64,000 nt of DNA from a virus (taxonomy: Duplodnaviria; Caudoviricetes). Made by a program: the position numbers and the translations under genes. The notes below the pieces were generated by a model. That model saw only the letters and a list, made by a program, of their open reading frames with translations. It did not search any database and was not told where the DNA came from. The stretch covers positions 31,513 to 95,512 of IMG/VR virus record IMGVR_UViG_3300020049_002596. One strand, written 5' to 3'. Within the stretch, counting starts at the first letter, position 1, and every line of letters starts with the position of its first letter. This document shows, one piece after another, positions 1 through 64,000 of this stretch.

Positions 1-405
1 TTCCAAATTTGTAATGAAAACAGTGTTACAGATGACAACTTTGATATCTTTTTGAATGGTACATTCATTGGAGCTGTAGATTTAAGTGCTAATGCACAGG
101 TAGGTTCTGTATTTATTGCTAGTACTAACCCTGCATTAACTATAACTTCGTCTGATTTTGCCTGTCCTATATCAGGAATGCAAGTGTACTTCTTTAATCC
201 TAATTTATTGCAAACAAGCAATACTATAGAGATGAGAAATACTCAAGATAATGGGTCAGGAAATCAAGGTACCGTTGGAATTAGAAATTATTTATTAGCA
301 GGGACTAACTTAAGTGCTCCTTGTGTTATAGCTGACTTAGCTTATAGTCCACCATCAGGTGGAGATGCAATCTTAAACTTTGACTACACAGAGTGTTGTC
401 CATAA
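1..405 (+). CDS. 5'-truncated hypothetical Cys-containing beta-rich protein, possibly virion-associated
   Basis: Frame 1 is open from base 1 (FQICNENSVTDDNFDIFLNG...) to TAA at 403-405, so the track start at 52 is internal. Confidence 0.6.
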   Translation, partial: FQICNENSVTDDNFDIFLNGTFIGAVDLSANAQVGSVFIASTNPALTITSSDFACPISGMQVYFFNPNLLQTSNTIEMRNTQDNGSGNQGTVGIRNYLLAGTNLSAPCVIADLAYSPPSGGDAILNFDYTECCP

Positions 406-416
406 AACTTTAAAAT

Positions 417-773
417 ATGAAGATAATACAAAAAGGTATTGTTGGGCTAAAAGATGCCCAGTACTACATTTATCATCTAAGCATTATTAACCCTTTTTTA
501 CCTATTGAATTGACTCCAAAAGAAAGAGAAGTTCTTGGTACATTCATGTCATTTAAGGGTGACCTTGCAGAAAAAGATAGATTTGGCACTACGTTTAGAA
601 AGGAAGTAAAGAAAATGCTATCAATCTCAGATGGAGGCCTAAGTAATCACCTTTCTGCTCTTAAGAGTAAAGGTGCAATTAGAGAAGAGTTGGGTGGTCT
701 TATACAGATTGCGTCAATATTGCTTCCTGAAGAAAAGCAACAGTTCTATCAATTTAAAATAGTAAAAGAGTAA
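417..773 (+). CDS. Winged-helix DNA-binding protein
   Basis: LTPKEREVL...RKEVKKMLSISDGGLSNHLSALKSKGAI is a wHTH-type pattern. Confidence 0.6.
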   Translation: MKIIQKGIVGLKDAQYYIYHLSIINPFLPIELTPKEREVLGTFMSFKGDLAEKDRFGTTFRKEVKKMLSISDGGLSNHLSALKSKGAIREELGGLIQIASILLPEEKQQFYQFKIVKE

Positions 774-1102
774 TGAAGCTGCTACATCCTGATTTAATTG
801 AAGAGTATTACGAGTCTATCAAAGACAAATACCCAGGTCTTACAAAAGAACAATGTAATCAAATTTGTAGTGCCCCATTTGTAGAGGTTAGAAAAGGTAT
901 CGAATCAGGAGAATTCTTAACCATTAGGTTAAAGTTTTTTGGTACTTTTGTTGTCTACCCTAAAAGAATGATTTACTATTTGAAGGTGTACAGTAAGATG
1001 TTTAAAGAACAGAGAATTACACCTGCGAATTATTTCAAAAAGAAAGAGCAATTAGAATCAGCACTTAAAAGAAAAGAAGATGAAAGCAAAAGTAACCTTT
1101 AG
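773..1102 (+). CDS. HU/IHF-like DNA-binding protein
   Basis: Helical N-terminus followed by IESGEFLTIRLKFFGTFVV, resembling the HU/IHF beta-arm base; IHF-like genes are typical of crAss-like phages. Confidence 0.6.
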   Translation: MKLLHPDLIEEYYESIKDKYPGLTKEQCNQICSAPFVEVRKGIESGEFLTIRLKFFGTFVVYPKRMIYYLKVYSKMFKEQRITPANYFKKKEQLESALKRKEDESKSNL

Positions 1103-1442
1103 TAACATTGTAGCTTATATTCAAGGGAATGTAAGAGAGAAACTATTTTATAGCAAAAGATTCAATTGGTTATTACCTTTGCACATCTTTGAACAAATCA
1201 ATTACAGACTCTTTGTGATGAATAAAGAGTGCTATTCAAATGGAGAATGTGTTGAGTGTGGTTGTTCTACTCCTGCATTACAGATGGCAAACAAGACTTG
1301 TGAAGGTCTTTGCTATCCTATGATGCTAGATGCAACTGATTGGCACATATATAAAAGAGAGTACAATATTGATTTTAGATATTGGAACTCTTCTAAACCT
1401 AGAGAGTTTGAACTAAGAATAACCCACAAAACAAAAAGATAA
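1080..1442 (+). CDS. Cys-rich putative Zn-binding protein
   Basis: CYSNGECVECGC...CEGLCYP cysteine cluster. Confidence 0.55.
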   Translation: MKAKVTFSNIVAYIQGNVREKLFYSKRFNWLLPLHIFEQINYRLFVMNKECYSNGECVECGCSTPALQMANKTCEGLCYPMMLDATDWHIYKREYNIDFRYWNSSKPREFELRITHKTKR

Positions 1443-1735
1443 TGAGTCACTGGAAAAACCCTGAGATAAATTTAGGAATAATAAAAGCAGGTTCACCTAA
1501 AAAAATGATCTTTACTGCATTAGAAAGTGTACCTACAATTAAAGCAATTACTCCTTATTGTGGTTGTACTGCTACTGACTACAACCCTGTTACAAGAGAG
1601 TTGAAGATTACTTACAGCAATGGAGAAATTCCTGCTCAAGTACAAGGGGCTCAAGCAACTACAAAACGAATTGATATCACTTATGAAGATGATACAGTTG
1701 ATATACTAATAATTAAAGCAACAAGAATTAGATAA
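1442..1735 (+). CDS. DUF1573-like Ig-fold protein
   Basis: INLGIIKAG...ITPYCGCTA...LKITY matches the CGCT motif of Bacteroidota DUF1573 domains. Confidence 0.6.
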   Translation: MSHWKNPEINLGIIKAGSPKKMIFTALESVPTIKAITPYCGCTATDYNPVTRELKITYSNGEIPAQVQGAQATTKRIDITYEDDTVDILIIKATRIR

Positions 1736-2313
1736 TGACAAATAAACTTACCATAACAGATTACTTAAGGTTAGCAAAAGCTAATCCCACAGTAGAAAAA
1801 GAATTTGAGTATTTTAAAGAACACATCTTTAATAGAACCTTAGTTTGGGAAGGTGTTAAAAATCCTAAAGCTGGAGGTAGCCTACACAATGTGGCTGGAG
1901 ACTCAGGAGGTTGGACTCTTTGGGGTATTGCCTACAATCATAATAAAGAGCTATTTAAGAACTTTGATGATTTTAAAGACACTACTTATGAAGAAGCTGC
2001 AGCTATAGCTTACACTAAATACTATAGAGCAATCAATGCTTTTATCCTTCCTCTTGAGGCTAGGTTAATGTATTTTGATACAGCCTATAACATGGGTAAT
2101 GCTAGAGCAATCAAGTTAATGCAGAGATGTGCTAAGGTACCAGATGATGGAATTATTGGGCCTGCAACTAGGGAGAAAATGCAATATGTAACAGAAGAGT
2201 GTCTTTACAATGCAAGAAACACAGCTTATAATAATTTAGTAAAAGCAAATAAAGCTTTAGGTAAATTTTTAAAAGGTTGGTTAAACAGATCAATTGCAAT
2301 ATTCAAAGCATGA
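1735..2313 (+). CDS. Endolysin, glycoside hydrolase family 108 with C-terminal peptidoglycan-binding region
   Basis: WEG...DSGGWTLWGI, FDTAYNMG, DDGIIGPAT and C-terminal FLKGWLNR are GH108/PG_binding_3-type motifs. Confidence 0.85.
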   Translation: MTNKLTITDYLRLAKANPTVEKEFEYFKEHIFNRTLVWEGVKNPKAGGSLHNVAGDSGGWTLWGIAYNHNKELFKNFDDFKDTTYEEAAAIAYTKYYRAINAFILPLEARLMYFDTAYNMGNARAIKLMQRCAKVPDDGIIGPATREKMQYVTEECLYNARNTAYNNLVKANKALGKFLKGWLNRSIAIFKA

Positions 2314-2720
2314 TGCTAACTAAAGCTGTAGATGTCAATCCTTATGGAAGACTACTACATATTATTATTACAGGTAACTTTAGTGAAGATTATCCTGCAA
2401 TCAATAAGAAATACAAGCAAAACCTAGATGAAGATGACAATGTGTTAGGTATGTCTCAAATGAGAGGTCAACATCACATGATTGTTATTAACTTAGGTAA
2501 GCACAGATCAATTTTTAAAGGGATAGAAATTGAATGTGAATTAGCAGATACTATTGCTCATGAAGCATATCACTTATGTAATCAGCTTTTTAAAAGTATG
2601 GGGGCCACAGTAGATGTGAATAATGATGAACCACATGCCTATCTTTTAGGCTGGTTAGTGCAGCAGATTACCAGAGTTTACTTAAAATTTAAAGAGAAAG
2701 AAAATGGCAAAATGGTTTAG
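2310..2720 (+). CDS. Zincin-like metallopeptidase domain protein
   Basis: TIAHEAYH (HExxH) plus downstream DEPHAYL; ATG at 2310 overlaps the endolysin stop (ATGA). Confidence 0.65.
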   Translation: MMLTKAVDVNPYGRLLHIIITGNFSEDYPAINKKYKQNLDEDDNVLGMSQMRGQHHMIVINLGKHRSIFKGIEIECELADTIAHEAYHLCNQLFKSMGATVDVNNDEPHAYLLGWLVQQITRVYLKFKEKENGKMV

Positions 2721-2850
2721 ATTATACATTACCACTGTTTTTATTGATTTTCAAGTGGGAGTTAATGTAATTGGATTACCTGAGTATCATACTCATGGAT
2801 TAATCATTTCAAAAAGAATCAAAGAAACAGATATTCACAAATACCAATAA
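2704..2850 (+). CDS. Small hypothetical protein (48 aa), absent from the ORF track
   Basis: ATG 2704 to TAA 2850 (MAKWFRLYITTVFIDFQVG...HKYQ) fills the gap between flanking genes; next ATG at 2852. Confidence 0.55.
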   Translation: MAKWFRLYITTVFIDFQVGVNVIGLPEYHTHGLIISKRIKETDIHKYQ

Positions 2851-2851
2851 C

Positions 2852-3427
2852 ATGAGTTTATTATTTACAGTAGAGAGCAAAGTAGTCTCTCCTACAACAG
2901 AGACTCTTCTTATTCCAGTTTTCAAAGAGATATGGAATAGAGATGAATCTGCAGATAAAAGGTATGCTATAGAAGACTTTTCTTATATTGAGTTTATGGG
3001 GTCTATTCAAAAAAGTAACCCATACTCTGGATATCCTGAAGATCAGAGAGCAGAAAAAATTATTAAGGACATCATTACAAGAGCTGAATGGGACCAAAAT
3101 GATAGACTGTTGTTGCAAGGAATTGACAAGTTAAAAGAGTTTCAAGCAGAGGCTTCAGTAACTTACAATTACTACATGGCTGCTAAATCTGCAGCTGAAA
3201 AGATGCAACAATTCTTTATTGGATTTAGCATGAATGATGTAAACCTGAGAACAGGGGCACCAATTTTTAAACCTAAAGATATTACCTCAGCTTTAAATGA
3301 TACTTCTAGAGTACTTGAAAACCTCAACACTCTTAGAGAAAAAGTTGATAATGAGATATTTGAAGAAGTTAAAAAGAAAGGACAGAAAATAGTAAGTCCT
3401 TTTGCAGACCCAAACAGTTTAAAATAA
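2852..3427 (+). CDS. Phage protein upstream of terminase (possible small terminase subunit)
   Basis: Helical 191-aa protein with coiled-coil C-terminus two genes upstream of TerL; function inferred from position only. Confidence 0.4.
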   Translation: MSLLFTVESKVVSPTTETLLIPVFKEIWNRDESADKRYAIEDFSYIEFMGSIQKSNPYSGYPEDQRAEKIIKDIITRAEWDQNDRLLLQGIDKLKEFQAEASVTYNYYMAAKSAAEKMQQFFIGFSMNDVNLRTGAPIFKPKDITSALNDTSRVLENLNTLREKVDNEIFEEVKKKGQKIVSPFADPNSLK

Positions 3428-3462
3428 TTCAGTATATTTACACACTAATTAAAACAAATATT

Positions 3463-3876
3463 ATGGCAGATTTAGATAAAATATTAGGGAGCAAAAATGC
3501 TAATGTTAAAGGTACAGGTAGAGTTGTTATAGCAGCTTTGTTACTTAAAGCTAGAACAGATGCACATTTAACTCACTTAAAACAAGCTGATAAAACTTTG
3601 GCTAGACATAATGCTATGTCAATGTTTTATGATGGAGTATTAGATTTAGTGGATGGTTACATAGAATCTTCTATGGGAATTGTTCCTGGATTTACTGTAG
3701 ATTCAGTACCTGCTTCTGCAATTATTGCTGACCCTGTAGCTTATTTTAAAGATTTATACAATCAAATTGAGACTAGTAGAACAGACATTAAAGAATCTTT
3801 TTTACAGAATCAAGTAGATACTGTGCAAGAACTTATTGCCAACACATTGTATAAATTACAATTCATTACTCAATAA
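3463..3876 (+). CDS. Dps/ferritin-like four-helix bundle protein (DUF5856-like)
   Basis: AHLTHL...ARHNAMSMFYDGVLDLVDGYIE...NTLYKL matches the Dps-like H..H..D..E pattern. Confidence 0.7.
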   Translation: MADLDKILGSKNANVKGTGRVVIAALLLKARTDAHLTHLKQADKTLARHNAMSMFYDGVLDLVDGYIESSMGIVPGFTVDSVPASAIIADPVAYFKDLYNQIETSRTDIKESFLQNQVDTVQELIANTLYKLQFITQ

Positions 3877-3879
3877 TTC

Positions 3880-6078
3880 ATGAGTCAACTAGGAGCAATT
3901 AGAAATCCTGATGGGATTTGGATAAACACAGAAGTGTTCAGAGAAGAAGCAAGGAAGTTTCAGAAGTATAATGCATACTGTCTGGACCCTTGGGGATCTC
4001 CTGATTGGTTCTCCTATTGGCAAGAGCAAAGAAATAGAATCATAAATGGTTACTCTGTAGGTGGAGTAAAGGTTACAGGTGACCATTATTTTTATTTAAA
4101 CTTCTGTCCTATCCTTAAAGTAGAGGACATGAATGCTAAAAAATCTGCTAAAATTACTGACTTCCCTGACTTTTGGGATGGTGACTACAACTATTTTTGG
4201 GCTAGAGAAATTGCCTTTAATGGTATAGTAGATGGTTTAGGAGTGCAAACAAAATTTGAAGAAACTTGCAGAGTCTCTGCCAAATCTTTACCTGAAGCAG
4301 AAGCTCAGAAAAAAGCTTTAGAAGATTTATTTAAGGGACTTCATTTAGAAGTTAAAATAGAAGCTGATTACCTAAAAGGAGGTTATAATCTTATTGTAGG
4401 AAAATCTAGACGTAAAGGATACTCCTATAAGAATGCAGCTATTGCTGTTAAGAATTATCTATGTTATCCTAAAGCTCTAACTATATTTGCTGCCTATGAA
4501 AAGAAATTCCTTTATCCTAAAGGTATCTATACCATGGCATCTAACTACCTCAACTTTATTAATGCTAACACTGCTTGGGTTTACCCTAAAGATGTTGTTG
4601 ATAAAATGGACCACGTTAAGGCTTCTACTATTGAATACAGAAATGGTGTAAAAATTGAGACAGGTTTCTTATCAGAAATCATGGCATTGACTTTTAAAGA
4701 TAATGCAGATGCCGCAAGGGGTAAAGATGCTAGAGACGTAATCTTTGAGGAATCAGGAGCTTTTGGTACCCCAGGTTTGCTTAAAGATTCTTATGTAGCA
4801 ACTCAAGACTGTGTAATGGCAGGGTCTATTAAAACAGGTATGATTACTATCTTTGGTACATCTGGAGATATGGAAGGTGGTACTGCAGATTACTCTGAGA
4901 TGCATTCTAATCCTTTGAGATTTGGAATGATGCCTTTCCAAAATATATGGGATGAAGATTCTGCTGATATGAAGTGTGGATTCTTCCACCCTATCAATTG
5001 GAATATGGAAGGTTACTATGATGACCAAGGAAACTCTGATGTAGAAGGAGCTAAAACTTTAGAACTTGCTCAGAGAAAGGTATTGCTTGATAATGGGGCA
5101 ACATCTGCTGATATTCAGAAAAGGATGCAGGAAAAACCTTTGGGCCCATTTGAAGCCTTTGGTATGGTCTCTACAAATAACTTTCCAATCTTAGAATTAA
5201 AGAGACAACTTGAAATAGTTAAAGCAAAAAATCTACACATGATAATGGGAACTCCTGTTAAGATGTATTATGATTATGAATCTAAAAAAGTTAAAGCAGA
5301 ACCTATATTAGATGGTACTGCTAATGTAATTTACAGACAAAAACCAGATAACACTTCTCTGGAAGGTTGTCCTGTTATTTATGAATATCCTCCTGAAGTT
5401 CCTATGAGAGGAGCTTTCAAAATAGGATATGACCCTTATAGACAAGATAAAGGTTCCTCTCTTGCAGCTGTCTATGTGTACAAGAGTGTGATTATAGGGG
5501 ACAGAACTAAAAGAATAATTGTTGCTGAATATGTGGGAAGACCTGGAGAAGCAGATGATGTAAACTACATTTGTAGGTTATTTGCTGAACTGTACAATAC
5601 CACTATTATGCATGAGAATGAGGTTACCCATGTTAAAGATTACTTTAGAAGAAGAAAACAATTACACTATTTAGCTTACCAACCTGATGAGGTTATAAAG
5701 AAAAATGTGAAGAATTCTAAAGTAAATAGGGTATATGGTTGCCACATGATAGACCAGCTTAAAGATGCAGGTGAAAAGTATATCAAATCTTGGTTACTAG
5801 AGACACTAGATTTTGATGATGATGGTATGCCTATTAGAGCTTTAGATCAAATCTATTCTATTGGATTGTTGGAAGAATTAATTGGTTATAACAGAAAAGG
5901 AAACTTTGATAGGGTCATGGCTCTTATGCAAGTGATGTTTCAAGACCAAGAAGATTTACATGGTAAAGAATACCAGCCAAAATCTAAAGGAAATGCTAAA
6001 GCAAAACAACTTTTAGAAATGATGGATACTGCCTATATGAAAAATAATGGTAGAAATGCATTACAATCATTAAAATAA
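3880..6078 (+). CDS. terL: Terminase large subunit
   Basis: Walker A-like GKSRRKGYS, Walker B VIFEESG, motif III FGTSG, RNase H-like nuclease motifs GYDPY and NFDRVMA. Confidence 0.95.
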   Translation: MSQLGAIRNPDGIWINTEVFREEARKFQKYNAYCLDPWGSPDWFSYWQEQRNRIINGYSVGGVKVTGDHYFYLNFCPILKVEDMNAKKSAKITDFPDFWDGDYNYFWAREIAFNGIVDGLGVQTKFEETCRVSAKSLPEAEAQKKALEDLFKGLHLEVKIEADYLKGGYNLIVGKSRRKGYSYKNAAIAVKNYLCYPKALTIFAAYEKKFLYPKGIYTMASNYLNFINANTAWVYPKDVVDKMDHVKASTIEYRNGVKIETGFLSEIMALTFKDNADAARGKDARDVIFEESGAFGTPGLLKDSYVATQDCVMAGSIKTGMITIFGTSGDMEGGTADYSEMHSNPLRFGMMPFQNIWDEDSADMKCGFFHPINWNMEGYYDDQGNSDVEGAKTLELAQRKVLLDNGATSADIQKRMQEKPLGPFEAFGMVSTNNFPILELKRQLEIVKAKNLHMIMGTPVKMYYDYESKKVKAEPILDGTANVIYRQKPDNTSLEGCPVIYEYPPEVPMRGAFKIGYDPYRQDKGSSLAAVYVYKSVIIGDRTKRIIVAEYVGRPGEADDVNYICRLFAELYNTTIMHENEVTHVKDYFRRRKQLHYLAYQPDEVIKKNVKNSKVNRVYGCHMIDQLKDAGEKYIKSWLLETLDFDDDGMPIRALDQIYSIGLLEELIGYNRKGNFDRVMALMQVMFQDQEDLHGKEYQPKSKGNAKAKQLLEMMDTAYMKNNGRNALQSLK

Positions 6079-6082
6079 TTAT

Positions 6083-6090
6083 TACTTTTG
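6083..6090 (+). promoter_or_regulatory. Bacteroidota -7 promoter element TAnnTTTG (TACTTTTG) upstream of portal
   Basis: Exact consensus match in the intergenic gap, 22 nt before the ATG. Confidence 0.55.
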
Positions 6091-6112
6091 TAGATACTTA
6101 TCCTTTAAGCAA

Positions 6113-8527
6113 ATGAATCAACCAGTTACACAACCCAAGTCATATTCTACTGAAAGACTCAGTAGAAGAGAAAAGGAGTCTCAGAACTTCCTTTGGTACA
6201 GAGAAAAGATTGACATGTATGATACCAAAGCCAACTTCTTATCTATAGGATATGGAGGGGTGAATGAGTATAAAAGAATGAGAGTTAACTATGACTTGTT
6301 TAATAACATCATAGACCTTTCAGACTTTGCTTATGTGGCTACACCTTATGGTGCTGACCAAGGAGAGATGCCAGCTCAAATGGCAAATAGAGATATTTGT
6401 TCTTATAGAATAAAAGCTCTTATTGGGATGGAAATGAAAAGACCTTTTGGGTACAGGGTAATTGCAACTAACAAAGAAGCTTCAAATAGGAAAGTAGAAG
6501 AAGAGACCAAGAGAATTACAGACTTTGTAGTTAACTCTATTATGGCTCCTATACAACAACAAAAAGAAGCTGAGTATCAAGCTCAAATAAAAGGGAGAGA
6601 ATTAACTCCACAAGAAACTCAAGAACTTCAAGAAAAGATGGCTGCAGAAATTGAAGCAGCTACTCCAGACAAAGTCAGAGCTTATATGAGAAGAGATCAT
6701 AGAGACCCTGCTGAAGTTCAAGGACAACAAATTCTTAACTACTTGATTAAGAAGTTAGATGCTAAAAAGAAATTCAATAATGGTTGGAAACATGGTTTGA
6801 TTTCAGCTTATGAAGTTTATTGGCTAGGGATAATTAATGGAGAACCAGCTTTAAAAGTTGTGAACCCTGTTAGATTTTCTTGTGATAAAGCTTCAGATTT
6901 AGATTATATTGAACAAGGAGAATGGGCTGCAGCTGAATACAGAATGCATCCTTCTCAAATTGTACAGACTTTTGAACTTGATGACAAAGAGATAGATACT
7001 CTTTGGAGAAATTATAATCACCATGTTACTCAAAGGGTGCATGACAACTTATTTAACTTTGATGAATACCTTACTTATGAGGATAAGAATGCTGTAAGAG
7101 TATTACACTGTGTATTCAAAGGGTTAAGAAAAATAGGTTGGTTAGATTATATTGACCAAGATGGTGTTCTTCAAACTAAGTTTATGGTAGATGAAACCTA
7201 CAAATTAAACAAAGACAATGGAGATGTAAAAATCAAGTGGGAGTGGATTCCTGAAGTATATGAAGGATATAAAATTGGTTCTCATATCTATAAAGAAATG
7301 AGACCTATTCCAGGACAGTTTAAAGATATGGACAATATCTATAAATGTAACTTACCTTATTATGGAGCTATTTATGATAATGTAAACTCTCAACCTACTT
7401 CTGTAATGGACAGAATGAAAGTTTATCAGTACTACTATAACATAGTAATGTATAGATTAGAACTTCTTTTAGCTTCAGATAAAGGTAAAAAAATCTTAAT
7501 GAATATTAATGCTATTCCAACTGACTCTGGAATTGACCTTAAGAAATGGCAGTACTTCTTTGAATCTACTCCATTTATGTGGTACAACCCTGATGAAGAA
7601 GGAATGAATCAATCTGATGTAAACACTATTGCTAAAACTTTAGACCTTTCATTAGCTTCTGATATTCAAAAATATATTCAACTTGCTGACTACTTAGAAC
7701 AAAAATGTGGTAAGTCTGTAGGTATTACTGACCCTGTATTAGGGCAAACTTCTGTATCTGAAAGAGTTGGTAACAACCAACAAAATTTAGTTCAGACTTC
7801 TCACATGCTAGAACCTTACTTTGATTTACATAACTGTATTAAGAGAAATGTATTACAAGGTTTAATTGATTTAGCTAAGGTAGCTTATGCTTCTTCTGAT
7901 AAGAAGAATATTACTTACATCTTAGATGATATGTCTGTAGAAATGTTACAGATGGATATTAACTTACTTGATGAAAGTACTTTAGGTTTGTTTATGGAAG
8001 ACTCTTCTATGTCAGAAGAAATTAAACAAACTATTCAACAATTGGCACATGCTGCTATGCAGAATCAAAAAATTGAATTGTCAGATGTTCTTAAAGTTAT
8101 CAAACAAGATTCTATTCAAGAAGCTGAAGAGGCTTTACTTGTATCTGAAGAACTTAGAAGTAACAGAGAACAAGCTAATGCAAAAGCTCAAGAGAAAGCT
8201 AAAGCAGAATTGGAAGCTAAACAACAACAACATGAGAAAGAACAATGGTCTCATGAAGCTGATATGATTGTTCTAAAAGAAGAAGAAAGAAGAAAAACTG
8301 AAATACAAAAACAAGCTATGTTGTCTATGGGATTTGATACTAACAAAGATCAAGACAATGATGGTATTCCAGATGTTCTTGAAGTTGCTAAACATGGTGT
8401 TGATGCTGAAATAAAAAGAGCACAGATAGCCAATGAGGGCAGAATGATAAGTCATACTATAGAGAATGACAAAGAAAAGAATAGGCTTAAAGCCAAAGAA
8501 ATTGCCCAAAAGGGGGCAGGAAAATAA
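6113..8527 (+). CDS. Portal protein
   Basis: 804 aa directly after TerL; helical, coiled-coil C-terminus with DQDNDGIPD motif; crAss-type position and size. Confidence 0.9.
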   Translation: MNQPVTQPKSYSTERLSRREKESQNFLWYREKIDMYDTKANFLSIGYGGVNEYKRMRVNYDLFNNIIDLSDFAYVATPYGADQGEMPAQMANRDICSYRIKALIGMEMKRPFGYRVIATNKEASNRKVEEETKRITDFVVNSIMAPIQQQKEAEYQAQIKGRELTPQETQELQEKMAAEIEAATPDKVRAYMRRDHRDPAEVQGQQILNYLIKKLDAKKKFNNGWKHGLISAYEVYWLGIINGEPALKVVNPVRFSCDKASDLDYIEQGEWAAAEYRMHPSQIVQTFELDDKEIDTLWRNYNHHVTQRVHDNLFNFDEYLTYEDKNAVRVLHCVFKGLRKIGWLDYIDQDGVLQTKFMVDETYKLNKDNGDVKIKWEWIPEVYEGYKIGSHIYKEMRPIPGQFKDMDNIYKCNLPYYGAIYDNVNSQPTSVMDRMKVYQYYYNIVMYRLELLLASDKGKKILMNINAIPTDSGIDLKKWQYFFESTPFMWYNPDEEGMNQSDVNTIAKTLDLSLASDIQKYIQLADYLEQKCGKSVGITDPVLGQTSVSERVGNNQQNLVQTSHMLEPYFDLHNCIKRNVLQGLIDLAKVAYASSDKKNITYILDDMSVEMLQMDINLLDESTLGLFMEDSSMSEEIKQTIQQLAHAAMQNQKIELSDVLKVIKQDSIQEAEEALLVSEELRSNREQANAKAQEKAKAELEAKQQQHEKEQWSHEADMIVLKEEERRKTEIQKQAMLSMGFDTNKDQDNDGIPDVLEVAKHGVDAEIKRAQIANEGRMISHTIENDKEKNRLKAKEIAQKGAGK

Positions 8528-8595
8528 AATAAAGCTATTATAGTTTAAATATAATAACTTCATTTTGAATATGTAATTAATTAAATAATTAAACT

Positions 8596-8603
8596 TAAAT
8601 TTG
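8596..8603 (+). promoter_or_regulatory. TAnnTTTG -7 element upstream of scaffold/MCP genes
   Basis: TAAATTTG in an AT-rich intergenic region. Confidence 0.55.
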
Positions 8604-8611
8604 TCACAATT

Positions 8612-9766
8612 ATGAGTGGAACAGAGAAAACCATTGAACAATTTGCAGGCTGGGAAGATACATCACAACAGCATGATTTTTTTGGAGAAACTAATCTAGA
8701 AGTAGATGTAGTAGAAGCAGCAATCAAAGATGATATCACATTAGAGCAAGAAGCTGCAAAAGAGAAGGAAGAGAAAGCAGAACAAGAATTGATTGATGAT
8801 CAATTTAGTTCTTTTGAAAAGACTCCTTCTAAAGAAGAAAAAGAAGAAGGTAAAGAGACTCCTTCAGATAAAAAAGAGCCTGCTACTAATGTAAACAATA
8901 AACAGACCTTAGAATTCTTAAAAGAAAAAGGTTTAGTTGATTATGAATTAGAAGATGGTAAAGAACTTACTGAAGAAGAAGCTGAGCATTTAATTGAAGA
9001 CTCTTGGGAGAAAGCATTAGAAGCTGAAGTAGAATCTACAATAAAAGATTTACCTCAAGATATTAAAGACTTGATTAAGTTTGCTTCTAAAGGAGGAAAT
9101 GTTGGAGAGCTTTTAGGTAAGATGGTTCAACATGCTACTTCAGGTATCAGTAAAAGTAGTGATATCACCAATGAAGATGTACAAGTTCTTGCAGTGACTT
9201 TGGATTTAAAAAACCAAGGATATGACCAAGAGTACATAAATGACCAGATTGAGTTTTTAAAAGAAAAGGATAAGCTAGAAGGCATAGCTAAAAAATCTTA
9301 TGATAAGATTATAGCTGAGCAAGAAGCTGAAACTGCAGGACAAGTTGAAAGACAAAAAGAAACTGCTGAATTAAGAAAGAAACAAGCAAGAGAATATAAG
9401 AGTAATATTACTACTCATATTAATGCTTTATCTGAGACAAATGGGTTACCTTTATCTAAACAAGATAAATTGAGTCTCCCAACTTATATTTCAGAACCTA
9501 ATGTAGAATTACAGGATGGTAGATTTGTAAGTGAAATGCAAGCAGATTTATTCAAGGTTATGGCTGACAAAGACAAGATAGTTCTTTTAGCTAAACTATT
9601 AAAGACAGATTTTGATTTTAGTGCTATTGAGAGAAAGAAACAATCTCAAGCTGCAAGAGGAGTCAGAGAAGCTGTTGAAAGAGTAGACAGAAAAGAATTA
9701 TCAAATTCAGAAAGTGGAGGTCACAAATCCAATAAAAAAGCCCTCTGGGATATGCTAGAGGATTAA
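8612..9766 (+). CDS. Putative capsid scaffolding/assembly protein
   Basis: Highly acidic, coiled-coil, located between portal and MCP. Confidence 0.65.
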   Translation: MSGTEKTIEQFAGWEDTSQQHDFFGETNLEVDVVEAAIKDDITLEQEAAKEKEEKAEQELIDDQFSSFEKTPSKEEKEEGKETPSDKKEPATNVNNKQTLEFLKEKGLVDYELEDGKELTEEEAEHLIEDSWEKALEAEVESTIKDLPQDIKDLIKFASKGGNVGELLGKMVQHATSGISKSSDITNEDVQVLAVTLDLKNQGYDQEYINDQIEFLKEKDKLEGIAKKSYDKIIAEQEAETAGQVERQKETAELRKKQAREYKSNITTHINALSETNGLPLSKQDKLSLPTYISEPNVELQDGRFVSEMQADLFKVMADKDKIVLLAKLLKTDFDFSAIERKKQSQAARGVREAVERVDRKELSNSESGGHKSNKKALWDMLED

Positions 9767-9798
9767 TAATTAATTACTAACTTTAAATTTAAAACAAA

Positions 9799-11256
9799 AT
9801 GGCTACATTAGGAAGCAAGCTTCTTGTTAAAGAGATGGAGTGGAATGCAAATATGACTGAGCAGTCTCACTTAGGGGCAGCTTTGATTGCAAAACCACAC
9901 CGTATCTTAGGAGAAATGGACAAGCTGTTCTCAGCACAAAACTATTATTCTGATAACCCAATGTCATCTTTATTGATGGGTAACTCTAAAACAGAGGAAA
10001 CTATTGGAAACACAGAATGGGAATGGGAATTAAAAGGTGCAAACACTAGACCTCTAGTTGTTGTAGAAAATGTTGAAGTTTCTTCAAACTTGACACCTGG
10101 AAAATTCAAAAAGACTTTCAAGATTAAACTTGATGAAAACTGGTACTTACCAGGAGATGTTATTATGCCAGGTACTTCTAACAAGAAATACCAAGTGCGT
10201 ATTCAAAACCAAGGTGTTAAGCATGGTGATGGTACAGTTTATACTGTAAGAATGAACTCAGATGACCCACAAGCATTTATGCCTGTGAAATATTTGAAGC
10301 CAGGACAACAATGGGGTAAATTATTCTCTCAATATGAGGAAGCTGCTGAGCAATCAGGTTCAACTGTATTCAGTTTACCAATTGCATTCAGAAACAGAAT
10401 GTCTAAATATAGAAAAGAATACAGAATTACTGACTATGCTTCAACTGAAGTTTTAGCTGTAGCTATCCCTGATTCAAAAGGTGCTTACCATAATTCATGG
10501 ATGCGTTATGCTGAAGTTGAATATTGGCAACAATGGTACAGAGAAGTAGAACGTGGATATTGGTATTCAAGATCTGCAGACACTGTATTAGGAGCTAATG
10601 GTAGACCAGTAAGAATGGGTCCTGGAATTCAAGAGCAATTAGAAGATTCTCATCAACACAGATATTCTCACTTAACTGCTAAGTTAATTGAAGAGTACTT
10701 ACAAGATATCTTCTATTCAAGAGTTAAGCCAGGTCAAGGTCGTCAAATTAAAGGTTTCACTGGAGAGTATGGTATGTTACAATTCCACAGAGCTATCCAA
10801 GATTGGCAAAACAAATCAGGTTTCATTAAGAACATTGAAGTATATACTAATAAAGTAGCTAGTTCAGTTCACACTAATGCACTTGAAGCAGGTTACCAAT
10901 TTGTGAAATACAACATGGCAAATGGTGCATCTCTTGAGTTAATTCACAATCCTCTTTATGATGATAGAGAAATTAACTTTGAAATTGATGAGGTTACAGG
11001 TTTCCCAATTGAGTCTCAAAGAATTACATTCTTAGATTTCTCAGGAGAATCTAAAAACTCTAACATCAAAATCATGAACAAGAAAGATGGTTTTGCCTTT
11101 ACTTATGTTGAAGGTATGTATGGTCCTTATGGTCCTAAAAATGGTGGTTCTTCTGCACACTCTGGTTCTTACTATGAAATGCACGTTGAAAAATCATGTG
11201 GTATCCATATCCATGACATCACTAAATGTGGTGAGTTGATCTTATCTCGTAACTAA
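9799..11256 (+). CDS. Major capsid protein (crAss-like, HK97 fold)
   Basis: 485 aa in the canonical position; EWEWEL, GPGIQEQLE, FTGEYGM, HNPLYDD motifs; distinct codon usage with CGT Arg codons; followed by a hairpin. Confidence 0.9.
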   Translation: MATLGSKLLVKEMEWNANMTEQSHLGAALIAKPHRILGEMDKLFSAQNYYSDNPMSSLLMGNSKTEETIGNTEWEWELKGANTRPLVVVENVEVSSNLTPGKFKKTFKIKLDENWYLPGDVIMPGTSNKKYQVRIQNQGVKHGDGTVYTVRMNSDDPQAFMPVKYLKPGQQWGKLFSQYEEAAEQSGSTVFSLPIAFRNRMSKYRKEYRITDYASTEVLAVAIPDSKGAYHNSWMRYAEVEYWQQWYREVERGYWYSRSADTVLGANGRPVRMGPGIQEQLEDSHQHRYSHLTAKLIEEYLQDIFYSRVKPGQGRQIKGFTGEYGMLQFHRAIQDWQNKSGFIKNIEVYTNKVASSVHTNALEAGYQFVKYNMANGASLELIHNPLYDDREINFEIDEVTGFPIESQRITFLDFSGESKNSNIKIMNKKDGFAFTYVEGMYGPYGPKNGGSSAHSGSYYEMHVEKSCGIHIHDITKCGELILSRN

Positions 11257-11277
11257 GATCCTTTATATAACCCCAAT

Positions 11278-11302
11278 AAGCTCCTCTAACACAGGAGCTT
11301 TT
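11278..11302 (+). terminator. Putative intrinsic terminator or mRNA-stabilising hairpin after MCP
   Basis: AAGCTCCT-ctaacac-AGGAGCTT followed by only a short T run. Confidence 0.55.
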
Positions 11303-11365
11303 GGTGGTATAAGGAGAAAGGTTTCCTTAAAAATAAGTTCATTAATTTAAAAAAGAAAATTAATT

Positions 11366-12166
11366 ATGTCAGTAAAAGTAGAAGTAAGACCTATTGAGTC
11401 AAAAAGATGGCACAATAAAACAGGTCAAGAGTCTTTCACAAGACCAAAGAAAATCCAAGCTTTAGTAGATGGTAGCACAATGAAGTATGCTACAGGCCTA
11501 ACAGAAGAGGATATTAAGGTATTAGCCAAGAAAGGTGTTAACTATGATTTGTCAGCAAATTATAACTCTGAGGCACCACACCCATTTTGGGACTCAGGTA
11601 TGGCAATTATTAAATTAGAGAACAATACAATGTTCTTTGATTCAGACAATGCTCTAGACTACATTAAAGTTAGAGTAATGAAAGCAAGTAAATATGTTGC
11701 TAATTCAATGGCAGAGTATGATTTAGGTATGTGGCCAGAAGCAACTCATGTTATCTTTGATGAAGCAGAACAAGCTCAAGTATTAGCTAGTAAAGTAGAA
11801 ACTAAAAATACTGCTATTATTGAAGCTTCTAAATTATCACTAGATAGAAAAGTACAACTTATTCTTGTATTAGGTGGTAAGAATATGAAGAACCAATCTG
11901 CAGACTTTGTGGCTGTAGAGTTAGATAAGATCATCACTAAAGATGCAGGAGAATTCTTAAGATTCTTGAAGATGGATAAGAAACAAACAGCAGCACATGC
12001 TCTTGTTTTAGAAGCTCTTCAAAAATCAGTATTAAGAAGAGAAGGTCAAAGAATCTTCCACATGGACTCTCCTTTAGGTATTGATGAAATTGAAGTTGCT
12101 GAGTATCTTTCAAAAGAAGAAAATCAGGACATTAAAATGTTAATATTGTCTAAGATTAATAACTAG
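11366..12166 (+). CDS. crAss-like conserved protein downstream of MCP
   Basis: Syntenic position after MCP; helical; function unknown. Confidence 0.6.
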   Translation: MSVKVEVRPIESKRWHNKTGQESFTRPKKIQALVDGSTMKYATGLTEEDIKVLAKKGVNYDLSANYNSEAPHPFWDSGMAIIKLENNTMFFDSDNALDYIKVRVMKASKYVANSMAEYDLGMWPEATHVIFDEAEQAQVLASKVETKNTAIIEASKLSLDRKVQLILVLGGKNMKNQSADFVAVELDKIITKDAGEFLRFLKMDKKQTAAHALVLEALQKSVLRREGQRIFHMDSPLGIDEIEVAEYLSKEENQDIKMLILSKINN

Positions 12167-12171
12167 GAGTT

Positions 12172-12876
12172 ATGACAACCAGGGAAATGCATTATGACTT
12201 CAAACAGAAGTTCAACAAAATAGATAGCCAAAAAAATAAAGGACTTTTAGTTCCTGAAATTGATTGGTTATTAAATGAAGCTGCAGAGTTATTTGTAAAA
12301 AGAGTAGCTCAGCCTAAAGCTGATAATGGCCTTGGTTTTGAAATGTCTCAAAGAATAATTGATGATATTAAATCTATTGTTGTTGGGGGTGTTTGGACTC
12401 CTGTAGGTGCAAATAACGTTATTGCTCTACCTGCTGACTACTTATATTTTGTAAGATGCAGAGTAAAATTATCAAAAAGAAATTGTAAAGGAAAAGAAGG
12501 AGTTCTTTACATTAGAGAGCACAATGATCTTTTTGAAGAGAGTGAATTCTATAGCAGCTCTTTTGAATGGAGAGAAGTAAATGGAGTTTATGAAACTCAA
12601 GGTATCCAAGCTTTTACAGATGGGACCTTTACAATTGATGAAGCAAAATTGTCTTATATACGCAAAATGGCTTATATGCACAATGCCCAAGATTTTGGTG
12701 CAGGGTCTTATAACCATCCTTCAGGTGTCACCTTAACAGGTACTGTGAATTGTGATCTCCCAGACCACACCCATAGGGAAGTTGTGGATATAGCAGTTAT
12801 GCTTGCTGCAAGTGAAGTGCAAACTTCAGACTTACAAAGTAAAATTGGTAAGTTAGGTTTTAATCAGATTGTTTAA
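12172..12876 (+). CDS. Head-tail adaptor/ring protein
   Basis: EIDWLLNEA...LPADYLY...LPDHTHREVVDIAV pattern of crAss-like ring proteins; synteny. Confidence 0.7.
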   Translation: MTTREMHYDFKQKFNKIDSQKNKGLLVPEIDWLLNEAAELFVKRVAQPKADNGLGFEMSQRIIDDIKSIVVGGVWTPVGANNVIALPADYLYFVRCRVKLSKRNCKGKEGVLYIREHNDLFEESEFYSSSFEWREVNGVYETQGIQAFTDGTFTIDEAKLSYIRKMAYMHNAQDFGAGSYNHPSGVTLTGTVNCDLPDHTHREVVDIAVMLAASEVQTSDLQSKIGKLGFNQIV

Positions 12877-12893
12877 TTAAAAAACTAGAAATT

Positions 12894-14114
12894 ATGAGTA
12901 ATCGTAACAATGACGTTTTTCAAGTATTACCTACAAAAGGTAATCAAGCTTTGGCTGCAACAGGGTCTACTGTAGATTCTTTATTGCCAGGGCAATTAGG
13001 AGTTTTTGATGCTAGCACAGGTTTAGCTTATGCTACTGCAGTACCTGCAGGAACTAAAGCAATTACTTTAGCTGTTGGTGTTGGTAATGGTTCTGTATTA
13101 ACAGATATCAGAACTTCTGCTGGTCAATTCATCCAGACTAAAGGTATTACAGATTTAACTTTTAAACCTCATACTGCAGGTAGACCTATGAAGGTTACTG
13201 TTGGAAGTTTTAAAGCTGAGTGTGATACTGAGTATGGAGTAAGAGTTGAATTCCGTAATGCAAAAATCAACAGAATCCAAGGATTTAACCAATTCAGCAA
13301 AGCTTATATGGTTACAACTCCTTGTTGTGATGATTGTGCAGGAGGATGTGGTTCTTTAGATGCTAACGTATTAACTCAGTTATTCGTAGCTAATATCAAT
13401 GCTGATGAGTCAGGTTTAGTTTTAGCTCAAGCTGTTGCAAGACAAGCTTTAGTTGCTGCTACTCATGGTACTGCTTCAGATTATGCTGCTGGAGATGTTC
13501 TTACTGATGCAGATGTTGCTGCTTTAGTAAACTTCAACTTGACTGCTGTAGATGCTGATAAAGTATTTGCTGACTTTCAATTAGTAAGTCAACCTTTAGC
13601 AATTGGAAACTACTGCTCTATCAACTTACATTACTACAAATTATTAGAAACAGTTTTAGTTGTTTCTTTAATTGAAGGTTTTGGATGTTCAGGAGCAACT
13701 ACCATCAATCAATACCCAGTATTTGAAGAAGGTAGTGGAGTTAATATCCAACAAAAAGAGTACCATGCTTCAGGATGGGCAGGTTCAGGACCTTACAAAT
13801 TGTCTCAAGTAACAGGTATGGGGTATGAAAATATCAACTATCTTTCTGTAAAAGGAACTACTTATGACCAATTTATTGTTCAGTATAACCAAACTTCTGA
13901 ATCAGGATGGCAAGAATACAGTAATGTACTAAGCACTGTAATTGCAATTCCAGAAGCTGACACAGTAACTAGACAAGCTGTTGCAACTATCTTTAATTCT
14001 TTCTTATCTTCTTTAGGATTTGAAAGCTTAATTGATGATGCTGCTGCTGCTAGTACTAATGCTGCAGTTGTAGAGCCAGAAGTTACTTCTGCTGCTACTG
14101 ATGGTATAGCATAA
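12894..14114 (+). CDS. Auxiliary capsid/decoration-type structural protein
   Basis: Ala/Gly/Thr-rich beta protein in the auxiliary-capsid position, followed by a strong terminator. Confidence 0.6.
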   Translation: MSNRNNDVFQVLPTKGNQALAATGSTVDSLLPGQLGVFDASTGLAYATAVPAGTKAITLAVGVGNGSVLTDIRTSAGQFIQTKGITDLTFKPHTAGRPMKVTVGSFKAECDTEYGVRVEFRNAKINRIQGFNQFSKAYMVTTPCCDDCAGGCGSLDANVLTQLFVANINADESGLVLAQAVARQALVAATHGTASDYAAGDVLTDADVAALVNFNLTAVDADKVFADFQLVSQPLAIGNYCSINLHYYKLLETVLVVSLIEGFGCSGATTINQYPVFEEGSGVNIQQKEYHASGWAGSGPYKLSQVTGMGYENINYLSVKGTTYDQFIVQYNQTSESGWQEYSNVLSTVIAIPEADTVTRQAVATIFNSFLSSLGFESLIDDAAAASTNAAVVEPEVTSAATDGIA

Positions 14115-14140
14115 GGAAACTTAAAATAAAGCTATTAGAT

Positions 14141-14174
14141 AAAACATCTCTATTTTTATAGAGATGTTTTTTTT
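14141..14174 (+). terminator. Rho-independent terminator
   Basis: AAAACATCTCTAT-tttt-ATAGAGATGTTTT followed by further Ts. Confidence 0.8.
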
Positions 14175-14180
14175 ATTTTG

Positions 14181-14188
14181 TATATTTG
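14181..14188 (+). promoter_or_regulatory. TAnnTTTG -7 element at the head of the mucin-like/GT/tail-fibre unit
   Basis: TATATTTG immediately after the terminator, 19 nt before ATG 14208. Confidence 0.6.
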
Positions 14189-14207
14189 ACACTTAAAACA
14201 CTTTCCC

Positions 14208-15431
14208 ATGGCCTTGAATTACACATACTTAAAATACAAAGATACATACACACTTGAAAATACAGGTACTGTGAATCTTACTTACCACATAAGTAAAGTA
14301 ACTTGTGAAGCAACTACAGAGATAAAAACAGCTGTAATGGTGCCTGGACAGATATCTACTTTAAGTTTTCCTGTGGATGGAAACTACTCTGTGTATTTAG
14401 AATCTAGTACTCAAGTAGGTATGCCTTTTGTCATTAAACATTATAATCATTTACTTACTTCTTTTATCAGCATGGTAGAAGGAATTGTATGTGGATGTAG
14501 TAAATGTGATGAATGTGAAGAGTGTAATAAATGTGAAGATTATCTTGGAACACTTTTAAAAGCTCAAGCTTTTAATACTTTAAACTATCCTGTATACCAA
14601 AACTATGTGAATCAGATTACTCAAGATTCTCTTTGTGTGTTCAGTGAGACTGTATTATGTAATTTATTACATGAAAAAGTGTATGGAAATGCAGAAGTAA
14701 AAGATGCTATGTTGAGACTAATTAGTTTCTACTATTTAGCTTTTTATTATCAAGACAAATTCTTAGCTGTAGATGCTGAAGAAAAAGCTTATGTTACAGA
14801 GAAGTACAAGTTTGATAAGATAGCAGCATGTATGAGAAAGTTAGGTATTATACCTACTGACCCTTTATTCATGACTACTACAACTACTACTCTTCCTATT
14901 ACAACAAGTACTACCACAGTTGCCCCTAGTAGCACAACAACTACTACAGTGCCACCAAGCAGTACTACAACAACTAGTAGTAGCACAACCACTACCACTA
15001 CTGCACCTACAAGTAGTACAAGTACAACAACTACTACAACACCTCCATGTGCTTTAGCAGGATATGCAGTAGAGACTACAGGTAGTACAACTACCTCAAC
15101 TAGTAGCACAACCACTGTACCAACAACAAGTACAACTAGCACTTCTACTACAAGTACAAGTACTAGCACAACTACAACCACTGCTCCTACTACTTCTACT
15201 AGTACAACAACAAGTACTACTAGTACTACTACAGAGCCTCCATTACCATGTCTTTCTTATACTCTAAGTGCACCTGGTGTTTCAGGTGAGTACAATGTAG
15301 CAGAATATATAGATTGTGGTGGATTACCCCAAGTTATAGAAGCTCATGGGTATGTTAATGCATCTTTTTGTGCAAGTAGCATAGTCTTTGGAGAAGGTAT
15401 GGTTATTAGTACAGGAGAGTGCAACGAATAG
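14208..15431 (+). CDS. Putative structural protein: Cys-rich N-terminal domain, ~120-aa mucin-like Thr/Ser/Pro tract, small Cys-containing C-terminal domain
   Basis: CGCSKCDECEECNKC; T/S/P tract at 14874-15233; located in the structural module. Confidence 0.7.
   Translation: MALNYTYLKYKDTYTLENTGTVNLTYHISKVTCEATTEIKTAVMVPGQISTLSFPVDGNYSVYLESSTQVGMPFVIKHYNHLLTSFISMVEGIVCGCSKCDECEECNKCEDYLGTLLKAQAFNTLNYPVYQNYVNQITQDSLCVFSETVLCNLLHEKVYGNAEVKDAMLRLISFYYLAFYYQDKFLAVDAEEKAYVTEKYKFDKIAACMRKLGIIPTDPLFMTTTTTTLPITTSTTTVAPSSTTTTTVPPSSTTTTSSSTTTTTTAPTSSTSTTTTTTPPCALAGYAVETTGSTTTSTSSTTTVPTTSTTSTSTTSTSTSTTTTTAPTTSTSTTTSTTSTTTEPPLPCLSYTLSAPGVSGEYNVAEYIDCGGLPQVIEAHGYVNASFCASSIVFGEGMVISTGECNE
14874..15233 (+). 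repeat. Low-complexity Thr/Ser-coding tract (mucin-like)
   Basis: Runs such as PSSTTTTT encoded by mixed ACT/ACA/ACC and AGT/AGC codons. Confidence 0.9.
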
Positions 15432-15817
15432 AAAAACTAGTAAAAGAGATTACTAGTTCTAAAAAAGATGTAGTATTTATAGGAAGTGTTTCTTTGTGGC
15501 ATTTAAACTTAGTGACTAATCCTCATGATATAGATATAGTTGTCAATAATTTAGATGGCTTAGAAGTTTTTGGAAATATAGAATCTTGGGAATCAAATTC
15601 TCCTATGAGTATAAGTAAAAAAAGAGCTTGTATTAAAAGAGAAGATTACACTATAGATATTTTTATTGAAGAAACTTTACCTGAACACAATATTGAAAAC
15701 AATATTAAGTTTCAAACTCTAGATAATTTAAAAGCTCATATTGAGTTAGTAATTGAATCTTCAGAAGGAAAACTTAAAGAAATAATGATTGAAAAAAAGA
15801 AACAGTATAAATTCTAA
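15419..15817 (+). CDS. Minimal nucleotidyltransferase (Pol-beta superfamily)
   Basis: VFIGSVSL (GS motif), PHDIDIVV (DxD) and third Asp in YTIDIF; GTG start is uncertain. Confidence 0.7.
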   Translation: MQRIEKLVKEITSSKKDVVFIGSVSLWHLNLVTNPHDIDIVVNNLDGLEVFGNIESWESNSPMSISKKRACIKREDYTIDIFIEETLPEHNIENNIKFQTLDNLKAHIELVIESSEGKLKEIMIEKKKQYKF

Positions 15818-15829
15818 AATCTACAAGAT

Positions 15830-16375
15830 ATGACAGTCTTAATAGCACTAACAACAGCAGGAACTTCAACAGGACCTTTTAATCTGTATTCTAATACAGA
15901 CAACTATGCAACTCCTTTTGAAACTAATGTACCTAAAGCAAGTTTAGTGGCAGGATATCTTAGTGTAGTGGTTCCAGCAGGAACTACCACAGTACAAGTA
16001 AGATCTTTAGGAACTTGTACCAATAGTATTAATATTCCTATTGATTTGTTAACTACAAGCACTAGCAGTACTAGTACAACAAGTACCACTACTACTACAG
16101 TGCCTACAACTACAACCACTACTGTAGCTCCTGCTACAAACTACAGATTTTACCGTTGTGGAGGAGATGGCATAGCTAGTGTAGTTGTAAGTGAAGCAGC
16201 TTTAATTAATGCAGGTATGGCACCAGGTGCTACTCTTACAGTTGCTAACACTATAGAAGTATCAGGTTCAGGTAATTTGACAAGCTGTTATGCTTTTGAT
16301 GATATGGTATCTCTTCCTGTGACAGGGCAAGCTGTAATAAGCTTTGACCAATGTGATTGTTTAATGCCAGCATAA
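15830..16375 (+). CDS. Small beta-domain protein with central mucin-like Thr/Ser linker and Cys-containing C-terminal domain
   Basis: TTSTSSTSTTSTTTTTVPTTTTTTVAPAT at about 16052-16138 between two compact domains. Confidence 0.7.
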   Translation: MTVLIALTTAGTSTGPFNLYSNTDNYATPFETNVPKASLVAGYLSVVVPAGTTTVQVRSLGTCTNSINIPIDLLTTSTSSTSTTSTTTTTVPTTTTTTVAPATNYRFYRCGGDGIASVVVSEAALINAGMAPGATLTVANTIEVSGSGNLTSCYAFDDMVSLPVTGQAVISFDQCDCLMPA

Positions 16376-16376
16376 T

Positions 16377-17303
16377 ATGAGGTATATATGTGCACAACCT
16401 GCTTCTAATTTCTACACATGGCAAGTAGAAGTGGTCATAAATAATTTTAAAAAACAGGGTGTCAATCCTAATAAAATTGACATCCTTTGTGCAATAAATG
16501 ATAATGTAGTTCCTGAAGAATGGAGAAAATTACAAAATCATTACAATACAGTTAGGTTCTTTTTTTACAATGATACTAGAGCAGATAAAAGTTACATACC
16601 TTCTATCTACTTTAATCTTATGAGTAGCCACATGAAAGCTAACCCAGACTTAATAGGTCAAAGGTTATTTTTACATGATAGTGATATAATTTTCACAAGG
16701 CCTCCAGAACTTAATTGGGCAATGTTAGGACAAGTTTGGTATCTAAGTGATACTAACTCTTACATCAATTATGATTACATACAACAAAAAGGTAATCATG
16801 TTTATGAAGATATGTGTAGCATTGTAGGTATAGATAAACTAATACCTAAATTAATGAACAGTCATTCAGGAGGTGCCCAGTATATTACTATTGGAGAATC
16901 TTCTGAGTTTTGGGATAAAGTGGAGAGTGATAGTGTCAAACTTTATTCTTACTTTTGTAAAACAGAACATCTGTATATTAAAAAACATGGAGGAGATTAT
17001 CCAATACAAAAATGGACAGCAGGAATGTGGTCCCTTCTTTGGAATATCTGGTTAAGAGGATATGAAACAAGAGTAGACTCTAGACTTGATTTTGGATGGA
17101 GTACTGATCATATTTCTTCAGTAGAAAAATATTGGATACTACACAATGCAGGTGTAGCTCCAACAGATTTAGGTTTATTCTTTAAAGGTAATTATACACA
17201 GGAGTTACCCTATAATAAAGAGTTAAATCTTAATGAACAAAGAGCCAGTTTCTATTATTGGAAAGAGGTGCAAGAAACAAGTAAACAAACAATACTAATA
17301 TAG
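16377..17303 (+). CDS. GT-A fold glycosyltransferase resembling peptidyl-serine galactosyltransferase / Hyp arabinosyltransferase (GT96/GT95-like)
   Basis: N-terminal FYTWQ, FLHDSDIIF (DxD at 16677-16685), GGAQY, KWTAGMWS and C-terminal ILHNAG. Confidence 0.65.
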   Translation: MRYICAQPASNFYTWQVEVVINNFKKQGVNPNKIDILCAINDNVVPEEWRKLQNHYNTVRFFFYNDTRADKSYIPSIYFNLMSSHMKANPDLIGQRLFLHDSDIIFTRPPELNWAMLGQVWYLSDTNSYINYDYIQQKGNHVYEDMCSIVGIDKLIPKLMNSHSGGAQYITIGESSEFWDKVESDSVKLYSYFCKTEHLYIKKHGGDYPIQKWTAGMWSLLWNIWLRGYETRVDSRLDFGWSTDHISSVEKYWILHNAGVAPTDLGLFFKGNYTQELPYNKELNLNEQRASFYYWKEVQETSKQTILI

Positions 17304-17316
17304 TAAGACTGAGACC

Positions 17317-17844
17317 ATGCAAGAATTACAAAAAATTAAGAGAGACATTGCTTGGCTTATTGAGCAAACTAAATGTCTTACCCAAGAGAGTAACTTAGAG
17401 TCTCCTTTGGTAGCTACTGAGTGGTCTCCTAATCATTCTGTAGGTACAGGTAATCCTTACATCTTAGATTGTTTTGTGTGGTATCAGGGTAATGTTTATA
17501 AGAGTCTTATGGATGATAATATTTATCCTCCTACTAATGACTGTTATTGGACAAATTTAGGTCCAGGACATTTACTATTAGAAGAGCAATCTGATTGGAA
17601 TGCTACTACTGGTAGACCTTTTATTAGAAACAAACCACTAATCATTAATGATAAAACTTATGTTCACAACCAAGTTGTAGCATCTAGTACTTGGTTAGTA
17701 ACACATAATCTAAACAAATATCCTTCAGTTTCTATAGTGGATTCTGGAGAAAACTTAGTTGTAGGAGATATACACTATATTGATTTAAACAATATTTTAA
17801 TTACCTTTACATCTACTTTTTCAGGGAAAGCATACTTTAACTAA
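17317..17844 (+). CDS. Tail-fibre-associated protein with CBM5/12-like aromatic module
   Basis: EWSP...VWYQGNVYKS...PP...YW module; C-terminal STWLVTHNLNKYPSVSIVD...FSGKAYFN domain typical of phage fibre proteins. Confidence 0.55.
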   Translation: MQELQKIKRDIAWLIEQTKCLTQESNLESPLVATEWSPNHSVGTGNPYILDCFVWYQGNVYKSLMDDNIYPPTNDCYWTNLGPGHLLLEEQSDWNATTGRPFIRNKPLIINDKTYVHNQVVASSTWLVTHNLNKYPSVSIVDSGENLVVGDIHYIDLNNILITFTSTFSGKAYFN

Positions 17845-17858
17845 AAAACAACACTATC

Positions 17859-19250
17859 ATGATTTATTTAAGTAATCTTAATCTAAGCAAGAACCAATTA
17901 CAGAATGCTGTAATTCATCCTTTAGGGACAGCACCAGCTAGTCCAGTAGAAGGGCAACTTTATTACAACTCTACTGCAGGAGTGAAAATGCTATATGTCT
18001 ATAATGGAACTGCTTGGGTACCTGTGGGAGACATAACAACTATCTCTTCTACAGAGTCTAGATTAATTGTAACTAATGGTACTACAGGAGATGTATCTTT
18101 ATCTTTAGACATTGCAACAGTAGTGGCTAATGGAGGTACAGGACTTGTTACTGCAGATTTATTGTATGACTATGTAGCTGGATTAGATGCTGTCTATTCT
18201 ATCACTGCAGGTCCTGGTATATCTATTACAGGTACAAGTACAGATCCTATTATTAACAATACTGATTTAGGTTCTTCTCAAGCTATCTTTAAAAATGTGG
18301 CAGTAGCAGGACAAACTACAGTTGTTGCAGATAGTAATAATGATACTCTTACAATAGCAGCAGGAGGTAATGTAACTATTACAACTAATGCTACTACAGA
18401 TACTGTTACCATCTCTTCAACAGATACTAATACTACTTATGATTTAGTTGCTGATGTAACTGCTGGAGGAGCTGTTATTCTTTTAAATGGTAGTGACTCA
18501 TCTCAAGATGCAGTAAAAATACTTGGTACTTCTAATGAGGTAGAAGTAACTAGATCAGGAAATGATATCACAGTAGGTTTACCAAACAATGTTGTAATTG
18601 CAGGTAACTTAACAGTTATTGGGACAACTACTACAAACAATGTAGAAACTGTATCTACATCTAATGGTGTTATTTTTGAAGGAAATGCTGCTGATGCTAA
18701 TGAGTTAACTTTGATAGCAGGTACTTTAACTGCTGATCAAACTATTACTTTACCAGATGCAACAGGTACAATAGCCTTATTGACTAACATTGGTAATGGT
18801 ACTCTTACTGTTACTGCAGGTACTTTAATGTCAGGTGGAGGTTCTTTTACAGCTAACCAAGCAGGTAACAGTTCTGTAACAATTAACCATGCTGCTGTAT
18901 CAAGAACAAATAATACTAGTTCTGCTTCTCCAGGAGTTGGAGGTAGTTTCACAGTTATTGACACTGTAACAACTTCAGCTGAAGGACACATCACAGCAGT
19001 TAATACTAAAACAGTTACTTTACCAGCTAATAGTGCTACTTCTTATGCTACTACAATTTCTGTATCAGGAACTATCACACATAGTTTAAGTACAAAAGAT
19101 GTCATAGTACAATTATATGACACAGTAACAAATGAAACAGTTTATGCTGATGTAGTGAGAGTAAATACAGCTCCTTACAATACAGTAACAGTTACTTTTG
19201 GAAATGCACCAGCAAATCCAATTAGAGTTTTAGTTTCTAAAATAGGATAA
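17859..19250 (+). CDS. Tail fibre protein
   Basis: APASPVEGQLYYN, Gly/Thr-rich beta repeats, TITLPDATGTIAL, C-terminal ITHSLSTKDVIVQLYD. Confidence 0.75.
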   Translation: MIYLSNLNLSKNQLQNAVIHPLGTAPASPVEGQLYYNSTAGVKMLYVYNGTAWVPVGDITTISSTESRLIVTNGTTGDVSLSLDIATVVANGGTGLVTADLLYDYVAGLDAVYSITAGPGISITGTSTDPIINNTDLGSSQAIFKNVAVAGQTTVVADSNNDTLTIAAGGNVTITTNATTDTVTISSTDTNTTYDLVADVTAGGAVILLNGSDSSQDAVKILGTSNEVEVTRSGNDITVGLPNNVVIAGNLTVIGTTTTNNVETVSTSNGVIFEGNAADANELTLIAGTLTADQTITLPDATGTIALLTNIGNGTLTVTAGTLMSGGGSFTANQAGNSSVTINHAAVSRTNNTSSASPGVGGSFTVIDTVTTSAEGHITAVNTKTVTLPANSATSYATTISVSGTITHSLSTKDVIVQLYDTVTNETVYADVVRVNTAPYNTVTVTFGNAPANPIRVLVSKIG

Positions 19251-19275
19251 TACATCCTTAAATTAATAGATTGAT

Positions 19276-22200
19276 ATGTCTCAAAAATTTAAAAGTGAAG
19301 TAGAACTTCAAGCTTTAAATGCTGCTACCACAGATACTGATAAATTCTTAGTATCTGATGGTGGCATCATTAAGTTTAGAACAGGGGCTGAGATGTTATC
19401 TGACTTAGGTGTGGCACCTGGAGTAGCCTCTAATATTCAACATCAAGTAAAAGCAGGAGTAGCAATAAATAAAGGACAAGCAGTATATGTATCTTCAGCA
19501 GATGGTACTAATATGATTGTGTCTTTGGCATCTAATGCTGCAGAAGCAACCTCATCAAAAACAATGGGGTTATTGGCATCTACTGTTGCTATAAATGGTT
19601 TTGCTAATGTTATAGTTGAAGGTTTACTTGCAGGACTAAACACATCTACTGCTACAGCAGGAGACCCTGTTTGGTTAGGTACTGGAGGTAATCTTATTTA
19701 TGGTTTAGTAAACAAACCTTATGCACCAGCTCACTTAGTTTTTATTGGTATTGTTACCAGAGTTAATGCCAACAATGGAGAAATCTTTGTAAAAGTTCAG
19801 AATGGATTTGAACTTGATGAATTACATGATGTAGACTTAAAAAGTCTAACTCCTGTTAGTGGACATATCTTAGGGTTTAATGGGAACCTGTGGGTTAATA
19901 AAACTATTGCAGCTTGGTTAGGATATACACCACAAGTTCAACTTAATGGGACTGGATTTGTAAAAGCATCTGGAACTACAATTACTTATGATAATACATC
20001 TTATTATCCATCTTCAAACCCTAATGGGTATATATCTTCTTATTCAGAGACAGATACTTTACAAAGTGTAGTCAATAGAGGAGCAAGTAGCTCAACACAA
20101 ATAACTTTGTCAGGAGCTGGAAATAATTCTACAACCTATTCTTCTTTAAGATTTGCAGGATACAACCAAGGAGGAGGAGTTGGATACCATGGTTTCTTTG
20201 AGATTCAAAACACTTATGGTTCTGTAACTAATGGTAAAAAGTTTTTTAGAATAGATGGAAGTGGTACTTTACAAATTATCAACAGTGCTTATACAAATAA
20301 CATCTTTAATCTTACTGATGCTGGAGATTTAACAACAACTAAGTTTATAAAATCAGGAGGAACTGCTGCTCAAATATTAGCTGCAGATGGTTCTGTAATT
20401 ACAGCAGGTTCAAATATTACTATAAGTGGAGGAGTAATATCTTCTACAGGAGGTGCAGCTTATACTCATCCTGCTTACACAGCAAGAAATATAGATACAT
20501 CAGGAGCACAAGTAATTGATATAATTACATCAGATGCCATAGGTAGTATAACAAATATTACAACAAGGAATTTAACTCCAGGTGACATAGGTGCTCAACC
20601 AGCAGGAAGTTATTTGACTTCTGAAACAGATACATTACAAAGTGTAACTAATAGGGGGGCTACGACTAATTTAGCCATAACTTCTCCTAACTATGTATTT
20701 ACTGGAGCTAGTAGTGGTGCGGTTGGATTGGTAACATCGACAAGTTCTTTTGGAACACGAAGCTCAGATGGTACAACATACGGATATGGTATTAGTACAA
20801 ATATAAATGGAGGATTAGATATAATGGCTAATCAGTCAGGCCAGCCTATAAGATTTTGGGCAGGTACAACAAATGTTAGCCCTATACAACGTATGATTAT
20901 ATCTGCTGGTGATGTTACAGCAACAGATTCATTTAGATCTCCTATATTCTATGATTCAAATAATACTGGTTACTATGTAGACCCTAATAATACAAGTAAT
21001 TTAAATATAGTTAGAGCTGCAAATAGACTAACTGGGGCTTGGATTGGTGTAGATAATACAAGTGCAACTAGTGGTAATGGTATTTCATTATATAATGGCT
21101 CTGCTGCTGGTCAACCTACTTATGGGATAATGTTTGCAGGGACTGCTACTTTTGGAACTCATGGTTCTGTAACCTCAGATTGGGCTACTTATTTAACTAT
21201 GAGTGACACTACAACTAGAGGTTGGATATTTAAAAGAGGTACAACTAATGTTGCTTCTATTTCAGGTACAGGAATACTTACAGTAAATGGAGATGTAAGA
21301 GCTCCAATTTTTTATGACTCAAATAACACAGGTTATTATTGTGACCCTACTAGTACTTCTAACTTAGTTGGATTAACAGTAGCTAATACTATTTCAGGTA
21401 ACATAACAGGTAACTCAGGCACTGTATCAAGTATAACTGGCAATACAGGATTGATGGTAAATTCTTTAGCGGCTCCTGCACTAATTGATGGTTTAACTAC
21501 TGCTAATTTTAGAAGTACTTTATTTGGGACTACGTCTAATGGTTACCAAATATCAACTGCTAGATGGAATAATGTACCAGCACCTTTAGGAGGTCTAGGG
21601 GCTTATGGTACTATGCTTTCTTGGTCAGGTAGTGATACACATGGTTTTATAGCTATGGACTATTCTGCAGCTGCCCTTAGAGTTGGAGGAGGAAATGCAA
21701 ACAATATTAACTGGACTAGACAAGTAATTATAGAAGATGCTTGGGTAAATAGTAAGTATCTTGCATCAGATGGAAGAATTTACGGCACTATATTTTATGA
21801 TGCAAATGATTCTACATATTGGGTAGATCCTGCTGGTTCAACAACTTCTGCAAATTTTCTTTCTAAGATAACTATACAAGGAGGTTCTAATAGTGCAACA
21901 ACTATGATGCAAGTTGTCAATAATTATGGAAATCCTTCTTTAAGTTCTTATTATGGTATTTTACATAGCTCTAGTGCTTTTTATGCTGGAAACCCTACAG
22001 GTACAGCTTATGCTGTATATGGTTCTGATGCTCAGTTTTATACTTACTATGATAGAAATAATACTGCTTATTACTTTGATGGTAGTAACACAGGAGATTC
22101 TATTAGAGTTGCAGGAGACATTGTAGCTTACTATTCTGATGATAGATTAAAAGATAGAAAAGGAAACATTGAAAATGCATTAGAAAAAGTTTTATCTTTG

Positions 22201-22449
22201 AATGGTTTTTACTATGAGGCAAATCAAAAAGCTCAAGAGTTAGGCTACAAAAAGAAAATGGAAGTAGGGGTATCTGCTCAAGAAGTAGAAGCTATTCTTC
22301 CTGAGTTAATTAAGGATGCTCCAATAGGACAGGGGTATAAAACTCTTGACTATGGTAGATTAACTCCTTTGTTGATTGAAGCTATTAAAGACCAACAAAA
22401 ACAAATTGAAGAATTAAAAGAATTAGTAAATAAATTAACCACTAAATAA
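19276..22449 (+). CDS. Long tail fibre/receptor-binding protein with C-terminal peptidase S74 intramolecular chaperone
   Basis: YYSDDRLKD...ALEKVLSLNG...GVSAQEVEAILPE...LIEAIKDQQKQIEEL; internal repeated modules. Confidence 0.88.
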   Translation: MSQKFKSEVELQALNAATTDTDKFLVSDGGIIKFRTGAEMLSDLGVAPGVASNIQHQVKAGVAINKGQAVYVSSADGTNMIVSLASNAAEATSSKTMGLLASTVAINGFANVIVEGLLAGLNTSTATAGDPVWLGTGGNLIYGLVNKPYAPAHLVFIGIVTRVNANNGEIFVKVQNGFELDELHDVDLKSLTPVSGHILGFNGNLWVNKTIAAWLGYTPQVQLNGTGFVKASGTTITYDNTSYYPSSNPNGYISSYSETDTLQSVVNRGASSSTQITLSGAGNNSTTYSSLRFAGYNQGGGVGYHGFFEIQNTYGSVTNGKKFFRIDGSGTLQIINSAYTNNIFNLTDAGDLTTTKFIKSGGTAAQILAADGSVITAGSNITISGGVISSTGGAAYTHPAYTARNIDTSGAQVIDIITSDAIGSITNITTRNLTPGDIGAQPAGSYLTSETDTLQSVTNRGATTNLAITSPNYVFTGASSGAVGLVTSTSSFGTRSSDGTTYGYGISTNINGGLDIMANQSGQPIRFWAGTTNVSPIQRMIISAGDVTATDSFRSPIFYDSNNTGYYVDPNNTSNLNIVRAANRLTGAWIGVDNTSATSGNGISLYNGSAAGQPTYGIMFAGTATFGTHGSVTSDWATYLTMSDTTTRGWIFKRGTTNVASISGTGILTVNGDVRAPIFYDSNNTGYYCDPTSTSNLVGLTVANTISGNITGNSGTVSSITGNTGLMVNSLAAPALIDGLTTANFRSTLFGTTSNGYQISTARWNNVPAPLGGLGAYGTMLSWSGSDTHGFIAMDYSAAALRVGGGNANNINWTRQVIIEDAWVNSKYLASDGRIYGTIFYDANDSTYWVDPAGSTTSANFLSKITIQGGSNSATTMMQVVNNYGNPSLSSYYGILHSSSAFYAGNPTGTAYAVYGSDAQFYTYYDRNNTAYYFDGSNTGDSIRVAGDIVAYYSDDRLKDRKGNIENALEKVLSLNGFYYEANQKAQELGYKKKMEVGVSAQEVEAILPELIKDAPIGQGYKTLDYGRLTPLLIEAIKDQQKQIEELKELVNKLTTK

Positions 22450-22456
22450 AAACAAG

Positions 22457-22819
22457 ATGGAATATACTTGGAAAATTACAGGAATGAAAACAGTTGACGC
22501 TAATGATGTCAAAGATGCTGTAGTCCAAACTTATTGGACAAAAACAGGAGTTGATAAAGAAGGTAATGAAGGTACTTTTACTGGAGCTACACCTTTTACT
22601 CCAGCTTCTATAAATACTGAAAACTTTATCCCTTTTGAAAAACTAACAGAAGAGATAGTTTTAGGTTGGATTAAAGCTGTTGTAGTAGGTTCTTATGAAG
22701 AGCATGTTAATGCACAAATCCAAAAACAAATTGATCTTAAAGTTGTCAAAGAAGCTACTATGCCTTGGGCACCTGAAGTAGTAGAACCTATTGAGCCTAC
22801 TGAACCTATAGTACAATAA
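22457..22819 (+). CDS. Tail-fibre-associated small protein
   Basis: MEYTWKI...FIPFEKLTEEIVLGWIK...MPW type commonly found after S74-bearing fibres. Confidence 0.55.
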   Translation: MEYTWKITGMKTVDANDVKDAVVQTYWTKTGVDKEGNEGTFTGATPFTPASINTENFIPFEKLTEEIVLGWIKAVVVGSYEEHVNAQIQKQIDLKVVKEATMPWAPEVVEPIEPTEPIVQ

Positions 22820-22825
22820 TAAGTC

Positions 22826-23248
22826 ATGGCAATCCCTTCAGATGGTTTAATAAATCTTACTATGATAGCTTTAGAGTTAGGTTATGCACAACCTTATTCT
22901 TTAGCTTCTATGTCAATTTCTGCAGGCTTTTCTTCTCCTTACAGTATGAGTGCTTTTAGAGGCTACTCTGCTGGAGGAGGGGGAGGATATGAACTAATTT
23001 ACCCTATGGTAATATTAGGAGATCCTTGTAGAGAAGGAAGGTTTGTAGATATCTTTAGGGGACCAGATAATTATTGGTATTACTCTACAGATGGAGGAGC
23101 TAACATGAATCTGCTTACAGGAGAAATTGTATATTTTTTCCAGTATGAGGATAGAGACACAGGAATGTTTTTGTATGAACTACATAGTTTTAGTAAAGAA
23201 CTTGAAAGAGTCTTAGGTTCAGATTGGTCTTATTGTGGCATGTATTAG
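22826..23248 (+). CDS. Hypothetical fibre-associated protein
   Basis: MAIPSDGLINL...YSMSAFRGYS N-terminal motif, Gly linker, then a variable domain. Confidence 0.5.
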   Translation: MAIPSDGLINLTMIALELGYAQPYSLASMSISAGFSSPYSMSAFRGYSAGGGGGYELIYPMVILGDPCREGRFVDIFRGPDNYWYYSTDGGANMNLLTGEIVYFFQYEDRDTGMFLYELHSFSKELERVLGSDWSYCGMY

Positions 23249-23263
23249 TATTCTATAAAAAAC

Positions 23264-23295
23264 TTGTTTAAAATAAAACAAAATTTGTACATTTG
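23264..23295 (+). promoter_or_regulatory. Bacteroidota-type promoter TTG-N21-TACATTTG
   Basis: TTG at 23264-23266 and TAnnTTTG at 23288-23295, upstream of ATG 23324. Confidence 0.6.
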
Positions 23296-23323
23296 TAAAT
23301 CATTTAACATAAAAAAAGAAAAT

Positions 23324-23590
23324 ATGGAAAGTCAAATTCAAGAAGTAAACAAAATCTCAGAAGAAGAATTGGAAAATGCAAGAGCATTGCAGAATATTAT
23401 TGCTTCTACTCATCAGAAGATTGGAGATTTAGAATTAGCTAAAATGGATTTATTGTATGAAGCTAATACTCACAGAGAGAGTTTAAAAAAGTTAGGTGCA
23501 GATTTAGAGGCTAAGTATGGTAGGATATCAGTTAACTTGGGTACAGGAGAGTACTCTTTAATTCAAGAAGGAGATGGCAGTAAAATCTAA
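23324..23590 (+). CDS. Small coiled-coil phage protein
   Basis: ATG at 23324 after an A-rich leader; ends LEAKYGRISVNLGTGEY. Confidence 0.6.
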   Translation: MESQIQEVNKISEEELENARALQNIIASTHQKIGDLELAKMDLLYEANTHRESLKKLGADLEAKYGRISVNLGTGEYSLIQEGDGSKI

Positions 23591-23711
23591 CTCAACAACT
23601 TTTGAGCCAAGACCAAAAGTAAAAAGACCAGGAGTACATGCTAAAAGCAAGACCTCTAAATTAAAAACCTCAAAAAGTTATAAAAAACTTTATAAAGGAC
23701 AAGGAAGATAA
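23574..23711 (+). CDS. 45-aa highly basic peptide ending YKGQGR, absent from the ORF track
   Basis: MAVKSNSTTFEPRPKVKRPGVHAKSKTSKLKTSKSYKKLYKGQGR; fills the intergenic gap and overlaps the upstream stop. Confidence 0.7.
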   Translation: MAVKSNSTTFEPRPKVKRPGVHAKSKTSKLKTSKSYKKLYKGQGR

Positions 23712-23724
23712 GTTATTTTTTAAC

Positions 23725-23732
23725 TATTTTTG
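23725..23732 (+). promoter_or_regulatory. TAnnTTTG -7 element upstream of holin
   Basis: TATTTTTG 14 nt before ATG 23747. Confidence 0.45.
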
Positions 23733-23746
23733 TAAGGACTTATGTT

Positions 23747-24331
23747 ATGGAAAAGTCAGTGAAGATTATATTAATATTAAAAGCAAGTGTTATGGAGTGG
23801 ATAACCCTATACAGTAAGTATTTTTTTAAGCTAGGGCTTAGTTTAAAGACAATGGGATCTAGTCCCGCAGGCATTGTTACAGGCACCTCTTTGGTGGCTA
23901 TCTCTGTTTTATCCTCAGTCCAGAAGGCACTGCTATTATTACTTTTATTTTTCATCCTGGATTTCATCACAGGTATCTTAGCTTCTTGGAAAGAGAAAAA
24001 AGAAAAAGAAAAAACCAAACCAGAACTTAAAGAAGAGTCCTTAATCTCTTCAGAAAAACTTAAACTTTCTGCTGTAAAAGCTTTTACCTATGCTAGTGCT
24101 ATATTAGGAGTATGGGGAATAGAGAAAGTGTTTTTTATTAGAACTTTTAAGTTTGACAATGTCAGTACAGAAGGGTTAACTATCACTTTAATATTTGTTG
24201 GGTTTTGTTGTGCTATTGAGTTCTACTCAATTGTCTTTGAGAACTTTAAAAGAATGGGCTTTGATATAGCTAAGAGTTTTATCAACGTAGTTAAGAATGT
24301 AAAAAAGATTATCTTTCAAGTAGAAAAATAA
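23747..24331 (+). CDS. Holin (phage holin 4-like)
   Basis: TM segments LLLLLFFILDFITGILAS and IFVGFCCAIEFYSIVFENFKRMG match the D..TG / E..SI.EN holin-4 pattern; start codon uncertain. Confidence 0.75.
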   Translation: MEKSVKIILILKASVMEWITLYSKYFFKLGLSLKTMGSSPAGIVTGTSLVAISVLSSVQKALLLLLLFFILDFITGILASWKEKKEKEKTKPELKEESLISSEKLKLSAVKAFTYASAILGVWGIEKVFFIRTFKFDNVSTEGLTITLIFVGFCCAIEFYSIVFENFKRMGFDIAKSFINVVKNVKKIIFQVEK

Positions 24332-24341
24332 AATAATTCCA

Positions 24342-24349
24342 TATCTTTG
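24342..24349 (+). promoter_or_regulatory. TAnnTTTG -7 element upstream of the nuclease/tail unit
   Basis: TATCTTTG in the intergenic gap. Confidence 0.45.
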
Positions 24350-24353
24350 TGAT

Positions 24354-25064
24354 ATGGAATTATTAAATAAATTGACACAACCTTTTAGTAACTTGACTTT
24401 TGAAGAGAAAAAGCACAAGTACTTTGTAGAAGGTAAACCTATCAAGACTTCAGTCTCAGGTTTAATTTCAGAATTTTATGAGCACTTTGATGCTCAGTCA
24501 GTAGCTCCCTTCTCAGCTAGAAAGCTAGGAATAACTACAGAAGAAGTCCTAAAACAATGGGCTGACATAAATCAAGAATCTAGAGATAGAGGGCACAGAG
24601 TACATAACTTTGGAGAACTTTATCAATTTGACAGAAGCTTAAAACCTTCATGCCCACAAGAGGAAGCTATTGTTGCCTTCTGGAAAAGTTTACCAGAGCA
24701 CATTATTCCAGTAGCTGCTGAACTCAGGATGTATCACTTCAAATATCTATTTGCAGGTACAGCAGACATCATCTTATTTGACACTAAAACTCAGACATAT
24801 ATAATAGCAGATTACAAGACTAACAAAGACTTGTTTAAGAATTTCAAAGGTAAAACTATGTTGGCACCTTTTTCTGCTTTATTAGATTGTCCTTTGAATC
24901 ACTATGTGGTACAACTCTCTTATTATCAAATACTTCTAGAGCAAATAGGAGTAAGGGTAAATAAGAGGGTCATTATATGGTTAGGGTTAGATGGTAAGTT
25001 CACCTGTATTAATACAGATGATGTAACAAGTATTCTAAAAGAAACTTTAAAACAACAACAATGA
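24354..25064 (+). CDS. PD-(D/E)xK nuclease
   Basis: RGHRVH...AELR...AGTADII...IADYKT...QLSYY. Confidence 0.85.
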   Translation: MELLNKLTQPFSNLTFEEKKHKYFVEGKPIKTSVSGLISEFYEHFDAQSVAPFSARKLGITTEEVLKQWADINQESRDRGHRVHNFGELYQFDRSLKPSCPQEEAIVAFWKSLPEHIIPVAAELRMYHFKYLFAGTADIILFDTKTQTYIIADYKTNKDLFKNFKGKTMLAPFSALLDCPLNHYVVQLSYYQILLEQIGVRVNKRVIIWLGLDGKFTCINTDDVTSILKETLKQQQ

Positions 25065-25768
25065 GAATATCTGAAGTAATAGAAAGAATTCAGTCTCTTT
25101 ATTCTAGAGGGGTTTCTAGTGATGAGTCTAGGCTATCTGACAGACATGTTTATAACAAAGCATTATCTGTAAGAATGCAACTTCTTTCTCAGCAATTAAA
25201 AAAGAAACAAAGATTAAGTGATTGGAACTATACAGTTATGCCTTGTGTAGAATTGATAAAAGTTCCAAATCATGAGTGTCCTTGTCTAGGAGATTTAGGT
25301 TGTGATGTTTACAGAACTAAATTTAAGATTCCTAGAATAATGACAGACTCTAATAGACACTACATTGAATATGTTATGTCTGTAGAAAATGGAATGAGAA
25401 TAGAAGAAATCACAAGACAAGGTGTTCTATATTTAAAAGGTAACAAGTACACAGGGCTTAAGCCTAAATACTTATTTGAGAATGGTTATTTATACTTTCC
25501 TTTAAAGAAAAATCCAGGAATAGTAAAGATTAAACTTCTTGCTGAAGATCCCTTAGAAGCACATCATTACCCTTCTATTTGTGAAGAGTGTCCTGAGTGT
25601 TTAGATTGTTTAGCAACTCCTGATCATTCTTTTGATATTGATGGAGACTTAATTGAGCCTTTAATTGATATCTGTGTTCAAGAAATTATTGTTATCTTTG
25701 GGCAAAAGAAAGAAGATAGAGTTAGTAACTCAAGAGACATTCAAAGACCTGAAGGAAGTAATAGATAA
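25061..25768 (+). CDS. Tail ring/adaptor protein (crAss-like)
   Basis: Synteny before the IHF-like and tail tube genes; PCVELIKV and YLFENGYLYF motifs. Confidence 0.6.
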   Translation: MRISEVIERIQSLYSRGVSSDESRLSDRHVYNKALSVRMQLLSQQLKKKQRLSDWNYTVMPCVELIKVPNHECPCLGDLGCDVYRTKFKIPRIMTDSNRHYIEYVMSVENGMRIEEITRQGVLYLKGNKYTGLKPKYLFENGYLYFPLKKNPGIVKIKLLAEDPLEAHHYPSICEECPECLDCLATPDHSFDIDGDLIEPLIDICVQEIIVIFGQKKEDRVSNSRDIQRPEGSNR

Positions 25769-26241
25769 TGCAAAAGACTAATTTAAACATAAGAAGTTCT
25801 TACAAGAGGTATTCCAAAGAAAGTGAAAACCCTATAGAACTGAATCCTTTTCTTGAAATAGCTAATGGCTATATGGAATTTTTGATGAAGAAAGTAGTTG
25901 AGGGAGAGGAAGTAACTATGCCAGTAAAACTAGGAACTCTTTTTATACAAGGAGTAAAAAAGAAATTGGCATTTAATAAAGATGGTGTACCATTGCTTCC
26001 ACCTAATTGGGGTGAGACTAAAAAGCTGTGGGATAGAAACCCTGAAGCAAAGGCTACAAAGAAAATAGTCTATTGCCTTAATGAAGAAACTGATGGAGTA
26101 GTTTATAAGCTGCATTGGTCTAAGAATAGAGTCCCAATAGAGAATAAACTTTATTACAATTTTATCTTAACCAGAGATAATAAAAGGACTATCAACAAGC
26201 AAATAAAACAAGGTAAAGAATATTTAATTAAATCCCAATAA
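25768..26241 (+). CDS. HU/IHF-like protein (crAss type)
   Basis: KKVVEGEEVTMPVKLGTLFI and NWGETKKLW; position in the tail module. Confidence 0.7.
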   Translation: MQKTNLNIRSSYKRYSKESENPIELNPFLEIANGYMEFLMKKVVEGEEVTMPVKLGTLFIQGVKKKLAFNKDGVPLLPPNWGETKKLWDRNPEAKATKKIVYCLNEETDGVVYKLHWSKNRVPIENKLYYNFILTRDNKRTINKQIKQGKEYLIKSQ

Positions 26242-26242
26242 T

Positions 26243-26518
26243 ATGGCAACAGAATTATTAAAATCAGCAAGTCTTGAAAAGAAAAAAGACTTTGTTCTTC
26301 CTAAAGGAGGAACTATTATTAGTAAAGAAGTAAGATTAAATGTAGAAGAAATTGAAAATGGTTTCCTACTTAGAAAGTCTTATGACATTAAATGGACTAA
26401 TGCAGAATCTGAAAATAGCAATTATGAATACTTTACAAGAACTTGGTTCTCTAAAGATAATCCAATTGAAATTAATATGCCTGAAGATTCAAAATCATTA
26501 GCAGACAAATTAGACTAA
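26243..26518 (+). CDS. Hypothetical protein
   Basis: Tightly packed ORF with normal codon usage. Confidence 0.55.
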   Translation: MATELLKSASLEKKKDFVLPKGGTIISKEVRLNVEEIENGFLLRKSYDIKWTNAESENSNYEYFTRTWFSKDNPIEINMPEDSKSLADKLD

Positions 26519-26538
26519 CCAATTAAAAATAGAATAAG

Positions 26539-27048
26539 ATGAACCCACAAATATTAGGGGCTATAGATAGCCTAGAAAAAAAAGTTGCAGACTTATATCA
26601 TAAACTTAAGTCAAATACAGGGACAGTACCAACTCAAGTAGGGATTTTAAAAAGTGCTCAAATTACAATCACTTCTTCTGAAATCTTAAGTTCTTCAGGT
26701 TTTTCAAAACTATTAGTAAGTTCTGTACCTGGTAAAGTGTTAATACCTGTTTCTGTTAATGCTTATAGAAAAGCAGGAGGGACAGCTTATTCTATTTCAA
26801 ATTCAGTAAGACTATTTAGTAGTAGTAGTGCTGGCTCTTCATCAATTGGAAATGGGACATTAGATTCTGTTTTTCAAAGTCCTTCACCACAAACAACTAT
26901 TGCTCCAGTATCTACTTCTAATTTTTCTCTTATAGTAGGGAATAGTTTATATGTAGCTTCTAATAGTTTAGTAATGCCAAGTGTAATAACTGGAGGAACT
27001 GGAGATTTAATTGTGTGTGTTACATACACAGAAGTTGATGCTGCTTAA
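26539..27048 (+). CDS. Hypothetical Ser-rich beta protein, possibly structural
   Basis: Short N-terminal coiled coil followed by a beta-rich domain. Confidence 0.5.
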   Translation: MNPQILGAIDSLEKKVADLYHKLKSNTGTVPTQVGILKSAQITITSSEILSSSGFSKLLVSSVPGKVLIPVSVNAYRKAGGTAYSISNSVRLFSSSSAGSSSIGNGTLDSVFQSPSPQTTIAPVSTSNFSLIVGNSLYVASNSLVMPSVITGGTGDLIVCVTYTEVDAA

Positions 27049-27089
27049 TTATTTAAGTGTCTTCTTTATAATATTTAAACTAAACTAAG

Positions 27090-28112
27090 ATGAACCAAAG
27101 ATTTCAATATGTTACAGTAGATACTATCCTATCCAAGTATCTAAGAGACTTCAGGGGTGTAGAACTTAATGAAGATGAAGCTATTGAGTGGATAGGAGAA
27201 GCATTAGGATTCATGCAAATGGCATCTGCTTCTGAAGAGGCTATAGCTTTCCTTGAAGTTAAAAACTATCAAGCAGCTTTGCCTAATGGTTTACATTATA
27301 TTATCCAAGTTGCAAAAAGTAACTCTTGGGCTCCTACAGAGCCTGAGACTTGTACTCCAGAAGTTATAGTTCAGGACTTAGTTCCTGTAACAGACCCAGA
27401 CCCACTAGCTTGCTATGGGGGTTGGACTTCTAACTTAGTTGCTGTAGATGCTAAAGGAGATTTAATTGGGGATCAAGAAATAGCTTACTACAGACCTTAC
27501 TTTGACTTACAGTATGAATACTTAGGTTGGGCTCAATCTAAATTGTTTAGAACAAAGTTTACTCCTGTTAGGTTAGCTAATCATACTTTCTTTAATACTT
27601 TAGTTTGTCAGACAGATGAAAATGCAGGGTTGTATGGAGAAAGCAATACTACAGGAAAAGATGAGTACACTATTGTAGGTGACCAACTTAGATTTAGTTT
27701 TCAAGAAGGGTATGTAGCAGTAGCTTATTTAAGACAAAGAGTAGATCATGAAACTGGATATCCTATGGTTCCAGATGATGAGTCTGCTAAAGCTGCTATT
27801 ACTTATTACTTAGGTTGGAAAACTAAAGAAAGAGAAGCTTGGAATCACAGAGAAGGTGCTATGCAATTAGCTCAAGTAGCTGAAGCAAGATGGTTAAAAT
27901 ATATTAAGCAGTTCAAGAACAAAGCTAAGATGCCTTGGGGAACTGATGACTATGAAGACCTTATGGAGCAATCCAATTACTTAATACCAAGAACTAAAAG
28001 ATACTATGGTTTCTTTGGTAAACTTGGTCAAGCTGAAGATAGGATTTTTAATGACCCTAACTTTACAAACAAATACAGATACACATCAGGTAACTCAGCT
28101 TATATGAGATAA
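27090..28112 (+). CDS. Tail tubular/ring protein (P22 gp4-like position)
   Basis: IEWIGEAL, VKNYQAALP, GYPMVPD motifs; immediately upstream of the muzzle gene. Confidence 0.75.
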   Translation: MNQRFQYVTVDTILSKYLRDFRGVELNEDEAIEWIGEALGFMQMASASEEAIAFLEVKNYQAALPNGLHYIIQVAKSNSWAPTEPETCTPEVIVQDLVPVTDPDPLACYGGWTSNLVAVDAKGDLIGDQEIAYYRPYFDLQYEYLGWAQSKLFRTKFTPVRLANHTFFNTLVCQTDENAGLYGESNTTGKDEYTIVGDQLRFSFQEGYVAVAYLRQRVDHETGYPMVPDDESAKAAITYYLGWKTKEREAWNHREGAMQLAQVAEARWLKYIKQFKNKAKMPWGTDDYEDLMEQSNYLIPRTKRYYGFFGKLGQAEDRIFNDPNFTNKYRYTSGNSAYMR

Positions 28113-28114
28113 TT

Positions 28115-31100
28115 ATGGCTCAAGAAAAACAACAAGGAGGAATTAGTGTAAACATTCCTGGAGGATTAAATACAGACTCCTCTTTAGTAAATCAACCTGA
28201 AGGAACAACTAGATTTGTTTTTACAGGAGTAAATGAAACTAAAGAAGGAGACTATGGTTTTATTGCAAATGAAGAGTCTAACCAAGAATGTTATGATCTT
28301 GCTGCTAATAATTTACTAGGCCCTGGGTATATACCTATGGGTAAAGTTTATATTGGAGATGAGAACAATGCTATTCTTTTAGCTAATCCTAATGGTGATT
28401 CTGCTATTATTATAGTAGATAAAAACTGTAAGACAACTGTTGCTTTTAGTGACAAGAATCAAACAGAGAAAATGGGTTTCAAAATAAATCAACAAATTGA
28501 TGCAACTTTCAGATTAAGAAGAGGTTGTGAAAGAGTTATTTATTGGGTAGACCCTAAACCTAGAATGTTCATCTTTGATAAAGAAGAAGAATTCAAAGAC
28601 CCTGTTACAGGGAAATGGGATATCTCTAAATTTGGTTTGTTTAAAACTTACAAAAAAATTCCTGTTGTTACTGATATAGAAGTTGTAGATGGTGCTGGAG
28701 TATTACCTCCAGGTTCTTATAACTTTTCTATTCAATACCTTGATGAAGACTTTAATCCTACAGAATTTGTTACAAGTACTGAGACTGTTGTGATTTACAA
28801 TACTCCTTCCACTTCTTCTTATAGAGAAAAGAGAGGAGCTACAATGGAAAAGAATGACTCTTATCTAAATTTTGAAAACAGTAACAAAGCTATTAAGATA
28901 GTTTTTGATGCTGCTTCTTTAGATACTACATTCCCTTTCTATAGATTAGCAATTACAGAAGCTAACACTGGGCAAGGCTCTGTTAGTGATACTAAATATA
29001 CTTCTGAACTATCTACAAGAAATACTACTTTCTATTACACAGGGCTTAATTATGAAAGCACAGGTACTCAAGCTGAGGTTACTATGTTCAATAACATAAT
29101 TGAAAGAGCTCAAAGTATAGAGCAAATAGAAAATAGATTAGTTCTTGGAAATGTAGAAGGTAAGCAAATTAACTTTTGTAAACTTCAAAAGTATGCAAGT
29201 AAAATCAATACGGATTTAATTACTAAAACAGTTGTAGTCTCTACTACTGATAAGAGTAATGCTAAAGATCCTGCTGCTCACTTTAATGGAATTGGGTACA
29301 TGCCAGGAGAGATTTACTCTCTTGCTATTGTGTATATCTTTGCAGATAACACAACTTCTCCAGCTTTCCATATACCAGGAAAAAGTCACAATGTACCTAA
29401 TAACTATATGTTCTCATCAGGTGCTTCTGTCTATCCTATGAGCAATATTGACAATGCTTGTACTGATACAAGATACATTGACAATAATACTTGTGGTACA
29501 GATACTTTTTGGGGAGTAGATTCTCAAGGAGATTCATTGACTAACCAAGCTGTAAGACATCACAGATTTCCTCTAAGAACAGATTACAATATTCCTTTTG
29601 TTACAAAAGTTCCAGCTGCTGCTGCACTTACTTTTGTAAAAAATCTTAATATAACTGTAAGTAAGACAGGGGCTATTTGTCCTGCAGAATGTCCTACCAC
29701 AAATCCTCCTGCAGGTTGTACTCCTACTCTAGGAAACTTTGGTTCTCCAGGAGATTTTGGTCCTTATACTTATACTGTAAACTACACTGAAGATTCTACT
29801 TCAGGAGTTTTATCTAGTGTAATAGACCCTCAACTATATGTAGTAACAGTAGGAGATAACACTACTCAAAATGTTAACTACTATGCTAACTCTGGAAACT
29901 TGTATGGTGCTTCCATTGTAATTACAGATATTGAAGAAAGCTTTGATTATCCTACTACTCCTAATACAGTTTCTATGACAGGACCTACTTTAGATTCTAT
30001 CACAGGAATGTATAAGTACACAGGTACTTCTACTGTAACAGGTATGACTTATTCTATTGTAATAGGAATAGGTACACAAGATGCTTCAGATCCTTTATAT
30101 TCAGCTGAGATATTTGGACTTAACTTTTCTAATATTCACAAACCTTCTTTAGCAGATACTAATGGGGAAGAAATTGTAGGATACTATATTGTAAGACAAG
30201 AAAGAAAAGAATCAGATAGAACTATTGTAGATAGTGCTGTATTGACTTCAACTACTAAAGAGAAAAACTTTGTAGCACAAGGACTTTTGTTTCCACAATA
30301 TGCTAATCCTGGAGAACAAGTTGCAAAAATTAAAAAAGATACTGTAGGTTTAATTTATCCTGAACACAAATTTAATGACAGAAAGTATTCTACATTTAGT
30401 AAGATTGTGCAACAAGGTAAATTTACTAAAATAAAAGCCATAGCTAGTAGAACTAAAATTAATGATGTTGCTGATGGTAGTGGATATGTAAGTGGAAAAC
30501 ATAAAGACGGAGAAAGTGATGATGATGGTTTTAGCATACAAATTAAAACCAGAGATAACATAACTAACTTTGTTGGTCAGAACACTTTTACTTTAGACAG
30601 TACTAACATTAAAGAGTTGTATTATCTTTCTGCATTAGAAGATAAATTAACTGAAGACAGTACTAATACAGGTATAGATGTTTTTAATTTGGCTTGTGAT
30701 AACAAAGTAGGTATTGTACAATTAAAACAAAACTATACTTTTAATACTGTGTCAAGTTTACCTTATGTGTATTTATACAGAGATATTCTAGAACCTTATT
30801 CTAACTTTAGATTAACTCCTTATTATAAAGAAAGTAGAAACCCTGAGACTTTTGACCCTCTTACAAATACTAGCACTGTAGCTATTTGGAATGGAGATAG
30901 TTACATTAGTTCTATTAGATATGTAAATAGTATTTACTTTGACACTAGAATGAAAAAGAGAGCAGGTAAAACTTCTGTTTGGAATTATATTATTGCTGCT
31001 GTATTAGTAGTAGTAGCTGTAGTGGTAACAATTTTTAGTGCAGGATTAGGTACAGCTGTTGGAGTAGGTTTAGTAAGTTTAGCTGTAGGTCTTGTAGGAG

Positions 31101-33961
31101 TTGCAACTACTTTAGTTATTTCAGGTATTCAACAAGATGCTTGGAATAAAGCTTACAATATATTATATGATCAAGGGCTTAGAGAAACTATTACAGATTC
31201 TTACATGCAAGATGATGTAGATCCTATTAGTGGAAGACCAAGAGGATTTAGAAAAAATCCTTCTGATGATGAGATTCAATGGTTAGGAGATTGTGCAAAC
31301 CTTTGGTTTGAATCTTCAGTTAATATGGGATTAAGACATGGTGCCACTGACAATACTCCTGACTTCTTAAATGCTCCTGGGTTAGTTGAATCAGGAACTA
31401 CTTATGGAGAATGGGATAGAGAATATTTTGGTATACACTCAGTTGGTTCTCAAGATGTTCCTCCTACTACTGCTTTAGATTTCCACATGGTTAAGAAATT
31501 GACTTACTTAGATGCAAATAGAAAAGCTGGTAGAGCTTACATTGGTTTAGCTGCTGCTGAAGTATATGCTTTAAATCCTGACTACACAAGAAGAAATAAA
31601 CAAAAGGCTTATGAGCATTTAGGTTTAGAGTATGACTGTTGTACAGACTGTGTTGAAACTTTTCCACATAGATTCCATTGGTCAGAGCAAGCTTTTCAAG
31701 AAGAGATTACAGATAACTTTAGAATGTTCTTACCTAACAACTACAAAGATCTTGAAGCTGAGACAGGTAAGTTAACAGATATGTTTAGAATGCAAAACAA
31801 TCTTTATGTTCACACTGAAGAAGGTCTTTGGCATTGTCCTCAGACTTTCCAAGAAAGGGTGACTAGTGATATTATCTCTTTCATAGGTACTGGAGAATAT
31901 TTCTCTGTGCCTCCTAGAAAGATAGTAGATGATGCAAACTCTTCTGCAGGTAATATGCACAAGTGGGCAAGAACTAAAACTAAGCATGGAGTATTGTTTC
32001 CTTCTTGGAAAGAAAAGAAATGGTATTTATTTGATGGTCAACAATTGAAACCAATTAGTGATAATGGTAACAGCAACTACTTTAAAACTCACATGGACTT
32101 TTTAGTAGAGCAACAATACTATGCTACTAATTCTGCAGAATACCCATATAGAAATAATCCTTCAAATGCTTTAGGAGTAGGGTTCTTATCTACTTATGAT
32201 AGTAACAAAGAAAGACTTATTGTTACTAAAAAAGATATGAAGATTACTAATCTTCCTACAGCTCCTTATGAGATTTGCAGTGAAGGACCTCAACCTATTA
32301 TTTTTACTAATATGGCTCAAACTATTGCAACAAGACTTGCAGCAGGTTGGACTTATATTGGAATAGAGAATTGTAAAATGAAGTTTGAAAAAACAACTTA
32401 TGAGACAGTTACTAGTATAGCTAATCAATATGTTTCTGTAGCTAATGATATGGACATCTGGGCTTTCTTTGATACTTCTGGTTCTTTTTCAGGAGCAGAT
32501 TTAGCTCAAATAGAAAGTAGTTTAGATACTTGGATTACAAATGATTTAGTACCAACAGGTTGGACAGGTAGTGTACACAAAGTAAATACTCCTACAGAAA
32601 AATGGTTAGAGTTTGCTAGTCAAATTCCTTTAGCTGAAAGAGGTAAAGTTTTACTTATTTCATTTGTTAATGAGTCTGAAAACTATCCAGGAAATCCTTA
32701 CCATAATTCAGGACTAGATTTCTCAGGACAACCTACTTCTACTTATGTGTCTCACTATAATGCTTTCACAGCAGCAGGGGGAGTTTATTCTACCTTTGAT
32801 AAATTTGTAGGTATTAATTATCCTATTGCTACTGTAGGTACTTCTCAGCCTTTTATACTGCACTCTTTAGCTGCTGTTAAAGGAATAGATTATACTTTAG
32901 ATGAAGTAAACAATCTTCCTGTAAATAATTATTTTTCAGCTTCAGCTTGGTCTTCTCTTAAGTCTCAGTTGTTAAATAATCCTTACAAGAATTTATTAGA
33001 TCCTGATGGAGATGCTGGATTAGAAAAATACAATTGGTTTGTAAAACCTGACAGAAGTAATTTAGGTAGTGCAGCTACTGCAGAATGTGAAGGTAGTTCT
33101 CTTATCATTTCTCCTTGTCAATTTGCTTTAGATATGAATGCTATCTTAGCTTCTTTAATTACTGTAGAACCTGTAGAGATTACTAATGTGTATCCTGTAA
33201 CTCAAATTGAGTATGAGCAAGGACAAGTATTTGTACCTCAAACTTTGAACAATGGTTACACTATGTCTTTCTCTTTAAAAAGAAATGAGTGGGTAGGATG
33301 GCATCCTTATATACCTAGTTTCTATATGCATGTTCAAGAAAAGTTTTATTCTTGGCCACAAGGTTCTAGCTATTTGTACAAACATAATAGACCTAATCAT
33401 TATCAAACTTTCTATGGTGTAAAATATCCTTTCATTGTAGAGTATGTAGATAATCCAAGTGCTATGACAAGTAAAGTATGGGATAGCATATTATTCCAAA
33501 CTGAAGCTAAGAAATTTGACACAGTGAATGAAGAATACATAGATCAAAGATATGTTACATTTAACAAAGCTTTGTTCTATAACACTCAACAGACTAGTGG
33601 TATAATTACACTGGCACCTAAACAAGATAGTAATGCAAATTATTTATTGCAACAAACTAATAATACTTTAGGAGTAGCAACTATAGATAGAAATGAAAGA
33701 GATTGGACTATGAACTCTATGAGAGACATAAGAATAGATTACACTATCCCTATGTTCTTGAAAGATTTACCTTCTCTTCAAAGTAGTTATTACATAGACA
33801 AAGTTGTAAATCCTGCAGCTATTGACTATAATAAGGACTGGACACAGCTTGAAAGTTTTAGAGATAAGTTCTTGGTAGTAAGGTTAATATTTGATAACTT
33901 TGCTGATACAAGATTAATCTTTAACTTCTCAGCTTTGCAAAGAATTGAATCAGAAAGATAA
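28115..33961 (+). CDS. Tail stabilisation/muzzle protein (P22 gp10-like) with inserted hydrophobic hairpin and vWA-like domain
   Basis: GGLNTD N-terminus, C-terminal WVGWHPYIP and FRDKFLVVRL; synteny; DTSGS MIDAS-like motif. Confidence 0.8.
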   Translation: MAQEKQQGGISVNIPGGLNTDSSLVNQPEGTTRFVFTGVNETKEGDYGFIANEESNQECYDLAANNLLGPGYIPMGKVYIGDENNAILLANPNGDSAIIIVDKNCKTTVAFSDKNQTEKMGFKINQQIDATFRLRRGCERVIYWVDPKPRMFIFDKEEEFKDPVTGKWDISKFGLFKTYKKIPVVTDIEVVDGAGVLPPGSYNFSIQYLDEDFNPTEFVTSTETVVIYNTPSTSSYREKRGATMEKNDSYLNFENSNKAIKIVFDAASLDTTFPFYRLAITEANTGQGSVSDTKYTSELSTRNTTFYYTGLNYESTGTQAEVTMFNNIIERAQSIEQIENRLVLGNVEGKQINFCKLQKYASKINTDLITKTVVVSTTDKSNAKDPAAHFNGIGYMPGEIYSLAIVYIFADNTTSPAFHIPGKSHNVPNNYMFSSGASVYPMSNIDNACTDTRYIDNNTCGTDTFWGVDSQGDSLTNQAVRHHRFPLRTDYNIPFVTKVPAAAALTFVKNLNITVSKTGAICPAECPTTNPPAGCTPTLGNFGSPGDFGPYTYTVNYTEDSTSGVLSSVIDPQLYVVTVGDNTTQNVNYYANSGNLYGASIVITDIEESFDYPTTPNTVSMTGPTLDSITGMYKYTGTSTVTGMTYSIVIGIGTQDASDPLYSAEIFGLNFSNIHKPSLADTNGEEIVGYYIVRQERKESDRTIVDSAVLTSTTKEKNFVAQGLLFPQYANPGEQVAKIKKDTVGLIYPEHKFNDRKYSTFSKIVQQGKFTKIKAIASRTKINDVADGSGYVSGKHKDGESDDDGFSIQIKTRDNITNFVGQNTFTLDSTNIKELYYLSALEDKLTEDSTNTGIDVFNLACDNKVGIVQLKQNYTFNTVSSLPYVYLYRDILEPYSNFRLTPYYKESRNPETFDPLTNTSTVAIWNGDSYISSIRYVNSIYFDTRMKKRAGKTSVWNYIIAAVLVVVAVVVTIFSAGLGTAVGVGLVSLAVGLVGVATTLVISGIQQDAWNKAYNILYDQGLRETITDSYMQDDVDPISGRPRGFRKNPSDDEIQWLGDCANLWFESSVNMGLRHGATDNTPDFLNAPGLVESGTTYGEWDREYFGIHSVGSQDVPPTTALDFHMVKKLTYLDANRKAGRAYIGLAAAEVYALNPDYTRRNKQKAYEHLGLEYDCCTDCVETFPHRFHWSEQAFQEEITDNFRMFLPNNYKDLEAETGKLTDMFRMQNNLYVHTEEGLWHCPQTFQERVTSDIISFIGTGEYFSVPPRKIVDDANSSAGNMHKWARTKTKHGVLFPSWKEKKWYLFDGQQLKPISDNGNSNYFKTHMDFLVEQQYYATNSAEYPYRNNPSNALGVGFLSTYDSNKERLIVTKKDMKITNLPTAPYEICSEGPQPIIFTNMAQTIATRLAAGWTYIGIENCKMKFEKTTYETVTSIANQYVSVANDMDIWAFFDTSGSFSGADLAQIESSLDTWITNDLVPTGWTGSVHKVNTPTEKWLEFASQIPLAERGKVLLISFVNESENYPGNPYHNSGLDFSGQPTSTYVSHYNAFTAAGGVYSTFDKFVGINYPIATVGTSQPFILHSLAAVKGIDYTLDEVNNLPVNNYFSASAWSSLKSQLLNNPYKNLLDPDGDAGLEKYNWFVKPDRSNLGSAATAECEGSSLIISPCQFALDMNAILASLITVEPVEITNVYPVTQIEYEQGQVFVPQTLNNGYTMSFSLKRNEWVGWHPYIPSFYMHVQEKFYSWPQGSSYLYKHNRPNHYQTFYGVKYPFIVEYVDNPSAMTSKVWDSILFQTEAKKFDTVNEEYIDQRYVTFNKALFYNTQQTSGIITLAPKQDSNANYLLQQTNNTLGVATIDRNERDWTMNSMRDIRIDYTIPMFLKDLPSLQSSYYIDKVVNPAAIDYNKDWTQLESFRDKFLVVRLIFDNFADTRLIFNFSALQRIESER

Positions 33962-33991
33962 AGCTTCTCCTTTAAAAAATTAAACTTGATT

Positions 33992-36085
33992 ATGAAAAAT
34001 AAAATGAACCCTAGAAAAAAATATGCTAATGGTACTAATACTCAAGGTGTTGGACCTAATAATTATATTCAGTCTCCTAATGAGGTTTTGAATGATTATA
34101 ATATTATGTTAGCTAAAGCAGACTTAGAGGTTGCTAATAACAAGTTAGTCCCTATTGTTTCTATGATAGGGGGATTAGCCCAAGAGACTTTAAAATTTGC
34201 AGGAGCAGGAGGGTTTAGTAAAGCTCCAGCAACAAGTCCAACAGCTGCTATGGGGATGAATAAGGTAGAAGGAGATGTAGAAGTTGAAGGAGGAGAGATG
34301 TATGAAACACCTCAAGGGCAAGTAGGAGAATTTAAAGGACCTAGTCATGAAGAAGGGGGTATTCCTTTAGAAGTTGGACAAGATGTAGAAGAAGGTACTA
34401 AAGTATATTCTGACAGACTTAAAATAGGTAAAGAAACTCTTGCTGAAAGAAAAGAAAAAAGAGAAAGACAAATTGCTAATCTTGAAAAGATTGCTTCTGA
34501 GCCTTTATCTGATTCTGCTGTAAAAAATGCTGCTCAAAGAAAGATGCAAGCTATTCAAAAAGAAGAAGCAGCTGACTTAAAATTTCAAGAGCAAGTAAAC
34601 AATATGCAAGAAATGGCTGATAATGTCATTAAAGCTTTTGGTACAAGTATTGAAGGAATCCAAGATACTTCTATGAAGTATGCTAATGGTACACCTCCTG
34701 GAGGAATTGTATATGGCAAAGGTTATAATGCAGATATGTTTAAAGACTTCTATGCAAAATACAATGAATTAAATCCTGGAGGAGTAATGGACATGGGTTA
34801 CATTCAAGGAGATTTGGGTATAGCAAATAAAACTCCAGGCTTTGGTAAAGTATTTGGACCTGGTACCTATAAAGCTTCTCAAGATTGGTTAGCTGCAAAT
34901 AAAGATAAATCTCCTGATGCTTATGTAACAGGTGAAGCTTTAAATCCTACTCCAACAACAAATCCTGTAGTAGACACAGGTAGTTATGGAGCTCCAGGTT
35001 TTGTAGAAGGTTTTGGAATGGAAGCACAAGATGCTGCAGAAAATCCTTTATACTATGATACTAACCCTGAGTCTAAATCTACTTCTAATCCTAATATAGA
35101 TTATGGAAAGCTTTTAAGCTTTACAACACCTGAAGGTATTAATGATAATGCTTCTCTAAGTTATGGAGACCCTTATGCTAAAGATGGTGTAAATTTTGAG
35201 ATGCCTACAGAAACTATTATGACTCCTGCAGATCAATATGGAGCAGCAGAAGCTACACCTAAAGTTGATTTGCCTGGTACTGTGTTCAGTAGAACTGCAG
35301 CTAAAGTAGGTAAAGGAATAACTAAAGCAGGACAGACTGTAGATAAAATGGGAGGTTTACCAGCAATGGGAGACCTTGTTGGTATGTTTGGAAATTACTT
35401 GGGTGCTACTGCAGGACTTAAGAATGCTGCTGAACAAAGAAGTACTGACATCACTCACAGAAATGTTTATGCTAATGCAGGTAAAGAAGCTCAAAAAGAT
35501 TTAGACAATGCTATGAGTTCTATTGAAAATAGTAAAGCTCAAGCAATAGTAAAAGCAACTACCACAAGTCAAGGAGGTAAAAAATCAGGTAGAAATTCTG
35601 CCAGAGGTATTAACCAAAAAAGAGGTATGGATTGGTTATATGATACTGCTTTAACTGAACAAGTAAACTCTATCAGTGCTAATGCTGCTAATCAAGTTGC
35701 AGACATATACAAAGCTAAGTCTACTGTAGATATGACTGTAGACCAATTAAAAGGTCAAGGAGAATATCAAGCTAATATGGCTAATGAAGCTGCTAAAGAT
35801 GCTTACTACACTGCTAAAGGTTTAGGTCTTAAAGATCAAGCTTTAGGAGTACAACACATAGGTAAAGACCTTAATGCTATGAAACAAAATAAGATGATTG
35901 AAAATCTTATGAAAGATTATGGTAAATATGTTTCTTTAGATAAGAAAGGTAATATGGTCAACAAAAACAAAACAACATCAAAAACTGCAGATAAGATAGA
36001 AGTGCCTGATGGTAAAGGAGGTACAATCTCCATGACTAGAGCAGAGTTTGAAAAATTAATGAATAAAGTTACTAAAACAAATTAA
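33992..36085 (+). CDS. Virion cargo/ejection protein
   Basis: VEVEGGE...GPSHEEGGIPL motif, Ala/Gln-rich helical C-terminus, follows the muzzle gene. Confidence 0.65.
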   Translation: MKNKMNPRKKYANGTNTQGVGPNNYIQSPNEVLNDYNIMLAKADLEVANNKLVPIVSMIGGLAQETLKFAGAGGFSKAPATSPTAAMGMNKVEGDVEVEGGEMYETPQGQVGEFKGPSHEEGGIPLEVGQDVEEGTKVYSDRLKIGKETLAERKEKRERQIANLEKIASEPLSDSAVKNAAQRKMQAIQKEEAADLKFQEQVNNMQEMADNVIKAFGTSIEGIQDTSMKYANGTPPGGIVYGKGYNADMFKDFYAKYNELNPGGVMDMGYIQGDLGIANKTPGFGKVFGPGTYKASQDWLAANKDKSPDAYVTGEALNPTPTTNPVVDTGSYGAPGFVEGFGMEAQDAAENPLYYDTNPESKSTSNPNIDYGKLLSFTTPEGINDNASLSYGDPYAKDGVNFEMPTETIMTPADQYGAAEATPKVDLPGTVFSRTAAKVGKGITKAGQTVDKMGGLPAMGDLVGMFGNYLGATAGLKNAAEQRSTDITHRNVYANAGKEAQKDLDNAMSSIENSKAQAIVKATTTSQGGKKSGRNSARGINQKRGMDWLYDTALTEQVNSISANAANQVADIYKAKSTVDMTVDQLKGQGEYQANMANEAAKDAYYTAKGLGLKDQALGVQHIGKDLNAMKQNKMIENLMKDYGKYVSLDKKGNMVNKNKTTSKTADKIEVPDGKGGTISMTRAEFEKLMNKVTKTN

Positions 36086-36087
36086 TC

Positions 36088-38235
36088 ATGGGACAGTTTT
36101 ATAAAGGTACACCAGCAGAATTTCTTGATGACAAGATGTATAAAGCCCCTTATGAATTGATGGGAGCTGTTATTGACAAGAAAGACAAAGCTATAGATGA
36201 CACTATTACTCAGTATCAAGGGTATCTAGACAAATTAAAAGCTGATGTGTTAGAGCAGGATTCCCCTGAGCTAAGAGCCACTATACAACAGTATCAAACT
36301 AGAATTGATAATGCTGTACAAGGCATTACTAGTGACCCTATGAATTATCAAAAATATACTCCAGACTTAAATACTCTAGGAAGAGATATTACCAATACTT
36401 GGAGTTCTACAGGTAAGGTAGGTACTATGGAAGCTAATAAGAAAAAAGTATTGGCTGAGTATGATACTTTAGAAAAGTTAGCTAAAGAAAAAGGTTACAC
36501 TGCAGATTACCTTACAGCAGAAAAAAGAAGAATCTTAGAAAAATATAAAGGAGTTGAATGGGATGAAGAAAGAGGTAAAGCTATGGGAGCTCCTGAAATT
36601 GCTGATGCTTATCACAAATTGGATTTTGATGAAGGATTTTTATCTCACTTAAAAGCTCAAAAAATATCTAGAACTCAAGATACTCCTGGAGGTCCTTGGG
36701 TTTACAGACATGAAGGTAGTTCAGAAGTACTAAGTCCTAATGATATTATGAGTGCCTATATGTTGCAAGCTAATGCTGACCCAGCTACTAAAGCTGCTTT
36801 AGAGAGATATAATAAACTAGGAGTAGCAGGCTATGAAAGTGTAGGTCTTAATGAAGTTTACACTAAGGTTCCTGTAACTGATGCTTCAGGTAAACCTGTA
36901 ATGGAAAATGGTCAACCTAAAATGAAAGAAGTTCTTAACCCTAATAATTATTGGGCTAAGAAAATGGGAGCAGCTGCAGAAACTTACAAAGTAAACAATA
37001 GTGAAGTTAAAGATACTTTAAGTAATAATGAAGGTTATTGGAAAGAGTGGCAAGCTAACAGAGAAGATACAAAAGAAGCTAAAGAAAATGTTACTGCTGA
37101 AGTTATAGATGAAACTGTCATTGAAACTAGAGACTCTACAATAGATAACCTTGCTAATAATTACACTAATTCAAGTACTAAAGTTTACAATAATGTTCAA
37201 CAAGCTTTAAAAATAGCTGGGACATTAGGTATAAAAGAAAACACAGCTGCTTATAATCAAATAAAAAATGGTAACTTTACAGCATTAAGAGCAGCAGGAA
37301 AGAATAGAGAAGGTTTTGCAGCAACTGTAGATCAATTAGAAAAAGAATACAAAAGAGCATCAGCAGAAAAAGGTATGGCTCAGGCAAGTGTTCAAGAATT
37401 TACAAATAGTCTTCCAGCTGATCTTCAAAAAATTATGTATACTACTAAGTGGAGATCTAACCCTAAGATAAGGGAAGCTTACAAAGCTTATACAGAAAAA
37501 GCTCATGCTGAACAAAAATTTAATGCTGTTAATGTGGAGAATCAAATTACTAGTTTAAATGGTATGGATTTATCTAAAGGTACTAAAGAATCTTTTAAGA
37601 AAGTTATCAATGATGATTTAGATAAGTTCCGTTTTAAATTAGGTGGTGTGCAAGGAGATGAACAAATTATGGAGACTGCAAAAGGAACTAAGATTGCTTT
37701 TACAACTAAAAAATTATTAGATGGAAAAGTAGGGACTAGAAATGGTCAAACTGTAACTTATGTCTACAATCCTACTGGAGATCATTCTTTAGCTGAACTT
37801 CAAAAATTAGGAATAGTTAGTTCATCTGTTGTTACTGATGGTAAAGGAACTAAGAAAAAATATGTTTTCTTTGAAAATGGTAAAGAAGTAGGACTGGATG
37901 TAGCAGAAGATACTTTTGGAGTTGTAAAAGCTTATGATACTAAAGGAGGAGCTAATGTAGGAGTACACATGCAGATGGGTAAAAATGTTCTTAGAGCTAC
38001 ACTAGGAAGTAATCAAATAACTAGTCCTGAAATAAGAACTTGGTTCTCTGAAAATGATGATAGACTTTATTTTGAAAATCAAAACTCTAAGACTAACTGG
38101 AAAATGATTAAGAAAGAAGTTAAGGATTCAGGTAATACCTATCTTATGGACCATGGAAAAGCTTACATAAATGGGGGAGAAAGAACAGATGCTTTAAGTA
38201 TAAAAGCTATCAAAAAAGTTGTAATGGGTCTTTAA
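36088..38235 (+). CDS. Virion cargo/ejection protein
   Basis: Helical 715-aa protein between cargo genes and the RNAP. Confidence 0.55.
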   Translation: MGQFYKGTPAEFLDDKMYKAPYELMGAVIDKKDKAIDDTITQYQGYLDKLKADVLEQDSPELRATIQQYQTRIDNAVQGITSDPMNYQKYTPDLNTLGRDITNTWSSTGKVGTMEANKKKVLAEYDTLEKLAKEKGYTADYLTAEKRRILEKYKGVEWDEERGKAMGAPEIADAYHKLDFDEGFLSHLKAQKISRTQDTPGGPWVYRHEGSSEVLSPNDIMSAYMLQANADPATKAALERYNKLGVAGYESVGLNEVYTKVPVTDASGKPVMENGQPKMKEVLNPNNYWAKKMGAAAETYKVNNSEVKDTLSNNEGYWKEWQANREDTKEAKENVTAEVIDETVIETRDSTIDNLANNYTNSSTKVYNNVQQALKIAGTLGIKENTAAYNQIKNGNFTALRAAGKNREGFAATVDQLEKEYKRASAEKGMAQASVQEFTNSLPADLQKIMYTTKWRSNPKIREAYKAYTEKAHAEQKFNAVNVENQITSLNGMDLSKGTKESFKKVINDDLDKFRFKLGGVQGDEQIMETAKGTKIAFTTKKLLDGKVGTRNGQTVTYVYNPTGDHSLAELQKLGIVSSSVVTDGKGTKKKYVFFENGKEVGLDVAEDTFGVVKAYDTKGGANVGVHMQMGKNVLRATLGSNQITSPEIRTWFSENDDRLYFENQNSKTNWKMIKKEVKDSGNTYLMDHGKAYINGGERTDALSIKAIKKVVMGL

Positions 38236-38277
38236 TCTTCATATTAAAATTTAATAAACTTTAATCTTAATTAGAAT

Positions 38278-41200
38278 ATGTTTCCACCAAAAAAAAATCT
38301 AAGTAAATTTGCTCAAGCAAAACAAGAATTACAACAAGGTGATGAAGGAATTGCTGCTGGAGCAGGAACTGAGACAGGAGTAGGACTAAGTTTTGAGGAG
38401 TTGAGATCTCAAAGTACTTCTCAAAATAATATTAGCTCTCAATTGCTTTCTACTTATGTAGATAAAGGAGAAAGAGATAAGATTGAGTTTGAAAGATCTG
38501 AAGCTAAAAAAGAAATAGACAGGCTTGTTAAAGAAGAAGCTATAAAGAAAGATAGAGTTTTTTCTAAAGTAGCAGAGAAACATGGAATTGACAAAGCTTT
38601 TTCTGTGATGGACAATGCTGCAAAAATGAAGGAGCTTGAAGAAAAAGATTTTTTTACTGCATATTCAAGATATGCAGATGACTTTATAAGCTCTAAAGGA
38701 GTCAATGTTGCAAAACCTATTATAGCTATAGGAGGCTTTTTTGCTCACTTAGGTAATGATTTATTTAGTGATACTAGAATAGGTCTTAACAAAGCTGAGC
38801 AAAAACAATATGAGGCTTTAGCTAGTCAACAAAGAAAAGATTTACAACCTGCTTTAACAGAACTTAAAGCTCAATATGAGCAAGAGTTACAAAAAGCTGA
38901 AGACAGAAGAAAGCAAGCTACTTTAGCTCATGTTAAATCTCCTGAGTATATAAAATGGCAAAATGATCAAGCAGGTAAACTTAGAAAAGATTTAGATAGT
39001 GGGCCTACAGAGAGTTCTGATATGGATCTTGCTAGAAAAACTGCTATAAAATATGAAGACTTAATTACTCAAATTGATGATTATACTTCAGGTAAAGCAG
39101 GTTTTTGGGATGGTTTTGGCTCTCAAAAGAAAGACCTTCTTACTGTAGGTTTATATGGTTTAGCAGATGCTTTGACTGTGTCAAGTATAAAAGACAAAGC
39201 AGATAGAATCTATAAAGAGAAATCTCTTAATAGTAAAAACATTAACTATAGACCTAAAGAAAGGTTGACTGAAAATGAACAAGCTATCTTAGAAGCTGAA
39301 GGCCATGTACAAGAGTTAACTGCTAAAAACTTATTTGAAAACAAATTGGGATACACTTGGGGAACAGGTGTAGCTCAATCTACTGTTTCTATGGAAGCTA
39401 CTTTGCTTTCAGGAGGTTTTGCTGGAGCTGCAGAAGAAACTGTAGCTAATGCTATTGTTAAAGAATCTGCTAAGACTACTTTAAAACAAGCTTGGAAACA
39501 AGGTGGGACTAAATTAATGATGTCTAACCTAGGGGCTAAATCTGTAGGAGGAGCTACCAATGTTGCTATATCTTCTTTACTTTCTCCTGGTACCTACACT
39601 ATGGCTGCTAAAGCTAAGACAGGTAATATGGAATTTATTACTGATGAGAATGGTAAGCAAAAACTTTTAGTAGGAGAAGAAAGATACAACCATTATAAAA
39701 AAGACTTTAGCAAAAAAGCAGATCTTATTAGATATGACATTGCTGAATTAGAGAAAAAAGAAAAGAGAAGTGATAGTGAAAATGAAAGACTAGAAGGTCT
39801 TAAGGCAGGGTTAGAAAATATCACTGAAGAGTTTGACATTTTATACAAACCAAATAATTGGGGAGAATCATTGTGGTATGGTTTTTCTGAAAATGTAAAA
39901 GAGAATTTCTCTGAGAAATATGTAGGTGGGGCTTTACCAGGTCTTACCAATAACATGTTGATGAGAAATCTTGCTAAGACAAACATAGGTGGTAAAATTG
40001 CAAAAGGTATCTCTGCTACTGCAGATGATATTGCACAAAGTAAAGTAGGTAAAGCTCTTTATGCTCCTGTGAAAGGGTACAACTACTCAAGAAATGTTGT
40101 AAATAATTTATCACTTGGTAAATTATCAGGTAATGCTGTTGCTCATACTGGAAAAGCTAGTTTAATTCATAGTCTTCCTGGTGAGGTTGCAGAAGAGATT
40201 TGGAATCAATTCATGCCAACTTACAAACAAGATTATGCTGAACAATTAGAAACTTTAAAAGATTCTTCTTTCTATAGAGATACCATTGCTCAAACTTTAA
40301 TTCAAGGGGTAGCCTTTGGAGGTATTGGTATGGTAGGTAGAGGAAGAAACTACATGAATGATAAAGCTAGATTAAGAGAAATGTATAAAGCTCTTGATGC
40401 TTCTATCACTGATGATGATGTGGCTAACAGTATCCTTATGAATACTGGAGGAACTATTTATAGTCCTTTAGATTATGATCACAAAATTATGCAGTTAAGA
40501 CAAGAGAACACTGCAGACTCTCATACTAAAGCAGATAGACTTGAGCAAAACAAGTTTACTAATTTGGCTGCTATGGCTATTAGAACAGGTACTGTAGATT
40601 CTTTTAAAAAGAACCTAGAGGCTATTCAAAGTAAACCAGAAGTAAGTCTTTCTACTAAACAAAATGTTGCTCTAGCTCAAGCTAGAATAGATGGATTAAT
40701 GGAAGTGTACAACAAACATTCTGAGAAAGAAAACTTTGGCACTATCTTTAATTTATCAGAAAGAAAACTAGCTAATGATCAAACTGTAAAAGTTATTGAT
40801 GAAGAGTTAATGAAACAAAGAGAAGGAGCTAAAGAAGATATAGATGCTTTCATTGCAAGAAAAGGATTGAAAATTGATTATGATATTGACACTCTTTTGA
40901 CTAAAGAAGACTTTGAAACTCCTGAGCAAGAGAAAGAATACACAGCTTTTATTGAAGCCTTGAATGAAGAAAATCTTACAAGAGTAAACTTGTTTGGAGG
41001 ACTTCTTATGGAAAAAGCTGGTTTTCAAATGGATAACAATGAATTGAATAAACAAATCAATGACCAAACTAGTCCTGAGTATGAAGAAAGAGTAGAGACT
41101 AAAAAAGGTATTGAGCAAGTTTATGAAAAAACTTTAGCAGATTATCAGAATGATATTATCACTTCTGAAACTCCTGTGTTTGATTACAATAATAAATTAC

Positions 41201-44200
41201 AAGAGACTCCTGAATTAGTTGATGAAGCTATGGAAAGAGTTAAGAAACAGTACAAAGGTAGAGTCAATGAATCTTTCTTTGAAGAGGTTGCTAACAAAAG
41301 AAAAACTCTGTTAGAGTTAGAGCAACTTAAAAGAAAAGAAAAGTTAGAAATGGCTAACTTACAATCTCTTATAACAAAGAGAGCTGAGCAAGTTGATTCT
41401 CAAGATGCAGAGTTTGGAGATACTTTAGTTCCTCCTACTGCTACTGTTACTGTAATAGATGATATTGCTCAATCAGCTCACCAAAGTTTTGTACAATCTA
41501 GTGTAGACCAACTTGTAAATATTTTTCCTGTTGCAGCTACAGTACCTAATCCTACAAATGTGGGTGCACCTGCAGCAGTACAATCTATGCCTTTGAGAAT
41601 TATAGATAGTGAAGATGGTTTTAAAATTTGGAATGATAAGACTAATCTTTATGAAGAGGGTACTGATGCTAAAGGTATAGCACCATCTTATGCTACAGAA
41701 GCAGAAGCTCAAAAGAGATTACAAGAGTTACAAAATCCTAATGCCATTATCATTTCTGATAGTGAATTTGATTTGTCTATTGATACTAACAATACTTATA
41801 CACCTCAACAATTAGAAGCTACTAAAGCTTTTACTAAAGAATCTGTAGAAAGAATTGAAGAAAGATTAGGTAGAAGACCTTCTTTTAAAGAGTTTGCTGA
41901 GCAAACTTATAAGTATGCAGCTGACAAGAAAGCATTAAGAAATTTGTTTCCTCACATGATTAAAGGATGGCAAGAAAATGGTTATGAGTCTACAGACTTC
42001 CAATCTGTTTTCAATGATTTATTCAATCCTTATGAAGCAGCTGTGACTGACTATGTAAAAAATATGCAGAACATTTTTGAAGAAAATGTACCTGTTGAAG
42101 AAACAAGTCCTTACACAGAGTTCTCAGAACAATCAGCAAAAGTAGAAGAGCAACTTGTTAAAAACAATGTTACTACTATTGGGTATGATGAAGAGAATAT
42201 GGCCATAGTTCAAACTGCTCAAACTGAAGAAGAACTAAGAAAAAATATTAGCATTACTCCTAGAATAGGATATTCTGCTATGAGTTCTACTACAGTTAAT
42301 GAAGCTGGTGTAATTGAGACTGTTGCTGTAGGTACTGAATTAGCTCACAAAGAAGGAGATTTAATAGACCCAAGAGATTTAATTAATCCAAACTTATATC
42401 CAACAGGAACTAAAGTTTCTATTGAGATTGCTGACCCTTCTATTTGGAATAGAGTAGTAGCTACTAATGGTAGAGATGCTGAAGGAAATATTTTGTTTAC
42501 TACATTTGATAAATGGGTAGAAGAAAGAGAAAGAACTAACCCTAACTTTAAAGACACACAAGAATTTAGAGATAAGGTTCCTATGTTCTATACTGATGGT
42601 TCAGGTAAGAGATTAGGTTATGTACAAGAAGTAGATAAGTTTAATGCTTATACAATTAAAAATCCTGCTGGTAGTTCTAAAAATCCTGAAAATGCTGCTC
42701 AAGATGCTGTATGGTCTAATCATATTCAAAAAGGTATAGACAGTGCTAGAGCATTAAGAGAAAGCATTAATAATGGATTGAGAGAGGTTACCTTAACTAG
42801 AAGTAGTGAAGGACCTATTATTAAGATTCCAGAAACACAACCTAAGATTACTGCAAGAGAATCTAACCCTCAAGCTACTTTAGTAGTTCAAAGGGGTACT
42901 GATTTACATACAACTTTTGATAGTAAATTTGATGGTAAGATAATTGACAGACAATTATTTAGAGCAGGTTCAGGTGGTACCAATGGGCATACTTGGATGG
43001 TGTCTCAAGTAGGTACTGTTAAGAATGATAAAGGAGAACTTGTACCTCAATACAGAGCTTACCCTCTTCAAAGAGTTGTATCTGATGATCAAATTGAAAC
43101 AGCTAGATGGGCTGTAGCTGCTTATATGACTTTAGAAGGAAGAACTGAAAGTATTAAAGGTACTGAGTTTGAAATGACTAAAGAAAATGCTGAGAAGATT
43201 CAATCAGATATTAATAAGCACATGGGTTTCAATATTGAAAGTCATTTAGAATTAGTATCTTTTATTAAGACTTTCTTCCAAACTCCTATACAAGGAGATA
43301 GATTAGATTCTTACAAGAAAGTATTGTTTGACACAGAGACTTATCCTGATGTTAGACAACACACTAACTTAAAGTTACTTGGAAATAAGAAAGCTCAAGT
43401 AGTTTCTATTGTAAATGGTAAAGTATTTTCTACTAATAAAAACTATGAAGACTATCTAAAAGATACTTTAGAAACTAATATTAAATCTGTAAATGTAGGT
43501 ACAGAAGAAAAACCTGTATATGCTACAGTAGCTCAACCTACTTTCACTATTTCTTACACACCAGTTGTAGTAGAAACAGGAGCTCAACAAGTTGAAAATC
43601 AACAAGTTGAAAATGTAGAGTTGGCAAAAGAAATAGTTGCAGAACCTTTGAATATTGATAAGCATGTTGAATTATTAAACAATCTAGGTATTAGCTTAGA
43701 TGAGTTTGAACTTAATGATGACATGATTGAAGACACTTCTAAGTTAGCTAATTTGTTTAAAACAGTTGGTAACTTAAACATCCTTCAAGAAAAAGCTATC
43801 AGACAATTCATTGTACATAACATTGGAGAAAAAGTAAGTCTAGAGTATAAGTCAGCTGTATCTAAAGCTAAGTTAAAAGAAGACATTAAGAAAGAATTGG
43901 ACCCTATTTTAGTAGGTCTTCAATCTCAATTGAAATCTTTACTTGCTGAATTAGAAAACACTAACTCTACTGATGCTAGAGTAGCTCTATTAAAAGAAGC
44001 TTATGCAACTACTCTTAAGAATATTGCAGATGTTAAAGCAAATTTTACACCTTTATTTGAAAAAGCTTTTACTGATATTCAAAAACAAACTCAATTAGTT
44101 GAGAAAGAAAAAGAAACAGAAGCTACTAATACAGATGAAGAAACTCAGAATGTAAAAGATTATAACAAAGAGTCAATTGAAGAATCTGGAAAAGCTAAAG

Positions 44201-47200
44201 CTTCTTACAGACTTAGAAGATTCTTACATAAAATCAACAAGTATGATGCTAAAGGAGTTGCACAAACAACTTACTTAGGCTTACCATCTTACATGAGTTT
44301 TAATGATGTATACAATGAGTTAAGTAAAGTTCTTAGTATGGGTTCTGAAGTAGAGTCTGACTATGACAAACTAATTGAAAAATTAAAACAAAGTGAGTCT
44401 CCTTTTGTAAAAGATGTTCTTAATAAATTAGAAGGAGCTGACCAACAAATTAAGAATGAGTTTGTTTACAATTTTGTTAGACACACTTTATCTTCTAAGT
44501 TTGGTATGTATGAGAGTGGACCTAATGGAACTGTTCTTAAAATGTACAACACTAATGCTAATGAAGCATCTAGAATAATTAACAACAAGTGGAAAAATGA
44601 CAATATGGTTTCAGGTCTTTACAAAAAAGATGGGACTGTAGATGTTGCTTTTGCAGAAAATATGATAGAAGAGTTTAACTCTTGGGACAAAGACCACACT
44701 AAAGTAGCTCAAGCAGATTTAAGAAACTGGCTGAACAAATTAGGATTTAGTTTTCAAGATGCAGCTTGGGATCAAATATATCAAAAAGGTATTTTTAATG
44801 CTCAAAGAGATGTACCTTTCAAAGACTTGTACAACATAAATGCAGGAGGATTATTTGTACCTATTGTTGAGTTCTTAACTAAGGCTAAGAATGACCCTGC
44901 AGGTATGAAGTTTGATGTAAATACTAATGTGTTCTCTAATTTAGGAGGAGTAACAAAAGCTTTAAGTGCTGTTGAAACTAAATTCAACCCTAACTTAATT
45001 GCTTTATCTTTCAGAGACACAGGTAAGAATATTTCTACTCTTGTGCCTACAAAGTACATAACTGATATGGTTCAGAACTTAAAAAGATCTGCTGTTGACC
45101 AAAGTAATACTTTAATAGATGACTTACAGTCTTTATCTTTTTCAGAAGACTCTATTATTCTTGACTTATTGAAAAATGTGCCAGCTTTTAAAAGCATGTT
45201 CCAAGTACATCATGTTGCTTTGACTGCTATTAAAGAAAAAGGAGATAACCCAACTAAATCAAGTTTGACTGATTTGAGTGATACTGATTTTGATATGAAC
45301 TCTCTAGCAGGATTCCAAGACAGAAAGATAGACAAATTACCAGCAGGTACTAAAATTGATGGTGTAACTATGAGAATGGCACACATGCTTTCTCCTACTA
45401 TGTCTGATAAGAGTACAGGTTTGTATATGGAAACAGCTGTGTTTGATTTCTTAGCAGATAAATCATTACTTTTTAAAGTAGAAGAAGATGGTTCTATCTC
45501 AGGATTCAAAACTCAGTTGAAAGAGTTATTGTTTGATAGATTAGTTTTACCTGAACTTAAAAGAATTGTAAAATTTCATAGAGAAGTAGGTACAACTAAC
45601 ATCAAAAATTATGACAAAGGAGCTCAATTGTTTCACTTGTTACCTATAATGAATACTTTAAAAGCTGAAGATGGAGTAAGAATCATAGAGAAACTTGCTA
45701 GTCCTAACTTAAACTACACTATTGAAGAAGCTGTAGAAGAGTTCAGAGACACTTTCCAAAATGCTATTGAAGATGTTGTACAACAAGAAGTACAATTCAA
45801 GAAAGACTCATGGGCTGGTTATACTGAAACTAAAGGAGGAAAAACTACTTCTAAAATGTTTGATAAAAACTATTTTACAGAAGCAGGAAGAGACCCTTCA
45901 GTTGATTATGACTTAGCTGTAAATGATTTTGTATTGAACAACTTGTTATTCAATGCTGAAATGTTTAAAGTTTTTGCTGGAGATATTGCTTCTTACAGTC
46001 AAGATAAATTATTTGTAGAACAAAAAGTCAACAAAGAAACAAACAAAGAAGAAAAAACTAAAATCAATGCTTGGGATTTTTCTAAGGATGAATCTTATAT
46101 CTCTATAAACAAACAAATTGGTACCAACTTAGGTAAGAGGTTAGCTTTACTTATTGCCCCAGGTAATAAAATAGCTAACTCTAGAAATGAAGAGTACAAT
46201 CAAATCTTTTTGAATGATTCTATTGACATTGCTGAAAATGCTGAGTACTTAATTAAGAACTATTATGGAGAAGAGGCTGTGGCTAAGGCCACTCCTCTGC
46301 TTGAAAAACATGCAGTAGCTGCTAAGATAGTTGACAGATATGAGCAAGGTATTGTAGACATTAGCCCTGAGCTTTATGCTAAAGCTAAAAATGATATGAA
46401 AGAAGTCAGAGACACTTTATCTAAACAATATGCAGATTTATCTGCTTACTTTGATATTGAGTCTACTGATGCCCAGGAGTATTCAACAGCTGCAGAACAT
46501 GTTTCTATCTTACACAGAATGGGAAGACTTTCTGATAAGGAACTAAAAACTATCAATGATAAATTAGCTAAAGGAGAAGACTTGACTAAAGAAGAATTGA
46601 ATGTTGTTTTCCAACCTATTAAACCTGTTCATACAGGAACTTACATTAACAAAGACCAAGATGTAAACAGAGTTGTTTACATTAAGTCTTCTGCTTTCCC
46701 ATTGTTACCTCAGCTTACTGCAGGAACTAAGTTGGAAGGATTAAGAAATAAGATGGAAGAATTGGAAAAAAATACTGGTAGATTTACCAGAGCATCTTTC
46801 CAGACTGCTAACAAAGTTGGAGCTACTGTAAAAGCTATCAATCCTTTTGATGTACACTCTCTAAATGATATTAAAGAGTATGCACCTAATGATGCAGCAA
46901 GTTCTGTCTTAACTCTTAAAAGAGATAATTTTAGAATACAACAAGATGTACCTTTCAAATCTGATAAGGCTCAAGATGATAAAGTTTCTATGGGAACTCA
47001 ATTCTTCAAATTATTATTTGGAGATGGGATGATTGATGCTGAGAACTTTGAGATTGATGGTAAAAAATTAACAGGTAAAGAATTGTACCAACATTACAAT
47101 CAAGCTTTTAAAGATATTGTGGATAGCAAAAAAGCTGAATTGTTTTCTGAATTGGGCCTTGATGAAAAAGGAAAAGTAATTGACCAAAACCAATTCATGG

Positions 47201-50200
47201 TTAAATTGCAAGACCTTCTAATCAAGGAAGCAACTAGTAGAGGATACAGTGTGAAATCTTTAGCAGGTTTAAAACTTGAACAGTTACAAGCTAAAGCAGG
47301 TATCTACTATGAATTTAAAACTCCTCTATGGTTATCTTCAGATAGTAATAGATATGAGTCTTTATTGAATGCTATTATCACTAACAGAATTATGAAACAC
47401 AAAATGCCAGGTAATGGTTTTGTGGCAGGTTCTGAATCAGGGTTTAGCTTCAAAGAAAACTTAGAAGGAGTGGATAAGTCTAGAGTAATTTACTTAGACA
47501 ATTGGAATGGAAAAGAATTACAAGGTGTACACACTGAAGATGTAGATGGGGCACCTGTATTCAAAAAAGCTCAAGTTTTTGTACCTTCTAAATTTAAAGG
47601 TCCAGACAAAAAACTTATTGACTTATTTGAAGGATTCAATGGTAAAGAAGGTAAGTACATTATTAAAAGAGAGAATGGAACTTTAGGTTTAAAAGAAGGT
47701 ATGATAGATCCTGCCTTGTTTAATAACTTTAGTTTTAGAACTCCAACTTCTTCACATGTCTCTGGTTCTACTATTGAGATTGCTGGTATCTTACCTCCTG
47801 AAGTAGGTGACTTAATGATTGTACCTAAAAATTTTACTAAACAAAAAGGTCTTGACTATGATATTGATAAGGAATCAGCTTACCAATTAAATCATGTTAC
47901 TACTATTGATGGTAAAATTCAAGTGCTTACTAAAGAATATGCAGATTCTAAAATTCAAGAATTAAAAGATAAAATTGAAAAAGCTAACCTACAAAATACT
48001 TCTGCTTCTGCTAAGAGTAATTTTGCACAAGAACTTTTTAGAAGTTTTGTACAGGGTTCAGGCTCTCTTATAGATGAGGAGTCTTTGGAAACTTTACTGT
48101 TACCTCAATTAAGTATTGCTCAAAAATTAAGTAAAGTAGAAACAGAGTTAAAAAGAAAACTTGCTGAGAATGAATTTATTAAAACTCACTTAGCTGTATT
48201 TAACAATGCTGATGCTTCTGTTCAAAGTAAAATTAATAAAGTACTTTCTATAGACTTTGCTTCTAAACAAGCTGATTTAATAGAGAACTTGACTGCAGAA
48301 GGTATTAAGAATGCTGCTATTGCTAAACATAAAGAAAATAATCCTAACCTTTCTTTAAAAGAAGCAACTGAAATATATCAAAAAAGTTTGATGAACTTTA
48401 CTATGCTTACTAATAGCTACCAAAAAATGAAAATGGACTTAGGGTCTATTGGTAAAACTGCTATTGGAGTATATGCAAACTACACTACTTTTAATGGTTT
48501 ACTTCAACAAAATATCTCAGGTAAAGATGTCTTTATAATGGATGAGAATGGAGATCCTAAAGTTACTACTATTGGAAACTTCATTTCTACTGGTACTTTA
48601 GGTGTTCAAAAAACTCTTACTCCTACTACAAATAGTACAGTTTGGGCTAAAAATCACCAAAGAAGTACTGCTGAGGTATTTGCTGAGAAAGAGAATACAG
48701 CTACTGATAATGAGAAAGAACAAATCTTAGGTAGAGTAGGTGTTAATGAAGATACTATCAATGTAGATGCTTACCTTTCTTTATTAGGTTTTGACAAAGA
48801 TGAATTAGGTAACTCTATTTCTTACATGTTATTGTCTCAACCTGCTATTAAACAATTTAATAGTCAGAAGAAAGCTAGTAAAGGTATCTTAGGAGAATTC
48901 TTAAAACAAGATGAGCTTATTGCAGAGACTGTTTCGGCTTTATCTGAAGGTAGAATTACTTATAAACAAGTAGGAGAAGGAGCTAGTCTTAAATATCATT
49001 TTGTTGATGTAACTACAGGACAAATTGCTCAACCTGATGGCAAAGTATTGACAGGAGCTAATCTATTAGAAGGGGTTAAGTATAGTGGACAAGATGCTAA
49101 TACACAATTGCATTCATTCATGACTTATGTTCAAATAGAGAAAGAAGCTAGAGCTGTTTCTACTGTACAAAAAACTATCAATGCCAATACTTTAGGTAAG
49201 TCTATGATTGAATCTCAATTAAAATTTGAAGCTCTTAAAACTTTACCTGACAATGGTACTGTAAGTGGAGTAGAAAATCTTATTGGAGAGTTTACCAAGA
49301 CACAAGAAGGAAGACAAGATGGTGAGTGGATGGGTGAATACTATGTAACACCAACAACTCCTCAAGGTCAAATTGTTATCAATGGATTAAGATTAGGTAA
49401 CACTATGTATCAAGACTTCTTCCCTTACCAGGAACAAAGTATTGTAGATACAGTAAAAGAAATTCTTGCTATACAAGGTAAAGGAGATGTTTCAGATGCA
49501 GTTATTATTGAGAACTTTGAAGAGATTGTAGAAAGTATTAAAAAGTACATCTACTCTAGACAAGGTAACAATGTATTTGAAATGGATGCTAGAGCTAAAA
49601 GATTTGAATTGTTTAAAGATACAGATACTAATACTTCTTTATCTACTTACATGAAAGATCTTGTAGGGGCTAAGATTCCAGAATTTGCTAAAGGAATTAG
49701 AGTATTGTCTCAAAACCCATTAGTGAGAAGCTTTACCTATGAGTCTGCATTAGGAGAAAATGATTTCTCAGTAATCAAATACAACAATGCTGCTACAGAT
49801 AATCTTGATGAAGAAGAGTTATACAACTCTATTCCTGAATTAATCTTAATGGATACACCTTTACCTCCTAAAGATGGTAAACCTTATTCAACTAAGATGT
49901 TAGCTCAAGATTTAGTTTCTTATTCTTTCTTACAAGGTGGTGTGCAAAAAGCAACTGAATTTGTGAAATATGTTCCTGTAGAATATTTAGAAACTGTAGG
50001 TACTTATGAAACTCAAAAAGAGTTTGTAAATGGAGAAGTAGTTGAAAAACAAGTGTTTGTTCAAGCTAATAAAAAACTTCAAGGATTCAACTCTAAGAAA
50101 AACACAAGTATTGATATATTTGCTGTAGCTCTTGGTACAAATTCTGAAGGTCCTAGCATATTTACAAAACAATATTTCCAACACAATCCTAATAAGGCAC

Positions 50201-51441
50201 CTAAAGTTCCTTACAAAGAAGTGAATAAAGAAGTAAATGGATTGTTTAAATATGTAGACAAAGCTGGTAAAAGTCCTTCTTTTGTATCTATCAAGAACAA
50301 AAAAGGAGATAGTCAAGCTTACTCTTTATATGAGAATGTAGGTAATGGAACTTATCAAAAAATTGATACTTTAGGTAATAAAGGTGTTAATGAATTTGAA
50401 TATAGAAACCCTAATGTGGCTGCTATGAATTCTACTACTATTAACAATACTCCTAAAGTAACAGATAAAGAAGTAAAAGAAAGTCATGGTGTTCCTTTTG
50501 GAATAGTTGAGGGAACTACTACTGTAAAAGAGTTAGCTCAAAATATTGCTGATGCTTTATTGAGCCCTGAGCATTCTTACTTATCTGAAGCTGCTAAATG
50601 GTTACTACCTATTATTAAAAATGGTAGCCAAAAAGTGATCATAGACAAAGCCTTACCTGCTGCAGGAAGAGCTTCTAGACAATCTCTAGATATTACTCTT
50701 AATCCTACACACACTATGGAAGTGTCTACAGATAAAACTGCTTCAGTATTTATACATGAGTTAATCCATACTGTTAGTGCTAAAGAAGTAAGTAACTATT
50801 ATCAAGCTGATGGTAGTACTTTAAGAACTGACATAGATATTCCTGTTCATGTACAGAAATTGAATAGTGCTTTTCAAAAGTTTGTAACTTTACATAAAGA
50901 TGAAATTCAAGACTTACAGAATAAGAGAAGTTCTAAGGACTCTTCTTTAGGAGGAGGTTACACAGAGAGAGAAAAAGAACTTATTTATGCTGGTATTAAT
51001 ATCAGAGAATTCATAACTGTTTCTTTAACTTCTCCTACTTTCCAAGAAGAGATGAGTAAAATTTCTACAGCTGGAGACAGTAATCTTTGGGAAGATATTA
51101 AGGCTGCTTTCATGGATATCATTGAAGCAATTTATCCTGGACTAAAAGACAACACTTTAGCAAAAGATGCTGTCATGGCTTCTATGAATTTTATCAATGA
51201 AGAGTCTAAAGGAAGAAGAGCAGCTACTGAAGACCTTATTCCACCTGATGTTCACCTTATTCTACAACAAGAAGAAGCTAATAAATTGATGTATGGTAAC
51301 CCTACAAATCAAGATTTAGCTAATCCTGAGAATGATGTAAGAGATGAAAATAGTGCAGATCTAAGTCTTTCAGATACAGAAAAAAATGATACCTTTGTAA
51401 AAGAAGAGAAATCTGCCTGTGAAGGAGGTTTAGCAATTTAA
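38278..51441 (+). CDS. Giant virion-packaged DNA-dependent RNA polymerase (crAss-type, two-barrel) with C-terminal zincin domain
   Basis: FRTPTS...KQKGLDYDIDK (catalytic DxDxD at 47854-47868), ATDNEKE motif; HELIH at 50755-50769 with downstream EFI. Confidence 0.88.
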   Translation: MFPPKKNLSKFAQAKQELQQGDEGIAAGAGTETGVGLSFEELRSQSTSQNNISSQLLSTYVDKGERDKIEFERSEAKKEIDRLVKEEAIKKDRVFSKVAEKHGIDKAFSVMDNAAKMKELEEKDFFTAYSRYADDFISSKGVNVAKPIIAIGGFFAHLGNDLFSDTRIGLNKAEQKQYEALASQQRKDLQPALTELKAQYEQELQKAEDRRKQATLAHVKSPEYIKWQNDQAGKLRKDLDSGPTESSDMDLARKTAIKYEDLITQIDDYTSGKAGFWDGFGSQKKDLLTVGLYGLADALTVSSIKDKADRIYKEKSLNSKNINYRPKERLTENEQAILEAEGHVQELTAKNLFENKLGYTWGTGVAQSTVSMEATLLSGGFAGAAEETVANAIVKESAKTTLKQAWKQGGTKLMMSNLGAKSVGGATNVAISSLLSPGTYTMAAKAKTGNMEFITDENGKQKLLVGEERYNHYKKDFSKKADLIRYDIAELEKKEKRSDSENERLEGLKAGLENITEEFDILYKPNNWGESLWYGFSENVKENFSEKYVGGALPGLTNNMLMRNLAKTNIGGKIAKGISATADDIAQSKVGKALYAPVKGYNYSRNVVNNLSLGKLSGNAVAHTGKASLIHSLPGEVAEEIWNQFMPTYKQDYAEQLETLKDSSFYRDTIAQTLIQGVAFGGIGMVGRGRNYMNDKARLREMYKALDASITDDDVANSILMNTGGTIYSPLDYDHKIMQLRQENTADSHTKADRLEQNKFTNLAAMAIRTGTVDSFKKNLEAIQSKPEVSLSTKQNVALAQARIDGLMEVYNKHSEKENFGTIFNLSERKLANDQTVKVIDEELMKQREGAKEDIDAFIARKGLKIDYDIDTLLTKEDFETPEQEKEYTAFIEALNEENLTRVNLFGGLLMEKAGFQMDNNELNKQINDQTSPEYEERVETKKGIEQVYEKTLADYQNDIITSETPVFDYNNKLQETPELVDEAMERVKKQYKGRVNESFFEEVANKRKTLLELEQLKRKEKLEMANLQSLITKRAEQVDSQDAEFGDTLVPPTATVTVIDDIAQSAHQSFVQSSVDQLVNIFPVAATVPNPTNVGAPAAVQSMPLRIIDSEDGFKIWNDKTNLYEEGTDAKGIAPSYATEAEAQKRLQELQNPNAIIISDSEFDLSIDTNNTYTPQQLEATKAFTKESVERIEERLGRRPSFKEFAEQTYKYAADKKALRNLFPHMIKGWQENGYESTDFQSVFNDLFNPYEAAVTDYVKNMQNIFEENVPVEETSPYTEFSEQSAKVEEQLVKNNVTTIGYDEENMAIVQTAQTEEELRKNISITPRIGYSAMSSTTVNEAGVIETVAVGTELAHKEGDLIDPRDLINPNLYPTGTKVSIEIADPSIWNRVVATNGRDAEGNILFTTFDKWVEERERTNPNFKDTQEFRDKVPMFYTDGSGKRLGYVQEVDKFNAYTIKNPAGSSKNPENAAQDAVWSNHIQKGIDSARALRESINNGLREVTLTRSSEGPIIKIPETQPKITARESNPQATLVVQRGTDLHTTFDSKFDGKIIDRQLFRAGSGGTNGHTWMVSQVGTVKNDKGELVPQYRAYPLQRVVSDDQIETARWAVAAYMTLEGRTESIKGTEFEMTKENAEKIQSDINKHMGFNIESHLELVSFIKTFFQTPIQGDRLDSYKKVLFDTETYPDVRQHTNLKLLGNKKAQVVSIVNGKVFSTNKNYEDYLKDTLETNIKSVNVGTEEKPVYATVAQPTFTISYTPVVVETGAQQVENQQVENVELAKEIVAEPLNIDKHVELLNNLGISLDEFELNDDMIEDTSKLANLFKTVGNLNILQEKAIRQFIVHNIGEKVSLEYKSAVSKAKLKEDIKKELDPILVGLQSQLKSLLAELENTNSTDARVALLKEAYATTLKNIADVKANFTPLFEKAFTDIQKQTQLVEKEKETEATNTDEETQNVKDYNKESIEESGKAKASYRLRRFLHKINKYDAKGVAQTTYLGLPSYMSFNDVYNELSKVLSMGSEVESDYDKLIEKLKQSESPFVKDVLNKLEGADQQIKNEFVYNFVRHTLSSKFGMYESGPNGTVLKMYNTNANEASRIINNKWKNDNMVSGLYKKDGTVDVAFAENMIEEFNSWDKDHTKVAQADLRNWLNKLGFSFQDAAWDQIYQKGIFNAQRDVPFKDLYNINAGGLFVPIVEFLTKAKNDPAGMKFDVNTNVFSNLGGVTKALSAVETKFNPNLIALSFRDTGKNISTLVPTKYITDMVQNLKRSAVDQSNTLIDDLQSLSFSEDSIILDLLKNVPAFKSMFQVHHVALTAIKEKGDNPTKSSLTDLSDTDFDMNSLAGFQDRKIDKLPAGTKIDGVTMRMAHMLSPTMSDKSTGLYMETAVFDFLADKSLLFKVEEDGSISGFKTQLKELLFDRLVLPELKRIVKFHREVGTTNIKNYDKGAQLFHLLPIMNTLKAEDGVRIIEKLASPNLNYTIEEAVEEFRDTFQNAIEDVVQQEVQFKKDSWAGYTETKGGKTTSKMFDKNYFTEAGRDPSVDYDLAVNDFVLNNLLFNAEMFKVFAGDIASYSQDKLFVEQKVNKETNKEEKTKINAWDFSKDESYISINKQIGTNLGKRLALLIAPGNKIANSRNEEYNQIFLNDSIDIAENAEYLIKNYYGEEAVAKATPLLEKHAVAAKIVDRYEQGIVDISPELYAKAKNDMKEVRDTLSKQYADLSAYFDIESTDAQEYSTAAEHVSILHRMGRLSDKELKTINDKLAKGEDLTKEELNVVFQPIKPVHTGTYINKDQDVNRVVYIKSSAFPLLPQLTAGTKLEGLRNKMEELEKNTGRFTRASFQTANKVGATVKAINPFDVHSLNDIKEYAPNDAASSVLTLKRDNFRIQQDVPFKSDKAQDDKVSMGTQFFKLLFGDGMIDAENFEIDGKKLTGKELYQHYNQAFKDIVDSKKAELFSELGLDEKGKVIDQNQFMVKLQDLLIKEATSRGYSVKSLAGLKLEQLQAKAGIYYEFKTPLWLSSDSNRYESLLNAIITNRIMKHKMPGNGFVAGSESGFSFKENLEGVDKSRVIYLDNWNGKELQGVHTEDVDGAPVFKKAQVFVPSKFKGPDKKLIDLFEGFNGKEGKYIIKRENGTLGLKEGMIDPALFNNFSFRTPTSSHVSGSTIEIAGILPPEVGDLMIVPKNFTKQKGLDYDIDKESAYQLNHVTTIDGKIQVLTKEYADSKIQELKDKIEKANLQNTSASAKSNFAQELFRSFVQGSGSLIDEESLETLLLPQLSIAQKLSKVETELKRKLAENEFIKTHLAVFNNADASVQSKINKVLSIDFASKQADLIENLTAEGIKNAAIAKHKENNPNLSLKEATEIYQKSLMNFTMLTNSYQKMKMDLGSIGKTAIGVYANYTTFNGLLQQNISGKDVFIMDENGDPKVTTIGNFISTGTLGVQKTLTPTTNSTVWAKNHQRSTAEVFAEKENTATDNEKEQILGRVGVNEDTINVDAYLSLLGFDKDELGNSISYMLLSQPAIKQFNSQKKASKGILGEFLKQDELIAETVSALSEGRITYKQVGEGASLKYHFVDVTTGQIAQPDGKVLTGANLLEGVKYSGQDANTQLHSFMTYVQIEKEARAVSTVQKTINANTLGKSMIESQLKFEALKTLPDNGTVSGVENLIGEFTKTQEGRQDGEWMGEYYVTPTTPQGQIVINGLRLGNTMYQDFFPYQEQSIVDTVKEILAIQGKGDVSDAVIIENFEEIVESIKKYIYSRQGNNVFEMDARAKRFELFKDTDTNTSLSTYMKDLVGAKIPEFAKGIRVLSQNPLVRSFTYESALGENDFSVIKYNNAATDNLDEEELYNSIPELILMDTPLPPKDGKPYSTKMLAQDLVSYSFLQGGVQKATEFVKYVPVEYLETVGTYETQKEFVNGEVVEKQVFVQANKKLQGFNSKKNTSIDIFAVALGTNSEGPSIFTKQYFQHNPNKAPKVPYKEVNKEVNGLFKYVDKAGKSPSFVSIKNKKGDSQAYSLYENVGNGTYQKIDTLGNKGVNEFEYRNPNVAAMNSTTINNTPKVTDKEVKESHGVPFGIVEGTTTVKELAQNIADALLSPEHSYLSEAAKWLLPIIKNGSQKVIIDKALPAAGRASRQSLDITLNPTHTMEVSTDKTASVFIHELIHTVSAKEVSNYYQADGSTLRTDIDIPVHVQKLNSAFQKFVTLHKDEIQDLQNKRSSKDSSLGGGYTEREKELIYAGINIREFITVSLTSPTFQEEMSKISTAGDSNLWEDIKAAFMDIIEAIYPGLKDNTLAKDAVMASMNFINEESKGRRAATEDLIPPDVHLILQQEEANKLMYGNPTNQDLANPENDVRDENSADLSLSDTEKNDTFVKEEKSACEGGLAI

Positions 51442-51451
51442 AATAAAAACT

Positions 51452-54400
51452 ATGGGATGTTTAACACACAAAGAGGCTAAAAGCAATGCTCTTTTAGATA
51501 TACAAGACAAAGGTTTTTTTATAATTGAGTCAGATGGCACTCATTCAAGAAAGATTGATCTAGATAAAAAAGATGAATTTGACAAGTACCATGCTAAACT
51601 TATAAAAAATGTTAATGCCAACTACGGTTTAAATTTAACTTCTCTGTTTACCACTGAATTAAAGGTTATTAATGAAAGTGCTAATGCAACATTAGGTAGA
51701 GAAACTATTATCAGACTTACTCCTATTGACTCTGCTTTTGAAGCTATTGACAATAAGAGAAAAGAGTTAGGTATTTATGAAGATAAAACTTCCATTGGAG
51801 AATACAACACTCAAATGGAATCTCAAAGAGAACTTGACCAAGAAAAAGAACTAAAAAGACTAGCAGAAATCAGAGAAACTAACAGAGAGTCTGGCTTTCT
51901 TACAGAAGAGGGAGATATTTTTCCCTCTGCTGAAGAGGCTATGTTATCTCAGGAAGAAGACATGGATGACAGTATCAGTACTATAAGAGGTACTGGAGCT
52001 AGCACAATAATGCAGCCTACTTATGAAGACTACTTAGAACAGAAAAAATCTTTGTTGAAAAAGATTGAAATGAATATTGAAAAGTTGTACAATGAGAAAA
52101 GGCTGAAACCCCAGGCTGACACTACTGCGAAGATCTCTAGATTGAATTTAGTAAAAGATAGTCTTGAAAAAGAGATTAGCAATTTTGCTAAAAGTACAGA
52201 CAAAGTTTCTCTAATGAGAGATTTTTTTAATAGAGACTTTGACTTAATAAAAGAGTTTCTTGCTAATCCTACTTTGGACAATGTGTTCTTAGCTAAAGAA
52301 GTGTTTAAATACATAGAGACTTCAGCCAACACAAGTATTGACAATAAAGGAAACACTCTATTTACTCCTAAGAGTAGTACTTATTATGAAAGAGATGTAC
52401 AAAATCTTATTGATCATGTTGCAAGTCAGATAAATGATACTAGAGACAAGATTGATAGGTCCCTAGACAATATCTTTATTGATTTACTTGAAAAACAAGC
52501 ACCTAATTTAGCATCTTTATACCCTAATCATGTAAGTATTGACCCTAATACAGGAGCTCAAGTACTTGACATGGAAGGAGTTAAGAATGAATTACTAAAA
52601 AATCTTCAAGATATTTCTTGGGGAGAATCTTTTTTCTTTGGATTAGGACAAAATGTTAGTAGTAAAAACAACATTCTGGATGATTTAATGGTTCTGGAAT
52701 ATGAAAAAGCTTCTATTAGAGAATCAGCAAAATCTCAAAAAATCATAGCTGACATTGATGCAGCAATTGAAGAAGCTGAAAAAGAACTTCAAAAGTTAGG
52801 TAAAAAGATTACAGCTAGAGCAGGTAGAATTGTGTATTCAGGGTATGACTACAATATGTTTTATCAGAAAGATGAAAATGGAAATATTAAACCTAATTTA
52901 GTAGGTAAGTTTTCTAGAAAATGGAATACTACACTTACAGGTTTAGTTCAAAAATCTAAAAAAGAAATCTTTGCTGCTAGAGAAAATAAAGATTGGGCTG
53001 AAGTAGAAAGACTCTTAACAGAAAAATACTTGGAATTGGACAACATTTCTGAGTTTATTGACTTTACTTTATTGCATGATGTCTTTACAGACCCTGTGTA
53101 TGATAAGTTTAAAAATCCTGACACAGCTGCTGCACAAGCCTACAAAGATTCTATCATTTCTCAAATTGGAGAAGATGAGTACAATCACATAGTTGAACAA
53201 CAAAGGAACTTTCTTGACAACTATATGGAAGAAATGAGAGTTCTTACAGAATTCAAAATGGCAGAAGAAAATGTGTCTAATTATAATGACCTTTCTCCAA
53301 ATGCTAAAACTAATTTAGAAATTACAGATAAAAGGTTAAGTCCTTTAGAGTTTCTTAAAGCTCATCAAACTGGTAACACTAATATGATTGAGTTTCAAGT
53401 AGGAACTCAATCTAATGAGAAGCCTTCTTTCTTAAAGTACAACACTGTAATGCCAAGATCAATATCTAAGGTAGGTGCAGACACTAATTTCTATGATAAA
53501 GAGTTTGATGTTATAGACAGTAACCCTGCACTTAAAAATCTTTGGAGTGCTTTAAAAGCTGGTTCTAGAACTATTGCTGAAAACCTTATTGACTCTGATT
53601 TAAAAGTAAGTGCCAACTCTATATTCTATATGGAGAAACAACTTGCTGAAGAGCTAATGGATAAGAGTGTTCTGTCTTTAGTTAAAAGAGGGTTAGGCAG
53701 TTTGCTAAATGTAAAAGGTTTCATTAAGAATGTAATCAGTGCTAAAAAACCTAACTATAACAATCAAAGTAATAATGTTGTTTTAGCTGGAGAAATAAAA
53801 ACTGTAGGAAATGAAGTTAGAAGAGATTTTGACATTGTTAAAACAGAAGTAGCAAATATCTTAGGTAAACAAATTACTGATAAAACAGAAATAAATATTT
53901 CTAACCTGTCTCCAGAGCAACAAAAAACTCTTTTAGATGCAGTTGGAGTAAACACAGCTCAAGATTTTATTACTGAATTAGGTAAATACACTTTTAAAGT
54001 AGGAGAGTTAAAAGTATTCTCTGAAAAGAGAGTAATGCAATCTCAAACTTTAAATCTTCCTGTACTTGTAAAAGCTCTTTTAGAAATCTCTGCTGAGCAT
54101 AAAGCAAGAACAGAGTCTAAAAATGAGATGAGTGTTTATATGGCAAAAAGTAATGTTATCAAAAATGAGAAAGACTCTGTTTTTAACAAGAAAGGCCAAG
54201 CAAGAAAAAGTGAAATAGAAAGACAAGAGTTTTGGAATGAGAAAGTTATCTTAAACAGAAATCAAAAAGATTTAGGAGGAAGTGTTAGTGATGCTTTGAT
54301 TAGATCTTTTGGTAAGGCTGACTTTAATCCTATTCTTTTAGGTCAACATTTCTATAAAAACTTCACTAAAGAAGAAAAAATTATCTACAACTCTGCTATA

Positions 54401-56410
54401 AAAAGACTTAAGACTTTAGAAACAGAAATAGCTAATAATACAGACCCTAAAAAATCTGAAGAACTTTTCTCTGAAAAACAAGATCTTGAACAAAGATTGA
54501 GACTTTTAGGTAAAGACTATATGTTTGGAGCTCTTTTTGATAAGGTAGTAAACCAATTAACTGTAAATGTAGGATTAGGGTATAACTTCCTTGCTAACTT
54601 TAGAAACAGAACGCAAGGATTCACAGCCCTGCTATCCAGAGATGGAGAATTCTGGAGTAATGGTAATATCTACCCAGTAAATCATTTTGTTGGCTTAAAT
54701 AAGCTTAGATTCATTAACCCTAGTTATGCAAAAGAATGGCATAAAAGTGAGTTGTTTATTAAACAATTAGGAAGGTTACAAGATGGAACTAATGAGCTTC
54801 AGAAAGCTGAAAGCAAATTGCAAAAAAGAGCTAGATGGTTTTCTCCTATGTATGGAACTCAAGTAGTTGAGTACTATAACCAGACTTCAGGTATTCTGGC
54901 CATGTCTATGGACATGATGGTTACAGATAAAAATGGTAATCAAGAACCTCTTTTTGATGGTGCTGGCTTTAATGTTTATGAAGACCCTGATACAACAGGA
55001 GGTAAGCTTAGATTAAAAGAAGAGTTTAGAACTCCTGAAAATATTGCTAAGTTTGAAGAAATGGACACTGAAGAAATGGTTACATGGAAAACAGACATAG
55101 ACAATATGACTAAGAGTATTGCTGGGGATTACAGTAAAACTGGTATCACTAGAGTAAAAGGAAGTATTTATACTAAGCCTTTTATGGTCTTTAAAACTTG
55201 GATTCCTAGATTTATTTCTTCTAGATATAGATATGAACAAAAAAATATTAGAACAGGTCAAACTGAAACAGGTTACTTATTATCTACATTCTTAAATAAG
55301 AAAACTTCTGCTGCAGGAGGACTTATGTTAGGGGTAACTGGGCTAATGGGAGTAGCAGCTTCTTCTCCAATACTTGTTGGAGGATTCTTAACTGCTGGTT
55401 CTGTGGCTGCAGGTATGGCAATGTACAAAAGAGCTAAAGGGCAAGGACCTATTATTGACCCAACTGAATTAATTAATATTAGAGAACAAGCTCTTTTTGT
55501 ACTTAAGAGTTTAGCTTATACTCCTGCAGAAATTGCTAATGTGGCTACTGGAAAACAGTTAGTTAAGCAACCTACTTTTAGTGATAAAGCTAAGTTAACT
55601 CTTCAAGAACAAAGAGATGTTAGATTAATGGCTAGAAACATGCAAACTACTGCTGCTTTTATATTGGCTAAAATTGCTATTCAAGCTTTCTTCCAAGCAA
55701 ATGATGATGATGAACCTAAACCTGAAGATGAAGAAGCAATTGCAGCATGGGAACAAGCTAAGAAAGAAAGAGAAGAAGACAAACAGTGGTATAACTTTGT
55801 AGAGAATCAAGTTACAGGTATGTATCAAGAGATTGCTTTAGCTATGGACCCTTATGCTATGTTGAGTACTTTAGGTAGTAAAAATGGTCTTCAAAACAGT
55901 ATGGATAAAATTGTAAAAATTTGTACTAGTTTATTAGGTCTGACTAAAGGTAAAGATGAAATAACTAAAGGAGTAAGACAAGGGCAATCTAAGTTTGGTA
56001 ACACACTTAGAAAACAATTCCTACCTGCTTTTATTAGGGATATTGGTCATGATACTTGGAGAGGTGGTTTAGAGTCTTCTATGGAAACAGAATGGGATAA
56101 AGATGAGTGGATAGATGGTATCTTTGATTCTAACTATAAGAAAGACAAAGACACAGCTGAAGAAGCTAGAAAAGCTAAAAGACTTCAACTTATAGAGCAA
56201 TATGATACTTCTTCTGATGAAGATATTAAATCTCTTTCTGAGGATGAGAAAAAAGCTTTGGCTAAAGAAGAAGCTTTAGATCTTATTCCTAATCCTGAAA
56301 GAGAGAACTACGATAAAAAACAAAAAAGGAATCCAGGGGTACCTGAAGTAACTGGGGAACCTGTTCCTCAAGAAGCAGAAGAAATAGACCCTAATGCTCC
56401 AATGTATTAA
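51452..56410 (+). CDS. Large virion cargo/ejection protein with a predicted transmembrane hairpin
   Basis: 1652 aa, helical; hydrophobic AAGGLMLGVTGLMGVAASSPILVGGFLTAGSVAAGMAMY segment. Confidence 0.6.
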   Translation: MGCLTHKEAKSNALLDIQDKGFFIIESDGTHSRKIDLDKKDEFDKYHAKLIKNVNANYGLNLTSLFTTELKVINESANATLGRETIIRLTPIDSAFEAIDNKRKELGIYEDKTSIGEYNTQMESQRELDQEKELKRLAEIRETNRESGFLTEEGDIFPSAEEAMLSQEEDMDDSISTIRGTGASTIMQPTYEDYLEQKKSLLKKIEMNIEKLYNEKRLKPQADTTAKISRLNLVKDSLEKEISNFAKSTDKVSLMRDFFNRDFDLIKEFLANPTLDNVFLAKEVFKYIETSANTSIDNKGNTLFTPKSSTYYERDVQNLIDHVASQINDTRDKIDRSLDNIFIDLLEKQAPNLASLYPNHVSIDPNTGAQVLDMEGVKNELLKNLQDISWGESFFFGLGQNVSSKNNILDDLMVLEYEKASIRESAKSQKIIADIDAAIEEAEKELQKLGKKITARAGRIVYSGYDYNMFYQKDENGNIKPNLVGKFSRKWNTTLTGLVQKSKKEIFAARENKDWAEVERLLTEKYLELDNISEFIDFTLLHDVFTDPVYDKFKNPDTAAAQAYKDSIISQIGEDEYNHIVEQQRNFLDNYMEEMRVLTEFKMAEENVSNYNDLSPNAKTNLEITDKRLSPLEFLKAHQTGNTNMIEFQVGTQSNEKPSFLKYNTVMPRSISKVGADTNFYDKEFDVIDSNPALKNLWSALKAGSRTIAENLIDSDLKVSANSIFYMEKQLAEELMDKSVLSLVKRGLGSLLNVKGFIKNVISAKKPNYNNQSNNVVLAGEIKTVGNEVRRDFDIVKTEVANILGKQITDKTEINISNLSPEQQKTLLDAVGVNTAQDFITELGKYTFKVGELKVFSEKRVMQSQTLNLPVLVKALLEISAEHKARTESKNEMSVYMAKSNVIKNEKDSVFNKKGQARKSEIERQEFWNEKVILNRNQKDLGGSVSDALIRSFGKADFNPILLGQHFYKNFTKEEKIIYNSAIKRLKTLETEIANNTDPKKSEELFSEKQDLEQRLRLLGKDYMFGALFDKVVNQLTVNVGLGYNFLANFRNRTQGFTALLSRDGEFWSNGNIYPVNHFVGLNKLRFINPSYAKEWHKSELFIKQLGRLQDGTNELQKAESKLQKRARWFSPMYGTQVVEYYNQTSGILAMSMDMMVTDKNGNQEPLFDGAGFNVYEDPDTTGGKLRLKEEFRTPENIAKFEEMDTEEMVTWKTDIDNMTKSIAGDYSKTGITRVKGSIYTKPFMVFKTWIPRFISSRYRYEQKNIRTGQTETGYLLSTFLNKKTSAAGGLMLGVTGLMGVAASSPILVGGFLTAGSVAAGMAMYKRAKGQGPIIDPTELINIREQALFVLKSLAYTPAEIANVATGKQLVKQPTFSDKAKLTLQEQRDVRLMARNMQTTAAFILAKIAIQAFFQANDDDEPKPEDEEAIAAWEQAKKEREEDKQWYNFVENQVTGMYQEIALAMDPYAMLSTLGSKNGLQNSMDKIVKICTSLLGLTKGKDEITKGVRQGQSKFGNTLRKQFLPAFIRDIGHDTWRGGLESSMETEWDKDEWIDGIFDSNYKKDKDTAEEARKAKRLQLIEQYDTSSDEDIKSLSEDEKKALAKEEALDLIPNPERENYDKKQKRNPGVPEVTGEPVPQEAEEIDPNAPMY

Positions 56411-56430
56411 TTTAACATAATCCACCTATT

Positions 56431-57324
56431 ATGAACAAACCACTCAGACTTAAGCCTCATGAAATTAAGGCTTTAGACCTTCCAATTCATATCCATAACA
56501 GATATAGACTAAAAGGAGAAAAATTAGAACAACTCTTAGCTTTAAGAGAAGATCAAGTAGATATCAAAAGATTGTTTTTTGATATTGAAACTTCTCCTAA
56601 TATTGTCTACACTTGGAGGGCAGGTTGGAATATTACAGTTACTCCTGAGAGTATCATAGAAGAAAGAAGAGTGATTTGTATCTCTTATAAGTGGGAAAAC
56701 AAAGGTAAGATACACAGGTTGACTTGGGACAAAAACCAGTGTGACAAGCAAATGCTTATTGATTTTGTAAAAGTGGCTAACCAAGCTGATGAAATTATTG
56801 CTCACAATGGGGATAGATTTGACATAAAATGGGTTAGAACTAGATGTATTTTTCACAGAATACCAATGTTCCCAAATTATAGAACACTAGACACTCTTAA
56901 AAAAGCTAAATCTAGTTTCTATTTTAACTCTAACAAATTAGATTATATAGCTAGATTCCTTAATGTAGGAGCCAAAATGGAAACAGGAGGTTATGACTTA
57001 TGGAAAGAAGTAATGAAAAACAATTTGGAAGCTTTAGAAATAATGGGACAATATTGTGACCAGGATGTAGTAGTTCTAGAAGCTGTCTATCAAGAAATGA
57101 AAGCTTACTTTAAACAAAACACTCATCAAGGTGTCTTAGATGGCAAAACTAAATACAGTTGTCCTTCTTGTGGTTCTGAAAAGATTGATTATTTAAAAAT
57201 GGTGTCTACTGCAGCAGGTACAGTGAAGAGAGTAATGAGATGTAAACCTTGCAATCATACTTATGAAATAAGTAATGCTTCTTATATTTTGATGTTGAAA
57301 TTTCAGTCAAATAATCTTCTGTAA
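56431..57324 (+). CDS. DEDD-type 3'-5' exonuclease (RNase H-like fold) with C-terminal Zn ribbon
   Basis: FFDIETS (ExoI), AHNGDRFD (ExoII), YCDQDV (ExoIII), CPSCGS...CKPC. Confidence 0.85.
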   Translation: MNKPLRLKPHEIKALDLPIHIHNRYRLKGEKLEQLLALREDQVDIKRLFFDIETSPNIVYTWRAGWNITVTPESIIEERRVICISYKWENKGKIHRLTWDKNQCDKQMLIDFVKVANQADEIIAHNGDRFDIKWVRTRCIFHRIPMFPNYRTLDTLKKAKSSFYFNSNKLDYIARFLNVGAKMETGGYDLWKEVMKNNLEALEIMGQYCDQDVVVLEAVYQEMKAYFKQNTHQGVLDGKTKYSCPSCGSEKIDYLKMVSTAAGTVKRVMRCKPCNHTYEISNASYILMLKFQSNNLL

Positions 57325-57333
57325 TGGAAAAAG

Positions 57334-57370
57334 AAAAAAAGAGTAAGGCTTATACCTTACTCTTTTTTTT
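57334..57370. terminator. Bidirectional intrinsic terminator between convergent gene blocks
   Basis: AAAAAAAGAGTAAGG-cttata-CCTTACTCTTTTTTT with A and T tails on either side, at the strand switch. Confidence 0.88.
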
Positions 57371-57698
57371 ATGGATATGTGAAATGTAATGTATGGGTAA
57401 AATCTGGGTCTTTTTTATCAAGTCTGGCTACACAAGGTAACCACTCTCTAAAATCAGAAGTTATATCTGCATACTTAGATATTATTAAACAATGTTTTAA
57501 GTGCTGTTCTAAGAACATTTCTTTAGTTACTCCTTTACAAGTAATGTGCATGTTTTTAACAGGTTGTAATAATACTTCTACATAATCTCCTGCATCATAG
57601 TGCACATAAACTGCACTAGAGTGAACTATTTCATTACCATTAGTTTCTACCAAATACTTTGGGTAGATAGGTAATGCTAAGATATCTTTTTTCTCCAT
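57369..57698 (-). CDS. Hypothetical protein
   Basis: ATG at 57698 overlaps the upstream stop; ends at the terminator. Confidence 0.55.
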   Translation of the reverse strand: MEKKDILALPIYPKYLVETNGNEIVHSSAVYVHYDAGDYVEVLLQPVKNMHITCKGVTKEMFLEQHLKHCLIISKYADITSDFREWLPCVARLDKKDPDFTHTLHFTYP

Positions 57699-58456
57699 TA
57701 TAGTTTGATTATATTCCAATTAATACCTACCCCTACAAATACTCCAGGAATGAAACCAGGGCCCACTCCATAAGCAACTACAGGTCCAATGCCAAACCTC
57801 TTAGGAGGTAAAGGCTTGTTACTATAAGCTCTAAGAGTACTCACTTTATTGAAAGGATTGTGAAGAGTAACTTCAGCAAAAGGTTTAGGTTTTCCTAAGC
57901 CTAAGAAACCTGTTTTTTCAGTTCCTATTACTACATCAATCTCTTCTTTAAATCTCATACCTATGGTAGTACTGTCTTTACTAGCTGATACTGTACCCCA
58001 AACCCAACCTTCAATATTAAAGTCAGATTTATAGTTAGCATAGACTGTATCATGAACTGTGGTAAAACCAGAAGTTTGGCTAGGAGCTACAATATTAATG
58101 TCAGCATTAGTATTAATCACAGTGGCACTACCACCTTTCTTAATCTTGCTTTCATATTGTTTTACAAGCTTTTGTAATTGAATTACAGTGCTATCTGCAG
58201 TATTCCAGTTAGTAAAGTACTGAGAATTCTCATTCTCTAGAAGAGTTATGTTGGCTTTTAAATTACCTTCTTTATCTCTCCAAGTTTTCATACTATCTTT
58301 CAAAGCTGTATTCATAATATCATTTGAGGCTAACTGTCTTTCAGCTTGACAGCCTCTCATTAAAAGGAAAATGATTACAATCACTCCTATTACCAGTAAG
58401 ACATTCTTGAACCTATTCCAAGTGTCTACTATCTCTTGTTTATCTAATTCAGTCAT
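57698..58456 (-). CDS. Membrane-anchored coiled-coil protein, candidate spanin
   Basis: N-terminal TM helix ending LMRGC, coiled coil, C-terminal amphipathic Gly-rich strands (RFGIGPVVAYG...VGVGINWNII). Confidence 0.45.
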   Translation of the reverse strand: MTELDKQEIVDTWNRFKNVLLVIGVIVIIFLLMRGCQAERQLASNDIMNTALKDSMKTWRDKEGNLKANITLLENENSQYFTNWNTADSTVIQLQKLVKQYESKIKKGGSATVINTNADINIVAPSQTSGFTTVHDTVYANYKSDFNIEGWVWGTVSASKDSTTIGMRFKEEIDVVIGTEKTGFLGLGKPKPFAEVTLHNPFNKVSTLRAYSNKPLPPKRFGIGPVVAYGVGPGFIPGVFVGVGINWNIIKL

Positions 58457-58470
58457 GATAAAAAGTATTA

Positions 58471-58505
58471 AAAATTGCGAGACTCTTTACAAATCTCGCA
58501 ATTTT
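58471..58505 (-). terminator. Inverted repeat / terminator downstream of the MazG-like gene
   Basis: AAAATTGCGAGA-N11-TCTCGCAATTTT perfect 12-bp inverted repeat. Confidence 0.65.
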
Positions 58506-58511
58506 GATTAA

Positions 58512-59093
58512 TTATTTCTTTTCTAGCTCAGCTCTTTCAGCTTCTAAATCTCTGTTTTGAGCAGCTTCTTCAGTAAACTTTTCAGGGTATCTTACTTTTA
58601 ACTTTTCAATGTTATTAGTAAGACATTGGAAGAAGTCCAAATCAAACCAAGAAGCAATATGATGTAACATAGCTAATTGGACAATTGGTGCACTAAACAT
58701 GTTGTTTGTAGGAGCACAATAAGGAACTAATATCAGAGTCAAAATAGCCTCTGCTTTAAGTTCTGCTGGCAAATCATTTTTAGTAAACATTCTTTCTTCA
58801 ACTAATTCTTTAGTCTCAGCAAGTACTTCATTGAAGTCATCATCTAAGATAAGTTCTTCAAATCTGCATTTGTTTACAATGTACCAAGCCATATCTGCAA
58901 GCTCTTCACCTAAATTCACCAAGTCCATTGGTTTCTTATAAGCTAAGAACTTTTTAAAAATGTCCATAGCTTCACCAATTTCAGTGATAACACCTAAGTT
59001 CATGTGTCTTTCATTTACACCTTCTCCTTTTAAATCTGGGCAGGTTCTAGCTGCTAGTCCTTGATATTCAAGAATGTCTTTAATTTTACTCAC
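58512..59093 (-). CDS. MazG-like nucleotide pyrophosphohydrolase
   Basis: LGVITEIGEAMDIFKK...EELADMAWY...NIEKLKVRYPEKF. Confidence 0.85.
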   Translation of the reverse strand: MSKIKDILEYQGLAARTCPDLKGEGVNERHMNLGVITEIGEAMDIFKKFLAYKKPMDLVNLGEELADMAWYIVNKCRFEELILDDDFNEVLAETKELVEERMFTKNDLPAELKAEAILTLILVPYCAPTNNMFSAPIVQLAMLHHIASWFDLDFFQCLTNNIEKLKVRYPEKFTEEAAQNRDLEAERAELEKK

Positions 59094-59385
59094 TTTTGTA
59101 AGGTTTAATAGTTACTATTTTTTCTCCAGGTTCAGCAACAGTGATTATTACATTACCTGTTACTCTAACCAACTTTTCTGTGGCTCTATCCATAAAATAA
59201 TAACCATCAGAGCTTTCTTCTGTTTTCACTTTTCCTGAACTAATCCAAGAGTGTGTTACAGAACCATCTGCATTTACCAATTCTATTTTAGAGTCTTCTC
59301 CAAGAGCTGCATATTGAGCCACTGTAGAATCTCTACAAGAAATTAAAGTTATCATTAAGATAACCAATAAGAATACTTTTTTCAT
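59086..59385 (-). CDS. Lipoprotein
   Basis: MKKVFLLVILMITLISC signal peptide II with lipobox Cys. Confidence 0.7.
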   Translation of the reverse strand: MKKVFLLVILMITLISCRDSTVAQYAALGEDSKIELVNADGSVTHSWISSGKVKTEESSDGYYFMDRATEKLVRVTGNVIITVAEPGEKIVTIKPYKSE

Positions 59386-59400
59386 TTTTACAAATTTAAG

Positions 59401-60477
59401 TTATTTATCTAATCTAAATCCTACACAAACAGGGAATCTTGGGATACCTCCATCAGTATATTCAAAGAATCTTATCTCAGCAGTCTGGCCAATGTACTCT
59501 CCTTTCATAGCTAACATCATTTTTCTTTCAAAATGACTAAACTTCATACCACAGTTGAAAGTTTGCTCAACTCCTTTAATAGTAATTTTACAAACTATCA
59601 CACCTTGATCAGGTCTACTTTCAGAAGGTACAATATCAACTACTGTAAAAGTAGCATCAATAAAGTCCTTATACTTTAACAATTGAGAGCTTCTCTTATT
59701 GACAGCATAGCTTTCATCAGAGTGTCTTATCATAGTTCCTTCATACCCTTGAGATACAAATTGAATATGATAATCTTTTATCTCTTGCTCAGAGTGAACT
59801 TTATAAGTATGAACTAACTCAATCTGAGAATCATTTAAACTTGATCTTAATTCTTCCAGAACAGCTTGTCTGGCACTGAAAGGAGCATCCATAACCACAT
59901 CATAGACATGGTACTTAACTTTTTCTGTCTCAGCTGCTCTGTATTTTTTGATAAGTTTCATGTTCTCTTGAAAAGAAACTCCATGAGCATAAAGCTCTCC
60001 ATCTAAGATGAGGTCCTCAAATTGTCCAAGATCTATATGTCCAAGAGTATCAATAAGTTTTCCTGTTCTAGACATAAAACCTTCTTCAGTAGCTAAAGCT
60101 CTCATACCATCTAATTTAGGCTGTACATAACAAGGAAATGTAACTTTCTTAAGTTCTTTCTTGTAATCTTTTGCCAACATAGGTAGTAAGAAATCTTTAC
60201 CTCCTTTTTCTTGGGCATCCACAATAGTATTAAAGTAACCTAATCTCATCTTTTCAGTAATCTTAGCTTGAGCTTCAATATAGGCTTGTGACTCAGGTGT
60301 AGTAGCATTGATTTTACCTACATTCTTTGCTTCACAAGCACTTCTGTTAATCACAGGGCTATTGGTTCCAACAACCCCTGATTCTTGTACTACAAATTTC
60401 CCTTCATTACTTATTTCTAAGTATCTGATTTTTCCTGAAGAGTCTTTTTTGTACATTCTTCTACAAATAGCTGACAT
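59401..60477 (-). CDS. ATP-dependent DNA ligase
   Basis: QPKLDGMRA (motif I), LDGELY, YHVYD, YEGTMIR, LLKYK, PRFP. Confidence 0.93.
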   Translation of the reverse strand: MSAICRRMYKKDSSGKIRYLEISNEGKFVVQESGVVGTNSPVINRSACEAKNVGKINATTPESQAYIEAQAKITEKMRLGYFNTIVDAQEKGGKDFLLPMLAKDYKKELKKVTFPCYVQPKLDGMRALATEEGFMSRTGKLIDTLGHIDLGQFEDLILDGELYAHGVSFQENMKLIKKYRAAETEKVKYHVYDVVMDAPFSARQAVLEELRSSLNDSQIELVHTYKVHSEQEIKDYHIQFVSQGYEGTMIRHSDESYAVNKRSSQLLKYKDFIDATFTVVDIVPSESRPDQGVIVCKITIKGVEQTFNCGMKFSHFERKMMLAMKGEYIGQTAEIRFFEYTDGGIPRFPVCVGFRLDK

Positions 60478-60479
60478 AC

Positions 60480-60788
60480 CTAGTCGTTTTCTGTAGCTAT
60501 AATGTCATCACAATACACAATAGTATGTGCTACAAGTTTAAGAACTTCCCCATTAGGAGCTTTCTCTACACTAATAGTCTTATGACCACTAAAGCTAACA
60601 TGCTCACTAAAGACAGGAATATCTCCTACTCTTACATAACCTTCTCCTGTTGGACATTCATTTCCTAACTGAAGAACTTTAAAGGTGATTATTAAATCAG
60701 ACCCTTTGTTCTTCTCTGTTAAGATAATTTTTGACTCTTTTTTAGTACTAGTTTGTTCTACAAGTACTCTGTTTCCAATGATTCTCAT
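60480..60788 (-). CDS. groES: GroES-like co-chaperonin
   Basis: MRIIGNRVLVE...KIILT...KVLQLG...VRVGD.PVF...DDIIA matches the Cpn10 pattern. Confidence 0.7.
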   Translation of the reverse strand: MRIIGNRVLVEQTSTKKESKIILTEKNKGSDLIITFKVLQLGNECPTGEGYVRVGDIPVFSEHVSFSGHKTISVEKAPNGEVLKLVAHTIVYCDDIIATEND

Positions 60789-60809
60789 CTTTTTAAATTT
60801 AATTGTTTA

Positions 60810-60817
60810 CAAATATA
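60810..60817 (-). promoter_or_regulatory. TAnnTTTG -7 element upstream of the groES-like gene
   Basis: Minus-strand TATATTTG in the intergenic gap. Confidence 0.5.
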
Positions 60818-60833
60818 AATAAAAATATTTAGT

Positions 60834-61679
60834 TTAAAAAATGTATCTGATACTTTCAATAGGAAAGTATTTTACATATAAAGCTACAAAGTCATTTATC
60901 CTTTGTTGCTTGAAGTGTCTTTCATACCTGATATTGTCAGCAGCATACTCAGAATCTTTAGACTCTTGAATTGTAGGTTGCCATAGGTAATAGTTCACTT
61001 CAGCACTGTTTCTTTCAGCTTGAAGTTTATTGTAAGTTACAAATATACATTCTGCTTTAAAGTCAATCCCTTGAAGTTGTTTGAATAATTCTTCATAGTC
61101 TTCTAACCAAGTAGGGTAATAGACTATAGGACTGAAATTTATATGCACTTCCATCTTCTTTTGAAGTACAGGTATCATAGCAATCCTATCTGATATGGTA
61201 TCAGTATTAGGTTCTAAGATACTTGAGATCTTTTGAGGCATAAGACTAATTCTTATCCTATGTTTACCAGGAGCCAAGTTGTACTCATCTACCTTAAATC
61301 TAGTGGGGTATTTAGTGGCAAAAGTTGTTTTTACTTTGTATTGAGTGTTGAAAAAATCAAAGACTTGTTGCCAGTTATAGTGTTTACTGTGTAAAGCTAC
61401 ATCAGTACTACAACCTATATCAACACAATAGTAAGTGTCATCTACTTGATTGGGCTCTTTGGGCCAAGGCTTACTGTCAACCCAATCATAAATAGATGAT
61501 AAAATTTGCTCTGTATTTTCATTAATATAAACTTTATCATGATTATATCTACCCACATAGCAATAAGACTTCATACACCCTCCAAGACAGCCATAGATAA
61601 AGTTAGGAGCAATAGCATCACTGCTCCTACTATTATCTCTAGTCTTAAGAGTTTTAGTCTTTTGTTTCTTGATTTCCAT
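60834..61679 (-). CDS. Spore photoproduct lyase-like radical SAM protein
   Basis: RSSDAIAP...GCLGGCMKSYCY, DIGCSTD, FATK, RIRISLMP, EVHINFSPIV, C-terminal IRYIF. Confidence 0.8.
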   Translation of the reverse strand: MEIKKQKTKTLKTRDNSRSSDAIAPNFIYGCLGGCMKSYCYVGRYNHDKVYINENTEQILSSIYDWVDSKPWPKEPNQVDDTYYCVDIGCSTDVALHSKHYNWQQVFDFFNTQYKVKTTFATKYPTRFKVDEYNLAPGKHRIRISLMPQKISSILEPNTDTISDRIAMIPVLQKKMEVHINFSPIVYYPTWLEDYEELFKQLQGIDFKAECIFVTYNKLQAERNSAEVNYYLWQPTIQESKDSEYAADNIRYERHFKQQRINDFVALYVKYFPIESIRYIF

Positions 61680-61882
61680 TATAACAATTTCTTTTGCTTA
61701 GGTGTCAAGTTTAACTCTCTGCTTCTTTCATCCCATTTATACAAGATTTCTTGTATTTTATGTTTGATAAAAGCAATTTCATCTTCTTCATCTAAGGTCA
61801 AGCCATTTCTAGGAAAAGTGACTCCCATTAGTCTATATTTAGACCAATTTCTTACTTTGGCTAATCTAGCTAACTCACTCAT
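61679..61882 (-). CDS. Hypothetical protein
   Basis: Overlapping, tightly packed small ORF. Confidence 0.5.
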   Translation of the reverse strand: MSELARLAKVRNWSKYRLMGVTFPRNGLTLDEEDEIAFIKHKIQEILYKWDERSRELNLTPKQKKLL

Positions 61883-62069
61883 CTATTCCTACTAATTGAC
61901 AAATACTTGATTTACAAAGCTCTATTTCATGGGTTTGAGAACCTCCTTCTTCTATCTCATCTTGACATAGAGAAATAAAGTCCCAAATTTCCCACTTGTG
62001 CTTAGGATGGTCTTTAGCAATTCCTTTAGCCCATTGAACTAATTGGTCTATGCTAGTCATCAGTTTCAT
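61875..62069 (-). CDS. Hypothetical protein
   Basis: Overlapping, tightly packed small ORF. Confidence 0.5.
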   Translation of the reverse strand: MKLMTSIDQLVQWAKGIAKDHPKHKWEIWDFISLCQDEIEEGGSQTHEIELCKSSICQLVGIDE

Positions 62070-62289
62070 CAGGAGTTACAACATTGAACATACCTGTGAT
62101 TTCAATGTCAGCATTTTCAAATCTGTAAAACTCTCCAAAGTCAGTATCATCTAGACCTCTATCAATAGCTGCTCTATCTCTACTAGTTAACTCATGCCCA
62201 GGGATTTGTTTTCTAGTTTTAAGATTCTTGTCATACTCATTGAAAAAAACTTCAACAGTAAGGTTACTAATTTTAATTCTTTGTGTCAT
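62053..62289 (-). CDS. Hypothetical protein
   Basis: Tightly packed small ORF. Confidence 0.5.
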   Translation of the reverse strand: MTQRIKISNLTVEVFFNEYDKNLKTRKQIPGHELTSRDRAAIDRGLDDTDFGEFYRFENADIEITGMFNVVTPDETDD

Positions 62290-62290
62290 T

Positions 62291-62908
62291 TTAAATGCTT
62301 TTTGGAGGAAATAAATCAGTGATATGAATCTCTAATGCTTCTGCAAGATCTTCTAAAGTAGAAAGAATAGGGTTTGTATGCCCACTTTCAATTTGTCCTA
62401 TATTAGAACCTGAAACTTTACTTTTAGTTAAGTTTCCTAGTTGAATTTGAGTCAATCCTTTTTCTTTTCTATGTTGATAAACCATAAGACCTATGTATTG
62501 TTTTAAAGTAACCTCTTTTTCTTCATAAGTAGTTACTACAACAGGAGTCTTAATTACAAAAGTACCATTTGCTTTTCTTACAACAGTAGTTTCTTCTATC
62601 TTGTCAGACTCAACTACAACAGGTTCAGCATTTTCCTTAATAGGAGTTCCTTTCCAAGTGTAATAAAACAAATAGTAGGTATTACCTGGTTTGAACTGAT
62701 CAGGATGAGGTCCAGTCATAGGCACTGAAGCTGTTAAATCACTCACACTTAAGATACACTCTTCTCCTGGATAATCTGTACAAGTTACTCTAATAGGGCA
62801 ATTATGTACTTTTACTGCAGTTTCTACAAGTGTATTAGACAAAGCTACTCTTCCATCTCTGGCAACTGTGCAATGTTTTTCTAAAATTTTTATTTTATGT
62901 ATATTCAT
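62291..62908 (-). CDS. Protein with C-terminal XRE/Cro-type HTH domain
   Basis: RKEKGLTQIQLG...SNIGQIESGHTNPILSTLEDLAEALEI. Confidence 0.8.
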   Translation of the reverse strand: MNIHKIKILEKHCTVARDGRVALSNTLVETAVKVHNCPIRVTCTDYPGEECILSVSDLTASVPMTGPHPDQFKPGNTYYLFYYTWKGTPIKENAEPVVVESDKIEETTVVRKANGTFVIKTPVVVTTYEEKEVTLKQYIGLMVYQHRKEKGLTQIQLGNLTKSKVSGSNIGQIESGHTNPILSTLEDLAEALEIHITDLFPPKSI

Positions 62909-62909
62909 A

Positions 62910-63263
62910 CTACTTTACTCTACTGTTATTAATTTTTTCTTTCATGCTTGCTTCACATAAAATTAAATAGTTGATCAAGTCTCCTATTTTTTCATCTACA
63001 TACTCAAAAGTAGGTAATTTACCCTGTTCTATATCATTAAGTATATCTAAGAAAGACACATAATGCTTAGTAGCAAATCCCCAAAGGGCTTTCTCTTCTG
63101 TAGTATTACCAACTTTAGCAGCTACTCTAAAATTATGTAATGGGTCATTGTTTCTTCTATACTCTTTAGCCTTAACTGAAAGAGTTCTTTTAATCATAAC
63201 AGTTCTGTCATGAACAATAGAGTCAAACTCTTCTTCTGTAATCAAATGTTTAGTATTTTCCAT
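62910..63263 (-). CDS. All-alpha NTP-pyrophosphohydrolase-like protein (DUF1599/nucleotide-modification-associated type)
   Basis: KAKEY...DPLHNF...KH...EKIGDLINYLIL. Confidence 0.55.
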   Translation of the reverse strand: MENTKHLITEEEFDSIVHDRTVMIKRTLSVKAKEYRRNNDPLHNFRVAAKVGNTTEEKALWGFATKHYVSFLDILNDIEQGKLPTFEYVDEKIGDLINYLILCEASMKEKINNSRVK

Positions 63264-63534
63264 ACCACCAAATTTTTAATTTAACAATTAGTTTTTGAAA
63301 CCAGTTGAACTTAGCAACTGTGTTTCCATAGATTTCTTGGTAAAGAGTCTTTTTACCTGGAGGAGTATACTGCACACACTCAGATGCTTTAACCCATTTC
63401 TCATAAGCTTGATTTCTATGAGTAAGGTTAGTCCAAGACAAGAGAAGGTAAAGGTTTCTACCTCTTCTTTCTGCAGATACTATTCTAGCAGGTTTATAAT
63501 TTCTATACAAAACAAAATCTTTTTGCTCAGGCAA
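63250..63534 (-). CDS. Hypothetical protein
   Basis: Packed ORF with TTG start. Confidence 0.45.
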   Translation of the reverse strand: MPEQKDFVLYRNYKPARIVSAERRGRNLYLLLSWTNLTHRNQAYEKWVKASECVQYTPPGKKTLYQEIYGNTVAKFNWFQKLIVKLKIWWYGKY

Positions 63535-63545
63535 ACTTCTTTTTT

Positions 63546-63767
63546 TTAAAATTCCACATACTCTACATTTTCATATTGTAATTGAGTTATCAGTATACTA
63601 TCTTCTAAAGATAGAATAGGACTTTCTTGTAGAATTGAATCTAGAAAATAAGACCTTTCTTCATCTTCAGGATTTACCATAGAAGGATTAATGTTATTTT
63701 TAATCCAAGACTTAAAACCAGGACTAAAGTCTGGTTGATAAGCAGTTATAATTAATTTATGTGCCAT
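63546..63767 (-). CDS. Hypothetical protein
   Basis: ATG-started ORF in a packed block. Confidence 0.5.
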   Translation of the reverse strand: MAHKLIITAYQPDFSPGFKSWIKNNINPSMVNPEDEERSYFLDSILQESPILSLEDSILITQLQYENVEYVEF

Positions 63768-63781
63768 AGCTATAGTATTAA

Positions 63782-63807
63782 GAAAAACTAGGGGAGATTA
63801 ACTCCCC
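63782..63807 (-). terminator. Putative intrinsic terminator (minus strand)
   Basis: Minus strand GGGGAG-ttaat-CTCCCC-tagTTTTTCT overlapping the stop of 63798..63980. Confidence 0.55.
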
Positions 63808-63980
63808 ATAGGTTTCCATGTATTAAAAAACTCTTCCTCTTCATTAGGAGGAAGATCATACTCCCAAGACCCTATTAAAAAGTCTTGTTCTTCTAATTGA
63901 GTATCAAAAGTTGCTTTTACTAAAGAGATAAATCTGTGCTTAGCATGGGAGGTTTTAACCAACACTTGCCTTGTCTCCAT
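63798..63980 (-). CDS. Hypothetical protein
   Basis: 60-aa ATG-started ORF. Confidence 0.5.
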   Translation of the reverse strand: METRQVLVKTSHAKHRFISLVKATFDTQLEEQDFLIGSWEYDLPPNEEEEFFNTWKPMGS

Positions 63981-64000
63981 TTTACTTTCTTCTGCAAAAT

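Follow-up and report, generated by a model that had tools for sequence, protein, structure and literature searches.

A putative virion O-glycosylation module in a crAss-like phage: Thr/Ser tract proteins encoded next to a GT-A-fold glycosyltransferase

Organization of the locus

The window analysed here, a 64,000-nucleotide stretch of DNA, belongs to the complete 95.5 kb (95,512 bp) genome of a crAss-like phage. Four ORFs, designated A to D (14208-17303), are located inside the structural block, 3' of a strong terminator, and occupy the interval between the major capsid gene and the tail-fibre genes. The features of this region are as follows.

9799-11256: major capsid gene, crAss-type (PF23898, E 1e-161)
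14141..14170, + strand: intrinsic terminator (stem of 13 bp, 4-nt loop, T run) at the end of the capsid-proximal genes that precede it
14181..14188, + strand: TATATTTG, candidate Bacteroidota-type -7 promoter element, 20 nt 5' of the ORF A start codon
14208-15431, + strand: ORF A, 407 aa
14208..14870, + strand: N-terminal domain of ORF A (residues 1-221; phrog_15330)
14871..15245, + strand: Thr/Ser/Pro tracts of ORF A (residues 222-282 and 287-346), which would form the O-glycan acceptor stalk
15246..15431, + strand: small C-terminal domain of ORF A (residues 347-407; Cys 348, 370, 388, and 405) and stop codon
15419..15817, + strand: ORF B, 132 aa, minimal Pol-beta-type nucleotidyltransferase (G22-S23, D37xD39, D80)
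15830..16375, + strand: ORF C, 181 aa, second proposed acceptor protein
16040-16129, + strand: Thr/Ser tract of ORF C (residues 71-100)
16377..17303, + strand: ORF D, 308 aa, soluble GT-A-fold glycosyltransferase (GT) of the unannotated phage family phrog_4417
16677-16685, + strand: D101-S-D103 of ORF D
17142-17144, + strand: invariant H256 of ORF D
17859 onward: tail-fibre genes

This layout agrees with the preliminary description of the locus, which had reported four contiguous, co-oriented genes, preceded by a terminator and placed between capsid and tail-fibre genes. Comparison with five relatives showed hardly any variation in the terminator, irrespective of the presence of the GT. The TAnnTTTG element mentioned in the same description is present and lies in conserved intergenic DNA, but the bare motif occurs in the window at chance frequency (90 seen versus 91 expected). 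The entire intergenic element is almost invariant, although the flanking proteins of the relatives are only 64-88% identical. The position and strict conservation of TATATTTG suggest that it may serve as a promoter.

Tract proteins encoded by ORF A and ORF C

The product of ORF A contains 21.9% Thr and 15 Cys, six of the latter within residues 95-109 of the N-terminal domain (spacing CxCxxCxxCxxCxxC). This is a conserved gene of this crAss lineage: its orthologues follow g12894 in 27 of 29 relatives, whether or not a GT is present. The N-terminal domain probably anchors the protein in the virion, and the C-terminal domain, which is variable among relatives, would be placed at the distal end of the stalk. 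The product of ORF C begins with an N-terminal domain of 70 residues, continues with a Thr/Ser tract, and ends in a C-terminal domain that is variable and contains Cys. Among the relatives, the family of its N-terminal domain was found only in those carrying the GT; in other viral contigs it is encoded just upstream of the GT.

If a tract is defined as at least 12 Ser or Thr in 15 residues, ORFs A and C are the only tract ORFs in the whole 95,512-bp genome, which is far from chance and bears out the earlier statement that two of the genes encode long Thr/Ser tracts. The corresponding DNA consists of imperfect repeats with mixed ACT/ACA codons and is no microsatellite. From gene position and from the relatives, we infer that both proteins are located in the virion.

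Nucleotidyltransferase encoded by ORF B

G22-S23, D37-I-D39, and D80 of ORF B are invariant in 20 aligned relatives and represent the motifs of a Pol-beta nucleotidyltransferase. The structural model (pLDDT 92.9) matched TM1012 (Z 12.1), ANT(2'') (Z 10.4), LnuA (Z 9.3), and MenT1 (Z 8.8). The preliminary description had counted a nucleotidyltransferase among the components of the system. Motifs and fold show the enzyme to be real, but it is not part of a conserved module, since ORF B was found in only one of 80 viral loci with an ORF D homologue.

A working role for ORF B, for example nucleotidylylation or some other decoration of the glycan, might be expected from its location inside the module in the window phage and in loci L017, L088, and L089, and from the nearest characterised folds, ANT(2'') and LnuA, which adenylylate sugar hydroxyls. 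Also, in six of the nine loci with an ORF B homologue, this gene lies directly 3' of an ORF ending in a C-terminal domain of the ORF A type. Such a role appears rather unlikely, given that ORF B is missing from 79 of the 80 GT loci, including that of a close relative with 98% capsid identity (L004), and from six of the eight GT-carrying crAss relatives. Conversely, a GT within 6 kb accompanies only two of the nine homologues, the near-identical pair L088/L089, and is absent from this interval in the other seven; whole-length searches of five B-carrying parent contigs (9-65% complete) revealed no GT. The family is small (26 proteins), and its folds also match MenT/AbiEii-type toxins, which makes other roles equally plausible. 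As judged from these sequence comparisons, ORF B is a genuine nucleotidyltransferase and a lineage-specific accessory gene, not a conserved partner of the GT, and it probably stands outside the mechanism proposed below.

Fold, motifs, and family affinity of ORF D

No Pfam or NCBIfam match was obtained for ORF D (Pfam to E 0.1), and direct reading of its sequence revealed neither a signal peptide nor a membrane segment, in line with the cytoplasmic setting assumed earlier. The family phrog_4417 includes more than 1,800 proteins at 90% clustering. The AF2 model has a high-confidence GT-A superfamily fold (pLDDT 96.8) made of a single Rossmann-like alpha/beta/alpha domain. In VIA-align, the best match was LgtC (Z 15.2; 232 residues aligned, rmsd 3.5), and high values were also obtained for Skp1 alpha-galactosyltransferase (Z 14.9), glycogenin (Z 14.6), UGGT (Z 14.5), and GlyE, an enzyme of serine-rich-repeat protein glycosylation (Z 13.8). 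Altogether, 89 chains matched at Z ≥8, and the top 30 were nearly all GT-A transferases. D101-S-D103 directly follows model strand 96-100. Both in 47 and in 71 homologues, D103 and H256 show no substitution, and conservation of D101 reaches at least 90%. The earlier assignment of one gene to DxD-containing GT-A enzymes is thus upheld.

The best whole-protein fold matches are GT8-type enzymes, namely LgtC, glycogenin, Skp1 alpha-galactosyltransferase, and GlyE (Z 13.8-15.2). The metal site of GT8 enzymes comprises a DxD after the central strand and a late conserved His; ORF D has a DxD so placed and the late H256, which may complete such a site. ORF D differs from GT8 members in the absence of a PF01501 (Glyco_transf_8) match, none being detected in the phage genome at E ≤10 whereas control genomes matched, and in TM-scores of only 0.41-0.52 in Foldseek, which otherwise agreed on the fold (311 matches at E ≤1e-3). 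A profile search of PDB sequences with ORF D found nothing, and no sequence-level match of the family to any characterised GT was found, so that activity is deduced from fold and motifs only. On this basis, ORF D is predicted to be a soluble, metal-dependent GT-A glycosyltransferase nearest to the retaining GT8 type. Some of its homologues are fused to GT6, GT2, GT32-like, methyltransferase, or radical-SAM domains, which fits glycan building.

Kinship with GT95/GT96 was not borne out in the form put forward in the preliminary description. The GT95 profile PF23452 (HPAT) did not match ORF D itself, whose best folds are of the GT8 type, but gave a weak signal in two of 47 homologues (best E 1.3e-4) and matched one of 71 more diverse homologues at E ≤0.01. 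In addition, HPAT was assigned to 10% of the members of one ESM Atlas neighbour cluster. Any affinity to GT95/GT96 is therefore weak.

The fold comparison bears on the type of reaction as well. GlcNAc-1-phosphotransferase and CpsY-type Stealth enzymes are among the fold matches (Z 9.6-10.0), and so is GlyE, an elongating enzyme; like other GT8 enzymes of serine-rich-repeat protein glycosylation, GlyE elongates and does not initiate. ORF D could accordingly act on the tracts by transferring sugar-1-phosphate (phosphoglycosylation) or by only elongating a host-primed sugar. This appears improbable, as the scores of GT8-type sugar transferases (Z 14-15) clearly exceed those of phosphotransferases (Z about 10), and no GT-like gene other than ORF D was detected in the phage genome. 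In many small phages, too, the ORF D homologue is the single such gene adjoining a tagged protein, which argues that ORF D initiates. We know of no cytoplasmic host enzyme that primes poly-Thr.

Linkage of the enzyme to tract genes

The 80 IMG/VR viral loci with ORF D homologues were used to count tract ORFs upstream (75 loci) and downstream (73 loci) of the GT. On the same strand, a tract ORF terminates no more than 150 nt upstream of the GT in 53 of the 75 loci; with the limit set at 3 kb, this number rises to 63. Only two of the 73 loci have a tract ORF downstream. Tract residues amount to 25.2 per kb just upstream of the GT versus 0.6-0.9 downstream. These counts include related contigs, many of the 80 loci being from related aquatic phages, and are therefore not fully independent events; after clustering of GTs at 80% identity, the upstream linkage was retained in 32 of 47 clusters. 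A tract near the GT is missing in about eight of the 75 loci, and the fragmentary contig L087 contains four tract ORFs and no ORF D homologue within its 31 kb. The tract carriers belong to at least 18 BLAST-unlinked protein families, some of them with major-tail-protein or virion-structural-protein domains.

The same association was observed at short evolutionary distance. Twenty-nine relatives with at least 5 kb of downstream sequence each were compared. Tract ORFs are present in all eight relatives that carry ORF D and in none of the 21 that lack it (Fisher p 2.3e-7), and with respect to sequence identity the two groups are interleaved at similar values. An orthologue of ORF A occurs in both groups, with the tract only where ORF D is present. 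Since enzyme and tracts appear and vanish together, the phage probably sugar-coats its own particle proteins. The expected co-occurrence of GT homologues with poly-Thr ORFs was thus seen both across the viral contigs and among the close relatives.

ORF D homologues in cultured phages

In phages of Enterococcus, Staphylococcus, Lactococcus, Clostridium, and Lacticaseibacillus, the gene 5' of the GT encodes a capsid or tail-tube protein that ends in poly-Thr. A tail protein with poly-Thr is encoded directly upstream of the GT homologue in phiFL1A, phiCTP1, SA2, and TPWB06; the same position is occupied by poly-Thr-containing orf13 ('major structural protein') in Lactococcus phage 1706, by a capsid protein in 4995_1, and by fibre-like proteins in Iacchus and Chryseobacterium phage MA9V-3, all of these likewise with poly-Thr internally or at the end. 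Phage R3.3 has poly-Thr proteins at the capsid and tail-tube gene positions, 5' of the GT homologue. Annotated capsid and tail-tube proteins with tract extensions therefore adjoin the GT in the ORF D family. The tracts of Firmicutes (Bacillota) phages are terminal tails with nothing beyond to link. None of the 77 records with an ORF D homologue is from a Mycobacterium phage. A search of the available literature returned no paper on the ORF D family and no experimental data for phages with an ORF D homologue.

In Bacteroidota and other bacteria, the domains of secreted proteins are commonly joined by Thr/Ser/Pro linkers. This fact, together with the relatedness of many of the 80 loci, would fit tracts that are plain flexible linkers and an ORF D that is a passenger, the two sharing mobile-cassette ancestry with no enzyme-substrate relation. 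We regard this explanation as very improbable. At least 18 unrelated families carry the tracts, among them fibre-like proteins as well as those of the capsid and tail tube. The phages concerned have hosts in two or more bacterial phyla (Bacillota and Bacteroidota), and only tract and enzyme are common to all carriers. A terminal tail, as in the Bacillota phages, links nothing, and gain and loss in close relatives are strictly joint.

The enzyme might also be directed at phage DNA or at a host envelope polymer (LPS, teichoic acid, or capsule), tract adjacency then reflecting gene order only; with an envelope target, its function would be superinfection exclusion or receptor masking. The GT8-type relatives LgtC and WbbM build LPS or O-antigen, and the GT gene of Lactobacillus phage Iacchus has recA and sigma-factor genes as neighbours and lies outside a classic head-tail block. 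DNA-glycosylating phage GT-A enzymes do exist; their genes are clustered with those of 5mYOX or ThyS, and their motifs are R..DDD..EDY/F (10.1101/2023.12.21.572611). ORF D has DxD and His instead of these motifs, and the complete genome is devoid of a Tet/JBP or thymidylate-synthase-type gene for making the DNA acceptor. Moreover, ORF D is soluble and is encoded in virulent phages among late genes. Either target leaves unexplained both the restriction of tracts to relatives with ORF D (8/8 versus 0/21) and the near-constant, immediate upstream position of the tract gene. Both versions taken together are unlikely.

Proposed mechanism

We propose, with a probability of roughly 0.7, that ORF D is a cytoplasmic O-glycosyltransferase whose substrates are the Thr/Ser tracts of A and C, structural proteins of the same phage. 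The observed basis is a GT-A fold with conserved DxD and His, a gene linkage that has a direction, and gain and loss of enzyme and tracts together. Late in infection, ORF D would use a nucleotide sugar supplied by the host, and the tract Thr/Ser residues would be modified in the cytoplasm before or during assembly. The product would be mucin-like glycosylated stalks on the particle, each with a small distal Cys-containing domain. The likely benefit is shielding from proteases or antibodies, hydration, or adhesion; the preliminary description had named shielding, adhesion, and the baiting of host glycan-binding systems as possible roles. The tract would represent a portable acceptor tag, transmitted together with the enzyme gene and fused, in other phages, to the C-termini of capsid and tail-tube proteins. 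That poly-Thr is a portable glycosylation tag read by a dedicated, unannotated phage GT family, phrog_4417, is in our opinion somewhat more probable than not.

The preliminary description had already suggested that a phage GT acts on the phage's own mucin-like proteins in the cytoplasm. This idea is strengthened by the fold, the synteny of 80 loci, the poly-Thr tails, and the 29 relatives; as a prediction from sequence, cytoplasmic O-glycosylation of virion proteins is well supported by comparison.

Comparison with known glycosylation systems

Virion O-glycosylation has been described for the mycobacteriophages Che8 (gp108-110), Corndog, and Myrna (Freeman et al. 2023, Cell Host Microbe, via PMC12363180, PMC12619734). 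According to PMC12363180, experimentally shown virion glycosylation is confined to mycobacteriophages and is reported to blunt antibody recognition. The mycobacteriophage GTs are reported to be encoded by the phage and to act in the cytoplasm on virion proteins of the same phage, as is proposed here from genes alone, and the acceptors are C-terminal extensions of capsid and tail-tube subunits, a layout shared by the Firmicutes phages carrying ORF D homologues. The Che8 enzymes are different from ORF D: gp108 combines GT2 and a methyltransferase, gp109 is GT2-like, and gp110 belongs to GT25, whereas ORF D resembles the retaining GT8 type. The ORF D family aligned with gp110 in hhalign at a probability of 0.1%, and membership in GT2 or GT25 was not found. 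The Che8 GT genes are located at the far right genome end, while the proposed acceptor genes of ORF D are directly upstream of the enzyme gene; unlike those of mycobacteriophages, the proposed acceptors in the window phage are long, nearly pure Thr/Ser tracts.

Three of the GT8-type enzymes, namely glycogenin, GlyE, and the Skp1 enzyme, have protein substrates in the cytoplasm. GlyE elongates a glycan on pneumococcal PsrP that is primed by GtfA/B, but no such primer enzyme was seen here. The plant and algal enzymes HPAT (GT95) and SGT1, a peptidyl-serine alpha-galactosyltransferase (GT96), attach the first sugar to hydroxyl residues of extended, repeat-rich proteins, as is proposed for ORF D; in contrast to soluble ORF D, the plant enzymes are Golgi membrane proteins. 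Chlorovirus PBCV-1 also glycosylates its major capsid protein with its own cytoplasmic GT-A enzymes, one of which, A64R, is a fold match of ORF D (Z 11.3). This match is weaker than those of GT8 enzymes, and the chlorovirus system, in which glycans are N-linked to Asn in the capsid protein of a eukaryotic virus, has no poly-Thr tag.

Implications

If the proposed mechanism is correct, sugar coats would be a common feature of phages infecting Bacillota and Bacteroidota and of those in aquatic viromes; the coated phages would include enterococcal, staphylococcal, lactobacillus, and clostridial ones as well as abundant crAss-like and aquatic ones. Virion O-glycosylation would then have a second, independent origin besides that in mycobacteriophages. 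Several cultured phages carry the enzyme-tract pair, which makes the claim directly testable. The finding would matter for phage therapy, where immune clearance and stability are concerned, for the biology of dairy phages, and for the way in which phages stick to mucus or polysaccharide-rich particles. ORF D and a short poly-Thr tag could also be combined into a simple tool for attaching O-glycans to recombinant proteins in the cytoplasm. As for crAss-like phages themselves, they would have expanded the tag into mucin-like stalks on fibre-type proteins.

Genomic setting and layout of the module

The source record is a 95,512-bp IMG/VR virus rated 100% complete, and its right-hand 64 kb make up the window. 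The major capsid protein (9799–11256) matches PF23898 with an E value of 1e-161; the phage is therefore crAss-like. No near-identical DNA to the window was found in the phage collection searched. Four co-oriented ORFs, A to D, follow a terminator between the capsid and tail-fibre genes, in agreement with the preliminary description. They are tightly packed, and the tail-fibre genes come next downstream. The module comprises the following features:

14141–14170, strong terminator, 3' of the capsid-proximal genes and 5' of ORF A
between the terminator and ORF A, promoter-like element TATATTTG of the TAnnTTTG type
14208–15431, + strand, ORF A: N-domain of 221 residues (phrog_15330), Thr/Ser/Pro tracts at residues 222–282 and 287–346, and a C-terminal domain of 60 residues with four Cys
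15419–15817, + strand, ORF B, nucleotidyltransferase fold
15830–16375, + strand, ORF C: N-domain of 70 residues, tract of 30 residues, and C-terminal domain containing four Cys
16377–17303, + strand, ORF D, predicted glycosyltransferase (GT)

The TAnnTTTG motif was rejected as evidence on its own, its frequency being that of chance. The segment with the terminator and the promoter-like element (14115–14207) is nearly base-for-base identical across relatives with and without the GT cassette, the flanking proteins being just 64–88% identical. Such conservation suggests a regulatory element under strong constraint, which would open a late transcription unit. Directly 3' of ORF D lies a 175-residue ORF (17317–17844). 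About 65 residues at its C-terminus form a domain that recurs in one PHROG family called 'virion structural protein' and in several others without assigned function, and its N-terminal part is kept beside the module whether or not a relative carries ORF D.

Tract-bearing proteins

Both Thr/Ser/Pro-tract proteins with small Cys-containing domains, A and C, were seen at the positions expected, and a scan of the whole phage genome located tracts of this kind in these two proteins only. The tract DNA consists of imperfect repeats with ACT and ACA codons mixed; selection therefore acts on the protein, and a DNA microsatellite was rejected as an explanation. A CxCxxCxxCxxCxxC cluster (GCSKCDECEECNKCE; 14490–14534) occupies residues 95–109 of ORF A, inside the conserved N-domain. 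It may be a metal-binding site or a disulfide knot and matched no known family. The search of the ORF A N-domain against the ESM Atlas gave no usable match.

Linkage of tracts and the candidate glycosyltransferase

Co-occurrence of GT homologues with poly-Thr ORFs across phage genomes, proposed earlier as a check, was surveyed in 80 viral contigs encoding D homologues with 42–81% identity. Tracts were searched in all six frames as stretches in which 12 or more of 15 residues were Ser or Thr. In 53 of the 75 evaluable loci, a same-strand tract ORF ended no more than 150 nt upstream of the GT, and in 63 of 75 no more than 3 kb upstream; a tract ORF within 3 kb downstream occurred in 2 of 73 loci only. 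The density of tract residues was 25.2 per kb over the first 2.5 kb upstream, 6.4 over the 2.5 kb beyond, and 0.6–0.9 downstream. Three additional loci had short poly-Thr runs under a looser criterion. The adjacency was kept in 32 of 47 clusters once the GTs were clustered at 80% identity, and only two of the 80 loci were crAss-like.

With the tracts masked, the carriers fell into at least 18 BLAST-unlinked groups, some of them with major-tail-protein (phrog_1407) or virion-structural (phrog_14478) domains. Their usual architecture is an anchoring domain followed by a tract and one or more small Cys-containing domains.

Cultured phages

Homologues of D were detected by tblastn in 77 GenBank phage records, and the gene directly upstream of the GT homologue encoded poly-Thr in all 11 records opened. 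The major tail protein of Enterococcus phage phiFL1A ends in ...GTTTTTSTTTTTTSSTTTTTTTQASSK. Poly-Thr C-termini were also present in phiCTP1 gp18, the major tail proteins of SA2 and TPWB06, and the 'major structural protein' orf13 of Lactococcus phage 1706. The major capsid protein of Enterococcus phage 4995_1 has poly-Thr at its end, as do the capsid-position and tail-tube-position proteins of Lacticaseibacillus phage R3.3. Lactobacillus phage Iacchus and Chryseobacterium phage MA9V-3 possess fibre-like tract proteins upstream of the GT. The terminal tails join nothing, and the explanation of the tracts as mere linkers therefore fails to account for them.

In Staphylococcus phage SA2 (L085:5117–5930) and Arcanobacterium phage TPWB06 (L098:3164–3926), a Thr run ends the major tail protein, and a much longer poly-Thr tract continues in a different frame, in a short ORF overlapping it. 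In Enterococcus phage Planchet (L096:3772–3890), a poly-Thr frame that carries no annotation lies between the capsid stop codon and the GT. These arrangements look like programmed frameshifting, which would give a minority of subunits a long glycan-acceptor tail.

Gain and loss among crAss-like relatives

Fifty-eight crAss-like relatives were fetched via the gene upstream of the module (12894–14114) and scored if at least 5 kb of downstream sequence was available. All eight relatives with D had one to three tract ORFs between the homologue of this gene and D, versus none of the 21 relatives without D (Fisher p = 2.3e-7). The two kinds of relatives are interleaved and show similar identity to the query (60–93%); D was therefore likely gained or lost more than once in this lineage. 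The N-domain of ORF A is present in both. In relatives without D, the ORF A orthologue ends at 222–236 residues or runs into a 120-residue domain with only 13–17% Ser plus Thr; in relatives with D, the N-domain is followed by tracts and a variable Cys-containing domain. C-type genes are confined to relatives with D. An enzyme acting on the host envelope would leave this joint gain and loss of D and tracts unexplained.

Compared with relatives L004 and L101, the module shows far faster divergence than the sequence around it; identity to L004 is 98% for the capsid protein, 52% for the ORF A N-domain, and 81% for D. The distal domains and tract lengths differ in each relative. Surface parts under diversifying selection typically diverge in this way.

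The predicted glycosyltransferase ORF D

ORF D had no match in Pfam, NCBIfam, or PADLOC, and only chance matches to PDB sequences, both as a single protein and as a profile. It belongs to phrog_4417 (E value 2e-68). The family is large, with 1,824 clusters at the 90% identity level and 810 representatives at 50%; its members, where a source names them, are called 'hypothetical protein'. No membrane segment or signal peptide was detected in D.

The AlphaFold2 model built from a 47-sequence alignment (pLDDT 96.8) was compared with 48,161 PDB representatives using VIA-align. Retaining GT-A enzymes ranked first: LgtC (Z 15.2), Skp1 alpha-galactosyltransferase (14.9), WbbM and glycogenin (14.6 each), UGGT (14.5), a GT8 protein (14.0), LARGE1 (13.9), and GlyE (13.8). 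GlyE glycosylates a serine-rich-repeat adhesin. PBCV-1 A64R matched with a Z of 11.3. Foldseek concurred, with modest TM-scores of 0.41–0.52. If D is indeed retaining, the sugar bond that it would form is predicted to be alpha. The D101-x-D103 motif sits after a central strand, and D103, H256, and K270 are invariant in alignments of 47 and of 71 homologues.

The fold and the conserved DxD and His residues thus uphold the earlier reading of D as a DxD GT-A enzyme. Its proposed kinship to GT95/GT96, i.e. plant/algal Hyp arabinosyltransferases (HPAT) and peptidyl-serine galactosyltransferases, draws weak support: PF23452 (HPAT) matched 2 of 47 and then 1 of 71 D homologues, all weakly. The search of PF23452 against the genome gave no match, nor did that against any control genome, and is thus without discriminating value.

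D might instead glycosylate DNA. Known phage GT-A enzymes acting on DNA are JGT/TarP-like and adjoin 5mYOX or ThyS genes (10.1101/2023.12.21.572611); neither gene was found in this genome, which argues against this role. Phosphoglycosylation, or elongation only, is a possible activity of D. The prediction of a complex between D and the tract of ORF C (residues 55–115) gave a score of 0.01 and a mark of 0.32, a verdict neither for nor against.

No other GT8, GT2, or sugar-nucleotidyltransferase gene was recognisable in the whole genome, and the sugar donor for D would therefore be supplied by the host. In several homologues (P0122, P0139, P0145, P0165, P0214, P0007, and P0150), the D-type domain is fused to radical-SAM/SPASM, GT6, GT2, GT32-like, or methyltransferase domains. 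This would be the company expected of a glycan-initiating enzyme. Given these fusions, some phages may extend or methylate the glycans borne by the poly-Thr tags.

The nucleotidyltransferase ORF B

ORF B is a genuine minimal nucleotidyltransferase fold, as predicted by its model (pLDDT 92.9) with TM1012 (Z 12.1), ANT(2'') (10.4), LnuA (9.3), and MenT1 (8.8) as nearest folds; FKRP reached a Z of only 5.8. Residues G22-S23, D37xD39, and D80 are invariant among aligned relatives. The identity suggested earlier is thereby retained, and its assignment to the glycosylation system is not. The B family has 26 members, and B occurred in one of the 80 GT loci and two of the eight GT-carrying crAss-like relatives. 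B homologues were examined at nine loci, of which just two, the near-identical L088 and L089, carry D at a distance of 6 kb or less, and five B-bearing parent contigs searched whole, all of them fragments, contained no D homologue. By this distribution, B is not a conserved partner of D and is to be set aside from the module.

In one contig, L087, four consecutive tract ORFs are followed by a B homologue (1177–5992). This fragment has no D homologue within its 31 kb; the GT is encoded in the 73% of the genome that the fragment lacks, or else its tracts depend on a different enzyme.

Comparison with known systems

Functionally, virion glycosylation in mycobacteriophages comes nearest among known systems, as far as it is summarised in later papers (Freeman et al., 2023, via PMC12363180 and PMC12619734). 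The Che8 enzymes differ from D: gp108–110 are a GT2 plus methyltransferase, a GT2-like enzyme, and a GT25, and hhalign of gp110 with the D family gave a probability of 0.1%. In one study, glycan staining of ten phages, taken here irrespective of D homologues, revealed no glycoprotein (PMC12894461). Neither the D enzyme family nor poly-Thr tags or tails on phage proteins were described in the literature that we searched. The genomic and structural comparisons make a well-supported case for a candidate phage O-glycosylation module, in which a GT8-like enzyme of predicted activity is encoded together with its proposed poly-Thr/Ser acceptor proteins.
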